Part shown: positions 1 to 14,095 of the stretch, in pieces | Layout: every line of letters starts with the position of its first letter | How positions within the stretch are numbered: position 1 is the first letter of the stretch | DNA from: a virus | Lineage: Duplodnaviria; Heunggongvirae; Uroviricota; Caudoviricetes | Length of the DNA stretch: 14,095 nucleotides | Direction: 5' to 3' (one strand) | IMG/VR virus record: IMGVR_UViG_2695420718_000010 | Program-made: the position numbers and the translations under genes | The notes under the pieces: generated by a model | Told to the model about the DNA's origin: nothing | Databases searched by the model: none | What the model saw: the letters and a program-made list of their open reading frames with translations, nothing else

Positions 1-1884
1 GACCCGACGTCGGGACTGATGGCGATGGCGCGCCAGTTCCGTAACGTGACGGCAGAGCAGATTGCGTATGTTGCACAGCTGCAGCGTTCCGGAGACGAGG
101 CCGGGGCATTGCAGGCGGCGAACGATATCGCCACGAAAGGCTTTGATGAGCAGACCCGTCGCCTGAAAGAAAACATGGGAACACTGGAGACCTGGGCGGA
201 TAAAACAGGGAAGGCATTCAAATCGATGTGGGATGCCATTCTGGATATCGGTCGTCCTGAATCCTCAGCGGATATGCTCGCCAGTGCGCAGAAGGCATTT
301 GATGAGGCGGATAAAAAATGGCAGTGGTACCAGAGCCGGAGCCAGCGCCGGGGAAAAACCGCCTCTTTCCGGGCCAACCTTCAGGGCGCATGGAATGACC
401 GGGAAAATGCCCGTCTGGGGCTGGCAGCGGCCACGCTGCAGTCAGATATGGAAAAAGCCGGTGAACTGGCTACCAGGGACCGGGCCGAACGGGACGCATC
501 ACGGCTGAAGTATACCGGAGAGGCGCAGAAGGCGTATGAGCGTCTGCTGACGCCGCTGGAGAAATATACTAACCGGCAGGAAGAGCTGAATAAGGCCCTG
601 AAAGACGGGAAAATCCTGCAGGCGGATTACAACACGCTGATGGCGGCGGCGAAAAAGGATTATGAATCGACGCTGAAAAAGCCGAAGTCGTCAGGAGTCA
701 AAGTGTCAGCCGGTGAGCGTCAGGAAGACCAGGCGCATGCTGCCCTGCTGGCGCTTGAAACCGAGCTCCGGACGCTGGAGAAGCACAGCGGAGCGAATGA
801 GAAAATCAGCCAGCAGCGCCGGGATTTGTGGAAGGCGGAGAGTCAGTTCGCGGTACTGGAGGAGGCGGCGCAACGTCGCCAGCTGTCTGCACAGGAGAAA
901 TCCCTGCTGGCCCATGAGCAAGAGACGCTGGAGTACAAACGCCAGCTGGCTGACCTGGGTGACAAGGTTGAATACCAGAAACGGCTGAATGAGCTGGCAA
1001 ATCAGGCTGTGCGGTTTGAACAGCAGCAGAGTGCGAAGCAGGCTGCAATCAGCGCAAAAGCCCGGGGGCTGACGGACCGTCAGGCACAGCGGGAGTCGGA
1101 ATCGCAGCGCCTTCGTGACGTGTACGGTGATAATCCGGATGCGCTGGCGAAGGCCACATCTGCACTGAAGAACACCTGGTCTGCGGAGGACCAGCTTCGT
1201 GGCAGCTGGATGGCCGGGCTGAAGTCCGGCTGGGGCGAGTGGGCGGAAAGTGTGACGGACAGTTTTTCGCAGGTTAAAAGCGTGGCCACGCAGACCTTTG
1301 ACGGTATTGCACAGAATATGGCAGCGATGCTGACCGGCAGCGAACAGAGCTGGCGTGGTTTCACCCGTTCTGTGCTCTCCATGCTGACAGAGATTTTTCT
1401 GAAGCAGGCCATGGTGGGGATTGTCGGGAGTATTGGCAGCGCCATGGGTGGTGCTTTCGGTGGTGGGGCGTCTGCCTCCACGGGGACGGCCATTCAGGCT
1501 GCGGCGGCGAACTTCCATTTCGCGACCGGAGGATTTACGGGGACGGGCGGCAAATATGAGCCTGCGGGGATTGTTCATCGCGGGGAGTTTGTTTTCACGA
1601 AGGAGGCAACCAGCCGGATTGGCGTCGGCAACCTGTACCGCCTGATGCGGGGCTATGCGGAAGGTGGTTATGTGGGCGGTGCCGGAAGTCCGGCGCAGAT
1701 GCGGCGGACGGAAGGCATTAATTTTAATCAGAACAATCACGTGGTGATTCAGAACGACGGCACCAACGGACAGGCGGGGCCGCAGCTGATGAAGGCGGTG
1801 TATGACATGGCCCGCAAGGGGGCGCAGGATGAGATTCAGGCGCAGATGCGTGATGGCGGCGTATTTTCCGGAGGCAGGCGATGA
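1..1884 (+). CDS. H: Tail tape measure protein (lambda gpH-like), C-terminal part; the frame is open from base 1, so the true start lies upstream of the window
   Basis: The 621-aa frame ends ...GGKYEPAGIVHRGEFVFTKEATSRIGVGNLYRLMRGYAEGGYVGG...HVVIQNDGTNGQAGPQLMKAVYDMARKGAQDEIQAQMRDGGVFSGG, which matches the lambda gpH C-terminus as I recall it. The upstream part is Q/A/E/R/K-rich, as expected for a coiled-coil tape measure. Its stop overlaps the M start as ATGA at 1881-1884. Confidence 0.9.
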   Translation, partial: DPTSGLMAMARQFRNVTAEQIAYVAQLQRSGDEAGALQAANDIATKGFDEQTRRLKENMGTLETWADKTGKAFKSMWDAILDIGRPESSADMLASAQKAFDEADKKWQWYQSRSQRRGKTASFRANLQGAWNDRENARLGLAAATLQSDMEKAGELATRDRAERDASRLKYTGEAQKAYERLLTPLEKYTNRQEELNKALKDGKILQADYNTLMAAAKKDYESTLKKPKSSGVKVSAGERQEDQAHAALLALETELRTLEKHSGANEKISQQRRDLWKAESQFAVLEEAAQRRQLSAQEKSLLAHEQETLEYKRQLADLGDKVEYQKRLNELANQAVRFEQQQSAKQAAISAKARGLTDRQAQRESESQRLRDVYGDNPDALAKATSALKNTWSAEDQLRGSWMAGLKSGWGEWAESVTDSFSQVKSVATQTFDGIAQNMAAMLTGSEQSWRGFTRSVLSMLTEIFLKQAMVGIVGSIGSAMGGAFGGGASASTGTAIQAAAANFHFATGGFTGTGGKYEPAGIVHRGEFVFTKEATSRIGVGNLYRLMRGYAEGGYVGGAGSPAQMRRTEGINFNQNNHVVIQNDGTNGQAGPQLMKAVYDMARKGAQDEIQAQMRDGGVFSGGRR

Positions 1885-2210
1885 AAACATTTCGCTGGAA
1901 AGTGAAGCCGGATATGGAGGTGAACTCGCAGCCATCGGTGCGTGAAGTGCGTTTTGGTGACGGGTATTCGCAGCGTATGGCGGCGGGGCTGAATGCTGAC
2001 CTGAAAACATACCGTGTGACGCTTTCCGTGACCCGGGAGGAGGCCCGACATCTGGAGGCATTCCTGGCAGAGCACGGTGGCTGGAAGGCGTTTCTGTGGA
2101 CACCTCCTTATGCATACCGGCAGATAAAGGTGACCAGTGCCGCCTGGTCATCACGGGTTCGCATGCTGCGGGTTGAATTCAGTGCCGAGTTTAAGCAGGT
2201 GGTGAACTGA
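1881..2210 (+). CDS. M: Minor tail protein M (copy 1)
   Basis: 109 aa, MKTFRWKVKP...VRFGDGYSQR...HGGWKAFLWTPPY...RMLRVEFSAEFKQVVN, closely matching lambda gpM. The start overlaps the H stop (ATGA) and the stop overlaps the L start (TGATG at 2208-2212). Confidence 0.92.
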   Translation: MKTFRWKVKPDMEVNSQPSVREVRFGDGYSQRMAAGLNADLKTYRVTLSVTREEARHLEAFLAEHGGWKAFLWTPPYAYRQIKVTSAAWSSRVRMLRVEFSAEFKQVVN

Positions 2211-2908
2211 TGCAGGATATTCACGAAGAAAGTCTGAACGAGTCGGTTAAATCAGAGCAGTCACCGCGGGTGGTACTCTGGGAAATCGACCTGACGGTAC
2301 AGGGTGGTGAGCGGTATTTTTTCTGCAATGAGCTGAATGAAAAAGGGGAGGCGGTCACCTGGCAGGGGCGGCAATATCAGGCATACCCGATTGACGGCAG
2401 TGGCTTTGAGATGAACGGGAAGGGCAGCAGTGCCCGCCCGTCGCTGACGGTGTCGAATCTGTTCGGTCTGGTCACCGGAATGGCGGAGGACCTGCAGAGC
2501 CTGGTGGGGGCCACGGTGGTCCGCCGCCGGGTGTATGCCCGTTTTCTGGATGCGGTGAATTTTGTGGCGGGCAATCCGGAAGCGGACCCGGAGCAGGAGC
2601 TGAGCGACCGCTGGGTGGTGGAGCAGATGTCAGAGCTGACGGCCATGACAGCCTTGTTTGTGCTGGCAACACCGACGGAGACGGACGGAGCGCTGTTTCC
2701 TGGTCGCATCATGCTGGCGAACACCTGTATGTGGGATTACCGGGGAGATGAATGCGGGTATAACGGTCCTGCGGTGGCGGATGAGTTCGACACCCCCACC
2801 ACGGATATCCGTAAGGACAGATGCAGCAAGTGCATGCGCGGGTGTGAGATGCGCGGCATGGTGGCTAATTTTGGCGGTTTCCTTTCCATTAATAAACTTT
2901 CGCAGTAA
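2210..2908 (+). CDS. L: Minor tail protein L (copy 1); C-terminal cysteine cluster consistent with the Fe-S motif reported for lambda gpL
   Basis: 232 aa, MQDIHEESLNESVKSEQSPRVVLWEIDL... with the C-terminal motif CMWDYRGDECGY...DRCSKCMRGCEM. Translationally coupled to M. Confidence 0.92.
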   Translation: MQDIHEESLNESVKSEQSPRVVLWEIDLTVQGGERYFFCNELNEKGEAVTWQGRQYQAYPIDGSGFEMNGKGSSARPSLTVSNLFGLVTGMAEDLQSLVGATVVRRRVYARFLDAVNFVAGNPEADPEQELSDRWVVEQMSELTAMTALFVLATPTETDGALFPGRIMLANTCMWDYRGDECGYNGPAVADEFDTPTTDIRKDRCSKCMRGCEMRGMVANFGGFLSINKLSQ

Positions 2909-2913
2909 ATCCA

Positions 2914-3657
2914 ATGACACAGACAGAATCAGCGATTCTGGCGCATGCCCGGCGGTGTGTGCCTGCGGAGTCGTGCGGCTTCGTGGTGAGAACGCCGGAG
3001 GGGGAGCGGTATATCCCTTGTGTGAATATCTCTGCAGAGCCGGAGGCGTATTTTCGTATTGCACCGGAAGACTGGCTGCGGGCAGAGATGCAGGGGGAGA
3101 TTGTGGCGCTGGTCCACAGCCACCCCGGTGGTCTGCCCTGGCTGAGCGAGGCCGACCGGCGGCTGCAGATAAAAAGTGCACTGTCCTGGTGGCTGGTCTG
3201 CCGGGGGGAAATTCATAAATTCCGCTGTGTGCCACATCTGACAGGACGGCGCTTTGAGCACGGGGTGACGGACTGTTACACGCTGTTCCGGGATGCATAC
3301 CATCTGGCGGGAATTGATATGCCGGATTTTGAGCGTGAGGATGACTGGTGGCGTAACGGTCAGAACCTTTACCTGGACAATATGGCGGTCACCGGCTTTT
3401 ACCGGGTGCCCCTGTCCTCTGCACAGGCGGGCGATATCCTGCTGTGCTGCTTTGGCGCATCGGTGGCCAATCATGCCGCCATTTACTGCGGCAACGGTGA
3501 GCTGCTTCACCATCTGCCTGAACAACTGAGTAAACGGGAGAGGTATTCCGAAAAATGGCAACGACGAACGCATTCAGCCTGGCGTCACCGCCACTGGCAC
3601 GTATCTGCCTTCACGGGGATTTACAACGATTTGGCCGCCGCCTCAGCCTGTATGTGA
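2914..3657 (+). CDS. K: Tail assembly protein K (copy 1), with JAMM/MPN-like and NlpC/P60-like motifs
   Basis: 247 aa, MTQTESAILAHARRC.... A JAMM-type H-x-H-x7-S-x2-D motif is visible (HSHPGGLPWLSEAD, about nt 3115-3156), plus a candidate NlpC/P60 catalytic Cys (GVTDCYTLF) and His (NHAAIY). The exact start and the roughly 100-nt overlap with the I start were not resolved. Confidence 0.88.
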   Translation: MTQTESAILAHARRCVPAESCGFVVRTPEGERYIPCVNISAEPEAYFRIAPEDWLRAEMQGEIVALVHSHPGGLPWLSEADRRLQIKSALSWWLVCRGEIHKFRCVPHLTGRRFEHGVTDCYTLFRDAYHLAGIDMPDFEREDDWWRNGQNLYLDNMAVTGFYRVPLSSAQAGDILLCCFGASVANHAAIYCGNGELLHHLPEQLSKRERYSEKWQRRTHSAWRHRHWHVSAFTGIYNDLAAASACM

Positions 3658-4559
3658 ACACGGCAGCGGAAGCCATTCGTGCCCTGTCGATGCAGATGCC
3701 GGGATTCCGCCGTCAGATGAACGAAGGCTGGTACCAGATACGTATTCGCGGTGAGGACACGGCACCGGAGGCGGTGTACGCCCGTCTTCACGAACAGCTG
3801 GGTGAGGGAACGGTCATCCACATTGTGCCGCGACTGGCCGGGGCCGGAAAGGGTGGACTGCAGATTGTATTTTATGCCGAATCGGATGCGCAGCGTGCGG
3901 ACTGGCAGAAAGGCTTGCAGGAGGGGCTCAGTAACTGGGTGGACAATGCATCCGATTACGCCTCACAGGCAGCACAGCTTGCGACGGAGGGTATCTCAGG
4001 GATGGTGAATAACATCACGGAGATGCTGAACGGAAACAAAGTGGAATGGCGCAACTGGGCCTCATCCGTACTGCAGGAAATCTCAAAAGTCCTTATGAAT
4101 GCCGCGATTGTCAACGGGATCAAGACGGCGGCAAACGGTATGTCCGGTGCGGGAGGATTTCTTGGCAGCATTGGTGACTGGCTGGGCGGTGCGGTGGTCA
4201 ATGCAAAAGGCGGCGTGTATACCTCGGCAAACCTGAGCGCGTACAGCAACAGCATTGTGGACACGCCCACGTACTTTGCCTTTGCAAAAGGGGCCGGGCT
4301 GATGGGGGAAGCCGGACCTGAAGCCATTATGCCCCTGACCCGGGCGGCGGATGGCTCGCTGGGCGTACGCGCCGTGGGTAGTATGAACGGTAGTGCGGGT
4401 CTGGTGTATTCCCCGGTCTACCACATCGCCATTCAGAATGACGGGACTAATGGCCAGATAGGGCCGGAGGCGGCAGGCAGTCTTGTGCAGCTGATTGACC
4501 AGCGGGTGCAGGCGGTGATGCTGTCCATGCGACGTGACGGAGGAATGCTGAGTGGCTGA
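3555..4559 (+). CDS. Chimeric ORF: the N-terminal 104 aa of tail assembly protein I fused in frame to the C-terminal ~230 aa of a second, divergent tape measure protein (H')
   Basis: Nt 3555-3868 look identical to nt 7663-7976, the 5' end of the intact I gene; the two diverge at 3869 versus 7977. The downstream part (…WRNWASSVLQEISKVLMNAAIVNG…GSIGDWLGG…FAFAKGAGLMGEAGPEAIMPL…HIAIQNDGTNGQIGPEAAGSL…RRDGGMLSG) parallels the H C-terminus in this window (…WRGFTRSVLSMLTEIFLKQAMVG…GSIGSAMGG…HVVIQNDGTNGQAGPQL…MRDGGVFSGG). Its stop overlaps the M2 GTG start (GTGGCTGA), as at a native H/M junction. Confidence 0.75.
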   Translation: MATTNAFSLASPPLARICLHGDLQRFGRRLSLYVNTAAEAIRALSMQMPGFRRQMNEGWYQIRIRGEDTAPEAVYARLHEQLGEGTVIHIVPRLAGAGKGGLQIVFYAESDAQRADWQKGLQEGLSNWVDNASDYASQAAQLATEGISGMVNNITEMLNGNKVEWRNWASSVLQEISKVLMNAAIVNGIKTAANGMSGAGGFLGSIGDWLGGAVVNAKGGVYTSANLSAYSNSIVDTPTYFAFAKGAGLMGEAGPEAIMPLTRAADGSLGVRAVGSMNGSAGLVYSPVYHIAIQNDGTNGQIGPEAAGSLVQLIDQRVQAVMLSMRRDGGMLSG

Positions 4560-4893
4560 GATAAAAACGCTGCATCTGGTCCCGCGTGAAGGGATGCAGG
4601 TGAGTGAGAAGCCGTCGGTGGTGAGGGTGCGGTTTGGTGACGGTTATGAACAGCGTCGCCCCACAGGACTGAATCCTCAACTGAAGACGTTTCAGGCGGT
4701 GTTCCGGGTGACGGATGAGTCAACCCGGCGCTGGCTGGAAGAGTTTTTATCGTGGCATGGTGGTTACCGTGCCTTTTTGTGGCGACCGCCGAAACATAAC
4801 CGGACGGTGAGGGTTGTGTGCCGTGAGTGGAGTGTCACGGATAATGCCCGGTACAGTGATTTCAGTTGCACGATAGAGCAGGTGGTGAACTGA
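4552..4893 (+). CDS. M: Minor tail protein M (copy 2, divergent paralogue; GTG start)
   Basis: 113 aa, (M)AEIKTLHLVPREGMQVSEKPSVVRVRFGDGYEQR...HGGYRAFLWRPP...IEQVVN. It shares the VRFGDGY and HGG(W/Y)(K/R)AFLW(T/R)PP motifs with M1 but is clearly diverged. The stop overlaps the L2 ATG (TGATG at 4891-4895). Confidence 0.85.
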   Translation: MAEIKTLHLVPREGMQVSEKPSVVRVRFGDGYEQRRPTGLNPQLKTFQAVFRVTDESTRRWLEEFLSWHGGYRAFLWRPPKHNRTVRVVCREWSVTDNARYSDFSCTIEQVVN

Positions 4894-6336
4894 TGCAGGA
4901 TATTCACGAAGAAAGCCTGAACGAGTCGGTTAAGTCAGAGCAGTCACCGCGGGTGGTACTCTGGGAAATCGACCTGACGGTACAGGGCGGTGAGCGGTAT
5001 TTTTTCTGTAATGAGCTGAATGAAAAAGGGGAGCCGGTCACCTGGCAGGGGCGGCAATATCAGGCATACCCGATTGACGGCAGCGGTTTTGAGATGAGCG
5101 GGAAGGGCAGCAGTGCCCGCCCGTCGCTGACGGTGTCCAATCTGTTTGGTCTGGTCACCGGAATGGCGGAGGATTTGCAGAGCCTGGTGGGGGCCACGGT
5201 GGTCCGCCGCCGGGTGTATGCCCGTTTTCTGGATGCGGTGAATTTTGTGGCGGGCAATCCGGAAGCGGACCCGGAGCAGGAGCTGAGCGACCGCTGGGTG
5301 GTGGAGCAGATGTCAGAGCTGACGGCCATGACAGCCTTGTTTGTGCTGGCAACACCGACGGAGACGGACGGAGCGCTGTTTCCTGGTCGCATCATGCTGG
5401 CGAACACCTGTATGTGGGATTACCGGGGAGATGAATGCGGGTATAACGGTCCTGCGGTGGCGGATGAGTTCGACACCCCCACCACGGATATCCGTAAGGA
5501 CAGATGCAGCAAGTGCATGCGCGGGTGTGAGATGCGCGGCATGGTGGCTAATTTTGGCGGTTTCCTTTCCATTAATAAACTTTCGCAGTAAATCCAATGA
5601 CACAGACAGAATCAGCGATTCTGGCGCATGCCCGGCGGTGTGTGCCTGCGGAGTCGTGCGGCTTCGTGGTGAGAACGCCGGAGGGGGAGCGGTATATCCC
5701 TTGTGTGAATATCTCTGCAGAGCCGGAGGCGTATTTTCGTATTGCACCGGAAGACTGGCTGCGGGCAGAGATGCAGGGGGAGATTGTGGCACTGGTCCAC
5801 AGTCATCCCGGTGGTCTGCCCTGGCTGAGCGAGGCCGACCGGCGGCTGCAGATAAAAAGTGCACTGTCCTGGTGGCTGGTCTGCCGGGGGGAAATTCATA
5901 AATTCCGCTGTGTGCCACATCTGACAGGACGGCGCTTTGAGCACGGGGTGACGGACTGTTACACGCTGTTCCGGGATGCCTACCATCTGGCGGGAATTGA
6001 TATGCCGGATTTTGAGCGTGAGGATGACTGGTGGCGCAACGGTCAGAACCTTTACCTGGACAATATGGCGGTCACCGGCTTTTACCGGGTGCCCCTGTCC
6101 TCTGCACAGGCGGGCGATATCCTGCTGTGCTGCTTTGGTGCTTCGGTACCGAACCATGCCGCCATTTACTGCGGCAACGGTGAACTGCTTCACCATCTGC
6201 CTGAACAACTGAGTAAACGGGAGAGGTATTCCGAAAAATGGCAACGACGAACGCATTCTGTCTGGCGTCACCGCCACTGGCACGCATCTGCCTTCACGGG
6301 GATTTGCAACGATTTGGCCGCCGCCTCAGCCTGTAA
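4878..6336. repeat. Direct repeat copy B of the L-K unit
   Basis: Homology to copy A begins at about 4878 (GCAGGTGGTGAACTGATGCAGG, the M/L junction) and ends at the K2 terminus, where the sequence switches to the interior of L. Confidence 0.85.
4893..5591 (+). CDS. L: Minor tail protein L (copy 2)
   Basis: The protein from MQDIHEES... is near-identical to L1, with a few substitutions (for example EAVTW to EPVTW, EMNGKG to EMSGKG). The six-frame ORF begins upstream at 4866, but the homologous, translationally coupled ATG is at 4893. Confidence 0.9.
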   Translation: MQDIHEESLNESVKSEQSPRVVLWEIDLTVQGGERYFFCNELNEKGEPVTWQGRQYQAYPIDGSGFEMSGKGSSARPSLTVSNLFGLVTGMAEDLQSLVGATVVRRRVYARFLDAVNFVAGNPEADPEQELSDRWVVEQMSELTAMTALFVLATPTETDGALFPGRIMLANTCMWDYRGDECGYNGPAVADEFDTPTTDIRKDRCSKCMRGCEMRGMVANFGGFLSINKLSQ

Positions 6337-6340
6337 CTGA
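5597..6340 (+). CDS. K: Tail assembly protein K (copy 2)
   Basis: 247 aa, near-identical to K1 and K3 but with scattered differences (SVPNHAAIY, HSVWRHRHWHASAFTGICND, C-terminal ...ASACN). The JAMM HSHPGG...SEAD motif is retained. Its stop at 6338-6340 sits at the junction into L3. Confidence 0.88.
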   Translation: MTQTESAILAHARRCVPAESCGFVVRTPEGERYIPCVNISAEPEAYFRIAPEDWLRAEMQGEIVALVHSHPGGLPWLSEADRRLQIKSALSWWLVCRGEIHKFRCVPHLTGRRFEHGVTDCYTLFRDAYHLAGIDMPDFEREDDWWRNGQNLYLDNMAVTGFYRVPLSSAQAGDILLCCFGASVPNHAAIYCGNGELLHHLPEQLSKRERYSEKWQRRTHSVWRHRHWHASAFTGICNDLAAASACN

Positions 6341-7011
6341 ACGAGTCGGTTAAGTCAGAGCAGTCACCGCGGGTGGTACTCTGGGAAATCGACCTGACGG
6401 TACAGGGTGGTGAGCGGTATTTTTTCTGTAATGAGCTGAATGAAAAAGGGGAGCCGGTCACCTGGCAGGGGCGGCAATATCAGGCATACCCGATTGACGG
6501 CAGCGGTTTTGAGATGAGCGGGAAGGGCAGCAGTGCCCGCCCGTCGCTGACGGTGTCCAATCTGTTTGGTCTGGTCACCGGAATGGCGGAGGATTTGCAG
6601 AGCCTGGTGGGGGCCACGGTGGTCCGCCGCCGGGTGTATGCCCGTTTTCTGGATGCGGTGAATTTTGTGGCGGGCAATCCGGAAGCGGACCCGGAGCAGG
6701 AGCTGAGCGACCGCTGGGTGGTGGAGCAGTTATCAGAGCTGACGGCCATGACGGCCTCGTTTGTGCTGGCCACACCGACCGAGACGGACGGGGCGCTGTT
6801 TCCCGGTCGCATCATGCTGGCGAACACCTGTATGTGGACCTACCGCTCTGATGAGTGTGGTTACACGGGCGGGGCTGTGGCGGATGAGTTCGATAAACCC
6901 ACCACGGATATCCGTAAGGACAGATGCAGCAAGTGCATGCGCGGGTGTGAACTGCGCAGGAATGTCGGCAATTTTGGCGGTTTCCTTTCCATTAACAAAC
7001 TTTCGCAGTAA
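6337..7011 (+). pseudogene. L: Minor tail protein L (copy 3), 5'-truncated: lacks the first ~8 codons and the native ATG/RBS; 3' third diverged
   Basis: The frame opens right after the TAA at 6334-6336 and reads LNESVKSEQSPRVVLWEIDL..., which is L residues 9 onward. The only in-frame start candidate is the GTG at 6373. The 5' two-thirds match L2; the C-terminal region differs (CMWTYRSDECGYTGGAVADEFDKPTT...CELRRNVGNF) but keeps the cysteines. Confidence 0.7.
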
Positions 7012-7021
7012 ATCCCGGTTT

Positions 7022-7765
7022 ATGACACAGACTGAATCAGCGATTCTGGCGCATGCCCGGCGGTGTGTGCCTGCGGAGTCGTGCGGCTTCGTGGTGAGAA
7101 CGCCGGAGGGGGAGCGGTATATCCCTTGTGTGAATATCTCTGCAGAGCCGGAGGCGTATTTTCGTATTGCACCGGAAGACTGGCTGCGGGCAGAGATGCA
7201 GGGGGAGATTGTGGCGCTGGTCCACAGCCACCCCGGTGGTCTGCCCTGGCTGAGCGAGGCCGACCGGCGGCTGCAGATAAAAAGTGCACTGTCCTGGTGG
7301 CTGGTCTGCCGGGGGGAAATTCATAAATTCCGCTGTGTGCCACATCTGACAGGACGGCGCTTTGAGCACGGGGTGACGGACTGTTACACGCTGTTCCGGG
7401 ATGCATACCATCTGGCGGGAATTGATATGCCGGATTTTGAGCGTGAGGATGACTGGTGGCGTAACGGTCAGAACCTTTACCTGGACAATATGGCGGTCAC
7501 CGGCTTTTACCGGGTGCCCCTGTCCTCTGCACAGGCGGGCGATATCCTGCTGTGCTGCTTTGGCGCATCGGTGGCCAATCATGCCGCCATTTACTGCGGC
7601 AACGGTGAGCTGCTTCACCATCTGCCTGAACAACTGAGTAAACGGGAGAGGTATTCCGAAAAATGGCAACGACGAACGCATTCAGCCTGGCGTCACCGCC
7701 ACTGGCACGTATCTGCCTTCACGGGGATTTACAACGATTTGGCCGCCGCCTCAGCCTGTATGTGA
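7022..7765 (+). CDS. K: Tail assembly protein K (copy 3)
   Basis: ATG at 7022; the 247-aa protein is identical to K1. The nucleotide sequence from 7034 onward appears identical to 2926 onward. Confidence 0.9.
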   Translation: MTQTESAILAHARRCVPAESCGFVVRTPEGERYIPCVNISAEPEAYFRIAPEDWLRAEMQGEIVALVHSHPGGLPWLSEADRRLQIKSALSWWLVCRGEIHKFRCVPHLTGRRFEHGVTDCYTLFRDAYHLAGIDMPDFEREDDWWRNGQNLYLDNMAVTGFYRVPLSSAQAGDILLCCFGASVANHAAIYCGNGELLHHLPEQLSKRERYSEKWQRRTHSAWRHRHWHVSAFTGIYNDLAAASACM

Positions 7766-8343
7766 ACACGGCAGCGGAAGCCATTCGTGCCCTGTCGATG
7801 CAGATGCCGGGATTCCGCCGTCAGATGAACGAAGGCTGGTACCAGATACGTATTCGCGGTGAGGACACGGCACCGGAGGCGGTGTACGCCCGTCTTCACG
7901 AACAGCTGGGTGAGGGAACGGTCATCCACATTGTGCCGCGACTGGCCGGGGCCGGAAAGGGTGGACTGCAGATTGTGCTGGGGGCGGCAGCCATCGTGGG
8001 CTCTTTCTTCACTGCCGGGGCATCAATGGCGTTATGGGGTTCAGCCCTGGCAGCCGGTGGTTTTTCTGCCACCACGATGCTGTTTTCACTTGGAGCCAGC
8101 ATGATTCTGGGCGGTGTGGCCCAGATGCTGGCCCCGAAGGCAAAAACACCGGATTACCGCGCAACGGATAACGGCAGACAGAACACGTACTTTTCCTCGC
8201 TGGATAACATGATTGCCCAGGGGAACCCGATGCCGGTGCCTTACGGTGAAATGCTGGTTGGCTCCCGGCGAATCTCCCAGGACATCAGTACCCGTGATGA
8301 AGGCGGTGACGGGAAGGTGGTGGTTATCGGGCGGCAGGCATAA
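7663..8343 (+). CDS. I: Tail assembly protein I (intact)
   Basis: 226 aa, MATTNAFSLASPPLARICLHGDLQRFGRR...IHIVPRLAGAGKGGLQIVLGAAAIVGSFFTAGAS...MLAPKAKTP...NTYFSSLDNMIAQGN...GEMLVGSRRISQDISTRDEGGDGKVVVIGRQA, closely matching lambda gpI as I recall it (N-terminal domain plus hydrophobic Gly/Ala-rich C-terminal half). Confidence 0.92.
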   Translation: MATTNAFSLASPPLARICLHGDLQRFGRRLSLYVNTAAEAIRALSMQMPGFRRQMNEGWYQIRIRGEDTAPEAVYARLHEQLGEGTVIHIVPRLAGAGKGGLQIVLGAAAIVGSFFTAGASMALWGSALAAGGFSATTMLFSLGASMILGGVAQMLAPKAKTPDYRATDNGRQNTYFSSLDNMIAQGNPMPVPYGEMLVGSRRISQDISTRDEGGDGKVVVIGRQA

Positions 8344-8354
8344 AACATAAAAAA

Positions 8355-8386
8355 TCCCGCAGTGCTCACGGACAGGAACTGCGGGA
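8355..8386 (-). terminator. Candidate intrinsic terminator for leftward (sodC) transcription
   Basis: A 9-bp inverted repeat, TCCCGCAGT (8355-8363) and ACTGCGGGA (8378-8386), with a 14-nt loop. On the minus strand it is followed by a T-rich run (complement of AAAACATAAAAAA, 8342-8354). The loop is long, so stability is uncertain. Confidence 0.4.
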
Positions 8387-8503
8387 GAGTTACGAAGATT
8401 GAGTGTAAGGAATTATTCTTATGTCACGACAAAAACATTAACTCAGAGAGGGAGGATGTGCCGTTCTTTTCAGGGAGAAAGGATTTATCGTCCTGAGGAA
8501 TAA

Positions 8504-8527
8504 AGGTAAGGGGCCCGCCCCTTACCT
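8504..8527. terminator. GC-rich hairpin immediately downstream of the sodC stop; candidate terminator
   Basis: AGGTAAGGGG (8504-8513), loop CCCG, CCCCTTACCT (8518-8527). On the minus strand it is followed by TTTATTCC. It lies 7 nt from the sodC stop codon. Confidence 0.45.
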
Positions 8528-8533
8528 GACTGA

Positions 8534-9061
8534 TTATTGAATGATGCCGCAGGCCATTCTCGCACCACCACCGCCCAGGGGCTCCGGATGGTCATGATGG
8601 TTATCACCGCCAGCATGAAGCATGAGAGAACGCCCTTTAATCTCTTTTAATGAGTTCAGTCTCGGGGCCAGGACCGGGTAGTTCGCTTTTCCGTCATGCG
8701 TCACGAACAGCGCAGGGAGGTCGCCCAGGTGTCCATCCGGAGACCAGGGGCCAAGATGTTTGCCGGTGTTTTTCGGGTCAAAGTGACCGCCAGCCGATAA
8801 TGCTGCGACCGGTTTTCCGTCTTTCAGTGCCGGGGCGCAATTTCCTTTTTCGTGCACATGAAAACCATGAATGCCTTCAGACAGAGAGTGAAGGGCTGGT
8901 GTGAACAGCAGACCGTAGGGGGTCTCCTGAATGGTTATTTTTCCAATGCTGACTTCTTTTCCGTCAGCACTGACAAGGTTCATTGGGACTTCCTGTTCTG
9001 CTGCGTATCCGCATGATGCTGCTGTCAGCATGGCAATGGCAGCAATGATTTTACATTTCAT
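8534..9061 (-). CDS. sodC: Periplasmic Cu/Zn superoxide dismutase (prophage-borne SodC)
   Basis: 175 aa from the ATG at 9061-9059 (the supplied 344-aa ORF is over-extended at its N-terminus). It has a signal-peptide-like N-terminus ([20 protein letters not shown]) and Cu/Zn-SOD signatures ([49 protein letters not shown]). An RBS (GAGGG) lies about 6 nt upstream on the minus strand. Confidence 0.93.
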
Positions 9062-9194
9062 AAAACCCTCATTAATTCCGTTAACAGACTGAGCTTGCTG
9101 GTTACAGGGTAACAAACAGCGTTCTGATGATATCGCGCAATAGCTGTGCAATATCCTATCACTGCGATTAATAATACCAATTGAGAGGAACATT

Positions 9195-12100
9195 ATGGGT
9201 AAAGGTGGCGGCAGGGCGCACACGCCGGTTGAGGTAAAGGACAATCTTAAGTCCACGCAGATGATGAGCGTGATTGATGCCATTGGTGAAGGGCCGATTG
9301 AAGGTCCGGTGAAGGGGCTGCAGAGTATCCTGGTGAACAAAACCCCGCTGACGGACACGGACGGTAATCCTGTGATACATGGTGTGACCGCGGTCTGGCG
9401 CGCCGGGGAGCAGGAGCAGACACCACCTGAAGGCTTTGAGTCCTCCGGGGCGGAAACCGCACTGGGCGTGGAAGTGACGAAGGCAAAGCCGGTAACGCGC
9501 ACCATTACATCCGCGAACATTGACCGCCTGCGGGTCACCTTCGGGGTGCAGTCACTGTTGGAGACCACCTCAAAGGGCGACCGTAATCCCTCTTCTGTCC
9601 GACTGCTGATTCAGTTGCAGCGTAACGGTAACTGGGTGACGGAAAAGGATGTCACCATTAACGGCAAGACCACCTCACAGTACCTGGCGTCGGTGATTCT
9701 GGAGAATCTGCCTGAGCGGCCCTTTAACATCCGGATGGTCCGGGAGACAGCGGACAGCACCCCGGACCAGCTGCAGAATAAGACGCTCTGGTCGTCATAC
9801 ACCGAAATCATCGATGTGAAACAGTGCTACCCGAACACGGCGATTGTGGGGCTGCAGGTGGATGCGGAGCAGTTTGGCGGTCAGCAGATGACGGTGAACT
9901 ACCATATCCGCGGTCGCATCATCCAGGTACCGTCAAACTATGACCCGGAAAAACGCACGTACAGCGGCATCTGGGACGGCAGCCTGAAACCGGCATACAG
10001 CAACAACCCGGCCTGGTGCCTGTGGGACATGCTGACTCACCCGCGCTATGGCATGGGAAAACGTCTGGTGGCGGCGGATGTTGACAAGTGGGCGCTGTAT
10101 GCCATCGGGCAGTACTGCGACCAGACGGTCCCGGATGGTTTCGGGGGCACAGAGCCGCGGATGACCTTTAATGCGTACCTGTCACAACAGCGTAAGGCGT
10201 GGGACGTTCTCAGTGATTTCTGCTCGGCGATGCGCTGTATGCCGGTATGGAGCGGCCAGACGCTGACGTTCGTTCAGGACCGCCCGTCGGATGTGGTGTG
10301 GCCGTACACCAACAGCGATGTGGTGGTGGATGATAACGGCGTGGGGTTCCGCTACAGCTTCAGTGCCCTGAAGGACCGGCACACGGCGGTGGAGGTGAAT
10401 TACACCGACCCGCAGAACGGCTGGCAGACCTCCACGGAACTGGTGGAAGACCCGGAAGCCATACTGCGCTACGGACGCAACCTGCTGAAGATGGACGCGT
10501 TCGGCTGTACCAGCCGCGGTCAGGCCCACCGTGCCGGACTGTGGGTGATAAAGACCGGACTGCTGGAAACGCAGACGGTGGATTTCACGCTCGGGTCTCA
10601 GGGGCTGCGGCACACACCCGGTGACATCATTGAAATCTGTGATAACGACTATGCCGGGACCCTGACCGGCGGACGTGTCCTGTCCATTGATGCCGCCAGC
10701 CGCACCCTGACACTGGACCGTGAGGTGACCCTGCCGGAGACAGGTGCCGCCACGGTGAACCTGATTAACGGCAGCGGTAAGCCGGTGAGTGTGGACATCA
10801 CCGCACACCCCGCGCCGGACCGGATACAGGTCAGCACCCTGCCTGATGGTGTGGAGACATACGGTGTGTGGGGACTCTCCCTGCCGTCACTGCGTCGTCG
10901 CCTGTTCCGCTGTGTCTCCATCCGGGAAAACACGGACGGCACCTTTGCCATCACGGCGGTGCAGCACGTACCGGAAAAAGAAGCCATCGTGGATAACGGG
11001 GCCAGCTTTGAGCCGCAGTCAGGCACCCTGAACAGCGTTATTCCACCGGCAGTGCAGCACCTGACGGTGGAGGTGAGCGCGGCTGACGGTCAGTATCTGG
11101 CACAGGCGAAATGGGACACGCCGCGGGTGGTGAAGGGTGTGCGCTTCAGTCTGCGCCTGACCAGTGGAAGCGGTGAAAACAGCCGCCTGGTGACCACCGC
11201 CATCACCGCAGACACGGCGCACCGTTTCAGTGGCCTGCCGCTCGGGGAATACACCCTGACAGTCAGGGCAATTAACAGTTATGGCCAGCAGGGCGAACCG
11301 GCCACCACCACCTTCCGGATTAACGCGCCAGCAAAACCCGCCACCATTGAACTGACGCCGGGGTATTTTCAGATAACGGCGGTCCCGCGTCTTGCGGTGT
11401 ATGACCCGACGGTACAGTTTGAGTTCTGGTTTTCGGAGACAAAAATCGCAGACATATCTCAGGTGGAAACCTCTGCCCGTTATCTGGGGACCGGCAGTCA
11501 GTGGAGTGTATCCGGCCCGCACATTAAGCCCGGGAAGGATTTCTGGTTTTACGTGCGCAGCGTCAACCTGGTGGGGAAATCTGCGTTTGTGGAAGCCAGT
11601 GGCCGGGCCAGCAATGATGCAGAAGGGTATCTGGGGCTGTTTCGGGAAAAAATAGGAAAACTGCATCTGGCTCAGGGGCTGTGGGAGCTGATAGACAACA
11701 GCCAGCTTGCGGATGAGATGGCGGAGATGAAGACCACCATCACCGAAACCCGCAATGAAATCACACAGACGGTCAGTAAAACGCTGGAAGACCAGAGCGC
11801 CACCATACAGCAGATACAGCGCGTGCAGAAGGACACAAATGATGACCTTGCTGCACTTTACATGCTGAAGGTACAGAAAACAAAAAATGGCATACCCTAT
11901 GTTGCCGGTATTGGAGCGGGGATTGAGGATACTGATGGCCAGCCCCTGAGCAACATACTGCTGCTGGCTGACCGTATTGCGATGATTAACCCGGAGGACG
12001 GCAACACCACGCCGTTATTTGTGGCGCAGGGGAATCAGTTGTTCATGAACGATGTGTTCCTGAAGCGGCTGTTTGCGGTGAGTATCACCTCGTCCGGCAA

Positions 12101-12671
12101 TCCCCCGACGTTTTCCCTGACGCCGGAAGGGAAGCTGACAGCCAGGAACGCGGATATCAGCGGAGCAATTACCGCGAATACCGGCACGCTCAATAATGTC
12201 ACCATTAACGAGAACTGTGTCATCAGAGGGAAACTGTCTGCAAACCAGATTGAAGGCGACCTGGTGAAGACGGTGGGGAAAGCCTTTCCCCGGAATAACA
12301 GTTATGCCAGCGGGACGGTAACCGTCACAGTTTACGATGACCAGGGCTTCGACCGGCAGATTATCATTCCCCCGGTGCTGTTTCGCGGGACGAAACACCA
12401 GAATTTCAACAGCCCGAATCAGCAGTCGTACTGGTATTCCACCTGTAAGCTGCAGGTGCTGAAGAACGGGGTTGAGATTTTCCATGAACCGGCAACGGAT
12501 GTCAGCCGGGTGTTCTCATCGGTGATAGATATGCCGGCAGGGCGGGGTCATGTCACCCTGACGTTTAATGTGTCGTCGGCCGGTGCGAACAACTGGACGC
12601 CGACAACGTACATCAGTGATTTACTGGTTGTGGTCATGAAAAAATCCACGGCAGGGATCAGTATCAGCTGA
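9195..12671 (+). CDS. J: Host specificity / tail tip protein J (central tail fibre)
   Basis: 1158 aa, [39 protein letters not shown]...[15 protein letters not shown]...[22 protein letters not shown]...[19 protein letters not shown]...[26 protein letters not shown]...[34 protein letters not shown]...[10 protein letters not shown].... This is collinear with lambda gpJ as I recall it, with a diverged C-terminal receptor-binding region. The RBS GAGAGGAA lies 5-6 nt upstream. Confidence 0.95.
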
Positions 12672-12690
12672 CGGTTTATTAACCCGGACG

Positions 12691-12715
12691 GGCACCTCAG
12701 GAGGTGCCTTTTTTA
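12691..12715 (+). terminator. Rho-independent terminator downstream of J
   Basis: GGCACC (12691-12696), loop TCAGGA, GGTGCC (12703-12708), followed by TTTTTTA (12709-12715), 20 nt after the J stop. Confidence 0.7.
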
Positions 12716-12739
12716 TTGACTGAAAACAAAGAGGTAATC

Positions 12740-13363
12740 ATGCGGCATTTATACGCAACGATATTATTGTTTACTACCCTGCTGGCAGGAATTGCCTTTC
12801 CTGCACAGGCTGAAAGCGGACACGGTGCATTTTCCGTGGGATATGCTCAGGTTCACCCGGGCGGCGTACCGGCATTGTCCGGTACCGGTGCGCGTGCAGG
12901 TGATTTAAAAGGGATTAATGTGAAATACCGTTATGAGTTCACGGATCACCTGGGCGGCATTGTCGCGCTGAGTTATGCATCGGTGAAGAAAAGTGACACG
13001 ATGAAGACGGGTGAAAATACCTTCCATTATGAAAGCCTGCGCGGTCGTTATGTCAGTCTGATGGCCGGCCCTGTCTGGCAGCTCAGTGAGCGGGTCAGTC
13101 TCTATGGCATGGCCGGGATGGCGTACACCCGCTGGTCTGACAGTGTTCAGGATTACCGGCGTGATGAAGTGAAACCGGGGTATGTGAAGGAGACCACCAC
13201 CGCCAGTGATGGTCATACTGCGCGTCATCTGTCGCCGGCCTGGAATGCCGGGATTCAGTTCAGTCCCGTAGAGACGGTGGTTATTGACCTTGCTTATGAA
13301 GGTTCCGGCAGTGGCGACTGGCGCACTGACGGTTTCATCGTGGGTGTCGGCTATAAATTCTGA
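12740..13363 (+). CDS. lom: Lom-like outer-membrane beta-barrel protein (Ail/Lom/PagC family)
   Basis: Start taken at the ATG at 12740, with RBS GAGGT 5 nt upstream (the six-frame ORF starts at 12704). Signal peptide MRHLYATILLFTTLLAGIAFPAQA, then the mature protein, ending in the aromatic C-terminus ...GFIVGVGYKF typical of beta-barrel outer-membrane proteins. Position after J matches lambda lom. Confidence 0.9.
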   Translation: MRHLYATILLFTTLLAGIAFPAQAESGHGAFSVGYAQVHPGGVPALSGTGARAGDLKGINVKYRYEFTDHLGGIVALSYASVKKSDTMKTGENTFHYESLRGRYVSLMAGPVWQLSERVSLYGMAGMAYTRWSDSVQDYRRDEVKPGYVKETTTASDGHTARHLSPAWNAGIQFSPVETVVIDLAYEGSGSGDWRTDGFIVGVGYKF

Positions 13364-13387
13364 TTAGCCAGGTAACACAGTGTTATG

Positions 13388-13417
13388 ACAGCCCGCCGGT
13401 TCAGGCGGGCTTTTTTG
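13388..13417 (+). terminator. Rho-independent terminator downstream of lom
   Basis: GCCCGCC (13391-13397), loop GGTTCA, GGCGGGC (13404-13410), followed by TTTTTTG (13411-13417). Confidence 0.8.
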
Positions 13418-13427
13418 TGGGGTGAAT

Positions 13428-14095
13428 ATGGCAGTAAAGATTTCAGGTGTGCTGAAAGACGGCACAGGAAAACCAATACAGAACTGCACCATTCAACTGA
13501 AAGCCAGACGTAACAGCACCACGGTGGTGGTGAACACGGTGGCCTCTGAAAATCCGGATGAGGCAGGGCGTTACAGCATGGACGTCGAGTATGGTCAGTA
13601 CAGCGTCACTCTGTTGGTGGAGGGATTCCCTCCATCACATGCCGGGACCATCACCGTGTATGAAGATTCTCAACCGGGGACGCTGAATGATTTTCTCGGT
13701 GCCATGTCGGAGGATGACGTCCGGCCGGAGGCAATGCGTCGTTTTGAACTGATGGTGGAAGAAGCGGCGCGTCACGCAGAGGAGGCGAAGAAGAATGCCG
13801 GAGAGGCGGAGACATCAGCGAGGAATGCCGGCATATCAGCCAGTCAGGCAGAAGAGAGCGCTGCAAATGCTGACACTTCAGCAGGGGATGCATCGGAGTC
13901 AGCCCGGCAGGCGGCAGAAAGTGCAGCCGCTGCAAAGCAGTCAGAGGAGGCGTCCTCGTCCTCGGCCTCTGCGGCCGCTCAAAAAGCCAGTGAGTCATCA
14001 CAAAGTGCAGCAGATGCTGAATTGTCAAGAAAGACGGCAGAAAGTGCAGCCGGTAATGCAGCCAGGGATGCAACGACCGCAACAGAAAAAGCCCG
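13428..14095 (+). CDS. stf: Side tail fibre protein (lambda Stf-like), N-terminal part; continues beyond the window
   Basis: ATG at 13428; MAVKISGVLKDGTGKPIQNCTIQLKARRNSTTVVVNTVASENPDEAGRYSMDVEYGQYSVTLLVEGFPPSHAGTITVYEDSQPGTLNDFLGAMSEDDVRPEAMRRFELMVEEAARHAEEAKKNAGEAETSARNAGISASQ.... This matches the lambda Stf N-terminus as I recall it, followed by an A/E/S-rich repetitive region. No stop codon in the window. Confidence 0.88.
   Translation, partial: MAVKISGVLKDGTGKPIQNCTIQLKARRNSTTVVVNTVASENPDEAGRYSMDVEYGQYSVTLLVEGFPPSHAGTITVYEDSQPGTLNDFLGAMSEDDVRPEAMRRFELMVEEAARHAEEAKKNAGEAETSARNAGISASQAEESAANADTSAGDASESARQAAESAAAAKQSEEASSSSASAAAQKASESSQSAADAELSRKTAESAAGNAARDATTATEKA

Follow-up and report, generated by a model that had tools for sequence, protein, structure and literature searches.

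The window, that is, the whole stretch of DNA analyzed here, is the entire 14,095-bp contig CYGP01000052.1 of the draft Escherichia coli assembly GCA_001286645.1. The contig begins and ends within prophage genes that occur in multiple copies, and a literature search for either accession (GCA_001286645, CYGP01) returned no paper. The contig reads H-M1-L1-K1-I(5')::H'(3')-M2-L2-K2::L3(from codon 9)-K3-I-sodC(minus strand)-J and consists of three segments, X (1-3868), Y (3870-6335) and Z (6337-14095), with only one base, an A each time, between neighboring segments. Its features are as follows.

1-1884, plus strand: H, tape measure gene, 3' part, cut by the contig start (Pfam Tape_meas_lam_C)
1881-2210, plus strand: M1, minor tail protein (PF05939, Phage_min_tail)
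2210-2908, plus strand: L1, intact (PF05100, Phage_tail_L)
2914-3657, plus strand: K1, intact (PF14464 and PF00877, Prok-JAB and NLPC_P60)
3654-3868, plus strand: I 5' fragment, codons 1-72, at the right edge of segment X; identical to 7762-7976
3869, no strand: junction 1, single A between X and Y (from allele comparison)
3870-4559, plus strand: H' 3' fragment, last 229 codons of another tape measure gene, at the left edge of Y (Tape_meas_lam_C; matches prophage B)
4552-4893, plus strand: M2 (PF05939)
4893-5591, plus strand: L2, intact (PF05100)
5597-6340, plus strand: K2, native to 6335, with its last codon and stop from 6336 and L sequence (PF14464 and PF00877)
6336, no strand: junction 2, single orphan A between Y and Z (from allele comparison)
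6337-7011, plus strand: L3, lacking codons 1-8, at the left edge of Z (PF05100 on 6373-7011)
7022-7765, plus strand: K3, intact, identical to K1 from 7034 on (Pfam Prok-JAB and NLPC_P60; exact repeat)
7762-8343, plus strand: I, intact (PF06805, Lambda_tail_I)
8534-9061, minus strand: sodC, Cu/Zn superoxide dismutase cargo gene (PF00080, Sod_Cu; sodC is annotated at the same spot in relatives)
9195-12671, plus strand: J, tail tip/host specificity protein (J-domain Pfam families)
12740-13363, plus strand: lom, Ail/Lom outer membrane protein (PF06316)
13428-14095, plus strand: tail fiber gene, 5' part, cut by the contig end (PF08400)

An earlier note on this DNA had recognized three L genes, three K genes and a truncated H', and self-BLAST and Pfam agree that this anatomy is real. 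Pfam matches every gene of a lambda-type tail tip module, including K2, L3, M2 and the fusion. The gene order given in that note, ending in K3-I-sodC-J, also stands, with sodC (8534-9061) now assigned to the minus strand. Lambda-type prophages carrying sodC and lom (e.g., at 0.96 Mb of strain Z1323HEC0108, or of the EHEC CP-933/Sp type) share with the window all genes, their expected order and their overlaps, and its flanks are 98-99.9% identical to theirs. It differs from them by 4,108 extra bases containing an extra M, two extra copies each of L and K, and the I 5' and H' 3' fragments. Instead of single copies, the window holds L and K three times, M twice and I one and a half times, plus the H' fragment; each of these two genes is single-copy at all 82 natural loci that carry K or L. 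Deleting 3869-7976, which is exactly this surplus, restores the canonical 9,987-bp module at the length seen in the best complete genomes. A nonfunctional tail module, raised as a possibility in that note, does not follow: with a real structure, at least one intact copy each of H, M, L, K, I and J would still be there.

Self-BLAST aligned 2234-3868 with 6337-7976 at 96.8% identity, 2194-3659 with 4877-6342 at 98.0% and 4917-6342 with 6337-7767 at 95.7%, with direct-repeat spacings of 2683 and 1420/1425 bp. H' shares 27% protein identity with H and is unrelated to it at the DNA level, which bears out its description as a divergent tape measure gene. Copies that are 2 to 4% apart do not fit recent duplication of one prophage, and with H' being a different tape measure gene and the best donors being two different prophages, we reject a simple tandem duplication. 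From the start of Z, 6337-6729 equals L2 bar one base and 6730-7033 represents a third allele; a G private to L2 (5098) recurs in L3 (6518). The contig traverses exact repeats of 943, 615 and 321 bp twice each, lengths that we judge to exceed the resolving power of ordinary short-insert read pairs. The longest of them (2926-3868 = 7034-7976) ends precisely at junction 1.

All three segments are collinear with ordinary prophages. In Z1323HEC0108, the closest complete genome, X matches prophage A at 0.96 Mb with 99.87% identity, and Z matches the same prophage with 98.1% identity. Y is 98.4% identical to prophage B at 4.586 Mb, 3.6 Mb from the X/Z match, where the counterpart of the H' fragment is a 1080-aa TMP gene. 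The Z1323HEC0108 genome contains six matching places.

Junction 1 had been described as joining the middle of I to the 3' part of H' at 3868/3869. This position is correct, and we add that the fusion is in frame and that one A lies at 3869, after I (to 3868) and before H' (from 3870). The 301-aa product (3654-4559) consists of residues 1-72 of the annotated 193-aa I and the last 229 residues of H'; the longest ORF over the junction starts at 3555 and encodes 334 aa. The join separates a complete I N-terminal domain (fusion residues 2-64) from a complete Tape_meas_lam_C domain (residues 83-154), which counts against an artifact. At the site of 3869, the I allele is G at all 82 viral loci and A in a single complete genome, and H' has C or T at the matching site. 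The A is a rare natural I allele, another point against an artifact, and given this allele, the sequence at junction 1 could be read as a blunt real join. There is no microhomology at this junction.

At junction 2, K2 extends to 6335, an A occupies 6336 and L resumes at 6337 with codon 9. The join between the K2 3' end and L codon 9, formerly placed at about 6336-6342 with CTG as shared letters, is thus retained, with TGAAC instead as the shared letters. This motif follows the join in both parents, starting 1-2 nt downstream, and the unmatched A stands at the join itself. The resemblance of TGAAC to short-homology illegitimate recombination counts against an artifact. The K2 stop codon keeps its native position, and the last codon alone is altered (ASACN*). 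In viral loci, the 6336 site is T (72) or C (10) in K and T (47), C (19) or G (1) in L, never A, and none of the K or L copies in about 1,750-1,800 matching complete E. coli genomes has A there. Only two other bases in the whole 14-kb window are private. Upstream of 6336, Y agrees with K1 and K3 over its last 29 nt (6307-6335) and departs from them at the 30th.

As previously claimed, neither junction lies in homologous sequence: I is joined to H', and the K end to L codon 9, at nonhomologous positions, on which grounds we rejected homologous exchange between prophages. A mobile element or site-specific recombination was likewise discarded, since no Chi site was found, no inverted repeat spans junction 1 or 2 (the sole 10-nt pair, 3880-3889/3948-3957, lies wholly within H') and the extra DNA contains no transposase or integrase.

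Neither junction is spanned in any of the 5,426 complete E. coli genomes, in which matches end at the join. Exact searches with 31-34-mers over the junctions found none in GTDB representatives, IMG/VR or JGI metagenomes, and the junctions were not found in phages. The 301-aa fusion protein is recorded for contig CYGP01000052.1 only, no protein among the best 120 of 398 homologues runs from I into H', and exact-protein look-up returned no record for the 334-aa ORF or K2. Two guessed junction-edge proteins (3840-4559 and 3870-4559), of the kind that might come from an independent k=31 assembly, also had no match, which is uninformative. A cluster of partial TMPs of 209-227 aa is likely a clustering by-product and is not taken as evidence. 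The junctions are thus not reproduced in any of the assembled sequence collections searched.

Three of the four internal edges (before 3870, after 6335 and before 6337) adjoin commonly polymorphic sites of the natural alleles, and the fourth (after 3868) adjoins the rare variant site with the natural A allele. The true left end of the contig also adjoins a polymorphic site (C13/T12/A1 before base 1). In these genes, a minor allele frequency of at least 10% is seen at only 8-12% of sites; with p=0.1, the chance of at least three of four edges falling at such sites is about 0.004 (our own arithmetic). The segments thus break where repeat copies differ, as in a misjoin. This signature is not universal, since the edges of a control scaffold join, in the IMG/VR draft contig L076, are not at polymorphic sites. 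Other draft contigs end scattered over the region, L082 starting 3 nt before the H' edge and L076 8 nt before the I edge; we regard these end positions as weak evidence.

The earlier note had left two options, real illegitimate junctions or an assembly artifact. We favor the latter and consider that the triplication probably arose during scaffolding or gap closure and not by biological rearrangement, because the window is a whole draft contig from a multi-copy region, its junctions are unique, its segment edges lie at paralogue-variable sites and the A at 6336 has no natural match. The single separating bases point the same way. Three contigs, X (H-M-L-K-I5'), Y (H'3'-M-L-K) and Z (L-K-I-sodC-J...), would derive from one polylysogenic E. 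coli genome, in which two or three different lambdoid prophages contributed tail-module sequence. Scaffolding or gap closing would have set these side-by-side paralogues end to end, leaving one placeholder or filler base per join. Such a step might involve greedy base-by-base extension that halts where reads from paralogous copies disagree, after which contigs with a non-positive gap estimate would be abutted.

Known scaffolder and gap-closer misjoins, in which contigs with a non-positive gap estimate are abutted with a single n, resemble the window in several respects. Here, too, contigs from paralogous prophages would have been abutted into a false tandem duplication, with one base per join and edges where extension would meet conflicting reads. 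GapFiller extends base by base on a 29-nt overlap, halts at ambiguous overhangs and leaves repeat gaps open (PMC3446322), and this default overlap equals the 29-nt shared context at the right edge of Y. L076 provides a precedent, joining I3' and intergenic sequence to K3'-I-sodC-J via a single N at 548 and thereby falsely duplicating K3'-I. The join in L076 carries an N, whereas both joins here carry an A, unmatched at 6336 and a rare natural allele at 3869. The window contains zero N characters, and this use of real letters counts against an artifact, under which some program would have had to turn a one-base gap into A.

General properties of assembly also count against an artifact. In a plain de Bruijn contig, each k-mer, those at the junctions included, must occur in reads, and ordinary inward-facing short-insert read pairs would not connect I5' with H'3'.

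A real, complex rearrangement in a polylysogenic strain is a less likely origin, in which two illegitimate joins, perhaps arising together by multi-template switching as DNA replicated or a prophage was induced, would have spliced a 2.47-kb H'3'-M-L-K segment from a second prophage and a re-started L-K-I into the tail operon. The product would be an in-frame fusion of the gpI N-domain to the C-domain of a foreign tape measure protein, accompanied by three L and three K genes. The continuity of the contig, the position of junction 1 between domains, the retained K2 stop with TGAAC common to both parents, and the natural A allele at 3869 are consistent with such an event, as is the private base common to L2 and L3, which copies related within one genome would share. 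Illegitimate joins with the same TMP C-terminus also exist in other E. coli, namely in P0047 and P0088 (tail-chaperone::TMP) and P0087 (TMP::I), with the P0047 join present in NCBI and Logan assemblies alike. It would nevertheless require two independent nonhomologous joins 2.5 kb apart, each with a one-base A, and a real break has no reason to place three of four edges at commonly polymorphic sites. No natural K or L copy accounts for the A at 6336, neither junction offers microhomology usable on the priming side, the copies are 2-4% diverged instead of identical and no second occurrence emerged from the collections searched. Without Chi or a junction-spanning inverted repeat, the joins also bear no mobile-element or site-specific signature. 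It is thus doubtful that the contig captures a fresh product of multi-template nonhomologous recombination among lambdoid prophages sharing a host, not yet purged by selection.

Very improbably, the junctions could be real and their placement the assembler's choice, with a normal prophage and a separate 4,108-bp unit (3869-7976) that is circular or tandemly amplified elsewhere. The identity of 2926-3868 with 7034-7976 up to junction 1 allows the graph to be threaded two ways, one of which yields the canonical 9,987-bp module. Both odd junctions must still be real, so that the objections to a rearrangement are inherited, and no gene for replication or mobility lies in the 4.1-kb unit. Alternatively, DNA of two or more strains, or chimeric fragments formed in library preparation, could have entered the consensus. 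Such a chimera would agree with the unequal distances of the segments to the nearest complete genome (99.87%, 98.4% and 98.1%) and is highly implausible, since random joins would not unite, in one orientation, three pieces of a single gene module and polylysogeny in one strain accounts equally for three alleles, given the six matching places in that genome.

In Hendrix's model, phage mosaicism is built from scars of illegitimate recombination like those in cryptic prophages; such scars likewise join genes internally without extended homology. In other E. coli genomes, the same TMP C-terminus is fused to chaperone, terminase, portal or I fragments. Those scars are within-prophage deletions, some of them recurrent in independent assemblies, whereas the joins in the window add DNA from another prophage, occur once and bear assembly-edge signatures.

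If the structure is an artifact, a public E. coli record from which RefSeq proteins are derived (CUA54366.1, the I::TMP "putative tail component of prophage", among them) includes a chimeric gene and false gene copies. Misjoins that lack an N could then be flagged by one unmatched base between segments edged at paralogue-variable sites. If it is real, the locus, still one case and without evident function, would be a rare unselected example of the nonhomologous joins thought to generate phage mosaicism.

ORF listing and self-comparison revealed three repeated units in the window and, together with the Pfam gene order, bear out the three-unit L-K anatomy described in the earlier note. The genes, named after those of lambda-type tail operons and assigned by Pfam, are as follows.

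1-1884, plus strand: H, tape measure, its 5' part lost at the contig start
1881-2210, plus: M1
2210-2908, plus: L1
2914-3657, plus: K1
3654-3868, plus: 5' fragment of I, fused to the H' remnant
3870-4559, plus: H', the 3'-terminal 229 codons of a different tape measure gene
4552-4893, plus: M2
4893-5591, plus: L2
5597-6340, plus: K2
6337-7011, plus: L3, starting at codon 9
7022-7765, plus: K3
7762-8343, plus: I, second occurrence
8534-9061, minus: sodC, Cu/Zn superoxide dismutase
9195-12671, plus: J
3' of J, plus: lom, then the 5' start of a tail fibre gene

Within the window, 2194-3659 and 4877-6342 are 98.0% identical, 2234-3868 and 6337-7976 are 96.8% identical, and 4917-6342 and 6337-7767 are 95.7% identical; H' and H share 27% protein identity, and the H'3'-M2 stretch 3870-4876 occurs once within the contig. 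The L3-K3 spacer has a 5-bp insertion (7016-7020) relative to L1-K1 and the reference prophages, which explains the difference in repeat spacing (1420 versus 1425). A public gene call at 6331-7011 (226 aa) contains an in-frame TAA at 6334-6336. Neither its product nor K2 has a Pfam entry on record, and the K2 protein is absent from the exact-protein index, though listed on the contig. The sodC gene separates I from J and lies on the opposite strand, an arrangement shared with related EHEC/EPEC prophages. Loss of function of the tail module, suggested in the earlier note, is not implied, since each tail gene would have an intact copy even if the structure were real.

Exact-protein look-up of J identified the window as contig CYGP01000052.1 in its entirety (14,095 bp), part of draft assembly GCA_001286645.1; no paper naming this assembly accession was found in the literature. 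Each contig end falls within a prophage gene that is multi-copy in such genomes; where complete E. coli genomes carry the module, the number of matching places has a median of 2 and reaches 14. The closest complete genome is that of strain Z1323HEC0108. A lambda-like prophage located there at 0.96 Mb matches 1-3868 at 99.87% identity (five mismatches) and 6337-14095 at 98.1%. Another prophage, at 4.586 Mb, matches 3870-6342 at 98.4%; it has head genes of HK97 type and a tape measure protein (TMP) of 1080 aa. The window therefore reads as segment X (1-3868), an A, segment Y (3870-6335), a second A and segment Z (6337-14095). In Z1323HEC0108, the prophage corresponding to the sodC region runs on into the effector genes nleB2, nleC and nleH. 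Segment Z is itself a typical mosaic: its first 393 bases differ from L2 at a single position, a third L allele follows at 6730-7033, and the 943 bp from 7034 are identical to K1-I5', reaching exactly the equivalent of junction 1, the I::H' join at 3869.

The arrangement appears once in the collections searched. The same span measures 9,987 bp in the best complete genomes, the window being longer by exactly 4,108 bp (2683+1425). None of 5,426 complete E. coli genomes spans junction 1 or junction 2 (the K2::L3 join at 6336) in searches with 300-nt queries centred on the joins, which returned thousands of matches, every one ending at the join. The exact junction strings were not found in GTDB representative genomes, IMG/VR or JGI metagenomes. 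The fusion protein CUA54366.1 is on record for CYGP01000052.1 only, and of 398 homologues the best 120 include none that spans I to H'. Neither L nor K is duplicated in any of 82 natural loci, drawn from IMG/VR with two annotated prophages added.

The segment edges carry a signature of their own. Edge alleles were read from 80 natural I-encoding loci. At the adjoining sites, H' alleles have C or T (5' of Y's left edge), K alleles T72/C10 (3' of Y's right edge) and L alleles T47/C19/G1 (5' of Z's left edge); 3' of X's right edge, 82/82 loci have G, whereas a single complete genome, F8704-2, has A. In these genes, equal variability is found at only 8-12% of sites, and the probability of at least three of the four edges falling at variable sites by chance, taking p = 0.1, is ~0.004. 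The site directly 5' of the true contig start is C13/T12/A1; thus, a genuine contig end has the same property. Assembly graphs break exactly where repeat copies differ, and base-by-base gap fillers halt there too, whereas nothing would draw a real breakpoint to variable sites. The A at 6336, one of only three window bases unseen in natural alleles, occurs in no natural copy of either parent, and engineered K and L queries with this A gave one-mismatch matches only, in ~1,750-1,800 complete genomes. The prophage of E. coli O39:NM F8704-2 (locus L084), whose I gene shares the rare GTA allele of window position 3869, also carries an IS200C transposase gene (325-783), with the tail chaperone gene T on one side and the tape measure gene on the other.

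The description in the earlier note stands, and of its two readings the uniqueness and edge signatures favour an artefact over real illegitimate junctions. The triplication is most likely a scaffolding or gap-closure misjoin, in which three paralogous prophage contigs would have been joined end to end. Exact repeats of 943, 615 and 321 bp are each traversed twice by the contig, and in our judgement short-insert pairs cannot order them reliably. A misjoin would need a step that writes A in place of N and read pairs connecting I5' with H'3'; neither can be named, which weighs against it.

A real complex rearrangement is unlikely, though several observations speak for it. The window has no N character, the A at 3869 occurs naturally as a synonymous I allele, and junction 1 is in frame and falls between two complete domains, yielding a 301-aa product, I(1-72)::H'(229 aa). 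Junction 2 keeps the position of the K2 stop codon and alters the last codon alone, and TGAAC follows it in both parents. L2 and L3 also share a private base, G at 5098 and 6518 (A in 70/70 natural L alleles), which indicates either copies related within the genome or one segment used twice by the assembler. Other E. coli genomes also carry illegitimate fusions of the same TMP C-terminus, some of them seen in independent assemblies. Five homologues (P0047, P0049, P0077, P0087 and P0088) combine it with Pfam families of the tail chaperone, terminase, portal or I; they resemble scars of deletions within cryptic prophages, the sequences read being those of P0047, P0087 and P0088. In P0087 there are also frameshifts typical of noisy assembly. 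However, a real event would need two non-homologous joins within 2.5 kb. Each join has a one-base A filler, the edges lie at variable sites, the crossover itself shows no microhomology, the copies are diverged, and no second occurrence was found in the collections searched. Nor was a Chi site found, or an inverted repeat spanning either junction, the single 10-nt pair lying wholly within H'. That both junctions are real with a different placement is very improbable.

The proposed misjoin has a parallel among draft contigs. In L076 (IMGVR_UViG_2703719355_000016, region 1-1300), one of the 82 natural loci, I is present twice, and a single N at 548 links I3' plus an intergenic stretch (7968-8514 in window terms) to K3'-I-sodC-J (from 7637 on), a backward jump of ~880 nt in module coordinates. 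It is a false tandem duplication of paralogous prophage contigs, the kind proposed for the window, with the gap mark still present. Its edges, unlike the window's, are not at polymorphic sites, and the variable-edge signature therefore depends on the software. In another draft contig, L078, two Ns in J (4773-4774) stand for ~218 nt relative to the window, an under-sized gap. By default, GapFiller requires a 29-nt overlap, adds one base per step, halts at an ambiguous overhang and leaves gaps in repeats open (PMC3446322). The final 29 nt of Y equal K1 and K3 and the 30th differs, a context that fits GapFiller, whose use here is putative.

If the true neighbours of the segments lie elsewhere in the assembly, they would be contigs ending in H' with ...GGAAAC, starting in I with CTGGGGGCGG and ending in L with ...GAAGAAAG. 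The main value of the finding is as a warning on a chimeric gene model in the public record, with the single-base, N-free join as a recognisable signature of misjoining.

Follow-up and report, generated by a model that had tools for sequence, protein, structure and literature searches.

The 4.1-kb insert that lies between two identical 943-bp repeats in the window (the whole stretch of DNA analysed here, 14,095 nt) is very probably a scaffolding or gap-filling artefact in a multi-copy family of prophage repeats, rather than a rearrangement of the genome. Both joins that create the insert are N in the public record, each of the three pieces so joined is collinear with canonical lambdoid tail loci, and the junctions were absent from the other genomes and contig collections that we searched.

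The source record and its two placeholder bases

The window corresponds to the entire 14,095-bp public record CYGP01000052.1, which belongs to the draft E. coli assembly GCA_001286645.1. Comparing the two, we found just two differing bases (3869 and 6336), where the record has N and the window has A. Ns in the record are confined to these two positions; each is single, and there are no long runs of N. The same positions are both of the non-homologous breakpoints, which had been mapped earlier and independently by self-alignment. The record is built as a scaffold from three contigs (a, b and c; Table 1), and neither join was ever sequenced. Since both joins needed by the insert are single-N placeholders, the sequence offers no evidence for the physical presence of the 4.1-kb insert.

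A record from a draft assembly may be a scaffold whose joins are single Ns, which calls for caution. If a base is substituted for N ahead of a scan, as A was here, false junctions result, and these in turn produce false fusion ORFs (I::H), gene truncations (L3) and apparent 'recent duplications'. The lambdoid prophage tail genes of EPEC/EHEC-type E. coli, which occur in up to 25 places per genome, are a classic trap of this kind.

Table 1. Contigs, joins and repeats in the window.
Feature	Position	Strand	Content	Basis
Contig a	1-3868	+	H1 3' part to 1884, M1 1881-2210, L1 2210-2908, K1 2914-3657, I 5' part from 3654, cut at 3868	Pfam domains and prophage match
J1, scaffold gap placeholder	3869-3869	.	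Record N, window A; exactly at the I-5'/H2-3' breakpoint	
Contig b	3870-6335	+	H2 3' 690 nt to 4559, M2 4552-4893, L2 4893-5591, K2 5597-6335 without its last 5 nt	Pfam and prophage match
J2, scaffold gap placeholder	6336-6336	.	Record N, window A; at the K2-end/L3 breakpoint	
Contig c, first genes	6337-14095 (whole contig)	+	L3 without its first 24 nt, to 7011; K3 7022-7765; I 7762-8343	Gene table and Pfam
Contig c, later genes			sodC 8534-9061 (minus strand), J 9195-12671, lom 12740-13363, stf N-terminal part 13428-14095	Gene table and Pfam
Repeat copy 1	2926-3868	+	K without its first 12 nt and I 5' part; equals the 3' end of contig a	
Repeat copy 2	7034-7976	+	Inside contig c	
Apparent in-frame I::H fusion ORF	3555-4559	+	334 aa; Lambda_tail_I and Tape_meas_lam_C; reads across the N at 3869	Pfam

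Repeats and gene copies within the window

The two repeat copies show no mismatch over their 943 positions, and neither end of the exact match can be extended by even one base; a perfect match of this length is far above chance expectation. This agrees with the initial annotation, which had described a perfect direct repeat with its copies 4108 bp apart and had remarked that the K2 between them carries multiple substitutions. We counted 16 sites at which K2 differs from K1 and K3 (97.8% identity). On the left, the repeat stops at a true difference, namely A/T at 2925 together with an indel of 5 nt in the spacer between L and K. On the right it stops where contig a does, at the last base before the record's N, and this does not mark a point of sequence divergence. 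Identical stretches of 615, 321 and 943 bp are held in common by contigs a, b and c. The absence of divergence had been taken as a sign of a very recent event, a conclusion that does not follow in a short-read scaffold, in which the same reads can be written twice. Of the three readings offered at the time, only a collapsed or duplicated assembly is supported, and neither recent duplication nor template switching is, given that the junctions are Ns and that the insert is unlike its neighbours.

Pfam confirms the gene order H-M-L-K-I...J. Domains were found in lambda order (Tape_meas_lam_C, Phage_min_tail, Phage_tail_L, Prok-JAB with NLPC_P60, Lambda_tail_I and the GpJ domains), with E-values per ORF from 1e-13 to 1e-92, and J, Lom and stf were taken from the gene table. 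Within this order, L-K is stacked threefold (2194-3868, 4877-6342 and 6337-7976) and is not a simple duplication. L3 is about 93% identical to L1 (about 7% of sites differ), and both lead into the same K sequence; M2 matches M1 at 72% identity over only a 96-nt alignment; and the 3' part of H2 has no detectable DNA similarity to H1. A lambda-like tail-tip module holds its genes in one copy each, whereas the window as written has three L genes, three K genes and two M genes, a surplus that is explained by scaffolding. The apparent I::H fusion ORF is not a real gene. An exact-protein look-up of this ORF and of K2 returned no identical protein on record, as is expected of codons that contain N in the record and would be translated as X.

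Comparison with complete prophages and search for the junctions

The pieces were aligned one by one with blast to prophages A and B of E. coli Z1323HEC0108 and to strain A1. Contig a matches one prophage of Z1323HEC0108 at 99.87% identity, with 5 mismatches and no gaps, and I continues normally there. Contig b matches a second prophage of the same strain at 98.4% identity, 3.6 Mb from the match of contig a. The best matches in this complete genome to the outer contigs and to the middle contig fall in two different prophages, and in both of these M, L, K and I are single-copy. As a single piece, contig c is collinear with prophages from complete genomes whose tail modules are single-copy (98.0-98.5% identity). 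Each contig, then, follows an ordinary single-copy lambdoid tail module (H-M-L-K-I-sodC-J) that continues differently past the join.

The same genes in the same order make up the lambdoid tail-tip module H-M-L-K-I-(sodC)-J-lom-stf of EPEC/EHEC-type E. coli prophages, seen at NZ_CP148374.1 954000-969000 and in Stx-converting phages such as LC616079, where sodC is likewise on the opposite strand. Identity to that single-copy module is 99.9% over contig a, 98-98.5% over contig c and 99.0% over a and c merged. In every complete genome and phage record examined, M, L, K and I occur once in each module, in contrast to the three L and K genes of the window, and all 11 comparison loci have one copy each of the module genes. 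The initial annotation had calculated correctly that joining the two repeat copies deletes 4108 bp; what is left is a canonical H-M-L-K-I-sodC-J locus. Contigs a and c, merged through the repeat, form 9,987 nt that are collinear with a real prophage at 99.0% identity with 2 gap openings. The merged locus is probably simply the true one, rather than one of two structures that coexist in a heterogeneous population.

Best matches in complete genomes reach 98.5% for L2 and 97.5% for L3, and the L3-K3 combination is likewise not matched above 97.5%. These low values suggest, on sequence comparison, that L2 and L3 may be paralogue chimeras. In many complete genomes, 6-18 places match these genes, with 100% identity over 150 nt in some cases. 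As an observation that runs against an artefact, L2 and L3 alleles with no close match could be unsampled natural mosaics rather than products of assembly.

Exact scans over J1 with the window's artefactual A are uninformative, and the J1 scans were redone with N as a wildcard. Queries of 300 nt over J1 and J2 were never covered to at least 80% in 5,426 complete E. coli genomes, and the junction patterns with the N wildcard were absent from genome, metagenome and viral contig collections. No microhomology was seen at J1 against the sampled parent sequences. At J2, an apparent 6-nt microhomology includes the neighbours of the placeholder, and the bases 'AC' match neither parent. We had considered J1 and J2 as real illegitimate-recombination junctions produced by two unequal crossovers (units of 2683 and 1420-1425 nt), and rejected this on account of the Ns in the record.

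Graph contigs and their edge extensions tend to end at sites that are polymorphic among paralogues. Three of the four internal contig ends adjoin such a site, T/C in a sample of ten lambdoid tail modules. At the remaining end, that of contig a, the next base is not polymorphic in a small sample of I genes (10 loci), and a variant site does not explain why the contig stops there. The distance from the last K2-specific SNP to the end of contig b (29 nt, which would fit the default 29-nt overlap of GapFiller) was also considered as an indication of k-mer size and set aside as too weak.

Origin of the joins and competing readings

We propose that a scaffolder chained three short-read contigs head to tail and left one N per join. 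Scaffolding tools leave one N where the estimated gap is zero or negative. Each contig holds part of a lambdoid tail-tip module (H-M-L-K-I' in a, 'H-M-L-K in b and 'L-K-I-sodC-J-lom-stf in c), and the contigs would derive from paralogous prophages in one genome that have long identical stretches. Read pairs within these stretches could link the contigs falsely, with a negative implied gap. The 943-bp repeat would then be the K-I5' stretch written twice, at the end of contig a and inside contig c. The joins, together with the N-to-A substitution, would account for the tandem layout, the I::H fusion ORF, the truncation of L3 and the unusual final codon of K2.

SSPACE and GapFiller are greedy tools that can create false joins and leave N gaps, and paired reads cannot resolve repeats longer than the library fragment; in such pipelines the sequenced fragments are shorter than 1000 bp, with 300-500 as the normal target fragment size (PMC5320598). 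GapFiller stalls in repeats with equally supported alternatives and needs an overlap of at least 10 nt to close a gap (PMC3446322). The window resembles greedy-scaffolder misjoins (PMC5320598, PMC3446322) in its draft WGS record, in the single N per join, in paralogous pieces with long identical stretches, in the lack of a mergeable overlap at either join and in three of the four internal contig ends, which lie at sites of paralogue difference. We infer the software behind GCA_001286645.1, its mechanism (a greedy scaffolder or a gap filler) and the number of prophages involved. On the other side, scaffolders use read-pair evidence, so some physical linkage is possible.

The doubled K-I5' stretch could have either of two origins, a true dispersed repeat in two prophages or edge extension from the same reads during gap filling. 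The former is a special case of the artefact explanation: recent homologous exchange would have given two prophages an identical K-I5', and the artefact would be limited to the tandem placement. We consider its chances to fall a little short of even. Because L1 and L3 enter the same K despite their divergence, the genome should contain this K allele at least twice unless one contig is chimeric, and the many matching places in complete genomes also argue for a dispersed repeat. Reads reused in contig extension would explain the perfect identity equally well, however, and the low best match of L3-K3 means that contig c could itself be a paralogue chimera.

Genuine tandem duplications in phage lambda and in prophages arise by illegitimate or unequal recombination, and they resemble the window in having direct repeats that bracket an insert and can be lost by homologous recombination, as was initially pictured. 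On a reading of this kind, the Ns would be mere ambiguous base calls in a real contig with a recent in-vivo duplication, which fits with each N being one base and with a record without long N runs. We regard this as extremely unlikely. Each N coincides exactly with a point at which collinearity with all known tail modules is lost (I to H and K to L), and an ambiguous call at a random site would not do so twice. Genuine tandem duplications have a sequenced novel junction and units that are nearly identical throughout; here, by contrast, both junctions are N, only 943 bp are identical, and the units come from different phage lineages; outside the common stretches the copies are not mutual duplicates, as the H, M and L comparisons show. 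The same arrangement was found neither in the 5,426 complete genomes (at least 80% coverage) nor in the three contig collections. Moreover, a perfect 943-bp repeat exceeds the described library fragments and could not be placed twice by paired reads alone (PMC5320598).

Alternatively, the order of the scaffold may be physically right, with a defective prophage that truly holds tandem parts of three tail modules (H1-M1-L1-K-I' / 'H2-M2-L2-K2 / 'L3-K-I-J), brought together by two illegitimate recombinations between co-resident lambdoid phages at junctions that the assembler failed to read. The scaffolder did give the contigs this order and orientation, presumably by read pairs; the three pieces share one strand and follow the order of the tail module, and no linear path other than the written one includes each of them exactly once. 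Still, we find this very unlikely: neither junction has a read-supported base, and short reads normally run through or close adjacent junctions that are real; the two adjacencies are absent from the genomes and contig collections searched; the identical stretches of 321-943 bp that the pieces have in common readily yield false pair links; three of the four internal contig ends lie at paralogue-variant sites; and the tandem order would entail a truncated L together with an I::H fusion of no evident use. If true, the window would have L and K threefold in tandem from three phage lineages, with a 943-bp stretch that destabilises the locus by homologous recombination. Such a structure would be a modest curiosity of prophage decay and recombination, and not a new kind of system.

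Single-N placeholders at the breaks in gene order

Open reading frames of the window were placed in the lambda tail-tip set by Pfam (see table), and their normal order is broken at two points: J1 (3868/3869), where the 5' part of I runs into the 3' part of H, and J2 (about 6336), where the end of K is followed by L from nucleotide 25 on. A draft record, CYGP01000052.1 (assembly GCA_001286645.1; 14,095 bp), spans the entire window and was the sole record returned for the exact J protein. Compared base by base, window and record differ at exactly two positions, 3869 and 6336, at which the record has N and the window A, and both coincide with the breakpoints mapped beforehand. Since these Ns at the breakpoints are the only differences, the record is a scaffold of three contigs (a, 1-3868; b, 3870-6335; c, 6337-14095) separated by single-N placeholders, and neither J1 nor J2 was ever sequenced. 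Unsequenced placeholders also account for the bases flanking J2 (AC), which match neither parent, for the lack of microhomology at J1, and for our finding no exact proteins on record for the I::H fusion ORF and K2, public versions of which would have X at the N codon. Preparation of the window seems to swap N for A, which hides scaffold gaps and makes false codons and ORFs.

Coordinates and assignment of genes and ORFs in the window
Feature	Coordinates	Remark	Basis
H	19-1884	tape measure, C-terminal part	Pfam
M (first)	1881-2210		Pfam
L (first)	2210-2908		Pfam
K (first)	2914-3657	JAB + NlpC/P60	Pfam
I::H ORF	3555-4559	I domain, then tape-measure C-terminal domain; crosses 3869	Pfam
M (second)	4552-4893	72% identity to first M, in a 96-nt alignment only	Pfam
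L (second)	4893-5591		Pfam
K (second)	5597-6340		Pfam
L (third)	6337-7011	without first 24 nt	Pfam
K (third)	7022-7765		Pfam
I	7762-8343	complete	Pfam
sodC	8534-9061	opposite (minus) strand	Pfam Sod_Cu
J	9195-12671		
lom	12740-13363		
stf	13428-14095	start only	

The sodC gene (Cu/Zn superoxide dismutase) sits like a phage 'moron' between tail genes I and J, and related complete genomes have sodC annotated at the equivalent position.

The repeat, the insert and their counterparts in complete genomes

The initial annotation described a perfect direct repeat around a substituted middle K copy, and both statements hold: 2926-3868 and 7034-7976 are identical at 943 of 943 positions (offset 4108 bp), the match cannot be extended by even one base to left or right, and K2 differs from K1 and K3 at 16 sites. 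The repeat is real as text; its right end is the end of contig a, not the point at which the copies diverge. Self-alignment shows that the window holds more than a duplication, with the L-K unit written three times in overlapping copies (2194-3868, 4877-6342 and 6337-7976) of 95.6-98.0% pairwise identity; the longest exact runs common to the pieces are 943, 615 and 321 bp.

Complete genomes of E. coli and phage records alike have the tail module only in single copy. One prophage of E. coli Z1323HEC0108 (NZ_CP148374.1), an ordinary H-M-L-K-I-sodC-J-lom-stf locus, matches both window 1-3868 (99.87%) and window 6337-14095 (98.05%), and when contigs a and c are merged via the repeat, the resulting 9,987 nt are collinear with it at 99.0% with two gap openings. 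The stretch 3870-6342 instead matches (98.4%) a different prophage of the same strain, 3.6 Mb away, so the insert was not copied from its neighbours; it resembles a second phage's tail module.

We conclude that the structure formed by the repeat and its insert is very probably not biological. A tandem that is real but whose two junctions could not be read is very unlikely: adjacent junctions are normally read through, it would entail a truncated L and an I::H fusion, and the adjacencies at J1 and J2 were found nowhere else, as 300-nt queries spanning them were never covered to at least 80% in 5,426 complete genomes, and searches of genome, metagenome and viral contig collections with a wildcard at the placeholder gave no match to the junction patterns. 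Reading the Ns as plain ambiguous base calls deserves almost no credence, since both fall exactly at the breaks in collinearity. Among the origins first suggested, a collapsed or duplicated assembly was the correct one; a very recent duplication, a template switch and a locus heterogeneous in the population find no support. In practice, scans of draft records should leave their Ns as they are and not turn them into bases beforehand.

Proposed origin of the joins

Contigs and edge extensions typically halt at sites that vary between paralogues. At three of the four contig ends inside the record, the adjoining base varies T/C among lambdoid modules (one after contig b, one before contig c and one before contig b); in this small sample, the end of contig a has no adjoining variable base. 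GapFiller extends by k-mers inward from each edge and needs an overlap of at least 10 nt to close a gap; most gaps that it leaves open are repeats in which the alternatives have equal support (PMC3446322). In a commonly used Illumina pipeline, a repeat that exceeds the fragment size cannot be rebuilt unambiguously, joins carry Ns, and SSPACE and GapFiller are greedy and capable of false joins (PMC5320598). We infer that a process of this type lies behind the present joins. The strain would carry several lambdoid prophages whose tail genes are closely related, the assembler would break contigs within this repeat family, read pairs in identical shared stretches would link three paralogous contigs, and the scaffolder would write them one after another. 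As L1 and L3, about 7% apart, lead into the same K sequence, either the K-I5' segment is a dispersed repeat present in two prophages, or reads of one copy served to extend the contig of the other.

The homologous prophages of the closest complete genomes carry nleB2, nleC, nleH and nleF just past the tail-fibre genes, so the source strain was probably an EPEC/EHEC-like E. coli. In two of the homologous loci, these type III effector genes, with nleC as a remnant, lie downstream of stf (L001, 48-1349; L012, 13348-16505); the window stops inside stf, short of this region.

Mosaic alleles and variation among tail modules

In a site-by-site haplotype table of the three L-K copies, copy 1 belongs to the first type over its full length. 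Copy 2 combines an L-5' haplotype common to copy 3 with an L-3' part equal to copy 1 over 615 bp and a second-type K; in copy 3, a third type of L-3' precedes the stretch identical to copy 1. The L2 (4893-5591) and L3 (6337-7011) alleles are mosaics of haplotypes found in the other copies, and could be either chimeras of paralogues produced during assembly or natural mosaics not yet sampled. Their best matches in the 5,426 complete genomes reach 98.5% and 97.5%, respectively (contig a, 99.9%). The L-K spacer is 5 nt long in copies 1 and 2 (e.g. 2909-2913) and 10 nt in copy 3 (7012-7021); both lengths are found in prophages of complete genomes (K start at 7046 or 7051 in loci L004-L011), making the indel a natural polymorphism.

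Homologous tail modules of other E. coli genomes are interrupted by insertion sequences (locus L004, 8894-11196; locus L008, 2995-4547): an IS21-family element between I and J, and an IS91-family transposase within the tape-measure region.

Follow-up and report, generated by a model that had tools for sequence, protein, structure and literature searches.

A predicted promoter-less member of the PasB small RNA family behind the sodC moron of Escherichia coli lambdoid prophages

The 190-bp gap between the tail gene I and sodC in an E. coli lambdoid prophage consists, in our confident assessment, of an element of the PasB small RNA (sRNA) family and the terminator of sodC. The gap was analysed in a DNA stretch of 14,095 nucleotides (IMG/VR record IMGVR_UViG_2695420718_000010), hereafter called the window. 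Judged by its sequence, the window copy of the element is a divergent, undescribed, promoter-less variant of a known family; the element is known, but its arrangement had not been described before. The gap would comprise two modules that are read leftward, namely the 3' end of the sodC moron (8450–8533) and the transcribed region of an sRNA of the phage backbone (8348–8444).

Results

The I–sodC gap and its surroundings

The window covers the tail region of the prophage, with genes H, M, L, K and I followed by sodC on the minus strand, and by J and lom. The tail assembly gene I (7765–8343, plus strand, stop codon TAA at 8341–8343) is the 3' neighbour of the sRNA terminator. The sodC gene (8534–9061, minus strand) encodes a prophage Cu,Zn superoxide dismutase of the sodC-F type and is 100% identical to a stretch annotated as sodC in RefSeq, and the host specificity gene J lies at 9195–12671 on the plus strand. 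An earlier note on this DNA had correctly described the gap as a convergent region of 190 bp: I ends at 8343 and the minus-strand sodC ends at 8534. A segment of 281 bp spanning the gap is 100% identical to annotated E. coli chromosomes, in which the neighbours are named 'tail assembly protein' and 'sodC'. The note had also seen no convincing open reading frame (ORF) between the two inverted repeats of the gap, and indeed the 117 bp there hold only mechanical ORFs, one at 8362–8496 (plus strand, 44 aa, GTG start) and one at 8485–8616 (minus strand, 43 aa), both of which straddle the junction of two unrelated sequence modules.

Upstream of the gap, the tail genes are repeated (2174–8343): L–K blocks with 94–100% identity start at 2234, 4917 and 6337, and at 2914, 5597 and 7022, and an ORF at 3555–4559 joins the start of I to the C-terminus of the tape-measure protein. 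The K-to-L junction near 6340 matches complete genomes as two pieces only, and the closest genome has single copies. The repeats represent either a rearranged prophage or an assembly chimera.

Inverted repeats and terminator strength

Both inverted repeats were found where the earlier note had placed them. The first one, IR1 (8355–8386), has arms of 9 nt (8355–8363 and 8378–8386) that are 100% complementary and enclose a 14-nt loop. On the minus strand it forms the predicted terminator hairpin of the sRNA, with the stem UCCCGCAGU/ACUGCGGGA and ΔG of about −15 to −16 kcal/mol. AAAAAA at 8349–8354 of the plus strand precedes IR1, giving a minus-strand RNA in which the hairpin is followed by UUUUUUAUGUUUUAU with a run of six U residues (U6); this U-rich tail, read from the sequence, occupies 8340–8354 of the minus strand and overlaps the stop codon of I (8341–8343) on the opposite strand. 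The second one, IR2 (8504–8527), has arms of 11 nt (8504–8514 and 8517–8527) that are 100% complementary and 2 nt apart. It is the predicted intrinsic terminator hairpin of sodC, located on the minus strand 6 nt past the sodC stop codon (ΔG −16.8, T-score 2.7), and its minus-strand tail, UUAUUCCUCA (8494–8503), is a short, interrupted U-tract, UUAUU.

The U-tracts of IR1 and IR2 are present on the minus strand only, and the plus-strand flanks are T-poor. Terminators were scored by an uncalibrated heuristic of the d'Aubenton-Carafa type (1990); the scores on the minus strand were +22 (strong) for IR1 and −0.8 (borderline) for IR2, and those on the plus strand were −61 and −42, respectively. In the region 7900–9400, five terminator-like sites were found, compared with 1.3 ± 1.1 in shuffled sequences. 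Folding of the 190 nt was modestly better than that of shuffled controls on both strands (z −2.72 for minus and −2.77 for plus), and the 112-nt minus-strand part with IR1 reached z −3.48. Both hairpins are kept in hundreds of genomes. By these scores and folding energies, IR1 is predicted to be a strong terminator for a leftward transcript, and IR2 is probably sodC's own borderline terminator, and a leaky one. The bidirectional terminator that the earlier note had thought of was not supported, as neither hairpin combines an A-run before it with a T-run after it. Since the plus strand has no T-run at either hairpin, gene I is without an intrinsic terminator here, and both hairpins act on leftward transcription.

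Homology of the left part of the gap to PasB

PasB of EPEC E2348/69 is an 83-nt sRNA encoded on the minus strand of prophage PP6 (NC_011601.1, 1466343 to 1466261), between E2348C_1436 and E2348C_1437 (PMC8550237). It was verified by northern blotting, fell by log2 values of −6.8 and −2.4 in a Δhfq strain, had 37 RIL-seq partners, and was present at a higher level in the 'non-activating' condition (PMC8550237). E2348C_1436 is the gene of tail assembly protein I (end 1466255) and E2348C_1437 is J (start 1466496). PasB lies antisense, 6–7 nt past the stop codon of I, which is the same placement as that of the segment 8348–8444 in the window.

The PasB and window loci align throughout the transcribed region, with 69% identity over 101 columns in blastn (E 5.6e-8) and with E 1.6e-5 in nhmmer. 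A covariance model built from 29 family variants, the window sequence being part of the training set, matched positions 8348–8444 of the minus strand over the full model with 82 bits. With the promoter-bearing copy of Stx2c/Stx1a phages, the same segment shares 97% identity. The northern probe for PasB was AATCCCGCAGTGATCGCGGAGCT (Table S6, PMC8550237), and its first 12 nt (AATCCCGCAGTG...) are identical to window positions 8352–8363. On the basis of these matches and of synteny, we assign 8348–8444 (minus strand, roughly 97 nt) to the transcribed region, i.e., the body and the terminator, of a promoterless sRNA gene of the PasB/EcOnc22 family. As in the family at large, the terminator tail lies antisense and 6 nt from the I homology, the transcribed region is homologous, and IR1 with U6 supplies the Hfq-binding 3' module, a Rho-independent terminator ending in a U-tail; an own promoter is missing from the window copy. 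The Hfq-dependent RNA of ~83–98 nt has been demonstrated for PasB and EcOnc22 only (PMC8550237, PMC4104026).

A search of Rfam 15 at the gathering threshold gave no match in the window, and none at the PasB or EcOnc22 loci. The best sub-threshold match in the window was STnc400 (23 bits versus a threshold of 80), which reflects terminator resemblance only.

Relationship to EcOnc22–24 of EHEC Sakai

EcOnc22, EcOnc23 and EcOnc24 of Sakai prophages Sp15, Sp14 and Sp11, respectively, are mutual homologues with Hfq-CRAC peaks (Tree et al. 2014, PMC4104026), and their northern band of ~85 nt is destabilised in the Δhfq strain (PMC4104026). When the published positions were placed on the current Sakai record, all three fell in I–J gaps. 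The mapping of EcOnc22–24 depends on a coordinate offset of +128 to +146 that was inferred: the Rfam match of AgvB lies 137–146 nt to the right of the published AgvB1 peak, and the two genome versions are 128 nt apart in total length. With the offset applied, the EcOnc22 peak falls inside the predicted sRNA (locus L004, 1137–1227). The sRNAs predicted in Sakai include one at NC_002695.2 2902836–2902926. More generally, the EcOnc coordinates in Table S2 of Tree et al. 2014 differ from NC_002695.2 by about +137 to +146 nt at 1.94 Mb (AgvB landmark), and mapping from them needs correction.

The EcOnc22–24 element is 69% identical to the window copy. Most probably, PasB and EcOnc22–24 form one family, to which the window segment would be homologous as well. 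In Table S6 of PMC8550237, PasA and PasD are listed with EHEC homologues, and PasB without one.

Diversity and promoters of the family

A scan of IMG/VR for the terminator pattern CCCGCAG-N6-22-CTGCGGGATTTTTT retrieved 120 stretches, which together with E. coli loci gave 132 sites. The terminator stem CCCGCAG/CTGCGGG and a T-run were located 6–15 nt past the I-homologous 3' end in 126 of them, always antisense. The sRNA bodies are mosaic and diverse (47 distinct transcribed sequences); shared among them are the terminator, a UUAAUCUUC box, GCGTTA in the start region and a middle part rich in A and U. The covariance model did not match loci retrieved with protein I from Enterobacter, Pseudocitrobacter, Rahnella, Pantoea and E. 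ruysiae, and therefore the family appears to be restricted to Escherichia-type phages. The only conserved RNA fold (RNAalifold, 29 variants) was the terminator stem, which was preset by the search pattern and thus has no value as covariation. A 5' stem suspected by eye was dropped, as its pairing register differs between clades.

All 55 distinct upstream regions of sodC-less copies contain the box TCTGA-N6-TCACA, whose half-sites never vary, unlike the spacer between them, and whose flanks are A/T-rich (e.g., L003 1866–1915 and L004 1085–1125, and sodC-less IMG/VR loci such as L016, L020 and L034). Exactly 24 nt downstream of the box there is a −10-like hexamer, which is TATAAT in 29 regions, AATAAT in 13 and TATCAT in 6. 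In PasB, the −35 hexamer TTCACA lies 16 nt upstream of TATAAT. The consensus of the CRP site is TGTGA-N6-TCACA, and the conserved box looks like a candidate CRP site near the class-II position. As a side hypothesis, a CRP-like box would fit the lower level of PasB in glucose-rich DMEM than in LB.

Some IMG/VR contigs have tandem PasB-like genes between I and J, about 220–450 bp apart: two in L051, two in L056, and three in L061. The tandem genes fall into different sequence clades, and every copy is equipped with a promoter box and a terminator of its own.

The phage backbone and the sodC moron

In 87 records of Stx1a/Stx2c phages without sodC, the end of I and window positions 8344–8449 were found at ~96% identity, and the similarity then ended. 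The reciprocal search with 8387–9194 gave the same homology edge, 8449. Judged by this edge, the left part of the gap is phage backbone and the right part is sodC moron. Accordingly, the suggestion of the earlier note that a small RNA belonging to the sodC moron might be encoded here was half right: there is an sRNA homologue, that of PasB at 8348–8444 of the minus strand, but it did not come with the moron, as it is present in sodC-less phages.

The last bases common to sodC-less phages (8445–8449, minus strand) correspond to about −1 to −5 from the predicted start of the sRNA, which puts the junction at 8449/8450. Beyond it, the sodC moron forms a cassette of 745 bp (8450–9194, minus strand) that replaces everything from the −10 hexamer of the sRNA to the ribosome-binding site of J of the sodC-less phages. 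The place of the sRNA promoter is occupied by the cassette spacer of 54 nt (8450–8503, minus strand), which includes the weak tail of IR2 (8494–8503). The complete cassette was found in two phage records only, and the match to sodC of Salmonella phages was confined to the coding part, at about 65% identity.

The same junction is present in the window and in 42/42 sodC-linked copies, which comprise IMG/VR loci, Sakai Sp10 and the closest complete genome: the family homology begins at CTCTGAGTTAATG, about 5 nt before the predicted +1. Where sodC-less copies have the TCTGA-N6-TCACA box and the −35 and −10 hexamers, the sodC-linked ones have ...CACATCCTCC, the 54-nt spacer, IR2 and sodC. The box is absent from the whole window, and a promoter scan of the cassette spacer revealed no sigma-70-like site. 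As read from these alignments, the promoter of the sRNA was removed by the sodC moron. With its promoter and CRP-like box replaced by the cassette, the window copy cannot fire on its own.

Another hairpin (ACAGGCACC...GGTGCCTGT) occurs in the I–J gaps of sodC-less phages, with a T-run behind it on the I/J strand (L004 1040–1066; L001 1719–1752; L003 about 1933–1960). It is a plus-strand terminator just upstream of J, and the sodC cassette deletes that too. Several I–J gaps exceed the basic ~200 bp by 100–190 bp, with the extra sequence located between the sRNA promoter and J. J is about 385–389 nt away in L013, L027, L067 and L088, and about 298–304 nt away in L022, L028, L034 and others. The I–J gap appears to be a recurrent insertion site.

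State and distribution of sodC-linked copies

The sRNA body lies 55 nt downstream of the weak terminator of sodC. The full arrangement is present in 539 of the 5,426 complete E. coli genomes, and the body, stem and U-tail are intact in every sodC-linked copy, recombinants included. The 42 copies are almost identical, differing by a few SNPs apart from the recombinants, and this near-identity means that sequence conservation cannot reveal selection on the sRNA body.

In the four recombinants (L087, L139, L149, L154), the cassette and the sRNA body match the window type, the loop of the terminator and the I gene beyond it derive from another clade, and the breakpoint lies inside the conserved terminator stem. 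In L130, from about position 8170 onward in the sRNA sense, an IS-like sequence follows directly after ...GGCACATCC and parts the sodC terminator spacer from the sRNA body.

Tree et al. (PMC4104026) list no Hfq-CRAC peak in the I–sodC gap of Sakai Sp10, which has the same arrangement at NC_002695.2 1963484–1963673. Strain E2348/69 has only the chromosomal sodC, and its RIL-seq data are consequently silent on the sodC-linked copy. Our literature search for transcripts at the 3' end of prophage sodC (sodC-F, EHEC) found none. Predicted duplexes of the sRNA body with the local 5' ends of sodC and J and the 3' end of I were no better than shuffles (fractions 0.32–0.43).

Possible transcription of the sodC-linked copy

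Expression of prophage sodC-F is documented for log phase, stationary phase and anaerobic conditions (PMC2569942), and hence a source of read-through transcription exists. Transcripts of sodC that escape IR2 would continue through the sRNA body and end at IR1. In this role IR1 would be a fail-safe terminator, keeping sodC transcription from going antisense into I–K–L. The read-through isoform would carry the PasB-like module, that is, the A/U-rich body, the terminator hairpin and the U-tail, as a long 3' UTR of sodC, and an Hfq-binding sRNA could be processed out of it. We incline slightly toward this picture of tandem terminators and read-through, although IR2, weak as its score is, may be an efficient terminator in the cell. 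A bolder proposal is that the moron captured the resident sRNA, so that a PasB-family gene under CRP-like control became the distal 3' UTR of sodC-F, made only by read-through of a leaky terminator; we regard it as doubtful.

The insertion of sodC may instead have killed the sRNA gene, with IR2 stopping essentially all sodC transcripts and IR1 left idle; 8348–8444 would then be a young pseudogene, still in place only because the arrangement arose recently. In favour of such a silent relic is the deletion of the promoter and the CRP-like box in 42/42 sodC-linked copies with no sigma-70-like site in their place, and the lack of a reported Hfq-CRAC peak in Sakai Sp10 points the same way, as does the near-identity of the copies, which have had little time for decay. 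However, some read-through is to be expected from a borderline terminator with only UUAUU as its tail, and the body, stem and U-tail are intact in every copy, even in the recombinants. We consider the relic plausible, if on the whole somewhat improbable. Expression of an independent sRNA from a cryptic or non-sigma-70 promoter in the spacer 8450–8503 would explain why the transcribed region is kept exactly from about −5, and CATCCT at the −10 position retains A2, T3 and T6; yet the promoter scan was negative, by eye there are at best 2/6 matches at −35, and the conserved TCTGA-N6-TCACA box is missing, which makes such a promoter very unlikely.

Two readings do without an sRNA. Two stable hairpins between convergent genes would suit a plain bidirectional terminator for I and sodC, but the plus-strand scores and the lack of plus-strand T-runs speak against it, IR1 with the adjoining 60 nt is a conserved sRNA gene also where there is no convergent gene, and the plus-strand terminator of sodC-less phages is a different hairpin, nearer to J. 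There is thus very little room for this reading. Still harder to credit is a small protein encoded by the 44-aa ORF (8362–8496, plus strand) or the 43-aa ORF (8485–8616, minus strand). These ORFs do exist mechanically, and the current Sakai annotation lacks the tag ECs_1988, which would fall between ECs_1987 (I) and ECs_1989 (sodC); it may once have been a small-ORF call in the I–sodC gap. Both ORFs, however, span unrelated modules, the GTG of the plus-strand ORF lies inside the IR1 loop, the second half of this ORF is absent from sodC-less phages, and RefSeq has no CDS here.

Discussion

The assignment of the left part of the gap to the PasB family gives a conserved structured gap in a virulence-associated prophage region a place in a validated sRNA family. 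Like the window copy, PasB (Pearl Mizrahi et al. 2021, PMC8550237) lies antisense behind I, between I and J, and the two share the stem CCCGCAG/CTGCGGG with a U-run, the AAUCUUC box and the A/U-rich body. A promoter of its own (TTCACA-N16-TATAAT) and the TCTGA-N6-TCACA box distinguish PasB from the window copy, which lacks both and is located behind sodC. A survey that includes PasB used BLAST with a word size of 28 and >75% query coverage (Zhu, Shabalina & Storz 2026, bioRxiv 10.64898/2026.05.13.724894), and would therefore miss the 69%-identical window copy; the words sodC, promoter and EcOnc do not occur in its main text. The family is thus more diverse than a BLAST survey of such high stringency could detect. 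EcOnc22/23/24 are also antisense elements between I and J, once the offset is applied, but unlike the window copy they have their own promoter and no linkage to sodC. In this way PasB of EPEC and EcOnc22–24 of EHEC, which were named separately, are tied to one I–J locus.

Hfq-dependent sRNAs derived from 3' UTRs, such as CpxQ, SroC and DapZ, share the terminator of the parent mRNA. If read-through occurs, the window module would resemble them, as it would close the sodC mRNA at its 3' end, the hairpin and the U-tail serving as the Hfq-binding end. It would differ from them in that it lies behind the mRNA's own terminator and, to judge from the sodC-less phages, began as an independent gene. 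Morons are well known in the late operons of lambdoid phages, e.g., sodCI of Salmonella Gifsy-2, and lom and bor of λ. Like these, the sodC moron is a self-contained gene on the opposite strand, with its own promoter and terminator, between tail genes; unlike these, it replaced the promoter of a resident sRNA, and it shows in a concrete instance how such a promoter is displaced when a moron inserts.

What this arrangement means for the prophage depends on the read-through isoform. If it is absent, the region is an annotated relic with two ordinary terminators. If it is real, it would represent a natural conversion of an independent sRNA gene to a 3'-UTR sRNA under new control. Should the capture of the sRNA by the moron prove true, the sRNA regulon would be induced along with the periplasmic superoxide dismutase in infection or oxidative stress, and about one in ten complete E. 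coli genomes would be rewired in this way.
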